A stretch of DNA of 63,111 bases, filler included, from Sphacelaria rigidula (Eukaryota): the NCBI GenBank assembly GCA_964200075.2. It is 6 parts of 6 records of this genome, joined end to end, with 100 filler letters (N's around TTAATTAATTAA, not from the genome) between each part and the next. Parts side by side here need not be neighbours in the genome. Positions count along the whole stretch, not along the records: positions 10,538 to 20,974 come from CAXNAA020006498.1; 5 more parts are not named here. One strand, 5' to 3'. The stretch's first letter is position 1; the number at the start of each line of letters is the position of its first letter. The translations under genes were made by a program, and so were the position numbers. Below the pieces are notes generated by a model that worked only from the letters and a program-made list of their open reading frames with translations, was not told the origin of the DNA and made no database searches. Shown here in pieces: positions 1-63,111 of the stretch.

Positions 1-2404
1 TTTAGCGCCACCGCTACGGCCTTGAACAAAAATCCGGCTACGTCACCCTCTTCGTCTCTTCATTGCGGTCAGTATGATACCATATATGCGAGTATTGGGT
101 GCGTATTGCGGAATGCATTTGTTGATGACACAATTTTGGGTGATCACCATGAACCAGCCTGCAGTGAAGTCGCTTTTCTTCTCTCATTTTTAACACTCTA
201 CGGCTGATACAAATCGCTCTGTTGCTGGTGTAGTGGAATGGATCGATTAGTTACAACGGACGAACGGAGACGACTGTTATTATCTCCGCTATCGTTTTTT
301 TTTCCCTGGACGTTACACGCAAAGTTTATCAAGGAGAAACAATATGCACGTTCCAGTTTTGGCTGGATGAAGATGACGTTAAATCGTAATTTGACAGTGC
401 ATGTCGCTTTTTTTTTCACATATTTTTTGTGTTGACGGAAACGAAGTCGACAGAACATATTTCCCTCCGTGTCTTGACGTCTTGCCTGTTCGAACTCCAC
501 ACAAACGACCTCGCACCCGCAATGTACTTGTTTCTGAACTCTCCAGTGCCTCAGACGTGAATCAAACAAACCGTACAGTCGTCGCCGTTGTCGTCGTCGT
601 CGTCGTCGTCTTCGATGATATTGTTGTTACTGTACGCGAAGTCGATACGGATTGAGCCCACAAATATAGATGAACAAATGAAGGGTCTGCCGAACAGTGG
701 TTCACGTCAAAATTACCTGATTTCAGTGTGAGTAATTCGTACCGTACGAATTCATCAATCCTCGGGACCTTTTTTTTTGGCGTTGCACCTCAGCTTGACC
801 TACGTCAAGGTAGCTTCAGGCAAGCGCACACCCGGGACGTGGGATGGCGCAAAATGCCAATTTCACGTCGATGTTGTATTGACCCGCGGTCACTAGCGGT
901 CAACTTTTTTCTCTCTCTTGTCCGACTTGGTTCTCGGATTTTTCTAGATTGCGATGTTTGAAAACAGCGATGGTGGGATGATGATTGGTCCGACCCGCGA
1001 AACAAGGAAAAGTAAATACTTGTATCTGCTTCTTCGGTGTCGCCAAATGCAGCCATCTCAACTATTTCACTTGTTTCTTTATTGCCAAACTGACGATCAC
1101 AGATAACGTTGGAAGAATTTGAGGAGGTGAAGGTGGACTTTAGGGGTGCGAAGGCGGAGTATGTGGCGGTGTCTTTTTTGCAATGCACAGGGGAGAAGCC
1201 CCAGGAGCTGAAGGTTAAGCTGGCCTCAGGGGGAGAGTATTCAGAGAACACGAGTGTCCGTCCAGGATGCTTGAAGGTATGGAGATAAACCACCGTACGG
1301 CGATGCTGCTCCACCATTCTCACTCGGTGTGCTGTTCATTAGTATTATATTCATCTAGGACTCCAGCCGTCGTGTATGCTATATGCTATATGCTATATGC
1401 TAAGTGGTATAAATGTCGAGGGCAAGGGTGCGGTCGACCGTTGTATCGGAACAATTTTAGCGTTATGAAAGCGCGTTTTGAGGGGACGATTTATTCCCTG
1501 CTTGCGACTGCTTTCTTGCATGCCCCTGCTTCCCTTGCATTGTCTACCCCGTCATCAAGTCGGAGGAAGCTGTTTCTTTTACTCCATTGTCTCCCTCTCA
1601 CTGTTTTTATTTGGTGTATATTTATTTATTAATCTTTTGGAGTCTCGGAAGATACAACGAGAGTCTTGTTGCTTGAAAGGCGAGCTTACACATGTGACCA
1701 CGGGTCCGAGAGATGGGACTAATGTGCGGAAATAATGATCATGAGACTCGGAGCTTCGAGCAACCACAAGGGTCCCTCTAGTAGGGTACAGCAGGGTATA
1801 AAACTGGGGATGGTTGTGAAGACGTATGCGCGTCTTGTCCGAATGGCAGTCCCTGATTCCCGTGGAAATGTACCACTAACGATAATCTTACTCGAGCATT
1901 TGGCATATGGATTGACAAGTTCCCCCCCTTACAGAGTGTGAGATTGATGAGTTGATCCACGAAAACGACCGAAGAGTGCGGGCACGGGTTGGCTAGTCTA
2001 CGTGTGCGCGAAGGAGCTGGTGATGTGTGTAGCGCTTGCATGGAACGCTGTCGATTGCCAACTACGAGTTGGGCCAGCCGACAATGGGTATTTTTTGTTC
2101 TCTGGCTCAGGCGACGCACAGCGTAGAATTAGGAGTTGGACGCTGAAATTTTCGACAGCAGCTTACTATGATCGACATGCGTAGTATGACTGGAGCAGCA
2201 AAGAAGAGAAGAGAAAAAAGGAAGTCATGACGATTTAAAATTTCAGCAAAAACAAGATGATTTCATAAGCCCAGGAAGTAAAACGAGGATCTGCAGCTGC
2301 TCCCGTCATGTATCATTTCCTTGGGTGCAGACGGTCTTCGTGAAAATTCAGCTCAACAGTCGTCGAATTGGGCCGTGCTTGCAACGTTTTGCGTGACGCT
2401 GCTG

Positions 2405-2482
2405 GACCCCTGTAGTTCAAGTGATGAGACTCCAAATATGGAGGCCATGAGTTCGAATCCCGCCATATATATATATTTTTTT
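2405..2482 (+). repeat. Degenerate tRNA-derived SINE head or tRNA pseudogene
   Basis: A-box-like TAGTTCAAGTGA and B-box AGTTCGAATCC, followed by (TA)n and a T-run; no complete cloverleaf. Confidence 0.5.
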
Positions 2483-3382
2483 TGTGAGTCGTTAAGGTAA
2501 TATATTATGCGGGACATTTTTTTTCATTTTAATGGTCTTCACTCAGCGGCGTTGCTGTGTGTTACCAGGTTGGTCTGCACTTGACAGTGATATACTTCCA
2601 TCGGGTTCATTCGGGAAACTGGGGAAGCTGTAGTGCTGACAATGTTTGGCCGCTTCAAAGCTGGCCCAGCTCGTAGCATTTCCCCAAATTGCACACGTTT
2701 GTACTGCTGAGCATTCCTTTGCCGCGCGATATTTCAGGCTATTCATGAGTCAAGCATTCTTTATTCCTCATCCTTTGACCTTGCGCTTTGGTTGTTGCGA
2801 GCCTTGGGCTGCGATAATGGGAATACGGCGGTTCGTGTCGTGGTGGTTGGCGAAGTACTCTGCGGATTCCCCGGTACATGGGAGGTGTCATGGGAGGGGT
2901 TCGGTGTCTATTCTCGGGAACGTATACCGCAGGCGCTACAAGTGCAAAGAAAACGTTGTCCCTGACGATACGAATCGCCGCCTCCATTTTCTCGTTGAAC
3001 AATGTTACGGCAATACAATTGAGTGAGCGATGTAGTCTGTACAGTGAGCACACTGGTCCGGTGCGTCGGATACGATCTACGATTTTGTACGGTGTGTGCA
3101 GTACAAACCTCGAGAGAAGCGGAGGTGTCAAGAGCACAACGGCCCAACATATTGTACTGTCCACTACACTTTGCCTCTTTGTGAAGCTAGTGTGTGGTGT
3201 GTGCTGTTCTTTCCAATGCTTCCATTGTACCCCTCTTTTGCAACCCTGTTCTATCCTCCGCTGTCGCTATTGCTATCGCTCTGCCACTGAAGCCCTGTTT
3301 CCTGCACTCTAACGACTGCATGTGTTTGTTTTTTTGCCTTGTTTTTCTGTCCGGTGCGGTACATCCCAACTCTTTTGCACAG

Positions 3383-6300
3383 CTCAAGCGACCGTCGGTT
3401 GACGTGGCGGATGAAGAGGAAATTTGTGTTTTCCCGGAGCTTGGGTACGGCGATATTACACCGGTGGACTTGACAGCAGATGTCTTGATTAACCCAGCAA
3501 ACGTGGTGCTCACCATGTCCAATGAAGGTGGGGTTGTGCGGTCATGACTGATTCCCTAGTTACTTTACGTGTGCGTTTTATACCCGCTCTGCACCCGAAG
3601 CTGGTGTATAGAGTTGTGACTGGCTCATGTCCGGAACGAAGCACGGTGTGAAATTATGATGTTGCCGAGGAAGTGTCGGGGGAGGGGGATTGTCACACAT
3701 GTACCTGTGTTACACCAATGTGTTACAAATACAAATCGCAGTCTCGTCATGTAAATGGGGCTAAGCGTGAAATCACGGTGCAGCTTGTATGAGAAAGTAA
3801 TGTCTGTAGGAACCCCCCCCCTCGATCCCCCCTCTTTCCTCGCGTGACGGGCGATTTCGCCAACGCAATCCGCGGACGCCCTCATTTCATTTCGTGCCGA
3901 CCAGCCTTGGGGTTTCATCCGTTGCAAACGTCGGGTAAGCCGTACCTGGTATCTCGGGGAAGAAAAAAAAGAACCGAAGGGAAGAAGGCACTTGTGGAAT
4001 ATCTGTGTCCGCCGGTTCCTTGCCCCATCCCGTGTCGAATTGAAAGTCCCAACGTCAAGAAGTAGAAGCAAGCCCAGCGTGCCCACATTTGCAGATATTT
4101 GCACAAAGATCGCCCTGCATGCAAGATAGACTCGACATCCATCCAAAATGAGGTCTTGGGATTTCGGCGAAAATATCCTTCGCAAGTCACCATGTGAATG
4201 AAATCTTGACCGTTTTTCTACTTCTCGCCTCGGGAGGTACACACCAGACTAGACTGGACTAGACTTGACTAGACTTGACTAGACTAGACGGCCACTGGCA
4301 CTGTCCAAGTTTGAGGTTTGAAAATGAGATGTTCTAAATAATACATGAACACCTGGCACTTTGGACTCTTGACTATTGAATCTGACTATTGTGCAAGAGA
4401 GCAAACACGAAGATGCGAGTTTCATGACAGCTCCACAGCAGAGTCCCAGACTGGATGGCTACATGTTCCCGCCTCAAGTGCACGACTAATCATAGAACGC
4501 CATGCAAAGCTTACCCTGAATCGGTGCTGTTCAAAAGATGAGATACTACCGCCATCTGACTCACAGTGCGGTTTTCTTGCCCGGACTAGCTGGTAGCTGA
4601 CGGCATACAGGAAGGGTTATACCACAGTGCGGGTCAAACTGAGCCACTCCCGGGTCCGATCCATGATGAAATTATGGTGCGGGGTCCCAGGATGGTGTGA
4701 TCATGCCGGGCCGGCGATGTTCCGCACTAATGTCGGAACCCAAATGTACGTAACCATTTTCCCGCTGTTGTGCCTAACCCTGACCCCAACCCTAGCCATA
4801 ACCCTAAGCCATGTTCATGCACCGCACCGCAGGCGACGTATCTACCCACGATGGATGTGCGTGACTCGCTCTTGACGTCTCGCATGAAAGTGTTGGTGTG
4901 TGTGCTGCGACGGATGTGCTTTGCGTTTGTCATCGCCCATCCCGTGTTTTTCGACCGGACGCGTTCGTGACGACATTTTTTTTTTGTCGTATGTGTGGCC
5001 ACCTGGTCCTTGCGCGTCATTGCAGGCAATGCAACTACTACGGTGCACCTGGCGATGTTTACCGACGTGGTGCAGCCAGAGCAGTCCGAGCTGGTTATTT
5101 ATGACGAGGGTAACCCGAATGCCTATATCGAGGGCTTCTCTCTCAAGTAAGAGCTTTTGCCGAACGCAGGACACGGGTCGTTGTTGTTGTTGTTGGACAT
5201 ACATGGATAAAGTTGCGGTACGAATGGTACCAATCCATATTGTTCTGTTGTAGGATCCCGCGTAAATTTATTTCTATTTTGTCGGGGACGCAAAGCGTTC
5301 TCCTCGCGATTTTTGCTGTACACGGCAGCAGGAATTCTCACTCGGGGTTTGCATCGTACGGTACATGGTTGGAGATCGTCGGTCGAAAGTTTGCTAGTTT
5401 GCGTTCAAAACTAAATAATTGGTCGCCTCAGTACCTCCTGGTGGACTCACGGTAGAATTATGTGAGTATCCGCAGTCGGTGAATCTTACTTTCTGCCTCT
5501 ATGCTCGCCTTATTAATAGTATGGTGTCCCACCGAAAGGCTGACACCGGGTATAATGCCAAATCCGCCTTGTTGGTGGGCAGAAGTGGTGTCACCAGTAG
5601 CACCAACTTGACTGAAACAGCTGTGACAAGCCGAAGAATACCCGTGTTGGTGCTTCTAATCTCTCCTTACTGTGCAGTGCGCAGGTGCCGCCCGGGTGAG
5701 AATTCACCACTGGGATTTCCACGATCTGTTTTTTTCAAATTTATTTCATTTTGGAGTCGAGATCAACGTAAAGATCATCCACAGACGGTATCATGAGTAT
5801 CGCTATTACTTTGCTGTCATGATTGTATTTGTGGTCTGCAGCCTTGAGGTGAACTTCGGCTGGAATACCTTGGAGTTCTGCACCAACAACGAGTGTGTAG
5901 TGAGGGGCTACCTTCTCGACTACGACCCGCCAATGCCTCACGCCTACATTTGCATGGTGGAGTCACAGGGGGAGCTCATGTACAATCAGGGCTTCCGAGG
6001 GGGAACAAACGAACTCGAGGCTGCCGTCGACTTGCCAGATGTGAGTGTTACCAATACGTGTGGTCAGGTTTCCAAAGCATTTTCCTGTCAGGCAGCGATT
6101 TTTCTCGTATTTCACTACAGTCGTTTGGTTCATGTCGTCGGTCGTCGATGTGCCTTTTTTTTGTCAACATCCGAAGCGGTTTCCAAGTCTTGATGTACAC
6201 GCAGATTACCTCGGACACGCTGTTGATGGTGTTGTTGCTATTGATTTCTTGGTTGGCGGAATGGTTGTCTCGGCCTGTTTGAGCGATGCTGTAGTGCTGT

Positions 6301-7318
6301 AGCTAACGGGGTTTTCACCGTATTCAGCGATTGAGTATATCCAACAACTTTTGCCACTTCGCTTGCGAGGCTCGTCCTTCTCACCTTGGAATCCTTGTAT
6401 TTGCAGCTGGAATTCGATGATGAATGGTGGACGTTGATTTTACCACTGCTGCATGCATCAAAACTGTGCCTCCTTGACTTCAAGCGTCCACAGATGGACG
6501 TGTGACTCTTGTCAAGTCATTTTCCAACCGAAGGCGATGCTGATTGAATCGAAGCGCACACGTTGCTGGTGAAAGACCTGGGGGGTAAAGTGCGTGTCAG
6601 TCAAGTTCGATTTGATGAAGTCCACACGTCGGAGAGCTCATGAGCTCAATACCTTAATATTACTCCGGATTATTAGTGTACTAATCCGGATTATGAGCTA
6701 GCTCATTTGGGCCCTCTTTCCGTACGTTCTCCATATAGCGCTGTATGGCGGGCATGCGGAGGGGTACAAAGGTAGCGCATTGGCCTCTCGAACCCCACTT
6801 GTCACGCGTTTTGTGTCTTTGGTTATTAGTCGACGGGTATGAAAGTTGCCTTCGATTGGATGTTGGAGGTAGCTAATGAACTGTGCAGCGTGTGGAAAAG
6901 TCAGGCTCTCGCATTGATCCAGGAATGCGAAGTTTTTCATATTTTTCAGATCTTTAATGTGTGATATGCAAGGACTGATTCAAGAAGAGCAACATCTCGA
7001 TAACCAATGAGGTTGGGAGCTGAATTCCCCCCCGCCCCCCCCCCCCTCCTCCTTTTTCGATGTCCTCTTCCTTCCGTTCCGGTACACCAGGACAACCCTT
7101 ACATCGTGACGTTTATTCTATCCCATAATGCTACACCGAATTCCACCTCACCGCTCTTGGCGGTGAACCAAGAAATCGTGTACCAAACGCTCGTCATAAA
7201 CGGCGATATCGAGGATTATCCGGCAGACGGGTCGAGCATGCTCAACGGTAAGCCCTCGCTTACGATGCTACTCGTGGTGAGCGTGGCTGCGATTGGTGCG
7301 TCCAGGTGGATTTCCTGA
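3383..7318 (+). CDS. Multi-exon gene, 5' end unresolved: acidic secreted or putatively GPI-anchored protein of unknown function
   Basis: Exons 3383-3527, 5026-5146, 5842-6040 and 7091-7318 with GT-AG introns in phases 1, 2, 0 join into one open frame (LKRPSVDVADEEEICVFPELGYG...SNEG|NATTTVHLAMF...FSLN|LEVNFGWNTLEFC...DLPD|DNPYIVTF...DGSSMLNGKPSLTMLLVVSVAAIGASRWIS*). N-glycosylation sequons and a hydrophobic C-terminal tail are present. Candidate upstream exons near 2933-3022 and 3102-3190 could not be fixed. Confidence 0.8.
4245..4290. repeat. Pentamer microsatellite (GACTA/GACTT/GACTG)n in an intron
   Basis: accagactagactggactagacttgactagacttgactagactagac. Confidence 0.85.
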
Positions 7319-10300
7319 AGTGACACATATGGGGGCCCTTAGCCGCAGCTGTGGGCGGGCGCTCTAGGCGGCATCTATGCATCCCATGAGCGACATGAGC
7401 GACAGCTATGGATACCGTGTGTGAGAGTGATGTGTGCCTTGTAGTATGCCTTGTAACTCGATGGCCACAAGCAAATAAAAAGCTATCGTATGGAAGGCGC
7501 TTCAGTCGCCCGAACAAGGGAATTGCCATCGACCCGAGGCAACAAATCTGATTACCTTCTTGGCAGCCAGAGAGCTGATGGAAAGCTAAGACTGCGCAAG
7601 CCGTAGGCTGCACACCAAAAGATGGTGCGTGTAGAAGGTTTGGGGGTTGATGTCTCGCGAGGCACGCCCTTGATAGTTCTGACTTGGCGAGTTGTGGGAG
7701 ACGTATCGCGAGGAAGAAAAACGTTGTGGGGGACGCTTCGCAAGGACGGGATGCCAGGACACTGTGGCAGGAGCCAGGCAAGAAGCGTCGTGCCATGAAG
7801 TGGACAAGATGCTGCTGCCACGGTAGCGTGCTTGTAAAGCGTGCGGAGTTAGGGTTTGGTTTGACGTTGTCGCTTTGGAAACCGGATCAAACTGTTTGTA
7901 TCGCGTGAAGTTTGTGTGTCGTGTGTCGAATGTTGGTTTTGTCTTCGCAGCATCGTCTCAGCCCCAGCCTTGGCCGGGAGGCGTTCATTGGTTAAACGGT
8001 TCGGGGTCGGCAGTTTGAGTACCGCTGATTCTCGATTCACGAATTGCCCTAGTGAGGTGTCTGAGTCGGATACGCGTAGTTGTAGGTCTAATGGGTGTGT
8101 GCCCGGTTGAGAAGAGTAATTTTACCCGTCATACGTGTGGGTCGATTTGGTGGCGTGAGCAGTTGAGTGTGCAAGTTATTTTTCATGCCGAAAGAAGAAG
8201 GGGTGGGTGTTCGTCTGATTTGTCAGAGGCCTTGGATTGCTTTTGTACGGCCGGTAGTCGGTGCTACTGCTTCCTTCATCGTTGTACTGTAACACCCTGG
8301 GTCTCCCCGTTTTTGCTAGAAAACCACATCGATTTTATAACTGATGAGGATAAAGATGTGTGTAAGTGTCGTATTTTCGATTGGCGCCTCCTGTCGTATT
8401 TGGTGGAACAAACCCGTCCATTCCATTGTATGTGTGTATACCATGCGGTGGGAACATGAAGGTGTGGGCGCTCTTTGTCGGGATTCTCGACTTTGGCGGG
8501 TTACAACTCCTGAGGGTAGTGGTACAAAAATGTGTATATTATGTCGTGAGGTATTTTCGAGAAATCTATCGGAATCTTGAGAGGCAGACACTCCAAAGTA
8601 GGGTAGGAACCATTTATCTATCGAGCTGCTACTGTATGTACGCGTCCCCCACTTGGTTTTGCTTTTCCTGCTCGGAAGCATGCCGTGTAAAGAAGATGCC
8701 ATATTATCGTCCACCTGGAAGTACAGTGTGGGCGACGGCCGTTTTTTATTTTTTTTTCCCCCAGGAGATTTGAAGTGTTTATTTCAGTATACACACCTTG
8801 TACCCTCTCCATGTAAAATATAATCGGCGGTGGGTAGAACCTTGAGCGTTTCATAGGGCCCCCTCATTTTATACCTCCCGTCATGGTGCATGGTGCATAA
8901 CTGTATTCATTTCTAACTTGTTTCGGCGTGCGAAGAACCAACTTTGTGAGTAACCTGTCTTGATCGGATCCAAATGACAAATTATTTGCAAAAAGTGGTT
9001 TATTTGTGATTTACGCCCTCTGTTGAGTTGATGCCGTTCGGCGACCAGTCATGGCGGCAGCTACGACTCACAGGGGGGCGTGAATCATCAATCGATTCTT
9101 CGAGTCAAGTGAAGGCAGGTGCTCACTTGATGTGCCCCCCTGTAAAGAGAGGGGGGACCTTCAGAGGCAGCCTGAAGCGACTAATTTCAAGCAGGTCCCT
9201 CCAGCATCTGAATTGCGATCGAATCATGATTACCCGTGCTATGCATTCCCCGGTGCGAGCCTCCATCATGGATTTCAGGTGTGCTCGTGTATTCATGGGC
9301 AGCACATCAATCAAGACCAAGATCTAGGCGGTTATGGTCTTACATCGCCTGTACTATTTTGCTGGCCATGAGTGATATGCTGTTGACAAAAACCTCGACC
9401 TGCTTCTGGACTCTCGCGATCTTTCCTGTCCCCTCCCGTCAACAACTGGAAACGTTGAGGCACGACGGACAGTCAAAGCGCCAAATAATACAGGTCTGAC
9501 CACGGGTGCCTGTAGATTGACGAGGACACACTAAAGGTCCCCACAGTTGACATTTTACGGTGTGGCCAGGGGGATTTCCAGTGACAGTGCCCCTCGAGAC
9601 GTTTCTAGCATCTGTGTGGGTGCCATCTATTCCCGAGGCCGGAGACCTCTGGTCCATGAGCGTGAACGTGCCCGAGCTTGCCAGCCTCACGTCCGAAGTT
9701 GCACCGTTGGAGGCCGGGGTGGATGAGCACGGGCCTCGTCGACAACCAACTGAAGCTAGACCGCTCATTGCGCGTCTGGCGAAGCAGCTTTCATTTGGCG
9801 ACCAAGATCCTTAGGGGGAGACTAACTCACCGCTGACAAGCTCTGCAGGACCACACTACCCAAGGATAAACGATTGTGCCTGCATGATGAGCCGGTTGTC
9901 GGCCCGATGTCATTCATTTATATTCACACGATACCCTCTCTGCACGAGTCAATCGTAATCTGCAGGGTGCGGGATTTTGGAAGATGCGATTGTTTTTTCA
10001 TGTGGGAATGATGAAAATTAAACTGGTGTTCGAAATCGTGACATTTAGTCCCCCCCCTCCCCTTCAAGGTAAGTTCGGGTAGCCCCAGTCTGACGGACGT
10101 GGCTCTTCAACCTTTGAGGCACCTGCTCTCTCCTGAAGATTACCATCGAAGGCCGACAGTAGATAGCACGGAAAACCTCACAAGGGTTGCCACACAAGGT
10201 AGGCGCCATGGGAGGGGTACTAATTCTCCCAATTCCGAGCATCGTTTCCCCCTTCTTTTTGCTGCGAGTAAAGATTCGACTCACTGTTTTTTTGCGACTC

Positions 10301-10437
10301 CGTTCTTGCGACCTGATTCTTGCGACCCGATTCTTGTGATATTTTATTTGTCTGATTTTTCCGCTCTTAAACCGTTCCCCGTCTTCCGACGAAGGCCATG
10401 ACCGGTCTTGTCGGTACGGCGTGGGGAGGGTCTTTTC

Positions 10438-10537
10438 NNNNNNNNNNNNNNNNNNNNNNNNNNNNNNNNNNNNNNNNNNNNTTAATTAATTAANNNNNNN
10501 NNNNNNNNNNNNNNNNNNNNNNNNNNNNNNNNNNNNN
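10438..10537. other. Artificial contig linker (44 N + TTAATTAATTAA + 44 N)
   Basis: Exactly 100 bp; the core has stop codons in all six frames; identical copies occur at four other positions. Confidence 0.98.
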
Positions 10538-10792
10538 CAGCTCTCATTGTAGGCTATCATCCAAGCGCAAGATAATCAGTAGGCTTCGGGCCGAACAATC
10601 TTAGCAGGGTGTAGCTCACCCTTCATGCGACACGCCGAACACACCACGGCGCTTCGCGCGCTTCGCGCTTGGTGATTGAGTGCGAGCCTGGTCCGGCGAA
10701 AACCCGGCGTGCTCCATCCCGGCTTTGTAGGGATGCGAGGTCAATGGCCTGCTGACTATGGCATGCGTGATCATGAGCACACACCCTTCCCC
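10538..10792 (+). mobile_element. Poly(C)-associated dispersed repeat (SINE or LINE-3'-end-like), copy A at contig start
   Basis: Shares ctcattgtaggctatcatcca...gcgagcctggtccggcgaaaacccgg...gtagggatgcgaggtcaatgg...atgag(t/c)ac with the other copies. Confidence 0.8.
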
Positions 10793-10867
10793 GTTCCTGC
10801 CCTACCCCTCGTCACGTCTCAAACCGGCCGTACGTACTGCCGGCAATCGCTTTTTCGATACCTGCAG

Positions 10868-13800
10868 TTACAACAGCACGGCCATTACTGTCGCGGACAA
10901 AGATCAGACGTATGATTTCGTCGATGTCCGCGATGTCGTGGTGTTGGATCCAGGCGTGAGATGCCACCCAGATTGCTTCCTTCGTCGCTCCATCGATGCA
11001 CGTCTTCAACGGGGCTGGGAGTTTTCCGTTCAGGTGAAAATTTCGGCGGTCATGGCTGCAAAAAACGATTCTCATTGTTACAGTGGTGTCCTCTGTCTTA
11101 TGACACTGGTGCGGTCACCAGGGCTCGGAGTGCGTGAGTAAATGTCACGATCTGTCATCTAGTTTCTGCGGAATCCGATCGGTCCTTTGACGTTGGCCGC
11201 TCGTTTTTCGTACACCGGATCGGTGGACTACGGTCCATCATATCACGTGCTTGATTTTGCTTTCAGATGTGCAACCTTGTGTGATGATAGCGGCCGGCAT
11301 TCCATTTTTGCTTCTCGAAACGATTAATGCGATATGGTCAGACTCCCGCTGTCTCGTTACGAAATGAGTAGTTTCGAGTGAAAGTGCCTGACATGCTTTA
11401 CTCTTTTGACCAAGCTCCGATGTCACCGTCTCACTTTGCCCCCGGTGCGCGCACACCAAATGTCTCAGTGTGAACGATGCTCGAGTTGGTTTCATGGCAT
11501 TTGTGTCGGATTCTACGAAGAGCAGGCTTTGCCGGACCGCTGGTTCTGCAACGGGTGCGGGGGACAGCCCTATCCAACAAGCATCCCATCAGCTTCGCCG
11601 GCTTCAGCACGGCGGGCGTCCGTGGCGGGTGGGCGCGGCGGTGGCAGAGCATCAGGTCGAGGCAGAGTCAGGGGGCGAGGGCAGCAAACTGGTGGCCAAA
11701 CATCAGAGAGACGAGCTCCGATGCTCCCCCGTCCCCCAATCCCTGGGCGCGGGGACAGTTGCGGCGGTCGAGGCTCGGGGTTGAGCAGCAGCGACGGCGG
11801 TAATGTTGCTGCAACTATGGTCGACGCTGGGCCCGCAAGTGGAGATAGCAGACCGCCAGCAGTCGCTAGTTGTAGCGCCGTTGGTTCCACGGTGGCGAGT
11901 GGTGATGCTGCAGCCGCTGGCGGTGCCTCGGGGCCTTCCAGTATCGTGCGCACGGCTGGCTCCGCTGCGGAGTCTGTGCAACAACATAAATCGACAGCCG
12001 CGCCATTTACTCCTCGACCTGCTTCCGCTCCTCAAACTAGACCGACACCACCGCGATTGCGGATTGTAGTGCCGACGGCAGCACTTGCATCTGCATCGCC
12101 AGGGGTTGGGCAAACAGTCTCACGGGGATCGCCGCCGGCGTCGACACCCCCAGCACCTCCGCAGCTGGTGACGGGAGAGGCGTCACAACCATCACTAACG
12201 TCGGCAACGTCGGCAACGTCGACCATGGTGGCCACGGCAACGATAACAGCCAAGGCGATTTCTCAGCCTTCAGCAATGCCATCGCCGGTGTCACCTATTG
12301 ATGTAAAATCACGCGAAGTCGGCAAAACGAGTCGGGGTAGAGGTGAGATGGGAGTGTAGCTCGAGATGGCAATGCTCCCTGTCATGAGGCGTTGGTTGAG
12401 TTACTCGTCATCCGTGACTTGTTCGCTGAGAGCTCGAGGTTGTCGTCCGGTTGCGTTTGTGACTGTGTGTCATTCTCAGCCTTCTCAATTGAGTTTCGTC
12501 GCGACCAGGCTCTAGTCCAGAGAACACACGAGAGGGTCACGTGCCGAGCGAGCGAGACTGGTTCAGTCGACATGGCAAGAAATATGGGCGTACCGCGGGG
12601 AGGAACAGTGCGTTACACTGTCGTTCCCAGGCCAGGCCAAGAGCGAAGCTGCCTTGTCGTTCGGCTCCGCATGTACCTGCTTCAACACACTCTCACCACC
12701 ATATACACTCTCCGCATTACCCTCTGCCAGGCCGCAGAGGTGGGAAGGGTAGTAGCAGTAGAGGACGCGCCCGCGGCACCGAATCTCCTCGATCGGCGGC
12801 AGTTGATCGTCCTGCGACTGACTCCCCTGCATCGGCGACTGGCGGTGGTCCGACTAACTGCGATGCCCCGAGCGCTGAGCAAGGCAAGTTTTCTGAGTTT
12901 GAAAGCAGCCACCGCAAAACCGACCGGCATTTTCTCACGTGATGCCGTATGTATCATTGATGTGATACTTGTGAATTTCGGCAGTCGTATGTTTGTATAG
13001 GTGTCCTGTTTGTCAAAAGCGGTGTCATGTGCAGGTACCGACGTACGGCCTTTCCTGCAACCTTCTTGAAGCTCTTGTGTCGATTTCGTGCTCACTCCGA
13101 AAAAATATGCGTCCCGTAAACTTTGTCCCATACTTCTTTTGTGTACCTTACGCATTGCAGATGCCCGTCCCCTTGTGCTCCCTGAGACTCCCGCTCCTTC
13201 TATGCTGGACGGATTGAAGGCATTCAACAAGACTGACCTGTGTGATATCTGCGGGTTCGACACGGAGCGGGACAACCTGATCGTGTACTGCGGGTCGTGC
13301 AACATGGGCGTTCACCAGACATGCTACGGTATCTCGGAGGTGATGTCGTTTTCGATCTAGTTATTGTGTAATGATCACCAGTAGTTTTCGGGGGGGGGTG
13401 TACTCATGATAATGCATGCCATAGTCATCAATCAGACCATCGACCTCGCATCCCTACAAAGCCGGGACGGAGCACGTCGGGTTTTCGCCGGACCAGGCTC
13501 GCACTCGAACCACCAAGCGCGAAGCGCCGTGTTGTGCTCGGGGAGTCGCATGAAGGGCGAGATGCATCCTGCTAAGATTGTTCGGCCCGAAACCTACTGA
13601 TTTTCTTGCATTTGGATGATAGCCTACAATGAGTTGCTTTATTTTCTCGTATCGCCACGTCCAGAGAAGACGGGGGAGGGGGGAGGGGTTGTTTAGTGAA
13701 CGCAACGAGCCCTCCATCGTTATACTTACGTCAACCTGTAGGAGAAAGCCACCTAGCTGCCAGACTTTCCGTCAACCGACCATCGAGAGTATACTAAACG

Positions 13801-16800
13801 CGCTCGGACGTTCCGTGTGGTTGATAAGACGCGAGTGAAGCTCGTTCATGAAGCGGCAAGTCAAACTCAGACAATTCCACGTTGGCTGTCATCCAACCGG
13901 AAGTGCTGGCCACTGCCCACGCACTAAGACAAAGTTCTTCGTATCTCATCCTATTTGGTGTCAACCTCTCTGGTAAGAGGCGTGTAGTTCAAGTATATGG
14001 TCGAAGAAAAACGAAGAGGTGGGAAGCAACACACGGTTATGCTTGCTCGTCTTAATCCCCGGCGAAAGTGCTGGTCCCCCGGAATCACCGCGCCACGCAA
14101 GCAGGCCTTGTGCGCCCTTCTTACATCTCCATGGCAATGCATTCCCGTCATGTACTCACAGGTGCCGAGTGGGGAATGGTACTGCAGCCCTTGCTCCGCG
14201 GGGGTGCACCCGTCAACCTTGGTGAGTTGTTGTTCTCGAGCTGACCCAGCAGCACCGAATATTCCCTGCCCATACCCCCCCCCGTTGGCGAATTCAGGAT
14301 CTGACGGCTAGAAGTGGGAGACGTTACAGCTTAACTTGTATTGTCACGCGGCGGATGAGTGCATCCCTTCCACTCGCTCATCAACGTCGGAGTTGACGGT
14401 GGTCCACTCTTTTCTAGAGTACATTTCTCTTGTCAACAGGCAATTGTGCTTCTTCCTCACTCACTTCCCCGAGTCTGACAAGAACGTTTCCAGTCCGGAA
14501 ATTGGATCACTGCACCCACTGATGGTGGGTTTTTGAGCCCAGCTCGTTATACCGCAACCGGTGAGGCCTCACCAGTCCTGCCTTTTTACCTTGTTTACGA
14601 ACACTGATGGCCCAGAGCCCCGTATGGTGATAATCTTTGTTTTTCGACGAGAGTGCGTTCGCTGCGGTGGAGGGGGGTAGAGAGAGGGAAAGGGGACAAC
14701 CTGCGTCTCATTATCCCTGTGAGGGGCGGAGATATCGAATCTGGCCATGTACCTAACCCTTCGAGCAGTAGCCTGATACACAGTGCCAGTGATCTTACTT
14801 GTGGTGTCTCTCGGGCCATGTTATTTCCCTCCTTTTGCCCGGATCCGGCAGTCATGTATGTTCTGTCCCGTCAAGGGGGGTGCTCTGAAGCGGTGCACGG
14901 ATGGTCGGTGGGGGCACATCCTCTGTGCATTCTGGATCCCGGAATGCTGCTTCATTGATCCAAGTGAGATTGCATCAGGGATGCCGTTGGAGGGGAGGGG
15001 ACGGGGTGCATATCACAATGTTGTGGATACTGGAAAAACCCACGATGTAACCAATGTGGGAATCATCCCATAGGAGGGGAAAATCCCACAAGTGTCCGCC
15101 GGAGAATCACCTTTTTACACTGTGGACACCGTGACATGACTCGCACGCTTCATGAACAGAAGGTTCCGGGGCAAAAGAGCCGTAAAAATGGTGGACCACA
15201 CGACTGGTGGACGACTCCGTAGCGGAGTTCAGAGACTCACGGAAAAATCTTGTGAGGAAATTATTGGCTCGGAGACCCAATGCACTTGAAATATATGTGA
15301 AAAATGGTGTACGTCCTCACCGCTAGCCGGTGAAAAAGGTTGCTCCTACAAGCCTTTTTTCGTTGAAAGAACAAAGTAAGCTCATACAAATGGGGGAGGG
15401 TGATACGGGAACCACAACATATGAGGAAAAAAATCCCACAAGTGTCCATGGATGACAACAATACTAGTACCAGCATTAACTGCAGAACGAGACTGGGATT
15501 AAGATCTACGTATGTCGCCCACAAAAGACAAGTAAAAATGAACAGGAAAAAAAAATGAAAGGTTCAGCTCGCAATGACGCCCGCATATGTGTTGGTAGAC
15601 CGATGCATGGAAACCTGGTGCTTTGCAGAAGAGGGTACTGTTTCCATCTCTGCCTATTTCCCGCATCGGACTTGCGAAAAAATGTTCTCGCAGGGAAAAT
15701 GGAGCCAATCGGGAGTATTAACTCACGCGGTCAAGCAGGTGGCGTGCAGCAGTTTTTACCTAGCTTTCGATCTCGAAATTGCTACATTTGTAACACGAAC
15801 GCGGGGTGCGCCATCCGCTGCCACACGTCCGGGTGCAAGTTCCATCTCCACCCCATGTGCGGTAATAAGTCAGGAAATATCTACATGGAGATCGAGGCCA
15901 ACGGAAACGGAAGCGATGGAGTGCAGCTCGTTGCGAGATGTCCCAGGTAAACTCTCTGTGGTAGGTGGAATTTGTAGTGTGTGCATTGTGTCCCAAGTTG
16001 CAAATGGTGGATGTCAACCGGCTCGCGCTCCTCTTCCGACAGAAGGAACACCGTATAAAGTACATACAGTTTCAACCGTCGAAATGTTTCGGAATTGTTT
16101 ATTTTGTATGCAGTTGTCGCTGAAGGCAATTGTGCTTTTTGTTTGGTAGAATCGCTTCCCCCTGTCTAGAAATGTACATAGTTTATAGTCATAAATGGTG
16201 ACTCCTTTAGACTGGGTCTGCAATATGGGGGTGCAGTGCCGCGCACCACACGTGACTCGAAGAGTTCCGTACTTTGCGTTCATGGCGAAATACTGTTCAC
16301 GCTGGAGTATAGAACCCTTCCTCTTTCTGGGAACGAAGTGCGGGCGCAGCGAGTGTACGTTTGTAAAACCTGAGTTCGCTGTTCACCTGTTTCGTGCCAC
16401 CGCACTAAAATAATGTGGACGATGTGGTAAACACGCTGCCCGCGTTCATCATGCCTGGCTTGTTGTTAGAGTCCAAGTATCACCATGGCCGTCGCTGATT
16501 CACCAGTCGGTACATGCTGTCTTGTCAAATATCTCAATCGATACCCACGCCGAACGTGTTACTTTTAGCCCTATCCCTGTTTTTCAAAATCGCTTTTTGT
16601 CTCCCGCTCATCTAGCGCCGCTGCATGTTTCACTGCTGTTCATCTGCGGGGTTCAGGATGAAACATAAGCATGTACCAATGCTCGGATGTATTTTCCCGC
16701 ATCGCCTCCTCTCTCTCGCGGCCCTCCCCTAATCAAATTTCTCGGCCTCACTATGTTGCACCCCTGCCCGCAGGCATCATCGAGCCAAGGGTGGCGTGGC

Positions 16801-19800
16801 TGGACTCAAGACCGTTGCTCGCACCAAGACCACAATTGCGAGAAGCTCTGATCCCTTAGGCATTCATGACATGGTAATCAAGATTTGTGACCCAGCACTG
16901 GATGAAGTCGTGGTGTTACAAGGGAAAGTGACGTGGTTTGACCCGGTACGCTCGATCTACTGCGTCGTAGACTCGAGCGGTGGCCCTGTCGGCAGCGGCG
17001 ACGAGTCCCCTAACAGGGCTGGTGTTACACATTGGATTTCGGCTGATAAACTGGTCGAGGCGAAGGCCATCGCTTTCAACAAGAGGCAACGTAGCAGCTT
17101 CATCGTAAAAATGTTGCCAACCGCTGCAGAGCTGGAAGCGCAGAGGCGTGCGGCGGCCGCCACTGCCGCCGCTCAAGAAGCGGAGCGGGGCGGAGCAGCG
17201 ACTGGTACGGCACAGGAGCGAGACGGGTGCAAGCTTCCAAACGTTGAAGAAGCCGGGGCCGTGAGTGGTCAAAGAGCGAAAAGTGAAGACGTGGGGGGGA
17301 GAGGACAGACGACCAAGGAGAGATTGGGCGACAGAGAAGCTGGTGGCTCGACCAAGGATGGAGTGGGTGAAGACCCCGACGCGACGGAGTCCGAGGGGGA
17401 GGAAGACGAGAATCAGCGATCGTCGAGTAGCCGCGGACGCTCAGGACAAGGCTCCCCGAAGGTGGCGTCGGCGAAAAGTGATACCCGGGAGATGCAGGAG
17501 GTTGCGCCCGCGGGGCAGACTCCCCTACGTCCGCAAGCAGATGAGGCAATCACGAAAGAAGTGACCCCGCAGCCTCAGCTGGAGGTATTGGCTGAGGAGG
17601 ATGCCGAAGCACCCAAGACGCAGGCCGCTGCTGAAGTCGGCGAACAGCGTGATTCTATAACTCAATCAGGAGGTGAAGAAGCCCATGCAAGGTCGAGGCA
17701 ACAGAAAATTGAGCGTGGAACTAACGAAAATGTCACTGTAGCAGCAACCGCAGCGCGGTCATCCCCGCCGTTACGTTCTGTTTTTCTACCGCTGGAGTCG
17801 ACGACAGTGCAAGCGCCTAGATACCCGCTGAGGATGACACGGTCTAGGTCACAGCCAGAGAGCATGGCCCCCTCTGCGAAGAGGCGACGATCGGCGCCCC
17901 ACGAGACGCCGACATTGACACTGGACGGAGTTTCAGCTCCCGTGGCCGGGGCCGACATCATGGCCTCTCATGAGGACGCTGGCATCGCCCAAGAAGCAGT
18001 CCATTCAGCAGAGGCTGCCTCTCCAGCAAAGCGCCCCAAACTCGCCGAGAACGCTGTTGTAACACCAAGCAAGATGGGCAAGCCCGAATCGGAGGTTGAC
18101 GTGGAACAGATAGCAGTAGATGACGGAAACTCCGGAATGGCCGTCGTAGATTCAGGAGGCTCCGCCATTGAGTCGCTGCCAGCGTATGATACAACCCGGG
18201 AAGAGAAGGTGGCGGCGGGGTCAGAACCGGCAGTGGCGGCGCGTGCCCCTCCAACTGGCTGTGAAACTGCAGGGGGAAGCGGCGAGCACTTGCAGCAAAC
18301 CGCCGAGGGCCAAGCAGTAAACGGCGTCCCCCCTCCCGCCTTCACGGTGCAGGCTGGGTGGGCCGGTATAGAAGTGTTTGGTCAGGTCCCTGTGATGCAT
18401 GTGCGCTCGATAAGGTTGCCGGGTACCCAAGCTTCCTCCGCTGCGAGAGGAGATACAAACAATGCAACTTATTTTTCGAGCGCCTTTGCGGGTGTGGGAG
18501 TTACGATGGTCGAGGCGCATTCGTCAGAGCAACTGCGGCGATTCTCCTTTGCATTTGAGCAAGTGGAGAGGAAAAGGAAGAGCAACAAGTGGAATACACG
18601 AGAACCGCGTAATCATGGCGTGCCCGCGGTGCCGGAGTTGGCGGACTCTGTCGAGCCTACCGTCAGCGGATGCAAACGGGAACGACGGATGCCCGAGCAC
18701 TGTGAAGATATGGCGGGCAGCAGGGATAACGGGGAAAGTGGTGTTGCCGAGCATGCCGCGGACGAGCACAAAGGAGGGATAGGAGGAACGGAGGAGAAGC
18801 TACGCAACGGAATACAGATAGCACCCTCAAGTCCACCTGATTCTGGTGCTGGTACGACGAGCTCGAGGGGCGAACTCGAGAATGGCGGGATCGAAATGGT
18901 GTCCGACGGGAAGTCAGACCTCATGTCGCCCCACCCACGCCGAAGAGATTTGGATTCGGCCGTGGCCATCCTCTCGGATGGCGCTGATAGTCTTTCGAAA
19001 GTTGACGATCTCGGTGGTGAACCCAAACAAACTGATGGAAATGTTGACGACCTAGAACGAACAGGCGGTAGCCAGACAACAGAGGACGCGCGAAGGCGAG
19101 GCGCTGCTGTTGCTGCTTCGGGGAGGGGTGTGGAACGACACCATGGGGTCGATAGAGACTTGGATGAGGATAGCATGGAGATATCGTCAATCAGCAGCGA
19201 CGCCGAATCTTCTGAGGCGTCAAACAGGTCAGCTTCCGATATATCCTCCGACGCAGAGGACGACGTCAGTGATCACGATAGTAACAAAGACAGTGGCCCG
19301 CGCGTAGATCGCATATCCACCGACTGGCATAAACGACCGAGTGCCGTTGCCACCTTCGGGTCCTCAAGTGAGAGTAACTGGCGAGAAAACGAGGAAGGGC
19401 AAGGCGCGGTCGTAAGTAACGACTCTCACGCAGAGTCCTCAAGTGAGAGTAACTGGCGAGAAAACGAGGGAGGGCAAGGCGCGGTCATAAGTAATCACGC
19501 AGAGCACCCTCCTCGACCGTCGGACCTCGACGAGCTCGGACCAGACGATACGCTTGACCTGAAAAAAGAAAGCAAAGGTTCGCTCTCGCCAGACGCTAGT
19601 CTGAAATCGGTGGCTGCTGAATCTGCGCATGGCGTGGCAACGAGGGGAGTTGAGGAACCCAACGATATGACCCCATTATCGACAACCTCAGTAGGCATGG
19701 GGACGAGCGTGCCAGAGGTGGAGGGATCCAACGAAGCGGCCTCATCATCAACATCCTCAGCACCGACAGGGACGAGCGTACCGTCGATCGCGGTACCTGT

Positions 19801-20347
19801 GACGACACCCGTTGCGACTCCCCTCGACACGGGGTTTACGAGTAGTGGACCCCCATCCGATCCTCGACGACCTCCTTCCGACCCTCGCAGGGCTCCGTCT
19901 GATCCCCGAAGAGCCCGCAATGATCGCCGTAGATCAGCCGCTGACCCTCGCCGACCCAAGTCCGATCAGGAGCGACCTTCCAAGCAGAACACTACCTCTG
20001 ACCCAGACAACTGCGATGGTCTGAACGGTGCGTGGAAGGACTTATTGTACGGTGTCGAAGACACGGGTAGAGCGACGGCGTTTGCCCACCATGTGAGGCC
20101 ACCGACGCCCCCACCGCCGCGGCCACCCTCGCCCCCGCCGATAGATGAGGCCACGTTAGCGCTGCGCGGGATTGTGCGGGAGCAGGTCGAGAATGTGTTG
20201 CGGTCGGCGAGTCAAGGCAGAGCGGCGAGTCTAGTTGATGATGCGGATATGATGCTTGAGAGGGTTTCTTCGGAAATTGAAGAAGAGTTATTCAACCGAT
20301 TGTTTTACGGGGCTAGCGAACGACGTGAAGGAGAACGAGCATACAAG
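10868..20347 (+). CDS. Large chromatin-reader/transcription protein, partial at both ends: PHD + PZP (PHD-Zn knuckle-ePHD) + Tudor-like + DPR repeats + start of TFIIS central-like domain
   Basis: Exons 10868-11033, 11469-12342, 12731-12883, 13161-13339, 14162-14221, 14852-14963, 15694-15946 and 16774-20347 are phase-consistent (about 1790 codons). PHD: RCHPDC...[17 protein letters not shown]...WFCNGC. PZP: CDICG...[17 protein letters not shown]..|[11 protein letters not shown]..|[30 protein letters not shown]..|CYIC...[18 protein letters not shown]...CPR|HH. Confidence 0.9.
13390..13688 (-). mobile_element. Poly(C)-associated dispersed repeat, copy B (longest internal copy, intronic)
   Basis: Reverse complement of copy A, bounded by G-runs at 13390-13398 and 13672-13688. 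Confidence 0.85.
16774..20347 (+). CDS. 3.57-kb exon of the PHD/PZP gene (Tudor-like segment, long acidic disordered region, SDPRR repeats, TFIIS-M-like helices)
   Basis: Corresponds to the 1212-aa ORF 16796-20434; acceptor cccgcag at 16773, donor AAG|gtaagc at 20347; [16 protein letters not shown]...HWI and [16 protein letters not shown]...AYK motifs. Confidence 0.88.
19361..19504 (+). repeat. Coding tandem duplication (about 75/69 nt)
   Basis: [25 protein letters not shown] followed by [23 protein letters not shown]. Confidence 0.9.
19850..19975 (+). repeat. Coding 21-nt (7-aa) repeat: six xxSDPRR-like heptads
   Basis: [42 protein letters not shown]. Confidence 0.9.
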
Positions 20348-20974
20348 GTAAGCATACTGCTGTGTTTGGGATTGTTCAGGATTGTTACATGTCGTTTTGT
20401 CGTAGTCCATGTCCGGTGCAGCAGAAGCTTGTAGAGGCTTGTGGCGTAAACATAGGCGAACGATCCAACGGCGTTTTGCTCCTTTTACAGCAAGTCGGGT
20501 GTGGAAAAGATCCTCTGCACGGGCATTACAACTGTGGCACCGTGGAAAGAACCTTGGAAGGTATCGAATATGTCCTGAATACGAGCATCAGAGTTGAAAA
20601 CCACCCCCATATCATCAGAATTTCTACGTTGACCCTTTCGGGTCTGGGGCCTACTGACAGCCGAAACGCAGGTGTCTGGATTGATCGTTAATATGGAGAA
20701 TGCCGCATGGATCAAAGTCAACCATGGAGTCGAAACAAGTGCGTGTAGTCCATGTGGCTCAGATACCACGTCGCTGACAGCTTACAGCAGTTCATTTTGT
20801 ATAGGAGTGGAGCACACAACAGAACCACAACGGACCGCACCATACACTATAGTACGGTCGCGCATGTATTTGGCGAGAGATATGCGTACCTGTCACCGAC
20901 TTGAGGACCGACGCCCGGATGGGTAGGGTGACTCGTGTACAGAGTCGAGCTAGGGGACATTGTAGGAGGTTTGG

Positions 20975-21074
20975 NNNNNNNNNNNNNNNNNNNNNNNNNN
21001 NNNNNNNNNNNNNNNNNNTTAATTAATTAANNNNNNNNNNNNNNNNNNNNNNNNNNNNNNNNNNNNNNNNNNNN
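20975..21074. other. Artificial contig linker
   Basis: N44-TTAATTAATTAA-N44. Confidence 0.98.
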
Positions 21075-21781
21075 CCCTCCCCCCCCCCCGCTCCTCCTTC
21101 CTCTTCTCGCCTCGACGGCGGGGGGGGGGGGGGGGGGGGGGGGCTCCGTGTCCGAAAAAAAAATCTCGACAGACCCTCGCAACAGCCTCTCTTAACCATA
21201 TCTTTTCGACTTGCATCACCCCCGGAAGGCCCGTACCAACCTCCCGAAGGGGAACCTCACCACTTTGTGAAATCGGAGCGGGTAATGCCTGTCACGTGCG
21301 ACACGCTGCAGTCTGCGCGTGGATCCCCAAGAATCTCGATTTTTTGTTGAATGTCATTGTCCAGAAGTTCTGTGCCTCAGCAAGCATAGTGCGCGCGCGC
21401 TTGTTTCCAAAGGAATGCAAACATGTGTATTTGTCGCTTTTGATTATTAGCGTGAGCATCGTGCGGGGAAGAGCTATTTTAAGTTGGTTCCAAATGTACT
21501 GGGTTACCATCGCTGGCTTAACCAACCCTCAGAATGGCATTCCATCACCACCGACACGGGCTTAATCCGCGTGGTAAAACACACGTGGTTCAGGTGTTTA
21601 TAGATTTCAAAAGGGAATTTGATATTCTGCGATCCGCGCTAGTAATGTTTTAAACGTCAACACGGCAGAAGGCTAGAGGAAACACTCGTATCCACGTACT
21701 CACTTCCGTATACATTCCTGTAGTGTAGCCTAGAACTACAAAATGGGTCGAAACTGCCACAATTCACTTGCCGGAGGGACA

Positions 21782-22339
21782 CTACAAGTGCAAGATTATG
21801 TTGCGGAATATCCCTTCCTCCGGCAAATGCACGACCGTGCTTACAGCCTGGTGTAAAGATCCTGTCGCATCCGCTTGTGTCGAACCCAGAGGAGACGCGG
21901 CACTGTCATCTTCCCGTAATGCAGCACGGTCGATGGTCGGCGATTGCCGGGTTGCCCTAAGGCTCCGGACAGTCGCCGACAGTCGTCGAGATACTGCTGT
22001 CAAGTTCCACCGCGGCAACGTCGATGGCAATGGTAGCTCTTGTCGTGCTCTGGCGCGCAGCACGACTAGCCAACCACGCCGGCGCCACGACATGTCGGCT
22101 GATGTCGAGCGATCTTCGCGGCTGCTACCACCCTGTGGTGCTCGCCGAATTGCTCTCCGAGATCGAATTTCAATCCCACAGGGAGGGGTAGAAAAACAAA
22201 ACGCTGTGAAGTATAAAAGCACTAAACCCATGATGAACGAGAGCACTATGTCGAATGGTCCTTCAGCGATCGAAACAAAACCAACCCAAGAGGCCCACAA
22301 CAAGGAGAGTAAGGCCACAGCCTCCGCCACGTCGCTCAT
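21782..22339 (-). CDS. 185-aa single-exon protein with two N-terminal hydrophobic segments and the brown-algal ankyrin-family C-terminal motifs
   Basis: ATG in a gccATG context after an in-frame stop; AVALLSLLWASWVGFVSIA and IVLSFIMGLVLLYFTAFCF; ADMSWRRRGWLVVLRAR and VVHLPEEGIFRNIILHL* match motifs I recall from C-termini of Ectocarpus ankyrin-repeat proteins. Confidence 0.65.
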   Translation of the reverse strand: MSDVAEAVALLSLLWASWVGFVSIAEGPFDIVLSFIMGLVLLYFTAFCFSTPPCGIEIRSRRAIRRAPQGGSSREDRSTSADMSWRRRGWLVVLRARARQELPLPSTLPRWNLTAVSRRLSATVRSLRATRQSPTIDRAALREDDSAASPLGSTQADATGSLHQAVSTVVHLPEEGIFRNIILHL

Positions 22340-23266
22340 GGCGCTTGTGGGCTGGATCCGGAAAACGCCTGCTGCTGTTTATCCTGTGCAGCTGCGCGGG
22401 AAGGCGTTCCCCAGAGCAACCGAAAAGCGCGAGCGTTTGCAGTGGTGAAGCGCAGAAAAAATGTGGTAAGCTCCGGGACGGCAGCAAGTGTACAGCAATA
22501 CGCGTGTTGCGGATCAGACTAGTCACAACACAAGAGAAACACATGCGAATCAAGATTGCTGATCTTCAACGGATTTTCCCGACTTCATGAGGGAAACTTC
22601 AATGTACCTGCCGTGTCCGTCGCCTGCAATTGTGCAAAGCGCGCCGTTTTGTTACGCTTACGATCGCAGCTAGATGTGTACCAATATCGTGACGCGCTCA
22701 GCCCCACACCCAAGGCGTGTATTGCAGCCATGTAACCAGTCAAGCATGTAGATAAATTTGTGTCCACCCTACTTCCATCACGGGACATGATGGTCCCTAC
22801 CAGAGTTACACAATAGAAATGGGGTCCCAATTTGCTCTGTGTAAGAGTGAGACTTACGAAATTATCATTGTTGTGCTTTGTTTTGAGTCGATGCAGCAAT
22901 AATACGGGCATAGTAGCAGCAGTGCATACAGACGCAGTTCATGATACAGTCAGTTTCGGCCGTATTTTCGAAAGCATGAACTACCACCAGTACGAAGAAG
23001 CGGACCACAGCAACTTACTTCCAGCCCCCTTGGTGTATATGCAGCTAGGAAGTCCCTGTTTCATGTACGCTGTACCTTACACCCGTACACCTACTCCTAT
23101 ATGTTATAGATATTTTTTGGTTTCGAAAAAGCAACGGAGTCAGTTTCGATGCACAGGTTTCAAACTCAAGATTTGCCGAACCTCGGGTTGACAGGTGCAG
23201 AAAGCCTTTGACTAAGAATATTGCGCACTGCCACTTTGTTGTCCGCTCGGTGTGTGTTGGGTTGTG

Positions 23267-23611
23267 TTATCGTCCCATGTATTCTGGACGCCGGTGTACA
23301 CCTTTCGGCATATGTGGGCGCATGAGCCGGGGCCACGCAGGAGGAAGGTCGACACAGAAGATTTTTCTTTTTTTATATATTTCTAGTACCCCACCTTCCT
23401 TTTGCAGTGCTTGTCTCTTTCGTTATCGCGAGAGGAGTGCAGCACTCCCTTTCCCTCGTCGACGGTTGAGTCAAATTTTGTGTACCCACGACATGGTCGC
23501 TCTCCACTGTTGGGCATGGTGTGAGAAGAAATCCCAGGTCACTCCGAGAATTGAACCCACGACCCAACCGTCAGAAGTTTTCGAGGTTACCAACTGAGCC
23601 ACCGGGGCGAC
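23267..23611 (-). mobile_element. tRNA-derived SINE, near full length
   Basis: Minus-strand head GTCGCCCCGGTGGCTCAGTTGGTAACC...GGGTTCAATTCTC (A and B boxes); body shared with the copy at 50567-50830. Confidence 0.85.
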
Positions 23612-25074
23612 CGGTTGCCCGGTACCTATGCCGATGCCACATAAACAGCTGAAGGTAGAGAGAGGTCCACCAACTGTACCCAGCTCGCCTTCAAACCTGT
23701 ATGTACCCAACGACACACCATCTACTTTACTTGGAGTCATTTTTCAGATAGTTGATGAAAGGACGCCAATGCATGTCATTCCGTGGGCATTGCCTGCTTT
23801 TGATGTGGTAGTATGGTTGCTTCTGCTGATCCGAAGCAAAAACCTCCGGAAAAGATTCAGGGGGTCTTCCAGATAATATTCCTGACACCGATTACTGTCG
23901 GCCATTTTCTTCAAGAAAAATCGCCCGAGATCGAGAGTTTCCCCAGAGAGGCAATTATGCTGCCCCACTCGCCGATTAAATTCGTCTATTTTTGGAGAGA
24001 TGACAGTTCCTCGGAAAGGGGGACTGCCAAAAACGCCCCCCTTCTTAAGAAACAGGACAATACGGTGAAGACAGCACACACAGTAGTGCACGGTGTAACA
24101 ACAGCACAATTCAGTCAGTACCGCTGTGCAACAGTACAGACAGTGAACACAGGTTCGGCGGATAGCTGTGCAGTACATGAAAATGCATGCACAAACGGCC
24201 GCAGCATACCACTGTGTGATACAAGCAGTACGGTTGCAATGACAGAGCACGACACAGTTCATGCAAGTACGCGTTACGGCAGTACAAACCGTAGGTAGCG
24301 ATAGGCAACGGACAGTGCAGCGGCCACTGCTATGCTCACCAAATCAACAACGACAAGTACCACGCGGGCGAGAGCCCCCATCTTGGTGTAGAACCCGCCA
24401 AAATTTGACCTGGGTCGTCAGCGGTTTCGAAAACTGTTTTCGTCGAGAAAGGTTTGGGAAAATGGTCATCGCCCGGGCGTTTTCCCGAGTCATTTTTGAG
24501 GTCGTGAGGAGCAGTATGATCGCTTTCCCTCATTCTGGTTGCAGCGTTTTGCATTCAGACGGTCTGCTGATAATATTATGCGACAATTTCATGAAATACC
24601 CTCTAGCAAGCAGTTTCGTTCCTGCCCTCTATCGCTGTCGACCAGCTTGCACACTCTATTTTATAAAACGATTGCACCCATTGTCGACGCTACACTTGAA
24701 GACCACACCAACGACAACCTGTCTGAACGGTTTCCACGGAGACATCGCCGTGATGACTAAAATCCCACATGAGGTTATTCGGGCATCGGGTCGTCCGACA
24801 CCAGTTGCGCACGTCCCAATGCCCACCGCTAGCAGCTGCCATACGGAAAAATCTCATTCCATTCCGCCCCTTGACGCGGGACATCGTATTGATAAGTCGC
24901 CTTCAGGTTCTCCGGCATACCCCAAAGCACATTCGGCGGTCCCACAGTCGACCGTTAGCCCTGCACCACGTAAAAAACGTCGCCTGAATGGCGTCCTATA
25001 GCAGGACCATCCGTCATCATCACTTCTTCCACATAAAACCCCTACCACATGTGCTGACCTTTAGCGTAAATGGT

Positions 25075-25980
25075 ACGTCTTCAAGTTGACCGTTGGAACT
25101 TCAACTTGAATACGACGTTTTACTTGAACGTACGACTCAAAGCGTCTAGTTGAGAGTAGATACATGAAGCTCAATTTGAAAGTTGAAAGTCAACATTCAA
25201 AGCAAGCCTTCGATTTGAACATTCAGAGTAAATATCGAGCTGTGGTTCTCGTCGTTTGACTTTGAGCATCGTGGATTTTTAAGCTGAAATATGGCTCTTC
25301 AGGTGCAGGTCCCAATTGCAAGTCGGGCCTTCCTTTATGCCTTCGGCTCTCCATGTAAGTCTTCGACGAAAACGTGAAAACTTTCAGTGAAAGTGATCCT
25401 GCAAATGTGAACCGTTAGTATTGGAAGTCGAACGATTTGTTGGACCTCACGCATTCAAATATGAATCTTGAATACATCTTCAACTTGTAATTAAACGTTC
25501 AGGCAAACCTTCGACCTTTGAACTAGAAGTTCGAGCGCACCTTCAACTTCAAACATGAACGTTTAACTCAAAACTTGCGACTTGTAAATAAGGCGTTCAA
25601 ACGAACCTTCGACTTCAAGGTGAACGTACACTTCGAAATCCAAAGCTTCGATTGCAGGCTCGGCTTTTCAGTTGGCAGTTCGTATCGACAGTCGAACAAT
25701 CAAGCGAGTCTGCAATCTCTACATTCACGTTCAATGCAGAGGTGGAAGGTTGACCCGGAGGCTCGAGCTTTTGTGTCCAACGTTCCACTGGGAAGTCGAA
25801 GGTCTACCTGAAGGCTCGGCTTACCAATTGACAGCTGAACTCGGAAGTCAAAGAGTGAAGCTAACCTGTGAACTTCGAATTACTCGTCTAATTTCAAAGT
25901 CGCACTTCTAGTGGACCCATGGCGCTCAAGATGAACGTCAACTCGAGTGTCGTACATTCGAGCTATTGTATTCCTTTCAG
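25075..25980. repeat. Degenerate 6-bp-period repeat (TTGAAC/TTCAAG-type)
   Basis: Dense TTSAAN/TTCGAN words at 6-nt spacing, e.g. acttcaacttgaat, ttcaacttcaaacatgaacgtttaactcaaa. Confidence 0.75.
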
Positions 25981-26949
25981 AGCCCACCGTTACAACTAGA
26001 TTTTTCTCCTCCTTTTTTCTCGGTCAGGGGTTCGAATAACTGTTTTTGGTGGAGGCACAACGCCAACGAGGAAAGGCCGTCGCCACGCACATACGCGCGT
26101 CATGGGCATCTCAGCACTACAGTGGAGTGAAGTCTGTCGTCAGTTATTCGTGCACACGACAGGGTCACTAGCACTGCCGTCTCACGTATTTTAACGATAC
26201 AACAGTAGTACAGGAATAGTGATCATGCTAACATGCTGCACATGCATGTGGTCAACACACACGGCTGCACTCGAACCGCTTGTTGCTCAACACGTAGTTC
26301 GATGTGATTTGCGCATAAGCCAGGGCCAGCCGCACTGCCGTGTCGCAGGTTCAGAGGGTACGGGGGAAGTACAGAGTCAGTGATCGCGTCAGCAGCTGTA
26401 GAAATACATGTCTGTGGTCAACGCCCACAACTCAACTGTTTGTACGTTGTTGAGCAGCTGAAGGTTATCGCGCGGTCGGTGGGGGGTGTACGTGCTGGAG
26501 GCGGGTGTGCGGATGTGCACGGGTGGCGTTCAATTCGAACAGCAGATTCGCGTAAAATCCCCTCCCCTCTGCTACCCCCAACAGCCGATGGAGCACGACG
26601 GACGCTCACACGCTTACGGACACATACACATCGACAGACACGCACACGTTGATGGACATCGCACAAGTGACACGAGTGGGACCTCAGTGCTGAACTTGCC
26701 CTTCCCACAAACCCCGGCGTCCATCGGCGGCTGTTCGTTGCTGGGCCTGAGGCAGACACGGCCTACAAGAGCCCCAAACCGCCCTCTCGATCATGTTAGC
26801 CTGTTGCGATGTTATAGGTGAAAAAGAAAGCGTGTGATATCTGTTTCAGCGCCCGGGCGTCCTAGAAGGTCTTCCTCGTGTACAATACCGTCATCCTTCA
26901 CGGAGCTTTCAGGTCCCATTGCGGGTTGCGCGCGCCAAAAGGATCATCG

Positions 26950-27372
26950 CAGCTTTCAAATACATTTGGTACAATTTGAAGGTCGCCGTCAACTTGAGGT
27001 TCACCTTAAACGCAGCATTCAGGTTGAGGGCCAACGTGAACCTTTTTCATCAACTTAGAGACGAGGTGGAACTTGAGCTTTTCGTGTGAAGGCGGTCAAG
27101 CGTTTAAGTGAATCTTCACTTGGGACCGTTAAGATGAACACACCCTTGAGTTCAGGTATGAATCTGAATCTTCGATTCAACGTGAAGGTCCAACCTGAAC
27201 GTTCAAACCAGGAGGGTCGAGTTTCAACTTGAAGGTTTAAGATCTAACTTGAACTTTTGTTTAAGCTGACGGTTCAAGTTTCACTTAAACTTTCACCTGA
27301 GGGTGTGAACTTCGAGTTGTTCACTTTTCAAGGTACAGCTGAATCGTTTGCGTTAAGCTTTCGAATTGACTC
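26950..27372. repeat. Second block of the degenerate 6-bp-period repeat
   Basis: tttcaacttgaaggtttaagatctaacttgaacttt...ttcaagtttcacttaaactttcacctgag. Confidence 0.75.
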
Positions 27373-30300
27373 CGTGATGATGGCGGCTATCCCGTCATAG
27401 CGGCTGTGTGGCGGCACATGGGCTGTCGATTTCGTCCTCAAAGTGCACCTTGCTTGGGAATCAAAAAGCAGCCCCTGCTTGTCGACACAATTTGGCGGCG
27501 CCGGGATCTGAACGTCTCTGCTAAACGACAACCCGCTCCGCAGCTCCCTCCATTTTCGCCACCACTCCAGAATGCGCTGCCACCGCTCGGACCAGGCAGC
27601 GACCGCGATGACTACCAACGTCTTTCTCCAATTCGAGTTGTGCTTTCCCACAGGCAGCGAGCGTCAGCGGCCTGTCGAATTCGCTGCGGTTGCTGATGGG
27701 TTCCCCGAACACCTGAACTAGCGAAGCTGAGAGAGAGGGAACGACCGCGCGCTGCCCTCACAGTAGAAATCTGTGCTGAGCGTGCTGCCACATCGTCTTC
27801 TCTGGTCGGCGATTCCCCCGATCCCACTAATATTGTCTTGTTTTGTCTACACGTTACTCACACCATAGCCCGACGTACCTCCACCTTACGGAGGGAGGCC
27901 ACTGTGCTGACCTTCCCTTTCTTCGACCAGAAGGTGATGAAGTTGCCTTGCGAGGGTAGCACCATGATTCTCAAATACAGACGTATTAACCCTTAGCCAT
28001 GTCTCTACATCAATTGCATTTTCTCCACAATCCAACGCATATTTCATGGATTTCCAACCCATGTTCTTGCGCACAGGGCTATTTTTATTCCACTGCTGTA
28101 CCCGTGCACCAGTACCGTTTCTCTGAAAAGTTGATTATTCTTCACGACATTCCGATGTAAAGGCTACGTAACACCGTAGGAGATCGGTAGGGTATGTACC
28201 CACGCATTGGCACGGAAGGACCACCAAACGCTGTAGGTTGATTTGAGTGTAGGCCATCTTTCACTCGCTATTTGACTTGGAAGATTAATCCTGGGTGTCC
28301 CGCGCCAGAGTCCATTGCTAGTCGTGATGACATCTTCTGCTGTTTCACCATTCAAAAACCACGAAAGGTCGAGTAGTTTACTTGTACACTGCGTTTGGCA
28401 AAGAGTATGTTGGGTATGTTCCTCTGTAAGCAGAACCTGGGAACGCTTCGGTGTATCTGGGTCTAAAAACCAGAGTCGCTGGAAAGCTCGGAAATGTCAA
28501 CACTACCCCTATCGTGCTGTTCATTTTGTGCTCACGTGTGTTCGGTTTCAAGCTCGTCAGTATTGCATGCTCCTATCGAGCACTTTCACCATACCTGGAC
28601 CCGGGGGTACGCCTGGATGTTGCCCGAAACCTCAACTGCACGTTGCTCTGCTCGGTCGTCTGTTACCTGTGGCTCTGAATAGAGCGAGTGTATTGACGGG
28701 AATAGAACGTGACGCAACAAAACATCAGACGAATCCGAACCCTCCAAAATGAAAAGAGGGGCGTCACAGCAACTGCAACTGAATTACAGTAACCAACGCC
28801 TCTAGCCCCGGCAGATAGGCACGTGGACCAGTACGCCTGGTACTCATTCAAGTGAGTATGATGGCGATTCAACAGATGGACACCCACTGCGTTTCAAGGA
28901 TCAACCTAGTACAACAAAACGGGTTATTCGGGATGAAGGGAAGGGAAACAGCACGTCATGCTGAAGTCTGTACCAAGACGGAGTCGGATATTACTACGTA
29001 GTGTACGACATTTCGACACAGACAACTTCGAGATCTGGCCATATGACTTACCCATGGAAAATGTGCACATTTGTCTTGCCGAACGAATCCACGGGGAGGA
29101 GAGTGTATGCTTGATTCATGCCGCACGAATCATGGGGGGGGAAGGGGGGCTCGGTAAAAATCACGAATGATTCGCACTCGTATTTGATCTACCAAAAAAT
29201 ACTCGGGTAGACCATTCGTAGGTCGCCGCACAAATTCCAGGTGGGCATGGTGCTACTTCCATTCGCACTGTTCGACCCATGGGCGAGAAAAGTGTGCATT
29301 GGGTTTGTGATGCAAGAATCGCATGTGACCAAAGGTACGATTGGTTCCAGCCGTACACGGGTGAACAACATGTACTTTCACCCATGCCGCACAAATGACG
29401 GGTACGAATTTTGCATCTATAGACCACGCCGTGACCATCACGAGTGAAGAACTTGTACAAATAATTATCCTCCCACGTATCGCATGACTAACCCATCCAA
29501 ATGGTGCACATGGGCGAAATACGTTTTGTTTTGGTTCGTCCAACATGTGAAATGCTATTTTAGTCCACAGTCATGACAGTAATACCAACATAGATTGGAG
29601 TTAGTGGAAGTTGGACGACCACGAAGCAACACTACAATTCCCAGGGTACACGGCAGACAGTCGTCTGCGCGATCATGGACTCCGCGACCAACGAACAGTA
29701 CGTCGGTAAAATATGTCAAGGCGAGTACGAAATAGTGGAGGGAATATATGGAAGCGGGAGGAGCGAGGTGTGGCATTATCAGCACGTTCTGCTGTGGTGA
29801 TGCACGTCGAACCATGGCACAGAGACACTGTAGCCGAGCTTTTTCATGAATACCCTCATAGATACACAGAAGAAATTAGGCATCAAGTGTCCCTCGTACA
29901 GTCACGATGCCCTGACCAAGGTTCAACAACGGCAGCATTGACATGGCAGCACCATGAAGTAGTGTGCCATGACACTTCGCATGACCGTTTCATTAAAACT
30001 GGCAAGGTGCTGTAATGCCACCTCCATGGGGTGTTCCTCCCGTGGCGGTGCCACCACGGCTCTGTGACACATATGATACTGCCGAAAATGGAAAGCTACC
30101 ATTGAGGGGTGATGCCACTTCCATCATACTATGGTGATGTCGACACATACTTCGCGCGTCACCTAGACGTACATCCTACGGAGGTACGCTAGGAGCTCAT
30201 GGGTGTGGGTTTACGGCTACGAGTAGAGAAAAATACAGGGTTTATGCTATAGTACAGCTTGCGGATGAATATGTGCTGCCCACAAGCTTAGAAGCATTCG

Positions 30301-31358
30301 CACGTATACACAGGCATACACAGGCATACACATGACGGTCACGGCTCGCGTCACATCGGTGGACAACGACGAGGATGGTACTCAACAAAAGGGTGCACAT
30401 AAGGGTTTCGGCAACCCGCGTTCACGGTGGACCTCTCGTGGATCTTCCATGACATCAGGTTCCGGCACCCCCACGAAACGTATCACGGAATGTTCCGCAG
30501 AAGGTTCCACAGTATCGTCATGGTTCCGTCACGACTGTCTTCATATCTCCGTGACGGCATCTTGATAGTGTCACTGAAGAAACTATTACCGCGACCAATA
30601 GTGTCAGGCACCCGGGAAAAGACTTACATGAAGCGATAGCAAGACCTGTGAGAGTGTTGCTCCCATTGCTTCTTTTTTCCACCGAGTCTGTAAAAGCCTT
30701 CGCGATCTGATGGATTGTGACGAGTATTCTGGGATCGGGGGGTTGTATTCTATGAAGTTAACTGTCATTTTATCAGGGCAAACTTCAGCGCTCGGTGAGC
30801 ATGATTGATTATCCGTGTCACTGCCATGTATCTCACGTATATAGGCAAACGATCTAGATGTTTGGAGCAGAGCTACTATATTTCATTTGGGGCGAAGACA
30901 GGCGAAGGTTATCGACGCTTTCGCGTCAACCCTAATCCCCGTGCAGACCGGCGTGGTGATGCTGCGGGAGAGGAACAGTGACTGATCACACCGCTTCCTG
31001 ATTCGGTGAGACGATATCCGCAATCTTGGGATTACCAGCATTATATCCACGAAGTTCGACGGAGTTATGTAACTTCATCGAATAAACGTCTCAATACAAG
31101 TAGAATGATGTACCCAAACTGGGCTGATGAGTTGCCTTCAACTTGACTGCGATATTACCCACCGTAGTCTGGACGACAGTGTTCCGACATCAAATACAAA
31201 GACACAAAGTTGCCTCTAGAGGGAACAGGCAGACGTTTCCGGTACAATTTGGAGACATAACTGGCCACAATCAGGTAGGTTGCTTTGGCCAAAACGATGG
31301 TCGAATTTGTGCGGGACATGTTTAGTTGTACGTGTACCTTTATACGGTTGCAATTGCA

Positions 31359-31509
31359 CCCCCCTCCCCCCCCCCAACTGGTGACGCATCCATGAGGCAG
31401 TGTATAAGCCGTGGCTGTCTCTGGAAGTGGCGATACCACAAAATGAAGCAACTCATTGTAGGCTATCATCCAAAATGCAAGATGATCAGTAGGCTTCGGG
31501 CCGAACAAT
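31359..31509 (+). mobile_element. Poly(C)-associated dispersed repeat, copy C (5' part, cut by contig end)
   Basis: C-run, then ...gtggcgataccacaaaatgaagcaactcattgtaggctatcatccaaaatgcaagatgatcagtaggcttcgggccgaacaat. Confidence 0.85.
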
Positions 31510-31609
31510 NNNNNNNNNNNNNNNNNNNNNNNNNNNNNNNNNNNNNNNNNNNNTTAATTAATTAANNNNNNNNNNNNNNNNNNNNNNNNNNNNNNNNNNN
31601 NNNNNNNNN
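31510..31609. other. Artificial contig linker
   Basis: N44-TTAATTAATTAA-N44. Confidence 0.98.
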
Positions 31610-32480
31610 TAGGTATAGGCAAAGCAACCCCCTCCTTTGCTCACTTCCTTCCAACTTCCTTCTGACAGCTAACTTACTGCTGTCCACGTCTACTCCTCGG
31701 TAGAGATAGTACGCCGAATATATATCCTTGCGTGAGTTAGGGATTGAGAGCGACTGGGGACCAAAGCAGCTCTTCGATAATAACAAGATGTTTGCAACCA
31801 TCTTCATCATCGAGACACGCTTAACTGCTGTCTGAGCTATCAATTGCCCCAGCGTCTGAAAGTGAGAAGCCGTGTTCACATCCGTGAACCTCATCGAGTT
31901 AGATTACGTTAGCAGAGAAAACGTTACGCCATTTTGGTATGTTAGTGTTTCCAAGTATTTCAAGTATTTCAAGTAGTATCTGAGCTTCCCTCTAGGACGT
32001 CTTCTGTACATGGATCGCGCTCGTTGAGAGACTTCTGGTCGCAGTTTTTCGGTCAAACCCGAGCTTTTGCTTTGAGTAAATCAGATAGCAGGATCTGTGA
32101 AGTAAGTGGTGTAAGTGTTTTGACACTACGGGTGTTACCACAGTCAGTTGGCCCATCGCCAAACGGGCGAAAATCTTTAGACCGCGTTCAACACCCTGCC
32201 ACTCATTCATCGTTCCTCCGTATCAGCTTTGTGCCCAGACGTCGTCCTCCGCCAACCCCAGATTTTCCCAGTGGGTTGACCGCCAACCGATGTTCAGGAT
32301 AAACACAAAGTCCCTCCCTGATTTTCGGCATTTTTGGATTGGGTTATATGGCTGTACCTGCCGATGGCTGTACCTACCGATACAATTCGGTTCATATCGC
32401 AACAGCATCCGAATTTAGTTCCAGGTTAATATTGCAATAAAGCGGAGAAGTCTGGTTGTTTGCGGTAAAGAAAGAAGCAC

Positions 32481-35400
32481 ATGAATGTGTTACACAACCC
32501 CGCGCACTCACCATGGGCTTGTTTGTGGGTGACCGCGTTGTTAAATTGTGCGAGTGGGTATGTTGTGCTGATACCAAGAGCAGTCAGGTGAGCAGCGGAA
32601 TTTTCTGCCTGAAATGGCGCGTCGAAGTGGCCTGCTCCTTCGCGCAAGCAGTGGCTCGAAACACTAACGAGCCTGGTCCGGTGAAAGCCCGGCGGGATCC
32701 GCCCAGAGTTTGTAGGGATGCAAGATCCATGATCTTATCACTATGGCATGCAAGATGATGAGTAAACCTTCCCCATATTGCAGGGTTGGCCTTTACGTAA
32801 CAACGCCTGAGAGCCACTGATTCGTAGATCAAAACACCCAATGTGTACTCCCGCTTGTTCGTGCTGTGAACCACGCCCATCCCTACCTCGGGTCCCCACC
32901 CCTTGCCCCAACGCCCCCTAGGTGCGCACCGGACTCTCGGGAAGGAAGAGCCACTTGTCTCGTTCTCCCTCGACAAAAGCTGGAGGCTGCGGCGAAGAGA
33001 GCGCAGCTGATACACTCTGTCATGCCCTTGAAACTCGGCACGGTAATGCGGTCAGGAGGAACGATACAAGATTGTACCTTGGCGGAGAGCGACTTTAGTT
33101 CTCCACGACTGAAGGTCACATTCGGCGGGCCGCAGAGGGAAGTGAGTATGACCAACACTATTTACCCTTTCCATTTGACGATTTTTTGGAGTCCGATATT
33201 GTCGGGGCGATTCATTTGATATTCTGATACCGTGTCGCGGTAATTTCTAGCTCGCGACGTTTGATATTGCGGAATGCGGCACATTTGACATTCGACGTTA
33301 GATGCTTTCACAACCAACCGTGAGATATTTGTATATTTCGAGATGCGACTTTCGATATACTATACTCGACACCGGATATTCGATACGTGCTACATTTTAC
33401 AACTCTTCGACGCGGTTTTCTCCAGCCTTGTGCGAGGACTGCTATCTTGACAGGATTCCCCTATGCGTCCATGCACCGCACGCTTCGATAAAGAGCCTGC
33501 CGTGAGCAATTTGGTCCTACTACAGCCGACTACGTTCGTGTAGGGAAGCAGACAAGACCAGCCGCACCACACACACATGCAGTCATGCAAGCCTCCGCAC
33601 ACAGATGTATGCATGCTTTTGTGCACCCGCGGGACATCTACATGAGATCGCATCCGGACACAGGATAGGGGCGATGCTCTGCCCACGCCTTCCACAATCT
33701 TGAATGTCGGTTCGTGTATGCCTCCATAATCCAACCTTTCGCACGGTTAATATGTAGCGCGACGTACCACCGTGTGTGAACCCGCTACCGCTAGTCCCGC
33801 CCTCGTACTGACTTCCGGACTCCCTGTAGGCGCTTTCGCCAGACCAGTATTCGAACATACCAGAGCAACGCACTAGAGATCAGGAGTCATCGAGGTACAC
33901 CAAAGGATCGGTTGAGGTTTTCCGTTACAATAACTAAACACTACTATAATAGACGTTGTACCCTTCTAGGGTCTAGGTAGCCCATCATGGTATTGTTTGT
34001 CACTGAAGTAATTGAGGGAGAACCCCGCAATGGGTATTTCGAATTCTCTATGCAAATGACAAACGTGGGATCCCCTCGCCGATAAATTGAAAATTGTCAG
34101 GCCACGGCTTACACCGACGAGGCGACAACAGCATCTTCGTACCATCTTGCCGTCATGCCACAGTCAACAAGCGCGAGTAGAGATGACAAGTTAGAGTTCG
34201 TGGGGCTGGACGGCGAAGGATCTCTACAATACTGGGAGAGGGAGCAAGATGGCGCGGGTGCGGGAACGTTCTCGACGACATTCCCGATAACGGGAGGCGT
34301 AGCGTCAAGAGGAAGACAGGTGTTCATGACCGACGTTCCTGTCGGCATGGCAGAGCATGAACGTTCTATGGATCGATGCGAAATACTGTCGACGACACAC
34401 AATCGGGCGAGAGACGCAGAGGGTATCGATCGAGATGAGGAATTCACGGTGGGGTCATGTCAGGGCGGGCGAAGGTTCACACGAAGAGGTCTTGAGGTGA
34501 CGGACGGAGGCCAGGGGGGGCTGATTGATGCCATCAGATCGTTTGTTTCCCTGCACGTCACACCGTCGAAGGTGAGCGTGGTTGCGAGCTGGACTAGATC
34601 AAGTGGTAAACAATGCAGCATATTGCCCCTTTCACGAGCCGGGAAACCTGCGCTAGTGATCGGCAACGAATCGGTGGAACCCAGGACAGCGACGTCCAGC
34701 AAGGCCGTCGTCACGTTGTGGCGCAAGTCTCGCACAATTACTCGCAAGATGAAGAAGATAACAGCGTTCGTCGACTTACGTCTTTGCTTCACTCTGCTGC
34801 GAACCCTCGGCTACACACCAACAAAATTGGTCACGGACCAAACCCGCACGTCGCCAACGGTGTGTTGCCATGCTCCCACAAAAGTACGTCGTCTCCAGAG
34901 CACACGCGCTTCAGCACACGCGATTGCTCACATATCTCCATGGACTGTGACACGTTTGCGGCATCATTTTGTGGAGGTCTGTATACCTCAGCTGTGACAA
35001 AGTCCGTGGTTGATTATGTGATTATGCCCATGTTTCGATGGATCAATGCGGTGACTACGCGAGGGCCGTGAAACCAGGTGACTTCATTTCTGACGCGAAC
35101 CCCACTCGTGAGCATATATCTTACCGCTCTAGTCCTTCGCGACGAATTTTTCTCTTGGCAGAAGCAAAGCGAAAAACCGGCAAGTTCTCCGCGGCCCTTC
35201 ACCGGCCGACTGGTGCCCGACGAACAGATACTGTTCGGCATGCTGTCAGACGTCGCGCGCGCGCCGAGCCGTTCGGAGCGACAGGTTTGACATTATTGAT
35301 TCTTCACCGTCCCTTCCTACTATTGATGAAAACCTATATTTTCCCCACCGGGACAAGGGATATATCTTTTAGTTACTGCCCCCCCCCCCCATCCCCTCCC

Positions 35401-38171
35401 TTCTTGATTCCGAGCCTGGGTTGGCGAAACCCGACGTGCTCCGTCTCGGCTTTGTAGGGATGCGAAGTCAATGGTCATATAACTATGGTATGCAAGATCA
35501 TGAGTACATCTTCCCCCCCCCCTCCCCCTTCTATGAACCCCCCAAATATGTATGTTGTCGCAAAATCACGATGAAAGCAGTATGACGACCGTGACAAGCA
35601 GCTGCGTTGGCTGCGGGAGTCATGTACAGTACATAGGCAACTAGTCCAATGAACAAATCTTTTCTTACATCTCCCCCCCCGTAGGGTGCGACGCCGTCGC
35701 CAGATAAATCCAAATCACTCGCCTCACTGGTGTTTTTCAATCACCATATCTGTCCAATACTTCTGACTCGCGGTCAAAGCCGTGCCAATCCCTTGAAAAC
35801 AGTGTACATCCTTGCTCTCTGTCTACAAGCGCACTTTCAACACATAAACCAACTTCGCTTTCGGAAGTCCAGCTACGCCTGGCGGTATAACTATTTAGAG
35901 TTAAAGCACCCGATCCCCGCGTCTTCCCCGTCCCCCGTCAAGCTTGAGCTTTTGGGGGGAAATGGGTGTGGATCCGTAACTGAGAGATACATCACCTCTT
36001 GACTCGGAGGTCATGTGTTTTGCTTTATTTTGATGAGTTTGTTCAGTCTTCAAAGGTGTGGAGTACGCCACAAAGATATTCCCGACATTCCAGGCGCTAG
36101 GGAGCAAGCGCACAGGGGGGTGATGCTGAAAGCGTTTCGAGTGAAATGAAGGGGCTGCCAAATGCGTCTAGACACTAGCACGTGAGGAAATTCACTGTGG
36201 TAGAACAAGGTCGGGAGGTTTTTCAAAAAGGAATTATCTGTGTACCTGACGAAAGTCCTCCCACACGTTGTACCACCCTCCCCTCGACGAGGAGTGCTCT
36301 GATTATGCCCCGCTGGAACATTTTCTAGGATGACTTCGGTTTTTCCGTGACTTCGGTTTTCCCGTGACTTCGATTTCTCAAGCTACTACAGTGTTGATGA
36401 ACACGAAGGCATATGCTACTCGTAGTATCCTATCGCCAGATTCGTCCTCAAGGTGTCCATTGGATTTCATGGCCGTGTCCTCAGCTCGGTGGGGTTTCTT
36501 GTGACAAAGATGTTCAGCTCGGCGGTGCTTTTCAATGTGGCGCGGGGAGAGAATAGTTCTTCCCTTTCTGATTTTAAGGCTTTAAATATTTTCATGTCTC
36601 CTCTCCGTGTCGTGGCGATGCTTGCTCACCATGACGCGAATGCGATGCGGTGTGTACGTGTACATCGCTGCTAGCGAGAAGGGGTTGGGACAACGACCGG
36701 TCTCCACCGGCGATATGCAGAAATCCGAGCGGAACGCAGTTGTTCTGGCTCGTGGACCTTTCACCATGGATAGTTTCGGTGTTGGATGTGACGGTAAAGC
36801 TCAATTCACGCCGCTATGCTCATCGCCACCACTGACGCATGTCAGGAGGAACGGTGGAAGTCGAGAATTTTTGCCCTTGCCTTGGTTCTCTTTTCCTGCA
36901 TCGTCCTTGGCACAGCTGGCAAGGGCAAGTAAAGTAGATAGTTGCGACAAATATCCAACGGGGCGCTCCCCGCACGATATCCACACCTCGCCGGCCACGC
37001 ATCTCCTTTGGACGTAGCAGCCCTCTCTTACCCCACACACCTCGACCCACTCGCGCCGACTTTCCCACAGCAGGGAACACCCGACAACGGTAACGCCAGC
37101 AGGGCCGCGGTCTCCCAGCCCCTGTTGAAACCAACCCCCCTCTGCTGCAAGCAAGCATTCTTTCCAGCCACAGCACCAGGAGGCCCAAGAGTTGCTCGCG
37201 GTGCGGTAGGCGGAGGCGGCAGCTGCGGCCTAGCAGGAGGAAGGGGCAGCGGGGGGCAGCGGGGAGGTGGTTGCCACGCGGGCCCGCCGTTGCTCTCAGC
37301 TGTGCGTACTTCGATAGTCAAGGATTCTCAACGTGCACGATCAGCGCTCTTGACATCCATAGCCGGCTCTTCCCGGGATGAATCTACGCGTATCGGAACG
37401 GGAGGTACGCGTGAGACAGAACGGGGGCAGCGGAGGGCCTCCGCGCCGGCTGCATGTCTGAGGAAGAGGCGTGGGGGTGATGATGGTGGTAGGGGTGCTT
37501 ATGATAGCCTTCGAATGCTGAAAGAGAGTGAAGTTCGGGCGACGACGCCGCTTCTGCAAGGACCTGATGGGAGTCCTCGAGGAGAGGGAAGGGGCGCATT
37601 GTATCGAAGAAGGGACTTTGAGGGGAAGAGCAGCAGACAGGAAAAGACTCTTGCTGAGCGTGAAGAACAAGCACCGATTGCGGGAGATTATTGCACTTGT
37701 CATCTGCTGGTGGAAAATGATGGATTAGACTTACCAGAGGACAAGATGCACGATTTTTCAACTGTTGTGTGGCAAAGAGAACAAAGAGAGCAACCGCAGA
37801 GAATCAGCGTTAGTGGTGGTGGGTTTCAAACGAAACACAAGGAAAGCCATGAACCATGGATGGAACAGAATGAGACGAGGCAACGAAGGCCCGTGACCGG
37901 CGCGCCAAGCCACGGACATTTTCTGCCATCTACAGCTAATGAAGCAAGTAATCTGGAGGTTGTCGGAACCAGAAATGGCTGTATGGTGCAAAGTGTAGAC
38001 GGGTCACCATCAGGAACATTCGCATCTTTCGCTGAATATAGCGGCGGGGGAAGCGAAGAAATAGTCAACCGCAGTGGTAGTAAAAGCAGGGATAGAAGGA
38101 CCATTTCTCCACCTAGGCAGCCTTCTGCGGTTCGTCGACTGAAGCTGAGGCTCGAGGAAATGGGCCAATAA
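32481..38171 (+). CDS. Putative multi-exon gene: signal-peptide-like N-terminus with a mostly low-complexity body; function unknown
   Basis: Exons 32481-32587, 32922-33141, 34101-34496 and 37071-38171 are phase-consistent (2, 0, 0) with gtgagc/gtgagt/gtgacg donors; starts MNVLHNPAHSPWACLWVTALLNCASGYVVLIPRAVR. Extra coding-like ORFs at 34613-35290 are unplaced. Confidence 0.5.
32668..32774 (+). mobile_element. Poly(C)-associated dispersed repeat, copy D (5'-truncated, intronic)
   Basis: cgagcctggtccggtgaaagcccgg...tgtagggatgc...ctatggcatgcaagatgatgagtaaaccttcccc. Confidence 0.75.
35379..35528 (+). mobile_element. Poly(C)-associated dispersed repeat, copy E (5'-truncated)
   Basis: C-runs on both sides; ends gatcatgagtacatcttccccccccc. 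Confidence 0.8.
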
Positions 38172-38224
38172 CTTGCTGTTGTTGGTGATGAGTTTAATGT
38201 AGAGGGCAAGAGACGGTCACTGAA

Positions 38225-38600
38225 AGCTTTTTCAAGAGTTATGCTGATACGGCTAGCCGATAACACCAGCATTGCTCAGGCTTACGATAACACTTCATTC
38301 TGTAGACAGCGAGGATGCTCATGTGCTCAGGAAATCCGTGACCTCGGTGAGAAGCCGCCGCGACGATCGTCGCGGGTGGAACAGGTGCAAGAAAATGACG
38401 ATGGTCGAGGACAACAACGATATCAAGGGCACATGAGCCATAGCCATGTCGAGGGGAGGCGCGTTCAGTCGCGAGGGCATCCTATGCTGGGAACAGGTGC
38501 CCCCTTATGTGTGAACGCTGCGGACTGTGGACGCTGCAGATTGTGTCGTGCGTAGTCAAGTGTCGTAAGGCTACCTGATCATCGCAATAAAGCGAGGGCC
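38225..38600 (+). mobile_element. Highly decayed Ty1/copia-like RNase H fragment
   Basis: Frame-broken SYAD..., MVEDNN...AIAMSRGGAFSR...TLQIVSC resemble the copia RNase H YxD / EDNxxAI region. Confidence 0.3.
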
Positions 38601-41429
38601 AAATGCTAGTCCGCCGGTCGCGAGCACTCCCACCGAGCTCCTCCTTCCCGACATTGATGTTCTCATTCCCGGTAGGTTTCGTATTGCCTATCAGTCAATT
38701 TTCTCCAGTCCATTGTCAATGTTGCATGCTCAGAGCTACCCTTCGGGTTGGTGGGAGTATGCTCCGGACAAAATCGCGACGCGATCCTACCCCCACACGT
38801 GGACACTCTGATTGCTTGCTTTCTGAAAATGTGTACCGCAGGAGAATTTTCGAACCAAAATTGATTCCCAGTGAGGTCACATTGGCATGAAATGACTAAA
38901 CGGTGCCTTGCAGATGGGCGACTGGGCTCTATCCCACCCTGAATCCTCACCGTAGTGTTGGGCGTTGCGCCCCCCCCTCCCCCACTCCTCCCTCCCTGCG
39001 TCGACAGCTCTTACTGCTTGGCTACTCCCTTTTATCCCGTCGACCTCTCCTGCTCTCGACGGGGTCATCAATCCTATTCCCCGGTGCGCTAAAATCCCAT
39101 CGAGTGGAGTAGAGCTGAGCTGATGAATGGGTCCTCGAGCTTTGTGGATCCCACTCTGAAGCACCACTTTTCGACAAGATAACCGCAGCCGTACCCTAAA
39201 TCACACCGTGATTACACCGTGATCGCACCGCCCATTTATTTATCCAGGTTAAAAGTTTTGTTCGCCCCACTTTTGGTGTCTTGTGACACAACGCCATCGC
39301 CGTGCCGCCCCCGTCAAAAACATTACATTGGCGACAAACGACAATGACGTGATCACTACCGGGAGGATATATCAGATTTAACCAGTGGCAGTGTCAAGCG
39401 AGAGAGAAAGAGAGAGAGAGAGAGATGAAAGTGGGACGTGATTGTTTTGGGTGAGGGCATTGTAGAATCGCACAAGATGGTGACCGTGTCAACCTCTATC
39501 AAGAAGTACTTGGAGGACAGGATGGAGCGGGTGCCTGTGTATATTTCGCTGGGAGGTTATCCGTTCAAGAACAAAATCTTCGCACGACTAAACAGCTCTC
39601 TTGGAGCTGTGGTCGTTGATACCTGTTGTCTTGGCTTGCCGATCGAATGGAGAGCAGACGTGTTTACGGCGATAGCAGTGCGCTGATTGCTTTCCCCTGA
39701 ACTGGAGAGTCGATGCGGGCAAATCGTGTGAGAAGCAGTATACTGGTAAACGGAATGGTATCCTGAGGCGCATATTGCGACGTTCCCCATTGTCGATGGG
39801 GTCGTCGCGATGTATTCGAGGTACTGGTATCTTGGGCGCACATCAGACAGCCCCACGACAATGCAATTAGTACATTGTACTTATGCTGACAACCCCCACA
39901 GAAACGTGAAACGTTCCAATATGCGCTTCGAGGTACCTCTGTGGCCATCTGTGACGTAGAGGCCAACTTGTCCTGAGCAGCATATTAACGAGCCGCTACG
40001 ATTGATTGCCAATGAGTAAAACTGCGGATACGTGGTGGCGTCATACCAGCAAAATCTGTGTTCAACAAAAACAGTATAGCCAATGGTCTGTCGGGAAAAA
40101 AAAATGGACACGGAGTCGCCCCCCCGTCCCGGAGGGCAATTTTTCGAAAATAGTCATGGTGTTTTGTGATTTGCTTTCGTGACTCTTTTTACAGACCCTT
40201 GGTACAGTATTGTTGTCTGTAGTCTCGTACCCGGTTCGTGGTAAACACGTGCCCAATAGTACAGACGGGCCTATTCAACTGAAGCGCACCATACGAGCAC
40301 GAAAATTTGACAGAAGCATCGTCTTCGTTAATTGGTACTGCTGCGTACTGCCAATGTCCACCTAAATGGCGTACCCCACGTGTGCGTCCGACTGGAGGTT
40401 AGGAGCCTACAGTACATGTTCGTTGTCGACGATCTGTCAGCGATCTAGTGGTCGAGCGAAAAGTTTTCCTTCATCTGAGCTGTTCCAGCTGGTGTGAGAA
40501 ACTGCTTCAGTCGGGCTGACGCTGATCCGTCCGGTCACAAAAGATGCTTACGATGCGAATGGAAATCTGAGGCGTTCATCAGCCTCACCTGGTTAGGTGG
40601 AACGCAAGCAACTAGAGAGTGAGACCTTCGTTTGCTGTTCTTCTCATCGCATCAGCCCCTTATGTTCAGACCCGTGGTCGAAATGAAGAAGTGAGGTACG
40701 TCACTGCCATGGCGAGCCTGCAGATGGTGCTTTCCCCGCTAACCACAATGCATCATCAACATGAAAGCTGGAATACGAAGAAACCACAAGCACCGGCATA
40801 CCGGTAGAGCAACTAGGAATTAAAACAGGAAAATAATTATGAATGCTTTGGAATTACTGCATGAAAGAGTGAAATACACTGCATTTCGATGTTGAGAATC
40901 CGTACGCCATGGATGTACCTACGCCAGTACAAACGAGCGCCATTGTCCACACTATTCACACAATATTGGTATCAAAATGACGGTGATCACATGAATACTA
41001 CTGACCACGAGGCTCTTCATCACAAGCTGCTGGCAAAAAGAGTTGCACGGTTGAACAGTCAAGACGCAAATGCACGACTAACAGGATATTACTCAGAAGT
41101 GCGCTTGCTATACTGCACTAAGTGGACGTCAAATTTTTCCTATGTTTTCCTGCACTGATGTGTAGTGTAGTGGTGGAATCAACCGATAAGAGGACAGCAA
41201 AGGGGGGAGAGGTATGGAGAGAAAACAGCATTCATACCACGCAAAAACAAACGAACAAACTGGTGAACAAACAACGGGCAAGCAAGCGAACAGCGACCCA
41301 GCGATAACAGCAACAAACAGAACGGGAAAGTACGAAGGGGAAAACACGGGGAACAAGCAAACAAACAAAAGCAGAGCGAACTAGCGTATGTAGTATCACG
41401 CAGTCGAGAGGAGGGCATGCGAAGTTTAT

Positions 41430-41720
41430 CTACTTAAGCACACGGTTGCTCTGCCGCCCTGGTGTCCATTGTGATCGATTTTCACCCCGTGTCGACATGC
41501 GCATGGTCCCCGTCTTCTTCACGAACACGGTCCATCCAAATGCTTCGCATGGTCGGCCAACGGTTCGCGTCATCTTGGCAAGGCTCGCCTGTGACCTGGA
41601 TGCAATGCCAGCGACATCGGCATACAGAATGGCCCACAACTGTTGCTCACGAGCATTCCTCCTGTGTCTCCTCTTCCCTAGCCCTCGGCTCTTCGGGCTG
41701 TTGTACCAACAACCTGAATT
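41430..41720 (-). mobile_element. RTE-like LINE reverse-transcriptase fragment (decayed)
   Basis: WAILYADVAGIASRSQASLAKM...CEAFGWTVFVKKTGTM matches the LYADD...FGLxVSxxKT block of non-LTR RTs; YADD is mutated to YADV. Confidence 0.85.
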
Positions 41721-42044
41721 TCCCGAGCTCTATCGAACACCTGAATTTTGCGTATCACGAACACCTGTATTCTGCACGCAACACCCACTCTTTTTTTTAG
41801 ATGAAATCGCTACTCTCCAGGTATATTGAACCAAGGGTCTGTCAAACAAACATTTCGGGACACCTAGACCCCAAGATCGAAAAATTCGAGTTTTCGAGGA
41901 GGGGGGGGGGAGGCAGCCTGATGTCCCCTTGTTTATTGCCGAGGCGTTGGAGGATGCGGTCAGCTGCCGTGTACAGAGATCCTTGGCATGGAGACCGCTG
42001 AGATCACGGACACACCGCCCCTCCAAGCTCATCACCTACTATGA

Positions 42045-42144
42045 NNNNNNNNNNNNNNNNNNNNNNNNNNNNNNNNNNNNNNNNNNNNTTAATTAATTAA
42101 NNNNNNNNNNNNNNNNNNNNNNNNNNNNNNNNNNNNNNNNNNNN
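42045..42144. other. Artificial contig linker
   Basis: N44-TTAATTAATTAA-N44. Confidence 0.98.
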
Positions 42145-42239
42145 CCCCCCCAACCCCATCTCCATCTCGCAAGGGATGCGCGGTCAACGGTCAAACGATC
42201 AACGCAAAGGCAACCAGTAAATGAGTACGCCTCTCCCCC
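42145..42239 (+). mobile_element. Poly(C)-associated repeat, variant subfamily, copy F at contig start
   Basis: agggatgcgcggtcaacggtcaaac...aaatgagtacgcctctccccc. Confidence 0.6.
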
Positions 42240-42308
42240 AGCCTCATCATTCTCCATCTACCTGACACAACAAAAATCTGGTCTTGCCGTACTATATGTA
42301 ACTCTTAC

Positions 42309-43068
42309 CCCCAAAGCCGGCCCCGTCGGCACACTCGGCATCGAGGACCGCCTCCAACGCCCTTTCCAACTCCTCCTCTGCTCGTTCCAGCCTCTCAGCC
42401 GCACCCTCTTCCCCTCTGTCCACTGCGGCCTGCGCTTCCTCCACCTGCGCAGCACCGCCGTCAAAACGCGGACAAGCATGCACGAGGGGGGAACACCATC
42501 ACGATGCCAATGAAGGTTAACCCTTCAGGAGCCAATGGGCGCGTGACTCGCGTACACACCTTTCCTTTCCTTTTTTTTCCTCCCCTTAAAAGCAATATGA
42601 AGGCCATATTGCAGGCAGCTGCACTGACTGCAGGAGCAATAGATAGTACACTACGTGCACAGCACATGGGCGGCCTGCGGTATATCAGAGTATTAAATGG
42701 ACGATTAAACTTCCGTTTTTACTTTATCGGATAACTTTGGCAAGTACAGTGAACAGCATGTACTTGGAAAACAATCCCGTCGCCCCGTGAAAGCCCACGA
42801 AGAATTGAAGGGCATGACCACCGTGATTTTTATTTGAGGGTTTGGCCCAGACTTTTTGAGAAGTACGCGTCGAAAAATTGAAGGACACTTAGTCGAATGA
42901 ACCGAACTCCGGAAAAAAGGCGCGCGCGCGCGGGGGGGGCGCGGGGGGGGGGGGGGGGGGGGCCCTTGTATGTGGGGTGCCAGGGGTTGATGGTCTTTGG
43001 CCCCCCCTTCCGCCAGCGCCCGNNNNNNNNNNGGGGGGTAGGGCGGAGTAGTGGGGGGCGGGGGGGAG

Positions 43069-43132
<64 letters not shown>

Positions 43133-44836
43133 CGTACTTATGATCTGGTATGCCATGGTCATATGATCGTTGACCTCGCATTCCTACAGAGCCGGGACGG
43201 GGCACACCGGGTTTTCGCCGGATCAGGCTCGCAATCCATCACCAAGAGCGAAGAGCCGTGGTGTTTTCGGCGAGTCGCGTGAAGGGTGAGCTGCATCCTG
43301 CCAAGACAAGTTTTTGTGGCGACACCAACCTTGATATGTACGCAGGTCGAGGAACGCATTTCACGGACCCCACTATGGGCCAGATCGGGGACGTTCAAAT
43401 GGGGATGTTACGATTTTCCCCGATTTTGAGCCCAAATCGGGGGAGAGTTGACGTTCCCCAAATCTGCAGGAAGGTGACGTATGTTCAGCGACAGTACCAT
43501 GATTGAGCAACAGGCGATTGATATTTTTGCAACCGCAGCAGCAGACAGTCTCGTGACGGCGCAGGCCGTCCGTGCCTGAACGCGACAGCTGCTGGAGCAG
43601 CTTTGCACGGGGTCTGCAAGCGGATAAGAAGTGTTGACGCCGTACCCTGCGGCGATGGTAACATTTTATGCTGTAATGCGCTGCCGTATGTATCATCACA
43701 ATGAACGGTACCGTACTATCCTGCTCTCTGTTGTCGCTGTACTTGCGGGGTGATGTACGCCCTGCACTACTGAACTCTTCTCGCACACTTTCAACTGTCC
43801 TCGCAATACCGACTGCGCCTTCATGTATTGCCACATCGCACCATCATGTGCTGTGATGATGGAGTGTTCTGCACTGCGTTACGCTAGGGTGCCACGGTAC
43901 GACTCTGTACTCGAAGGATGATTCGCCGCTTGCCTGCTCTTCAGCTTCACTGGTACGCGATACCCCACCCATGCAAAAAATGACAGTCCGTGTGCAGCAC
44001 TATTACACAAATCTGAGACTATAAAACGGTCCCGACGGATCTGACTTTCGTAAATATGAGTCCCCCCGATTTTGCACAGATTGGGGATCTCCACAGAAGT
44101 GAGATTCGTCCCCATGAAAACTAGCCTAATATTGTTCAACCCGAAGCGTACTGGTTATCCTTCATGTGTTGCTGGGAAATCACTAGAGTTTACAAGCCAA
44201 AGACAACCTCGAACGAGTTCCTTCATTTTCTGGTATCGCCACTTCCAGAGAAAGCCACGGGTTACACACTGCTTATGGGCGTCTCGTCATAGGAAAGCGG
44301 AGAGGGCGGGGATCGTGACGGGATTGGCCCTACACCAGCGCAACACTGTTTTGCTGTTGCGATTGTACTGTACTGTTTGCAGGCACAAACGCACTGGAAT
44401 ATGACAATAAAATTTCACATAAACAGCGAACACGGTGGAGTATGACACACCCACATCTAGTCCCACCTCCTTCTCCGGGTTCCTGCCGCTCTCCCCTTCA
44501 GCAGATCCACCAGATGCCCCTATCTGTGCCCCTTTCGTTTCTCCCGGACCTCCCGTCCCCAAGCCGCCTGCTGTCCCTCCGTCGCTGCCATCGCCAGAGG
44601 AATTCCCATTGCTGCCGCCACGTACCTTCGAAGCAAGCTCCTGCACGTACAGTAGTGTCGATGTTGGGGGTATAGTCAAAACAGCCAGTGTCGACGAGGT
44701 TGAAGGCGTGTTCCGCATGGGGTTAGCCCTCTGATTAATTCCGTTCTCGGTTGTGTGCAGCAACAGCTGTACGTATACGGACTGACTCTCAACTCTTGGC
44801 CTACTTATACTCGCCCTCACTCACTCTCACTTGACT

Positions 44837-44882
<46 letters not shown>

Positions 44883-47800
44883 GCAACATCAACATATAAA
44901 CAGGTGCTGGGTGAGGCAGGTCAGGTATTATGATACTTTCATGTATTCGGCCCTCAGCGTTTTTCCTGGGTGCATGTGTTGCACAGTGTACGGTTTAAGC
45001 GACCTGTTTCGGGACGACAGACGAAAGCACGTCTAACTCACGAGGTGGGAAAATTTCCACATTCAACATTACATGATACTCGTCTGCTGCGGAAACCAAT
45101 ATAACTATATTCCACATTCTCGAGAGAAGCAAAACCCCCCACCATCCGTGTTTTTTTCTTTGCAGCAACACGCGAACTGGCGTCAGTTGTGGAGATGCTG
45201 TACTAGACATACAGCAAACGGTTGCGTATGCGCATTATGAACCCTTCGTACATCCTATATACTGTATACAATACGTGTCAAGGAGAATGAGACAAGAGAC
45301 AAACAAATTGGGGTGTGAAAACCAGATCCGGGTCTTCATACCTACACGGTCTCAAACCGGGGCCTAAAATAAAACAAAAAGCGGAAGCTTTTGCCTGAAA
45401 AATTGTAGTGTTGGATCCCCTGTAACTGGGGGTTCAGGGTCTGCCTATCCGTCGGGGGTTAGCCTTAGAGCCAGGGCTAGCGGTAAGAGCGAGTTGTTTT
45501 GGCCTGTATGAAATCCGGATCTACTTTTCTACACTACAGACCGTGAAGTACCCCGGACGAGCATCACACAAAACGTTTCTGCCAGTACAGCAACACGGCC
45601 GAGCGGGCCGGAAGTATTCGCACCTGCTACAGACAGACATCCTGCACCCCAGATAATCAGTAAGGTATGTTACAGAAGCTCAATTCAATAGGGTCCCCAT
45701 CGCCTCGGGATGCACTCTGTGATTCCGTCGTCTTCACTCGGCTTCCGACCAATCCTCGGTCTGAAAAGATAATCAACAACAGAAAACACTCCTCACTTTG
45801 GCTTTTGTACCGTCGACAATGGGATTACAACGGTAGCATCCAGTGGGAGGGCCCGAAGGCCAACTCTCTTCGGCTGCAGACGTGGCCGCGCTGTAGGCCT
45901 ATACTTCAGAGGTGTCTACAATATCTCCCCCCCGCCCCTCCGCACCTAAACGTCGGAGGTGTCTATTAGAAGTGGGAACGGTGCTCCGTCTCGAAAGGGA
46001 TGCGTGGTCAATGGTCAAACAACATCGGCAAGTAACAAATGAGTACGCCCCCCTTCCCCCTCGTCCAACTCCAACATATGACGGACAAACGCTTCGCCTG
46101 GTGTTGTATCTAAGCCCTGTGACCACGGGGTACTTTCCTCTCTCCTGGCACCGGGTATTGAAGAGTTTCGACACTGAAAAACGGAAGCAGCAGCGGGCAG
46201 GGAACTACCTTGGAATTCAGACTCGATGACGCTCAGCTAGCGCGGGCGGTGCCGGTGCCACCGAGCACGGAGGTCGCCACGCTGCCGTGTATGGTGGCCG
46301 GGTTGGTGGGGAGCCTCAAAGTCGTTAACATGGCCCAAGTTTTCCAGTCGGATGAGCAAAGGCTCGCGGCATTGATCAGCAAACCAACGAAGGTAGGCGA
46401 GAGGCTGGCGCCGCTAATGACAGACGCTGGCTGTAACGCAGAATCAATTCCGGGATGAAGCCCACGAACTGGCAGCAGCGCAGCGAGACGGATTCGCTGC
46501 CAACCAGAAGCTCTCGGCTTGCCGGGAGATGGTACGCGCAGTGCCAGCGCGGTGGGTTGGAGCACTGCGGCTGCCCGAGAGCGAAGGCACATAATGTGTT
46601 ATCCTGCCAGCCCAGAAAGGAAAAGGCAGAGCTCGAAATCAGCCAGCGGCGTCGCCGGACGAAGCCGTGCCCGAGGACGTTCCCCATTCCGACGGCGGCA
46701 GCTCCGACGGCGGCAGTGAGAGGTCTTCCAAGCAGAACTGAGTTGCTGACTGTGAGGCGTCGATGTCACGTGATCATAATGCCGGCGCACGGCATCTTGG
46801 ATGAAATATGTGGCAAATAGCTGTAAACCTCCCGTGTGACGTACAAAACCGCATGCGCATTTGGATTGCAGTGCGGTACGGGAGTACTCACAAAAGCGGA
46901 CTTGAGGTGAGTGAGCGTGTGTTAGCTGTTGGCTAGCCGATTTAGTGCACGTAGGCAGCGTTTGCAGAGCGGTGAGCCCAGAGCGAAGATGCAGGGTGGG
47001 GTGCAAGCGAGATACAGCTGCAACAAGCGAGCGTGAGTTAAAAGTAGCGGATGCGCATCGCATGGGAACGAATCTTACACATACGAGCACTTGATGAACT
47101 GGTGTTTACGAGCAGAGACCGCTAGCATGATTGTGGGTTACGGGCGAGCGCAGGCGGTGAGCGTACAGGAGTGTAGACTGCAAGCGTAATGCAGCAGCAG
47201 GAAAGAGAGCGTGGAGGTTGAACAATGAATGGCATGCAAGCGACAGTGGGCAGGAACAATGTCACAAACGTCAGCAAACGTGCGATTGGAAACAAATTAT
47301 ACAAATCAAGCGGCAGCTGTTGCAAGTGTTCGCAGAACAGGGTGCAGAGCGCAGGCGCAGTGCAGTGTGGCACATTTGAGCAAGAGTGAGCTTTGGGAAA
47401 GTGGCCACGGTTGTGTCATAAACCGTCAAGATGCACATGTTAGTGCTACAGTATTGCCCGCAGACGCAGAGTAACCGGAAGCAACCGTGTGATCGAAAGC
47501 ATATGATACAAATCAAGCGGCAGCTGTTGCAAGTGTTCGCAGAACAGGGTGCAGAGCGCAGGCGCAGTGCAGTGTGGCACATTTGAGCAAGAGTGAGCTT
47601 TGAGAAAGCGGCGTCCAGAATTCCACAAGACAAGCTAGATAAGCTGGACGCACTAATTAAGGGAGTCACGTCACGGATCGAGGGTCGGCGGATGCAGCTA
47701 GGCTGCACAAGATAGCACAGGAAAATGCACGAACATGAAGGTCGCCGTCAGGACGGCTTCATTGTCAACACATTTTATCTTCAGGGGTATCAGAGTGTTG

Positions 47801-50800
47801 GACAGAAGGCTCAAGAGGAGGTGGATCACTGAACTTCCAGTCCAGAAGGGTCGCGAGCTATGGTTGGGAGTCACTGGACATTAGCAAGAAGGCTCATGGT
47901 ACTCAGCAAAGCATTATGCAGTCGCGATCACGCGGGCACCCACGGATGCCTCCTCCGCGGCGTGGGGAGGACTAATGAAGGTGGATGGGGAATTGATGAA
48001 AGCGGGTGCAGATTTCTCAACGATACGGGTGCGACAGCACATCACTGAGAAGGAAGCGTTCGCGCTGCACGTGGGGTCGTCCGGAGTACTGCCGCAGAAA
48101 AACCTGGGCGGTTGAGGGGAGCGCAGGTGTTAGTCGAAGTCGACAATGCATCGGTGGTAGCGGCGTTTGCCAAATGTCGTTTCAGGAACACAGTTGTTAC
48201 GCATGCACTTTTATTAGACCTGTACAACCTGCAGAGGAAGGAGGGATTTCGGTTGAGATTGCAGTGGGTGCGATCACAGGTAAATGCGGAAGCGGACGCT
48301 ATTACGAGGCCTGTGAAGGTGAAAATTATACAGTTGAGGCCTGCATACTTGTGGCGCTGTAAGACGTTTTCGGGACATTTGACGCAGACCTCATGGCTGC
48401 CGACGTGTCTGCGCAGCGTATTCCTAGCCGAAACGAGCATGCGAGAGATATATTATCTTCTTTTCTCACGCTGTGCGTGCTCGGGGGCGGCAGCGATCGA
48501 CGTGCAGACGCGGGAAGTCGTCCGAAAATCGGGATCAAAATACAAGGATTTCAATTTCCGTTTTCCACTGGTATGCATGGTAAGCCTACTCTTGCAGCAT
48601 GGTATGAGTGTCAGGCGCGGGCAGCAGTACTTGTGCCAGCAGTGAAAGACAGGTGGTAGCCCAGGCTGAGACCAGCTTGCGTAAAAGAGAAATTGGTGGC
48701 GGAGGCAGGTGGGTACGAGTAGTGGTAACGCCTTCTTCACAGACCACCACGTGCGGGGAGAGCGGCCATTTGTGTTTGAGCGGTTGGACATGATCGCAGT
48801 GCCGTCGAGCTAGACTTTTCCGTGCGCGAGTAGAGCATGTTTGGCCGGGAGCGCATTTCATCGCGCGTTTGTTCGTACACGTGACAGGTGACAGTGGAGG
48901 CAGACACATGGGTGGCAGCGCTAGCACCGCTGCTGCAACTGTTGAAAGGAGTAAACGCGAGCGAGGTATCGAGGGGCGTGCATCCCGCAGTCACGAGGAT
49001 GGCAGATAGGGTGCCCAGGGTCTAAAATGCATGTCTCGAACACGAGGATATTTTCAAGGGTCTACACGTTACCCTCGTTACGTGTCACGTTTCACGTCAA
49101 AAGTTAAGCCAGGCTAGTACCACCGTTGGGGTTGGGAACCACGTGGGTAGCCCTGTTCAAAAACTGAGTCAAATCAGGGTCCCCCACGCGGTCCCCCACC
49201 CTAGTACTAGCCTGGCTTGATTTTTGACGACTTTTGACGCGAAACATGAACGTAACGAGTGTGACGTGTAGACCCTTGGGATGTTTTAGGTTCTGTCAAT
49301 TTCGCGGCATACTGGCGCCTAGTGTCGAACTGCCGCCGGAGAAGGAAGGGGGAAAACCGTTAGAAACCAATGCAACCTTACTAGGGGAGCGGTTGAGTGA
49401 CTTTCCACAAGCGAGGGCGGACAAAGAAGGAACAAACCACAGGAGTGTTAGAGCAGAAGCGTTTGACAAACTTGTTAGGCAGCGCTCAGGGGGAACAAAA
49501 GGATGGGAGAGGGCTACGTCGGACCTGATTGTGGAATATTTGGCACCCAAGGACCCGGAAGGTATAAGTACGAAGGTGGTGCATGATACACAGTGCCCAA
49601 ACATAGGAGTAGACAGTTTGGACGGATGCAAAGAGTTGGGCATGGTGAAGTGCGAGAAGTGGTATGCGCACACCTCCTTGACCAAGCAACACATTTCCAA
49701 ATCGCGCTGCGCGTATGTGGAGTTGTTGGCTAACAGCGATGAGTGGTCGGTAACAGAGCACAGGGGAAGCCCAGTCAAGAGTGTTCAAGTAGAGAAATAC
49801 TTCGCGTATCCGCGGCTGAGCAACAAATGGCGGGAGTTACCACCAAGCAGGCGGGACGGATTTCGTGACTCGACCCGCAGGAAATCGTGAGGGGTCATTC
49901 GTGTGCAGCTAGAAGAGAGTAAATACCTCGGGAAGAGGATTACCTTAGTTGGGAACATGACGTTGTACACGGTAAAATTCCGGACCACAGGACGAGGGGG
50001 GGATTTGACCAATAGAGTTACCCGGCGTTGGACTACAAATGTCCATGGTTGATATTACTTGATGATTTCAGTGTGTACAACGAGAATCGGATCTTTGGTA
50101 GGGCTGACAGTCCCGTGTGCTCCTCGCGTGCGCAGAATGCGTGTTCATTGAAAACGGCGCCTGGGGTCTACCAAGGCCGCACTTTGCCTAGGAAATACTA
50201 ACCTGCCCTTGCCCGAGGGTTCTCGGTATGCGTTGGGTTAGGGTAAGGGATACTTGTAAAATCGTGTCAACCATGGACATTTATAGCCCAACGCCGGTTA
50301 ACTAGCCTCGATATGACACACATGGTTGCCAGCAATGTTTTGAGGCTGCCAGAAGACAACGGCATAGTTCTGAATTTCTTTTTCACCAAGATATTGAGAG
50401 CAGGTTCAGAACACGTATGCCATGTACTGTAGCGCTAGACAGGGATATGCCGGATACGTGTGCTGTAGCAAGCAGCGTTAGAACAGTGCGGGCAAGCCAT
50501 GGCTCCATGTGGTTGGAAGGGGGGACAAGGTTTTCTTCTCCCGGAGATACGGGCGACAGAATATATAAAACACAGGAGTCTTTTTTGTGTTTGTTTTAGT
50601 TCTCCACCTTTCTTCTGCGGTGCTTGCCTTTATTTATTATCGTCGGGGGGGTTCAGCGGTCCCTTTCCCTCGTTCACCAAGTCGAACTTTGTGTACCCAC
50701 GACGTGGTCGCTCTCCACTGTTGAGCACTGTGAGAAAAAAATCCCAGATCATGTCACTGCTCCGAGGTTTGAACCCACGACCCAACCGTCAGAAGGTTTC

Positions 50801-51556
50801 GAGGTTACCAACTGAGCCACCGGGGGCGACACTGTATGCAGACAGTGTTTGCTGTCTTAACATTGAACACCGTTCCGATATCTACGCAGTACTCTGTACT
50901 TGGCATCGAGGTCACAGGGTAAAAGAGAATCAATAATAAAATCGGACCGAGAAAAATTCACACAGACGCGATACCAGACAGAGAACTGTACTGTCTGTAC
51001 TGATTGAAGGTGATCAAGAACCGCTTCACGAACTCCATCGTCCTGTGCTCGATCGAAATCTTTTGATTTCACTTAGGACCACACCGCACCAAACGAACGA
51101 ATCCCATCTCATCGATTCCCCCGCACCTTTCGTCCGATCGAAATGAAATCTGATTAGACACGCCCCCGCCAAATCATTTGCCCTCGTGATCAAGAGGTTG
51201 AAATATTCCGGGTGCTTGCAAGACAAAAGAACGAAACCTTGACAAGGGAGGGACGGGTCCATCTCTCACCACACCACCACACACAGGTCCTCTCGTAGGG
51301 CATGGGACCCTCTTTTTGTGACCAAGAACATTAGGTCTCACCCTTATACGTGTACCCGCTATCCCCTAGCCCTCTTCCTACCCTCGTGCAACAGCCTGCA
51401 GTCTCCAGTACGAATATTCCCCAGTCCCCTCACCTCAGCTTTTAGAGCGGCCCGATCGACTAGCGCCGCGGCACGGGCTGCACTTTCCGCCAACGGGTCG
51501 GCGCCATCTGCAAGAGTCTCCCTGCCCTCGTAGTTGATCCGTCCATTCGGGTGTAC
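42309..51556 (-). CDS. Partial multi-exon host gene encoding a coiled-coil/Gly-rich protein of unknown function
   Basis: Exons 51556-51434, 44640-44467 and 42444-42309 join in phase 0: ...AESAARAAALVDRAALKAE|ELASKVRGGSNG...NPEKE|VEEAQAAVDRGEEGAAERLERAEEELERALEAVLDAE; donors gtgagg/gtggga/gtaaga. The acceptor at 51557 is weak and other exons may intervene. Confidence 0.55.
43033..43308 (-). mobile_element. Poly(C)-associated repeat, copy G, abutting a roughly 100-nt G tract
   Basis: gcgtacttatgatc...ttgacctcgcattcctacagagccgggacgg...ttttcgccggatcaggctcgc...gaagggtgagctgcatcctgccaagac; internal 10-N gap at 43023-43032. Confidence 0.8.
44838..44893. repeat. (CAA)n microsatellite
   Basis: Long run of caa triplets. 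Confidence 0.95.
45312..45534. mobile_element. Degenerate MITE-like element
   Basis: Imperfect inverted ends gtgtgaaaaccagatccgggtcttcatac / gtatgaaatccggatctacttttctacac. Confidence 0.5.
45927..46060 (+). mobile_element. Poly(C)-associated repeat, variant subfamily, copy H
   Basis: C-run...gtgctccgtctcgaaagggatgcgtggtcaatggtcaaac...aaatgagtacgccccccttcccc. Confidence 0.65.
47299..47602 (+). repeat. Two identical 97-bp direct repeats (47299-47395 and 47506-47602)
   Basis: atacaaatcaagcggcagctgttgc...gagcaagagtgagctttg occurs twice, 207 bp apart. Confidence 0.9.
49055..49278. mobile_element. Mutator-like MITE (224 bp, long TIRs, 9-bp TSD)
   Basis: TIR caagggtctacacgt(t/c)ac(c/a)ctcgttacg matches at 26/28 and continues imperfectly to aagccaggctagtac; flanks ggatatttt (49046-49054) and ggatgtttt (49279-49287). 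Confidence 0.88.
50021..50298. mobile_element. MITE with about 31-bp TIRs and a TA/TWA-type target site
   Basis: ccggcgttggactacaaatgtccatggttga versus tcaaccatggacatttatagcccaacgccgg (29/31); flanks tta| and |taa; interrupts the YR coding remnant. Confidence 0.85.
50567..50830 (-). mobile_element. tRNA-derived SINE, same family as 23267-23611
   Basis: tttgtgtacccacgac.tggtcgctctccactgttg...ttgaacccacgacccaaccgtcagaag.tttcgaggttaccaactgagccaccgggg shared between the copies. Confidence 0.85.
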
Positions 51557-51992
51557 CTTTTCTTTGCGCGTCAGGCATCACGATCCAGTCACCACCATCA
51601 AGGGTTTAGTTTGAAACAGAACAATAATCTTCTAATCCCATCGCCACCAACAACAACATGTAAAAGATCAAATACGCACAAGAGGCCTCCATGAATTGAT
51701 TGACTGGCTGTCGCACATATATCGGACCATCCGTGGTCACACACCATACGCACAAAACGCAAGAGTTAGGCACCAGCGTTATTTTTTTTTGCTTTCAATC
51801 TTCGCTCGCCCACCTTAACGACATTCCCTTGGAGGTACATCCGGTGAGCATCAGCAGGGCTATACAACCTGTGCGCGCACATACACACACAAAAGATCAT
51901 TTATAACGTCACGGGGAAAAGCCGACGTGTAGAGGAGACGCAAAACACAGGACACGGGCACGTAGGTGTTTTCAGGTTTTGCACAAGAATTC

Positions 51993-52083
51993 GTGCTTCG
52001 CGCTTGGTGATTGATTGCGAGCCTGGTCCGGCTGAATGCATGGTCAATGGTCAAATGACTAAGGCGAGCAACACATGAGTGCG
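51993..52083 (+). mobile_element. Poly(C)-associated repeat, internally deleted copy I
   Basis: gcttcgcgcttggtgattgattgcgagcctggtccggc joined directly to atgcatggtcaatggtcaaatgact...atgagtgcg. Confidence 0.65.
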
Positions 52084-52515
52084 TAGAGGACAAGTACTTG
52101 GCTCGACTTGTGTAGACGAGTGCTTTCGGCAGTGGAATCGACATCTCCACGTGCTTCTGCAGATTTCGTCACGTTGACGCCGTGTTTCGAGACCGGCCCT
52201 GCAAACTGAAAAGTTACACATGGAAAAATGATGGACGAATCACGAAGGGTGCCTCCACGGCAACGAACTATTTCGGGACAATCTACAGGGGAAAACATTT
52301 ACCACCAACAATTTCGCTAGGGGAGCTACTGGAGCGGGCGCATCAATCGAGTTGACGGTCGCTTCAACTCAGCACATGGTGCACATCCTCTGCGCGCACC
52401 GTTCGTCGAGAAATAAAGGGCTGAGGATACTGCTGCTTACGCACAGACGCCCACTCTAGAAAATAGCGTGTTGCTATTGGTATCAGTCCGGAAATGAACG
52501 AATATCGATGCCCGT

Positions 52516-52578
52516 CCCCCCCTCCCCTTCTTCGCCTGGTCCAGCGAGAACCCGGCATGCTCCGTCCCGGCTTTCGCT
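52516..52578 (+). mobile_element. Poly(C)-associated repeat, copy J at contig end
   Basis: C-run, then gcctggtccagcgagaacccggcatgctccgtcccggcttt. Confidence 0.7.
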
Positions 52579-52678
52579 NNNNNNNNNNNNNNNNNNNNNN
52601 NNNNNNNNNNNNNNNNNNNNNNTTAATTAATTAANNNNNNNNNNNNNNNNNNNNNNNNNNNNNNNNNNNNNNNNNNNN
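52579..52678. other. Artificial contig linker
   Basis: N44-TTAATTAATTAA-N44. Confidence 0.98.
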
Positions 52679-52759
52679 TTTCATGTGCAGACACCAACAA
52701 CAACCACAACCACCGCCTTTATCCCCCCCCCCCCTACGTCTCAACTACTATTAGATTAC

Positions 52760-55700
52760 CTCCGGTAAATAGAGATTCTCCTTGGCGAAGGCAAATGCGA
52801 GTGCGATCACGGGGATCCAGGGATCTGGACGTTCGTACTGATCAGGGTGAGCCAACACCCTTTCCAGGTCTTCTTCCCCGCCGAATCCTTGGTCATTTCC
52901 GAGATCCTCTTCAGCATTCGAAGTCGCTGACCCCGAGGGACTCTGCACGAAGTGTAAACATGTTGCCACAAATATTCCGCAGTGAGGAATACAACGGGGA
53001 CGTCTTGTTGAGTCGAAGTATAAACAAGGGTTACAAGCGGGGTAGTGCCGACCAAGTGTCACTAGAGGTTTGCTGCGACATCTTGAACACGCTTGCACCG
53101 ACCGCGCAACGAACCCTGATATCGCAATCATGATCGAGACGACCTACGGCTGACGGCGGGAAAGTTTCGACGAACTTCAACACTCTCATCACTGTCACTT
53201 CAAGAATACCTCGTCTCGACACAGGTGTCCATATCGGCGTCTGCGATGGTGTCCACCCACAGCGCTGAAATGCGCACATGTGCGTAGAACGCTACTCATG
53301 TCGGACGAGCAGGAACTGCGACCAAGTCAACGCACTCAAACGGTGAACAAACGAGGGACTTACCCATTGTCAGGCACCAAGGCCGATGGGCAACGTATCC
53401 TGTTGCATGCAGCGCACTACCGTACAGGAACCTCCGACTTGTAACCCTCAAGGTATTGTTTCACGGGTGATGCTTCACACAAGGAGTGATACCTACACCC
53501 CCGTCCGTACCGCAATGATTCCAATCACAGCCGTATCAAACGTCGCCACAGCGTCCTCACCGGGCCTGCATCGGTGCCACCATTAGGCACATGCTCACTG
53601 TCATTGCTAGGTTGGGCTCGTGCAGGCAGTAGACCGTTTCCCTCTCCAGTGGCTACCGCGTGCATGAGAAATGTCATTCCGGCAGCGTCTGTCCGTTTGA
53701 CGACATGCCTCGCCTGAACACGCGGGCACCATAATGATGAGACAAATCAGATGACTCTTTGTACGCATGGATGGAAGTATCCTCCGAAGTTCACATTGCG
53801 GGTTGGGGATTCCCAATTTCTGGCCGTTCTCGGGTATACCGAGCTCAAGACCGCCATCCGCAATCTATGGTACAGGTATACTGGGATGCCGACAGCCTAT
53901 CCCTGGTCGTGGTCCTCTCCATCGCTGAACCGGCTCAGGCCCTACAACCTTACCTGAGCAGGGGTGACTTGCTGCGTCACCAAATCGAATAGGGCGGAGT
54001 TTCCGCTGGCAGCAGCATGCATGATGAGAGTCATCTCGTACATGTCGGTCAGCTCCAGCTGTCCTTCCATCGTCATATGCCTCCCCTAGCATTACCGTTG
54101 CAATCGTACGATAAGAAAGTCGCAGAAAGGTTAGTGTCACTCAACGGGGGAGTAGAACCTCATTCTACATATGAGAGAATATCGGAGATGCAGTAGAAAA
54201 TGTGAAACCTTTCCCGTGAAGGAGCGCGTAGTATGTATTGCATTTTTTATCGCTATGGTGCTTGCTCTGGTGTTTTGTTTGAGGGAACACACTCATCAAT
54301 CGGTTACCGTCTACGATCACAGGAGACGATACGGTCGGGTGAGCCGCAAGGTTTGTCTTTTCGCCATGTTTAGAATAAATGTGTCTGGAGAACACAATTC
54401 GGCGAAAGTAGCGCAGGAAACACCCCCACAGATATTTGGCTCTACACTGTATTCATTCAAGTTAGGACAATAGTGTACGAACAGTTACATCTTCCTCTTC
54501 GACACATCTGCCTTCATAGACTGTACGGCCAGTAGCACTCGCACATTACACTCAAGTCGGACCACGTGGTGTCGTCAACAGATGAACGCAAGTTTGCACG
54601 AGACGCAGGATCGCAGCACGAGATCATTGCAGAGCATTGACACTTAGTCGATACCCGGAGTCAGTCAAAGACATTCCAAGCACTACAGGACGGTGCGACA
54701 AAGCACTGTACAATACACTCCCCCTAACCCCCGCCTCTACCACAGCCACACAAATGATAGAAAAAATTGGAGGATCGTGGGCGCCAGACGTTCAAAATGG
54801 AAAGCAAAGTACAGAAGAGATCCGCCAATAAAATCATATAATAGAGTGACGTGCGACATACACCCGAATTCTAGAATGGGTTCCTGGGAGAGATTTCTGA
54901 CTTGACTGCGAATTGTGCGCTTTCATGGGTTTTGGTCATCTGCTGCTTGTTTGCTGACGATCTATATGTGTTTCTTTCATCATACATTATTTGATCTCAA
55001 GTATGCTATAAAATCATGATGCGATGCTATGTACAGGGCAGAGTGGATTCATTGTACCGCAGTAGAACGTGTAGACTGCGGTACAGCGCAGTGTAGTGCG
55101 CTAAAGTGCAGTGTTCCTACTAATGTCCACATACAGGACGGCGACGTGAACAACACGGACAAAGATGAGTGTCAGCATCGACTTGTGCTAGGTGAGATAA
55201 ATTATCAGTACAACCGGATACACGATACTTGCAGGGTACTTAGCAATTTTTATTCTACAGTGTCAGATGTTCGCCATATGGTATAGTCTTTGTTTGTGAA
55301 GTCCAGTCCAGTTCAGTGCGGTATAAAATACGGCACAGTAAGGTATTTTCAGCACATTGCAGGATACATCATGCACATATAACCCAACTTGCAACACCAG
55401 ACACAATACCTGTTATTGCGGAAGACACCATTTTGTAGTGACATATCAGAGATTGATGCCACACATGTATGAAGAACCAGCGCATGCAGGCACAAGGTTG
55501 AAACGATCCGAAAGGACCAGAGTACCGGGACTCCGTAAGGCCAACGATACTAGACAACTCGGGGTGATGCCAGGAAGAGCCTGACCTCGGGACGACCCTG
55601 CATCCCCCGAGGTAACGGATCACCCCACGGTGATCACTATCACGTCTAGTACACTTCTTGTCTACATGTCACAAGAGGAAATCATCGCCAACTTCGGAGT

Positions 55701-56508
55701 TCCTCCGGCATCACGACGACATCTGCAACGATAACCTCCCCCGTAGGTTTCTGTCTACCCTAGTGATACGCCTTTTTCATTATACCGTTTAGGGCCATTT
55801 TTCCGTCCGTTACTGCCTCATGGTGCCAGCAGCAATCCCGTCGCTATTTATACATCGTGCCCCCTGCTCTTTGGTATATCATGTATGGCTAATTATGCCT
55901 CGGGCTTACGTGCGTGACTGTGGCGGGGGTGGGTGAACATCGTCATACGGCGCAAAAAACAATATTCGACTGCATCACAACAATCCCTGTGTCATATCGG
56001 TCTTTAATTACACGGTCACATCGCCTGCCTCGATCTTACACATCTGGTTTGTAAAACACATATTATGCCAACTTGAAATTATGCTCTGTGAAGCAGAGTC
56101 GCCCCTGCAGGCGAGGCAGGTGGTGCGCCGGTGTCTACTTCTGATTATGCGGCACGAGAGACGAGATCTACTCAGCGGTTGGATGGCTTGCACCTACCGT
56201 CTACTAGTACGACTTTGATCACTTGAAGACAGCAAGCTGCTCACCCAATGGCCACCAACATCAGGATTGGTCCTGGAGCTGAGAATAAAGAAAGCGTCCA
56301 AAATGGCAGAAAAAATGGCCAGATCCCCTGTCTCAGACGCAGCAATCAGAGGCGTTCGCAACCTGCGCTCCGTGGAAGTACTTCGTGCGCAAATTGTGGA
56401 CAACTGTGCTTCGACCGTGGGTATCCCCTGCATAACAGCGTGTACTCTCGCGAGGTCTCTCGCTTCGAGTGCCAGAAGCAAGTCGTTCACGTTCTGTTCA
56501 GTCGATCC
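52760..56508 (-). CDS. Ankyrin-repeat protein, partial (continues beyond the contig edge)
   Basis: Exons 56508-56245, 54085-53954, 53713-53561 and 52942-52760 (264, 132, 153 and 183 nt; all phase 0; GT-AG). Ankyrin-like RTPLIAASETGDLAIF, TDMYEMTLIMHAAASGNSALFDLV and TDAAGMTFLMHAVATG. Confidence 0.8.
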
Positions 56509-57938
56509 CTGGAAAAGAAGGAGCATCACGGGCATCAAGCAACAATTGGTGGAATTATTCAAGTGGTTTTGGACGGTGGCACGTCATCCTAAATAATAGT
56601 TCAATATAGACACGTGTCGACATTATTGTATGTAGGTATCCACACCACGCACGAATTTGCTTGAATTGCAGCGGCCCGTACATGCTGCTGGCTTTATGTC
56701 ATCTGATATTGTACACAAAGGGCATTTCGTGTTTACTTGAGAGTACCAGGTAATAGCAAGCTCTATCGTATGCCGGCGGTTAGACCAGCCGTCGCACTTC
56801 TCGCAACCTTTGTTGCACTTACGGTATACACGACTCAAGCCGTCTACAGGATCTTACAATTTTGAGTATCGCTGCGGCGATCTCCTCAAAGGTGGAGACC
56901 ACAAGACAGACAATTGCTATCGGTCCTGCCAGGCTTCTTCGTGATATTGGCACCGAAGAAAGACTGTTCGGCATTAAAAATGAACACATCAAGCATGCGT
57001 AAGTGGACGTTGTGTTGATTCTTGCATGGCTGTGCCGCTCAGTGCGATCTACACCTGGGTGGGCATCCCGCATGCAATGCCCTGTCACTCGGTTATCATG
57101 CGTTGCTGCCCTTTACTGTCCAGCACCCCCTCCCATATACGCACGCACCTCGCCCCAACTGCGATTATCGTAGTAAGCACAATCCGGTTGGAATGTTATT
57201 GCACTTGAGGAACGACATGACCTGCCCTATACCACATCGCGATGAGTCTGTAGAGCCAACAGTTTGCCCACGGCGGCAAGTAGCGCGGATATAAGTTTCC
57301 AGGAAGTCAGCGTTTGATCTCGCTATCTGGGGAGCGACGATGACGTAGAACCAACGAGTTGCCCATGGCAGCGAGCAAACAGCACGGGTAGGGGCTAACA
57401 GCAAGCTGACGTTCTGGTCTCGGGAATTGAGGAACGGCATTCAATGGCGCAGGGTAGTGCAAGGTACGCGCGTAAATCTCATTAGGTAACACGGGCTTTT
57501 ACAAATTGCGGGCATGTCTCAAGCTTAGTGGATAGCGACGACTTACCTCGTTTTGTGTCGCCATGCTGGTGATGCTTCAAGAGAGGCCGGACAAGGTGAC
57601 CGCGTGCAATGCACCTAGTTGTTTTTCCGTATGATGGCTTGCACAACACAAGGCTTCGGCTGGTGACGCTGATGATCGGCTCTGGACATGCATCAGGACG
57701 TGGTTGCACAGCAGGAACGTACCAGGAGTCGACTGAAGAATAGGATATTGTACTAGCACGGCAAGTATGGTGTTGTGTATTCGATGCAACAGGCAAGTGG
57801 GTACTACTGCGGACAGTGGAGTGGCGACGCGTTTTTGTCATGAGCGTTTTTTCGTCTGATCCATTGACTTGATCAACAGTTCGTGTGGGTGTGACTTATG
57901 TTCGAAATTTTGCAATGAACCGGTTTACAAACGGTTTT

Positions 57939-57992
57939 AACCGTTCACAGGGTGCTTGATTATGGAACCGTTCACAGGGTGCTTGATTATGG
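57939..57992. repeat. Perfect 27-bp tandem duplication
   Basis: aaccgttcacagggtgcttgattatgg twice. Confidence 0.9.
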
Positions 57993-60900
57993 ATCATTCC
58001 CTGCGTCAATGTTGCACAAACAGGACATATCCAGCCGAAATCCGCCACGCTGGCCCATCAGGCACAGTCGATTCTCAACAGGATAGAATCACCCCCAAGT
58101 CCGAATGAGACCTACACGACAGGGGTCAACATTCTCATCTCTGCTATACTATCTCAAGCGACTCCAAGCGAGAGGGGCGCACACGAAAACGCGTCCTGCT
58201 GTGTGTCGTACCTGTGCCTGGAATACGCGATTGTCTTGAAATTTGAACTAGGGTCTCAGGGCTGCGAAAACGTGCGATAGCGTGGCGGTGCAACGGTAGG
58301 AAAGCAATGAAGAGATCCCAGGAAGCACTAGTATATATTCAAGCAAAGTCCGATATCCCACCGGCGGTAGCGTTTCTTGCCCTTCTTCGTGTCGCTAGCC
58401 CCGGGTATACCCTCACGTTCACGTCCTTGAACGGTGGTGACCAGTTCGTGTCCACTGGCGTAGTGAGGGAAAACGGTAGGGTGTGGCCCAAGTATCTGAA
58501 CTTGATTTGTTGCGGACCAGGGGCATATCGTGCGTTCGTGGTATAACGGACGGAATCGTTGAATATATCCAATAGGCGCAATTCGTCGTGCAGTCGCAGT
58601 GGTGTGTGAGTGGTGCACAGCAATAATTCGGTTGGGTGGTGAAACATACACTCGTGAAGATGTAGCGGATGATATACCGCGTTGTACTTGTTCTTGAAAC
58701 ATGTTGTTGTGGTGTTTACCGAGCACTTGCTCCATGATTTCGGTTACTCCCAAGATCAGCGGCGCGAGTCAGGGATACCACGCTGCTGTTATCGGACTGA
58801 AAGTGTACGCAGGGTATATATTTGAGGTACTGGATCTGTGCTGAAGCAGGTTGCAGGTGCGTTTGTTGTAGTCGCGTCTGCGAGTTGTACTCGGTGCAAT
58901 CAAGGCGCGGCGCAACTTGTGACGGTTCAACGAAATGTGATCCACCGCGTACTTCTGTAGCCGCGTGGATATGCTTGTGTTCCAACTTTTCCGGAGCAAC
59001 GCAGGTTAGCCTTGGCAGCCACCGTGTACCCTCTCCGCCTTTATCAAGACCAGGAACCGCACAAAAATTCTTCCAACACGCCCCAAGTACATCAGCGTTG
59101 GCTCCCTACAGCGTTCACTGATGATTGTTGTTGACGAGCTACATCGTGTGATGAGGACACGACGAAGTTTTGGTGCTTCGCGTCGGGTACGAAATATTTA
59201 TTTTTCATTTAAAATTCATGTGGGAGCACGCATGGAACCGTCGAACAAATCGATGCCGGAAACTAGCTGCTAGAGTCAGCGCATCTCGTTTTGTTTCCCG
59301 AGCAGTTGTAGTTGCTCGTCCCAACATTCAACATCCGCAATCTCGACCTGTAGGGTGCTGTTGCAAACGATCATGGGCGCGATCGAAGTGCATTCGTCTA
59401 CGTTGTAGTATACGTTCCTGTCTGGATTGCAAGGTGACGCAAGAAAGAGAACAGTCAGTTTGCATATGTGTCCCCATCGTTATCTGTAGCTTGGATTGGG
59501 CGGGAGCAAAGGGTATGGCATACAGAGCAGGTTTGTATGTCATACCGTTTGGGCATGAGTGCGAAGCGATGATGGGCTAAAAAGCGACAAAATAATGCGA
59601 ATCGTGCTCCCAGCTTTCAACAGTTCTACCTTGAGCTGTAGGCCGCGTTTGAACATGCCTATGGACGCGATCGAACCATGCTTCTCGTATACAGTGTACT
59701 TCTCGTAACGATCGCTGGCGAAGAAGACGCTAGAGAAGAAGACCGTGCAGCAGGTCGAACTCAACTTATTGTGGGGGAAGGAGGGCTGACACATATGGAA
59801 TGAGCCGTGCAATGTGTGTGGACGAGATCATTTACATCGAGTAAACGCAAACGATCGATTTCACCACACGCTCATGGAGACGCGGCGCGAGCATGGGAAT
59901 GTCAGCCCACCAATATAAAGTCTCTGTGCGCACAGAAATATGAGGGCGTGTAGATGGTCTCGCGCATTGTTCCTATGTGTACCCAGTGAAAAACGTTACA
60001 CTTGGTAGCAACAAACCGTGGTTTTGCACAGAATTTCGCTACATGGTTAGGCTGGCATGTTGTGACAACCACGGATATATATTGTAGCGTTGGGGACCTT
60101 TCTACAGACTGCATTCACAACCAACGAGGAACGAGGTGGAACGCTGCGTACAGCAGGTGGACTGCTTTGTGCAGTTGTAAGATTCTCCCGCCAACCCGTT
60201 GCTACATGCATGTTGTACACTAGTATGCAGCGCCGCATCTTCAAGGAGATGTGCGACCCTTTGATCCATTCTTGCAGCAGTCTTTTCTCGCGGACATGCC
60301 CGGTTTCTCTGTGCGCGGACTCTTTTCACACCCGCTGGATAGCAACGTCCACACAATCCTCGTCACAGTACTGCGTACCCAGCGTGAAACGGGCTTGACA
60401 AAATGCATTGTTTCATCGTTGTTCGCTTGTGCGTACATCTCCCGCAAGCTCCAAGACGGTCGCCGCGCGCGCACACACTACCGTCGGGTGGCTATCCTAA
60501 CCTAAGTGGCCTGACTGATTTCAAGGTCTACGACTGGTCCGCGTGACTAGCCTGAGTCGGGAATCATTCCAGGAAACAGTTGCCCCCCACGCTCTTTAAG
60601 GCGATGCCTGAATATTTTGAACCACCGTTTTTGAGTTTCGACTGAAGACACGTGAAACTTCGTAATTTTTTTTATAATCTTCACTTGAGCGCTTACTCTC
60701 CTCTCCTAGTCTACATCAGCGTATTGGAGATCTCGCGAGCCCTCCCCCCTGGAATAAATATCACTCATCCCTCAAATATAAACTGCGGGAGGCACTTCCA
60801 ACTTTAGGAAGGAAAGGGTACGCTGGTCACGTACGCCAGGCAGTGAACACCCAGGCTGCGGCACTGCCAGGAGTTCCTTATTGGTGAGGAGAACAACGAT

Positions 60901-61229
60901 CGAGTAAAATATTGAATATTTTTTAATAATCAGGAAGGGAAATGCAGAACAAACGCGAGCACTAACAAATTACCCGAGATAGTTCACGGCGAAAGAGAGT
61001 AAAGTCAAACTTGCGAGAGGAAAAATGTACTTGACAACCCTTGTTGTTATCTATCAAGACTCATGCATACAGCAAGCGAGTGCCGGGTGCAGGAAACGAA
61101 AACTATAAGAGGACGAAGCACATGGGAAAGAGGCAGCGCTATTTGGTGCACAACAATTCCAGCACATACTAGTGCTATACGTTTACGATGCTATATCACT
61201 TGCTGTCCCCCTGAAGGACCCTAGTTTTG

Positions 61230-62160
61230 CTAACACCGACCACCAACCTCCAAGCGCCGTCAGTGAGCACAACTCCTCATTATGGGTCCCTCACTCCCGC
61301 AGTTTACGGTTGAGGTCCCGACTCCTCGGGTCGTCGTCCCCCTTCCTACATGTGGGCACGTCGTTTACTGTGATATTTCTCTCCCCCGGCCTCTTTGCCT
61401 TTTTTCCAGCCCTCATCAAACGCTCCCTGATTTGTCTGAACTTGATCTTGATTTTTCTTCACCATTGTCCTATCGGACACCTTGTTAATCGATCGCCCCC
61501 GTCGTCTCGACTTGAAGCAACTTCTCGTGCGTCCTTCACCTCCTGGGCAGATCGCGAAATTGAAAATATGAATCCACACGCGAGCAATGCTACGGTAGGG
61601 GTGCACTTTTCGCACAAAATCTTGTCTGGTTCAGGGGCTCCTAACGACTCCACATGCACATGAGTTTGGGCCAGGGCATCCCCGTTCGCAAATTCATCCG
61701 GGATGTCCCTGGCACATTGGGATAGTAATCCTGGCGTGTTCTCACACATTTCATAAGTCGTGTTTTGGATGAGACATAGGGCTCCTAACGATTCTAACCT
61801 CAGAAAATATCTGTGCACCCCTACCTTAGCATCGATCACGCTTCATAAAACGTAGCATGTTCGCAAAAGGGATTTTCTACGTGGGTCAGGAGTTGGCTTT
61901 CACCTGCTGCTGCGATTGTTCCTGCACAGAAACACAGCTAGCGGCCATGGTTGATGTTGTAAGCCACGGAAAAAAGTCGGTGACCGATTGCATAAGGCAG
62001 GGATATACCAGTTTCAGTGCCAGTTCCGCATTCCTCGCTCATCCCTAGCCAGGGGAACATCAGGCCACTTTCTCTACCATTTTCATCTCGAACTGCTCTG
62101 GGACCGTTGCTGCTGTTGTACTGCCAGCGGTGGTGACTCTCCGCCCAACGGTCTCTTTCT
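61230..62160 (-). mobile_element. Decayed LTR-retrotransposon gag-like remnant (copia-type, tentative)
   Basis: Broken frames such as MIDAKVGVHRYFLRLESLGALC...RDIPDEF followed by a basic Gly/Lys-rich stretch; resembles copia gag spacing only loosely. Confidence 0.35.
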
Positions 62161-62179
62161 TGTGACGTAGATTAAATTG

Positions 62180-62960
62180 GCGTAGGTCTTCGCATTGCGA
62201 CACCGCTTCGAACTCATCCGCCTTATCATCGATTACCAGTTGCTACTTACCTTCGTCCCTGGCAGCAGTGACCCCATCTTGTGAATCTTTGACTTCGGCA
62301 TCGTCGAGAAGCCATTTCCTTCGTTCTCCATTGCGGAGGATAGCCCGTAGGGTATGCAGAGGTTCCTGGAGGCGATCCTCTTTATGGATAGGAGGTCAAC
62401 GTGCTTCTCTATGCCGTTTTACGGCCACCGTCCAAACATGATGCGCTCCCAGAGATATTATTCTGTTCTATTCGACAAGGGCCCCCCTTGAAGTAAACTT
62501 GACGCTTGCCAAAGGTCGTCTTGATACGATTACATTGGGTCATCTCGAGCATAGCTCTGAATGAAGGAGTCTTGTGTCCACTGCGATCCCCCCTCCAAAA
62601 GCCAACTACCCGCAGCAATAGCTCGTGGTGGACCGTGAGCCGATTCCCGAAATTCTTTGGATGAAGCGTCCAGAAAGCACATCCGTACAGCATAGATTCC
62701 ACAGCTTCTGCTTCGAGTCGCCGGGTTGCGAGGAAAACCCAAGCGACAAGGTCACCCAACATAGCTGCCACCGCGCCCCCGTGGTAAAAGCTGGTATATC
62801 ATTGTCCAGGTTTGGCCGAATATTGAGTTCGAAAACCCCGAAGTAAGTTATTTCTTTTACTGGATCATGTTGGGGAAACCGTGAGAGGGTGAGTGAAGAA
62901 AAAACAACGCATGTCGACGGACTGAAGTAGTGCTGATTGTCACCACCCGATGCTCGATAC
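62180..62960 (-). mobile_element. RTE-like LINE 3' fragment (post-RT region), decayed
   Basis: KEITYFG..., EAEAVESMLYGCAFWT...HHELLLRVVGFWR...SFRAMLEMT...KRQVYF matches the LLYGCETW...LRRIL...RLRW(F)GH block at the end of RTE-clade ORFs. Confidence 0.8.
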
Positions 62961-63028
62961 GAAGAGAATTCAAAGCAGATCCAAGGGGAGACATGGGTCG
63001 GTTCCTTGAGACTTCGAGCTAGTGCCGA

Positions 63029-63111
63029 GGGGGGCGGGATTGTGTGTGTGGGTGTACTCATTATCATGCATGCCATAGTCGTCACCATTGACCTCGCATT
63101 CTTACAATGCC
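63029..63111 (-). mobile_element. Poly(C)-associated repeat, copy K at window end
   Basis: gtgtactcattatcatgcatgccatagtc...ccattgacctcgcat. Confidence 0.75.

Follow-up and report, generated by a model that had tools for sequence, protein, structure and literature searches.

A candidate chromatin-anchored E3 scaffold with RING, PHD, PZP, barrel and TFIIS-like modules in brown algae

The window, the whole stretch of 63,111 nucleotides of Sphacelaria rigidula DNA analysed here, is a chain of ~10.4-kb contigs. One of these contigs, in our view, fairly likely holds the middle part, 1,791 codons long, of a single large gene for a nuclear protein that belongs to a RING-PHD-PZP-barrel-TLD family and would act as a chromatin-anchored E3 scaffold near RNA polymerase II (Pol II); here PZP denotes a PHD-zinc knuckle-PHD module and TLD a TFIIS-like domain. 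As read from spliced orthologues, the family order is a long disordered N-terminus, an RNF4-like RING, a PHD finger resembling those of PHF20, BPTF and PHF2, a basic linker, a BRPF/JADE-type PZP, a small Tudor/KOW/SH3-like barrel, ~900-1,000 disordered residues in which short motifs are conserved, a PHF3-like TLD and a short basic tail; the family has neither a TFIIS zinc ribbon nor a SPOC domain. Such a protein is probably a chromatin-reading E3 ligase able to touch Pol II, built as a lineage-restricted scaffold. Its modules are known ones in a new arrangement, and this is a reshuffling of domains, not a new principle; chromatin readers are often fused in ways peculiar to one lineage.

Exon structure and transcript evidence

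Contigs of the window are separated by linkers of the form N44-TTAATTAATTAA-N44, and the linker behind the gene contig starts at 20975. The gene fills this contig (10538-20974) and is cut off at both contig ends. Eight exons on the (+) strand, from 10868 to 20347, are defined by spliced, RNA-like contigs from runs X1, X3 and X8; joined, they read through 1,791 codons in one frame without a stop. All seven GT/GC..AG joints are present in the spliced contigs of these three runs and absent from the DNA-like run X5. That X1, X3 and X8 are RNA is a guess, there being no record of it; we took them as transcript-like because their contigs carry GT..AG joints missing from the DNA-like run, and by these joints alone. 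An earlier note on this DNA had set the limits of the feature at 10868..20347, and the spliced contigs of X1, X3 and X8 agree at both ends: an exon starts at 10868, behind an AG at 10866-10867, and a GT donor directly follows 20347. An RNA contig reaches 2,583 nt further upstream of 10864, beyond the gene contig.

Exon 1 (10868..11033, with the RNA joint 11029->11465 shifted to GT..AG) encodes a conserved linker motif and, from ~10962, the first Cys pair of the PHD finger, whose core continues to ~11558 in exon 2 (11469..12342; Pfam, RNA joints), ahead of ~260 residues of low-complexity, R/G/S/P/A-rich sequence. Exon 3 (12731..12883) is short and basic/Gly-rich, has a GC..AG intron downstream, and is placed by the RNA joints 12340->12729 and 12881->13159 and by the open frame. 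The PZP module occupies exons 4 to 7: the first part of PHD1 lies in exon 4 (13161..13339; Pfam and PDB matches), the end of PHD1 (..EWYCSPC..) in exon 5 (14162..14221; RNA joints, and alignment with the BRPF1 PHD1 in orthologue P0013), the zinc knuckle in exon 6 (14852..14963; Pfam), and the extended PHD2 in exon 7 (15694..15946; Pfam and PDB matches). The large exon 8 (16774..20347, 1,191 codons from 16775) holds the barrel, disordered sequence in which motifs are conserved, and the two leading helices of the TFIIS-like domain; it is defined by RNA contigs 16771-19389 and 19440-20348, the open frame and the orthologues. The start of the next intron fills 20348..20974 (+) to the contig end, as indicated by a loose end behind 20348 in X3 and by an unspliced contig (20319-20930). 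The last ~70 bases of the contig are a high-copy repeat.

The 27-nt loose end of the next exon has no match within the window at up to three mismatches. The remaining TLD exons were likewise not found in the window, where, of 2,421 six-frame ORF pieces scanned with the family HMM, the large exon alone matched, a result that arises by construction since this exon is included in the model. A candidate next exon, ..SGVEKILCTGIT.., picked by eye inside 20348-20974, was rejected because the RNA loose end reads differently.

Chromatin-reading modules, barrel and RING

The earlier note had read here a single PHD finger, a complete PZP, a Tudor-like segment and about 1000 residues of disorder; the PHD finger, the PZP and the disorder are borne out, and the Tudor-like segment stands as a fold only. 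The ORF holding exon 2 matches Pfam PHD (E 9.1e-7, 29.3 bits against a cut-off of 24), the first Cys pair of this finger being encoded in exon 1. When the orthologous RING-PHD stretch was searched against the PDB, the nearest relatives of the PHD were PHF20, BPTF and PHF2, with DIDO1 at E 0.03. In the PZP, PHD1, zinc knuckle and extended PHD2 are contiguous in the spliced frame: exon 4 matches PHD_2 (4e-8) and PHD (2.2e-6), exon 6 matches zf-HC5HC2H_2 (1.7e-10, 41.5 bits), and exon 7 matches zf-HC5HC2H_2 (2e-8) and zf-HC5HC2H (8.8e-8). Taking PHD and PZP together, Pfam matches above cut-off fall on four exon ORFs. The best solved relatives of the PZP exons are BRD1/BRPF1/JADE/NTO1, exon 4 matching BRD1 (2e-6) and JADE3 (3.1e-6), and exon 7 matching BRD1 (4.2e-5) and BRPF1 (8.2e-5). 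In P0013, residues 397-586 align end to end with the BRPF1 PZP (E 4.9e-34), followed by JADE1/3, NTO1, AF10 and PHF14.

In orthologues P0013 and P0028, zf-RING_2 and zf-C3HC4 both exceed their cut-offs immediately ahead of the linker motif of exon 1 and the PHD, the motif standing directly behind the RING in each. The closest solved structure to this orthologue RING is RNF4 (PDB, E 6.1e-8). The exon before 10868 lies off the contig, and we infer a RING in the window organism from the orthologues and the upstream RNA. With this orthologue RING beside its PHD, the protein resembles a RING E3 ligase more closely than one that only reads. The RING had no place in the earlier note's reading.

Downstream of the PZP, residues 21-140 of the large exon (16835..17194, +) are modelled by AlphaFold as a Tudor/KOW/SH3-like beta-barrel of six strands with a following helix, at a block pLDDT of 74-93 save for one loop; W54, Y62 and W87 are conserved. 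Its fold matches are weak (Z 5.2-6.1, all below 8) and comprise Spt5 KOW, TraI, CarD, UvrD-CTD, Sds3, Spindlin and the RDM15 Tudor, the last with Z 5.6 and an rmsd of 2.5 over 57 aligned positions, and with TM 0.74 and E 0.46 in Foldseek. Searches with the whole-exon model gave zero Foldseek matches at E<=0.001 and no VIA-align match at Z>=8, 37 of the 50 rows of the latter being unspecific two-helix matches. At the sequence level, no Pfam Tudor match appeared at E<=10, and the barrel profile had no relevant match among PDB sequences. The modelled segment is Tudor/KOW/SH3-like at the level of fold only: a confident barrel in the AlphaFold model, but one without a sequence match to a Tudor family.

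After the barrel come ~980 low-confidence residues with conserved short motifs, and then two helices; pLDDT is below 50 across most of residues 145-1108 of the large exon (AlphaFold). The conserved motifs include acidic/Ser stretches such as ..EEMEISSD.., and a middle block (18332..18574, +) stands out by conservation among orthologues (GW.G....GQVPVM.V......YF..A......RFSF.FE..E). This block has pLDDT below 50 save for residue 548, and so no confident fold; it has no Pfam and no PDB match, and hhalign finds it unrelated to the barrel (probability 0.5%). Together with the TLD and the barrel, it is among the best-conserved blocks of the large exon.

The TFIIS-like domain and the C-terminus

The first half of the TLD (20132..20347, +; AlphaFold, family profile, orthologue Pfam) consists of two helices (residues 1125-1145 and 1157-1178, in a block of pLDDT 72-90 over residues 1121-1180) and ends in ..AYK at the donor, as the earlier note had it. 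Taken alone, this half matches neither TFIIS_M nor any other Pfam family even at E<=10, and its two-helix fold matches are unspecific. The C-terminal fragment gave five PDB matches, all at E>=1 and none relevant, and no usable match in the ESM Atlas; a word-based search with the C-terminal 102 residues returned P0001 alone, a genomic ORF of a relative.

The assignment comes from the orthologues and from the window's own next-exon start. Pfam TFIIS_M (PF07500, cut-off 29.2 bits) is found in all three spliced orthologues, drawn from EukProt, Ectocarpus sp. and Hapterophycus (P0013 at 33.2, P0014 at 36.2 and P0020 at 35.1 bits), spanning profile positions 4/5-90 of 114. Against the PDB, the family profile A3 has the PHF3 TLD (2dme) as its top match (E 8e-6); the next rows, TCEA2 and yeast TFIIS, are not significant (E 0.24-0.77). 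The window mRNA continues past the donor as AYK|AKYKQLLLS, a start found in nine of ten orthologue sequences that cover the next exon; the TFIIS-like domain does continue there, a point on which the earlier note had let its reading stand or fall. On this sequence evidence we assign the C-terminal piece as a TLD. The full-domain model, made from P0020, is poor (mean pLDDT 44.6), and the helical-bundle fold of TFIIS domain II stands as putative.

A SPOC domain, which the earlier note would look for downstream on its DIDO/PHF3/Bye1 layout, does not appear in the orthologues. All five orthologue sequences reaching the C-terminus (P0013, P0014, P0020, P0034 and P0035) share a conserved basic tail and end ~50 residues past the TLD, and Pfam finds no SPOC in P0013, P0014 or P0020; this absence is read from orthologues that share ~50% identity with the window across the first TLD half, the window organism itself being seen to nine codons past the donor. 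The proposed PHD, PZP and TFIIS layout therefore stands as one transcript with PHD, PZP, barrel, disorder and the start of a TLD, but without the SPOC. In PMC8526623, the Bye1 TLD contacts the Rpb1 jaw, and the PHF3 TLD is required to compete with TFIIS, yet does not by itself dock on Pol II, SPOC being required. Because the PHF3 TLD needs SPOC for docking, a protein without SPOC may have little or no affinity for Pol II.

Distribution, proposed role and known systems

Among 1.84 billion representatives, 17 of 18 matches are relatives, mostly matched in two or three separate stretches, and with P0013 as query 15 of 19 matches are family members. A bacterial RHS-repeat protein (P0018) matched a disordered stretch at E 8.1e-4 and was set aside as spurious. 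Four family rows are named: the EukProt model g5476.t1, two from Ectocarpus sp. and one from Hapterophycus canaliculatus. So far the family has been seen only in brown algae and close relatives, in keeping with the stramenopile protein that the earlier note had proposed. That note knew of no described protein with this combination, and we found no paper on one in the literature; in a paper on Paramecium DevPF, TFIIS is mentioned as a separate protein only. The family is present in NCBI and EukProt, but there solely as unnamed, mostly partial models.

The domain content suggests a mechanism, every step of which is read from that content. The PHD and PZP, perhaps with the barrel, would tether the protein to H3 tails and to nucleosomal DNA; the TLD could weakly engage the Rpb1 jaw/funnel site used by TFIIS, Bye1 and PHF3; and the RING would recruit an E2, leading to ubiquitination of chromatin or Pol II-associated proteins near the transcribing polymerase. 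Overall, this would be a chromatin-anchored E3 scaffold with ligase action of the Asr1/PHRF1 type and a different polymerase handle. A sharper version, to which we give a low but real chance, is a brown-algal E3 that reads H3 tails by PHD and PZP (with the barrel), lets a SPOC-less TLD compete with TFIIS for the Pol II jaw/funnel, and thereby ubiquitinates arrested Pol II or the nucleosome ahead, as a functional analogue of Asr1/PHRF1 assembled from other modules. If this were true, it would be the first RING-TLD or PZP-TLD protein.

Other readings divide the modules differently. The protein could be a chromatin-bound RING E3 working without Pol II, such as a histone or SUMO-targeted ligase whose TLD and acidic, Ser-rich motifs serve other protein contacts; the RNF4-like RING and the conserved acidic/Ser motifs would suit such a ligase, as would the insufficiency of a SPOC-less TLD for Pol II docking elsewhere (PMC8526623). 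We consider it unlikely, as few blocks of the large exon are conserved as well as the TLD and, according to PMC10111866 and PMC12139180, all other proteins known to have a TFIIS_M-type domain contact Pol II. A scaffold for a MYST histone acetyltransferase complex, BRPF/JADE-like and with the PZP as its working part and the TLD as a degenerate helical module of no Pol II role, would fit the nearest relatives of the PZP (BRPF1, JADE and NTO1, E 4.9e-34 to 3.6e-23), and the conserved short motifs of the long disordered regions could dock partners. Against it, Pfam finds no enhancer-of-polycomb-type (EPC-like) HAT-binding, bromo or PWWP family in P0013, P0014, P0020 or P0028, nor in the scanned window exon ORFs (exon 3 in a wrong frame only), and the RING and TLD, conserved family-wide, are foreign to known HAT scaffolds; we regard this scaffold as quite improbable.

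Two further readings have, in our judgement, very little chance. A PHD+TLD+SPOC reader of the Pol II CTD of the DIDO/PHF3/Bye1 type, with an acquired PZP and its SPOC in the missing downstream exons, would account for the PHD and TLD and for PHF3 as the best solved match of the profile, and the downstream exons of the window organism are seen for nine codons only; the orthologue C-termini and their Pfam results described above speak against it. Equally remote is a joining of two adjacent genes, RING-PHD and PZP-TLD, through read-through or RNA-contig assembly. The joint between exons 2 and 3 has 27 letters on its shorter flank, a stop ends the unspliced frame 17 nt past the donor at 12342, and P0028 and P0020 stand in NCBI as two proteins. 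Yet both of these NCBI models are labelled partial in their source names, the joint occurs in three runs of two studies with GT..AG ends and the frame kept, and the EukProt model P0013 has RING, PZP and TLD all in one protein; in these three runs the locus, which the earlier note allowed might fall into two genes, has its PHD and PZP exons spliced together in frame.

PZP modules normally occur in acetyltransferase scaffolds, TLD and SPOC in Pol II-associated repressors, and RING-PHD in Pol II-directed ligases, all separate proteins. Brown algae are an independent multicellular lineage whose chromatin biology is little studied. A conserved brown-algal protein that joins these modules is a tangible candidate for the link between histone reading, ubiquitination and the polymerase, and would be a natural place to ask what a TLD achieves when SPOC is missing.

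The proposed chromatin-anchored E3 scaffold shares parts with several known systems. With BRPF1/2/3, JADE1/2/3 and yeast NTO1 it has a complete PHD-zinc knuckle-PHD in common, the window exons matching the same entries as P0013; unlike in them, no EPC-like, bromo or PWWP domain was found by Pfam in the brown-algal orthologues, and those families have no RING or TLD. Like PHF3, DIDO1 and yeast Bye1, it pairs a PHD finger with a TFIIS-like central domain lacking the TFIIS zinc ribbon, whereas the brown-algal orthologues lack SPOC, add RING, PZP and barrel, and carry the TLD at the extreme C-terminus. The JmjC demethylases KDM4A-C, of which KDM4B is among the best non-family matches, follow a PHD-ePHD with a double Tudor and so resemble the succession of a PZP-like module and a Tudor-type barrel; in contrast, the orthologues have no JmjN/JmjC (Pfam), and their single barrel has no sequence similarity to Tudor families. 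For the RING-PHD part, the nearest Atlas clusters are RING+PHD proteins (score 0.92), and PHRF1 is not among the best 60 of 62 PDB matches with this stretch at E<=0.1. Asr1, too, combines a RING with a PHD. Yeast Asr1 is reported as a CTD-recruited E3 and human PHRF1 as a PHD+RING E3 (PMC12270679, PMC7392320 and PMC4650548). These two proteins have a CTD-binding Pol II handle instead of a TLD, and neither has a PZP; what the brown-algal orthologues share with them is an adjacent RING and PHD, a large and mostly disordered chain, and a separate module predicted to contact Pol II.

Gene structure and transcript evidence

The 63-kb window is a chain of ~10.4-kb contigs divided by five 100-base linkers, N44-TTAATTAATTAA-N44 (10438-10537, 20975-21074, 31510-31609, 42045-42144 and 52579-52678). 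Because this chain is artificial, features across linkers are not real neighbours, adjoining sequence is unrelated, and a gene can be truncated at either contig end. The PHD–PZP–TLD gene (PZP, PHD-zinc knuckle-PHD; TLD, TFIIS-like domain) lies on the plus strand at 10868-20347 and occupies one whole contig, 10538-20974. A ~210-nt repeat is found at the contig start (10543-10751), with an inverted copy inside a PZP intron (13433-13633), and high-depth repeat also occurs at the contig end, from about 20902. In every run examined, the ~210-nt repeat has a summed contig depth of hundreds of thousands to millions per bin; in the DNA-like run, unique sequence stands at ~65. The repeat resembles a SINE/MITE-like element, and its presence is the probable reason for the positions of the contig breaks.

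Eight public sequencing runs from two studies cover the gene, none on record as RNA, and four were used. Contigs from runs X1, X3 and X8 skip seven stretches whose ends, read after shifting each cut within its ambiguity, are GT..AG in six and GC..AG in one; contigs from the DNA-like run X5 cross all seven unspliced. These RNA-like contigs give exons at 10868-11033, 11469-12342, 12731-12883, 13161-13339, 14162-14221, 14852-14963 and 15694-15946, followed by an eighth, ‘big’ exon at 16774-20347. Spliced together, the eight form a 1,791-codon open frame with zero stops. The limits given in the earlier note proved exact in the spliced contigs, 10868 being an acceptor and 20347 a donor. The joint 12342 to 12731 has just 27 letters on its short side, and is found in X1, X3 and X8 with the frame kept. 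The intron at 12884-13160 (GC..AG) has the sole non-GT donor among the seven introns in the RNA contigs. Low-depth contigs from RNA runs at 14962-15474 and 20319-20930 are unspliced across intron sequence, which points to pre-mRNA, retained introns or some DNA in those runs.

Within the big exon, a 75-bp tandem duplication (19360-19494; two in-frame copies, 97% alike) sits in a part to which few relatives align. A contig break, 19389/19440, falls at this duplication in RNA and DNA runs alike, and is for both reasons attributed to assembly. The transcript extends past both ends of the contig. A 3,628-nt RNA contig extends 2,583 nt upstream beyond 10864, which places the 5′ portion of the gene outside the contig, and an X3 contig continues 27 letters beyond 20348, reading in frame from AYK into AKYKQLLLS. 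A search of the 63-kb window found no copy of this next exon.

PHD, PZP and barrel modules and their relatives

One protein carries a PHD, a BRPF-type PZP, a barrel and a PHF3-type TLD. A Pfam scan of the window's exon ORFs gave matches above the curated cut-offs to PHD (29.3 bits, E 9.1e-7), PHD_2 (33 bits, E 4e-8), zf-HC5HC2H_2 (41.5 and 34.8 bits) and zf-HC5HC2H (32.7 bits). The PHD finger is C4HC3 in the spliced sequence, with exon 1 supplying the first Cys pair. Searched singly against the PDB, the PZP exons have BRD1, BRPF1, JADE1/3 and NTO1 as top matches, and the PDB entries matched are H3-fused constructs. In the PHD-PZP linker, the relatives P0013 (residues about 305-320) and P0028 (about 1030-1110) have canonical AT-hook-like RGRPRGS motifs; the same linker in the window (exons within 11469-12883) is R/G-rich (..GRGRVRGRG.., ..SRGRARG..) without the GRP core.

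No Pfam family was found in the 1,191-codon big exon. In an AlphaFold model built with 28 aligned sequences, its residues 21-140 form six strands then a helix, with block pLDDT of 74-93 except in one loop. VIA-align of this model against 48,161 chains returned SH3-like barrels at Z 5.2-6.1, none reaching 8: TraI, Spt5 KOW, RDM15 Tudor (Z 5.6, rmsd 2.5, 57 aligned), the UvrD C-terminal domain, CarD, Sds3 and Spindlin. Foldseek gave no significant match (RDM15 Tudor TM 0.74 and PHF1 Tudor TM 0.59, E about 0.3-0.5). The segment earlier described as Tudor-like therefore deserves that label as a fold class, by its SH3-like barrel matches, with membership of the family unproven. In the barrel, the conserved W54, Y62 and W87 could form a putative cage. 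The disorder previously read after the barrel is borne out by pLDDT <50 across most of residues 145-1108, a region containing four short blocks conserved across the family: ..RYP.R..; a ~60-residue middle block (18332-18574), GW.G....GQVPVM.V...YF..A...RFSF.FE..E; ..G.IE..S.G..; and ..MEISS... For the middle block, neither Pfam nor the PDB yielded a relative, and no fold is predicted with confidence. It is missing from the EukProt model P0013, perhaps because the gene model is wrong there or the transcript is alternatively spliced.

A HMMER scan of the big exon against 1.84 billion representatives (E<=0.001) matched 18 proteins, 17 of them relatives; the other, a bacterial RHS protein (E 8.1e-4), was set aside as spurious. 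With P0001 the window protein shares 75% identity, against only 21-28% overall with the other relatives, which align in two or three separate stretches. These identities place the organism among brown algae or their close relatives, outside the Ectocarpales-like group. Conservation is highest in the barrel region, the middle block and the C-terminal helices. Single-exon ORFs on genomic contigs make up most of the set of relatives; P0013, P0014 and P0020 are spliced gene models. With P0013 as query, 15 of 19 matches were family members, four of them named (EukProt g5476.t1, Ectocarpus sp. 8 AP-2014, Ectocarpus sp. 13 AM-2016 and Hapterophycus canaliculatus; the Ectocarpus and Hapterophycus entries are titled ‘unnamed protein product, partial’). 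The remaining four were PZP-only: two KDM4B, a PHF14-like protein and a liverwort SET/PWWP protein.

The TFIIS-like domain and the protein ends

Searched alone, the window's last 85-149 residues gave nothing relevant in Pfam, the PDB or the ESM Atlas. In the spliced orthologues P0013, P0014 and P0020, TFIIS_M scores 33.2, 36.2 and 35.1 bits (cut-off 29.2), spanning profile positions 4/5-90 of 114. A five-sequence TLD profile matched the solved PHF3 TFIIS-like domain (2dme) at E 8e-6; TCEA2 and yeast TFIIS came next and were not significant (E 0.24-0.77). Downstream exons were read from short ORFs on nine further contigs from relatives: the big exon is followed by a 35-codon exon (AKYKQLLLSLGNVRNYRL..) and then by a last exon with a conserved basic tail. 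AKYKQLLLS opens the 35-codon exon in nine of ten covering sequences and is identical to the window mRNA past the donor; the next exon thus continues the TFIIS_M domain, as the earlier note had anticipated. The domain-only TLD model has a mean pLDDT of 44.6, leaving the fold unconfirmed, and the whole-exon model shows just the first two TLD helices (block pLDDT 72-90).

All five orthologues reaching the C-terminus (P0013, P0014, P0020, P0034 and P0035) end ~50 residues after the TLD, with neither SPOC nor a TFIIS zinc ribbon found by Pfam. The layout therefore differs from the PHD-TLD-SPOC of DIDO/PHF3/Bye1 to which it had been likened. At the other end, P0013 and P0028 have a RING (zf-RING_2 and zf-C3HC4, above cut-off) immediately ahead of a linker motif and PHD that correspond to the start of window exon 1. 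The nearest solved structure to this RING is RNF4 (E 6.1e-8), and to the orthologue PHD they are PHF20, BPTF and PHF2. It is in the orthologues that the RING is present and SPOC absent; judging from them, the window organism's RING would be encoded within the 2,583-nt upstream stretch of the mRNA.

Novelty, proposed working and analogues

Literature searches found no paper on SPOC+TFIIS+PZP or zf-HC5HC2H+TFIIS_M combined, and no brown-algal paper on chromatin, PHD, TFIIS or ubiquitin ligase. A 2023 SPOC review (PMC10111866) places TLD-SPOC proteins in every major eukaryotic clade, most of them carrying a PHD at the N-terminus; its main text lacks the words Tudor, zinc knuckle and stramenopile, and its supplements may list further architectures. 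The main text, supplements aside, of a 2025 review of TFIIS-family architectures (PMC12139180) likewise has no PZP, ePHD, RING, algae or stramenopile. Family members have entries in NCBI and EukProt already, in the form of unnamed models. We rate the protein as a new arrangement of known modules, confined to brown algae and close kin as far as databases show.

PHD and PZP modules bind H3 tails and DNA, in keeping with the H3-fused constructs matched in the PDB. By such contacts the PHD and PZP would anchor the protein on chromatin, making it a chromatin-anchored RING E3 scaffold able to touch Pol II where TFIIS binds. The Bye1 TLD contacts the Rpb1 jaw, and the PHF3 TLD is needed for competition with TFIIS, as stated in PMC8526623. 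The same paper weakens the Pol II step: in PHF3 the TLD on its own fails to dock on Pol II, SPOC being required. In the brown-algal protein, any contact with the polymerase would depend on avidity gained by chromatin binding, or may be missing altogether. In the Atlas, the RING-PHD stretch adjoins RING+PHD clusters (score 0.92), a nearness that is a lead and no test of orthology. Asr1 has a RING-PHD domain make-up, and by analogy the RING-PHD ligases Asr1 and PHRF1 would be the nearest working analogues of the brown-algal protein.
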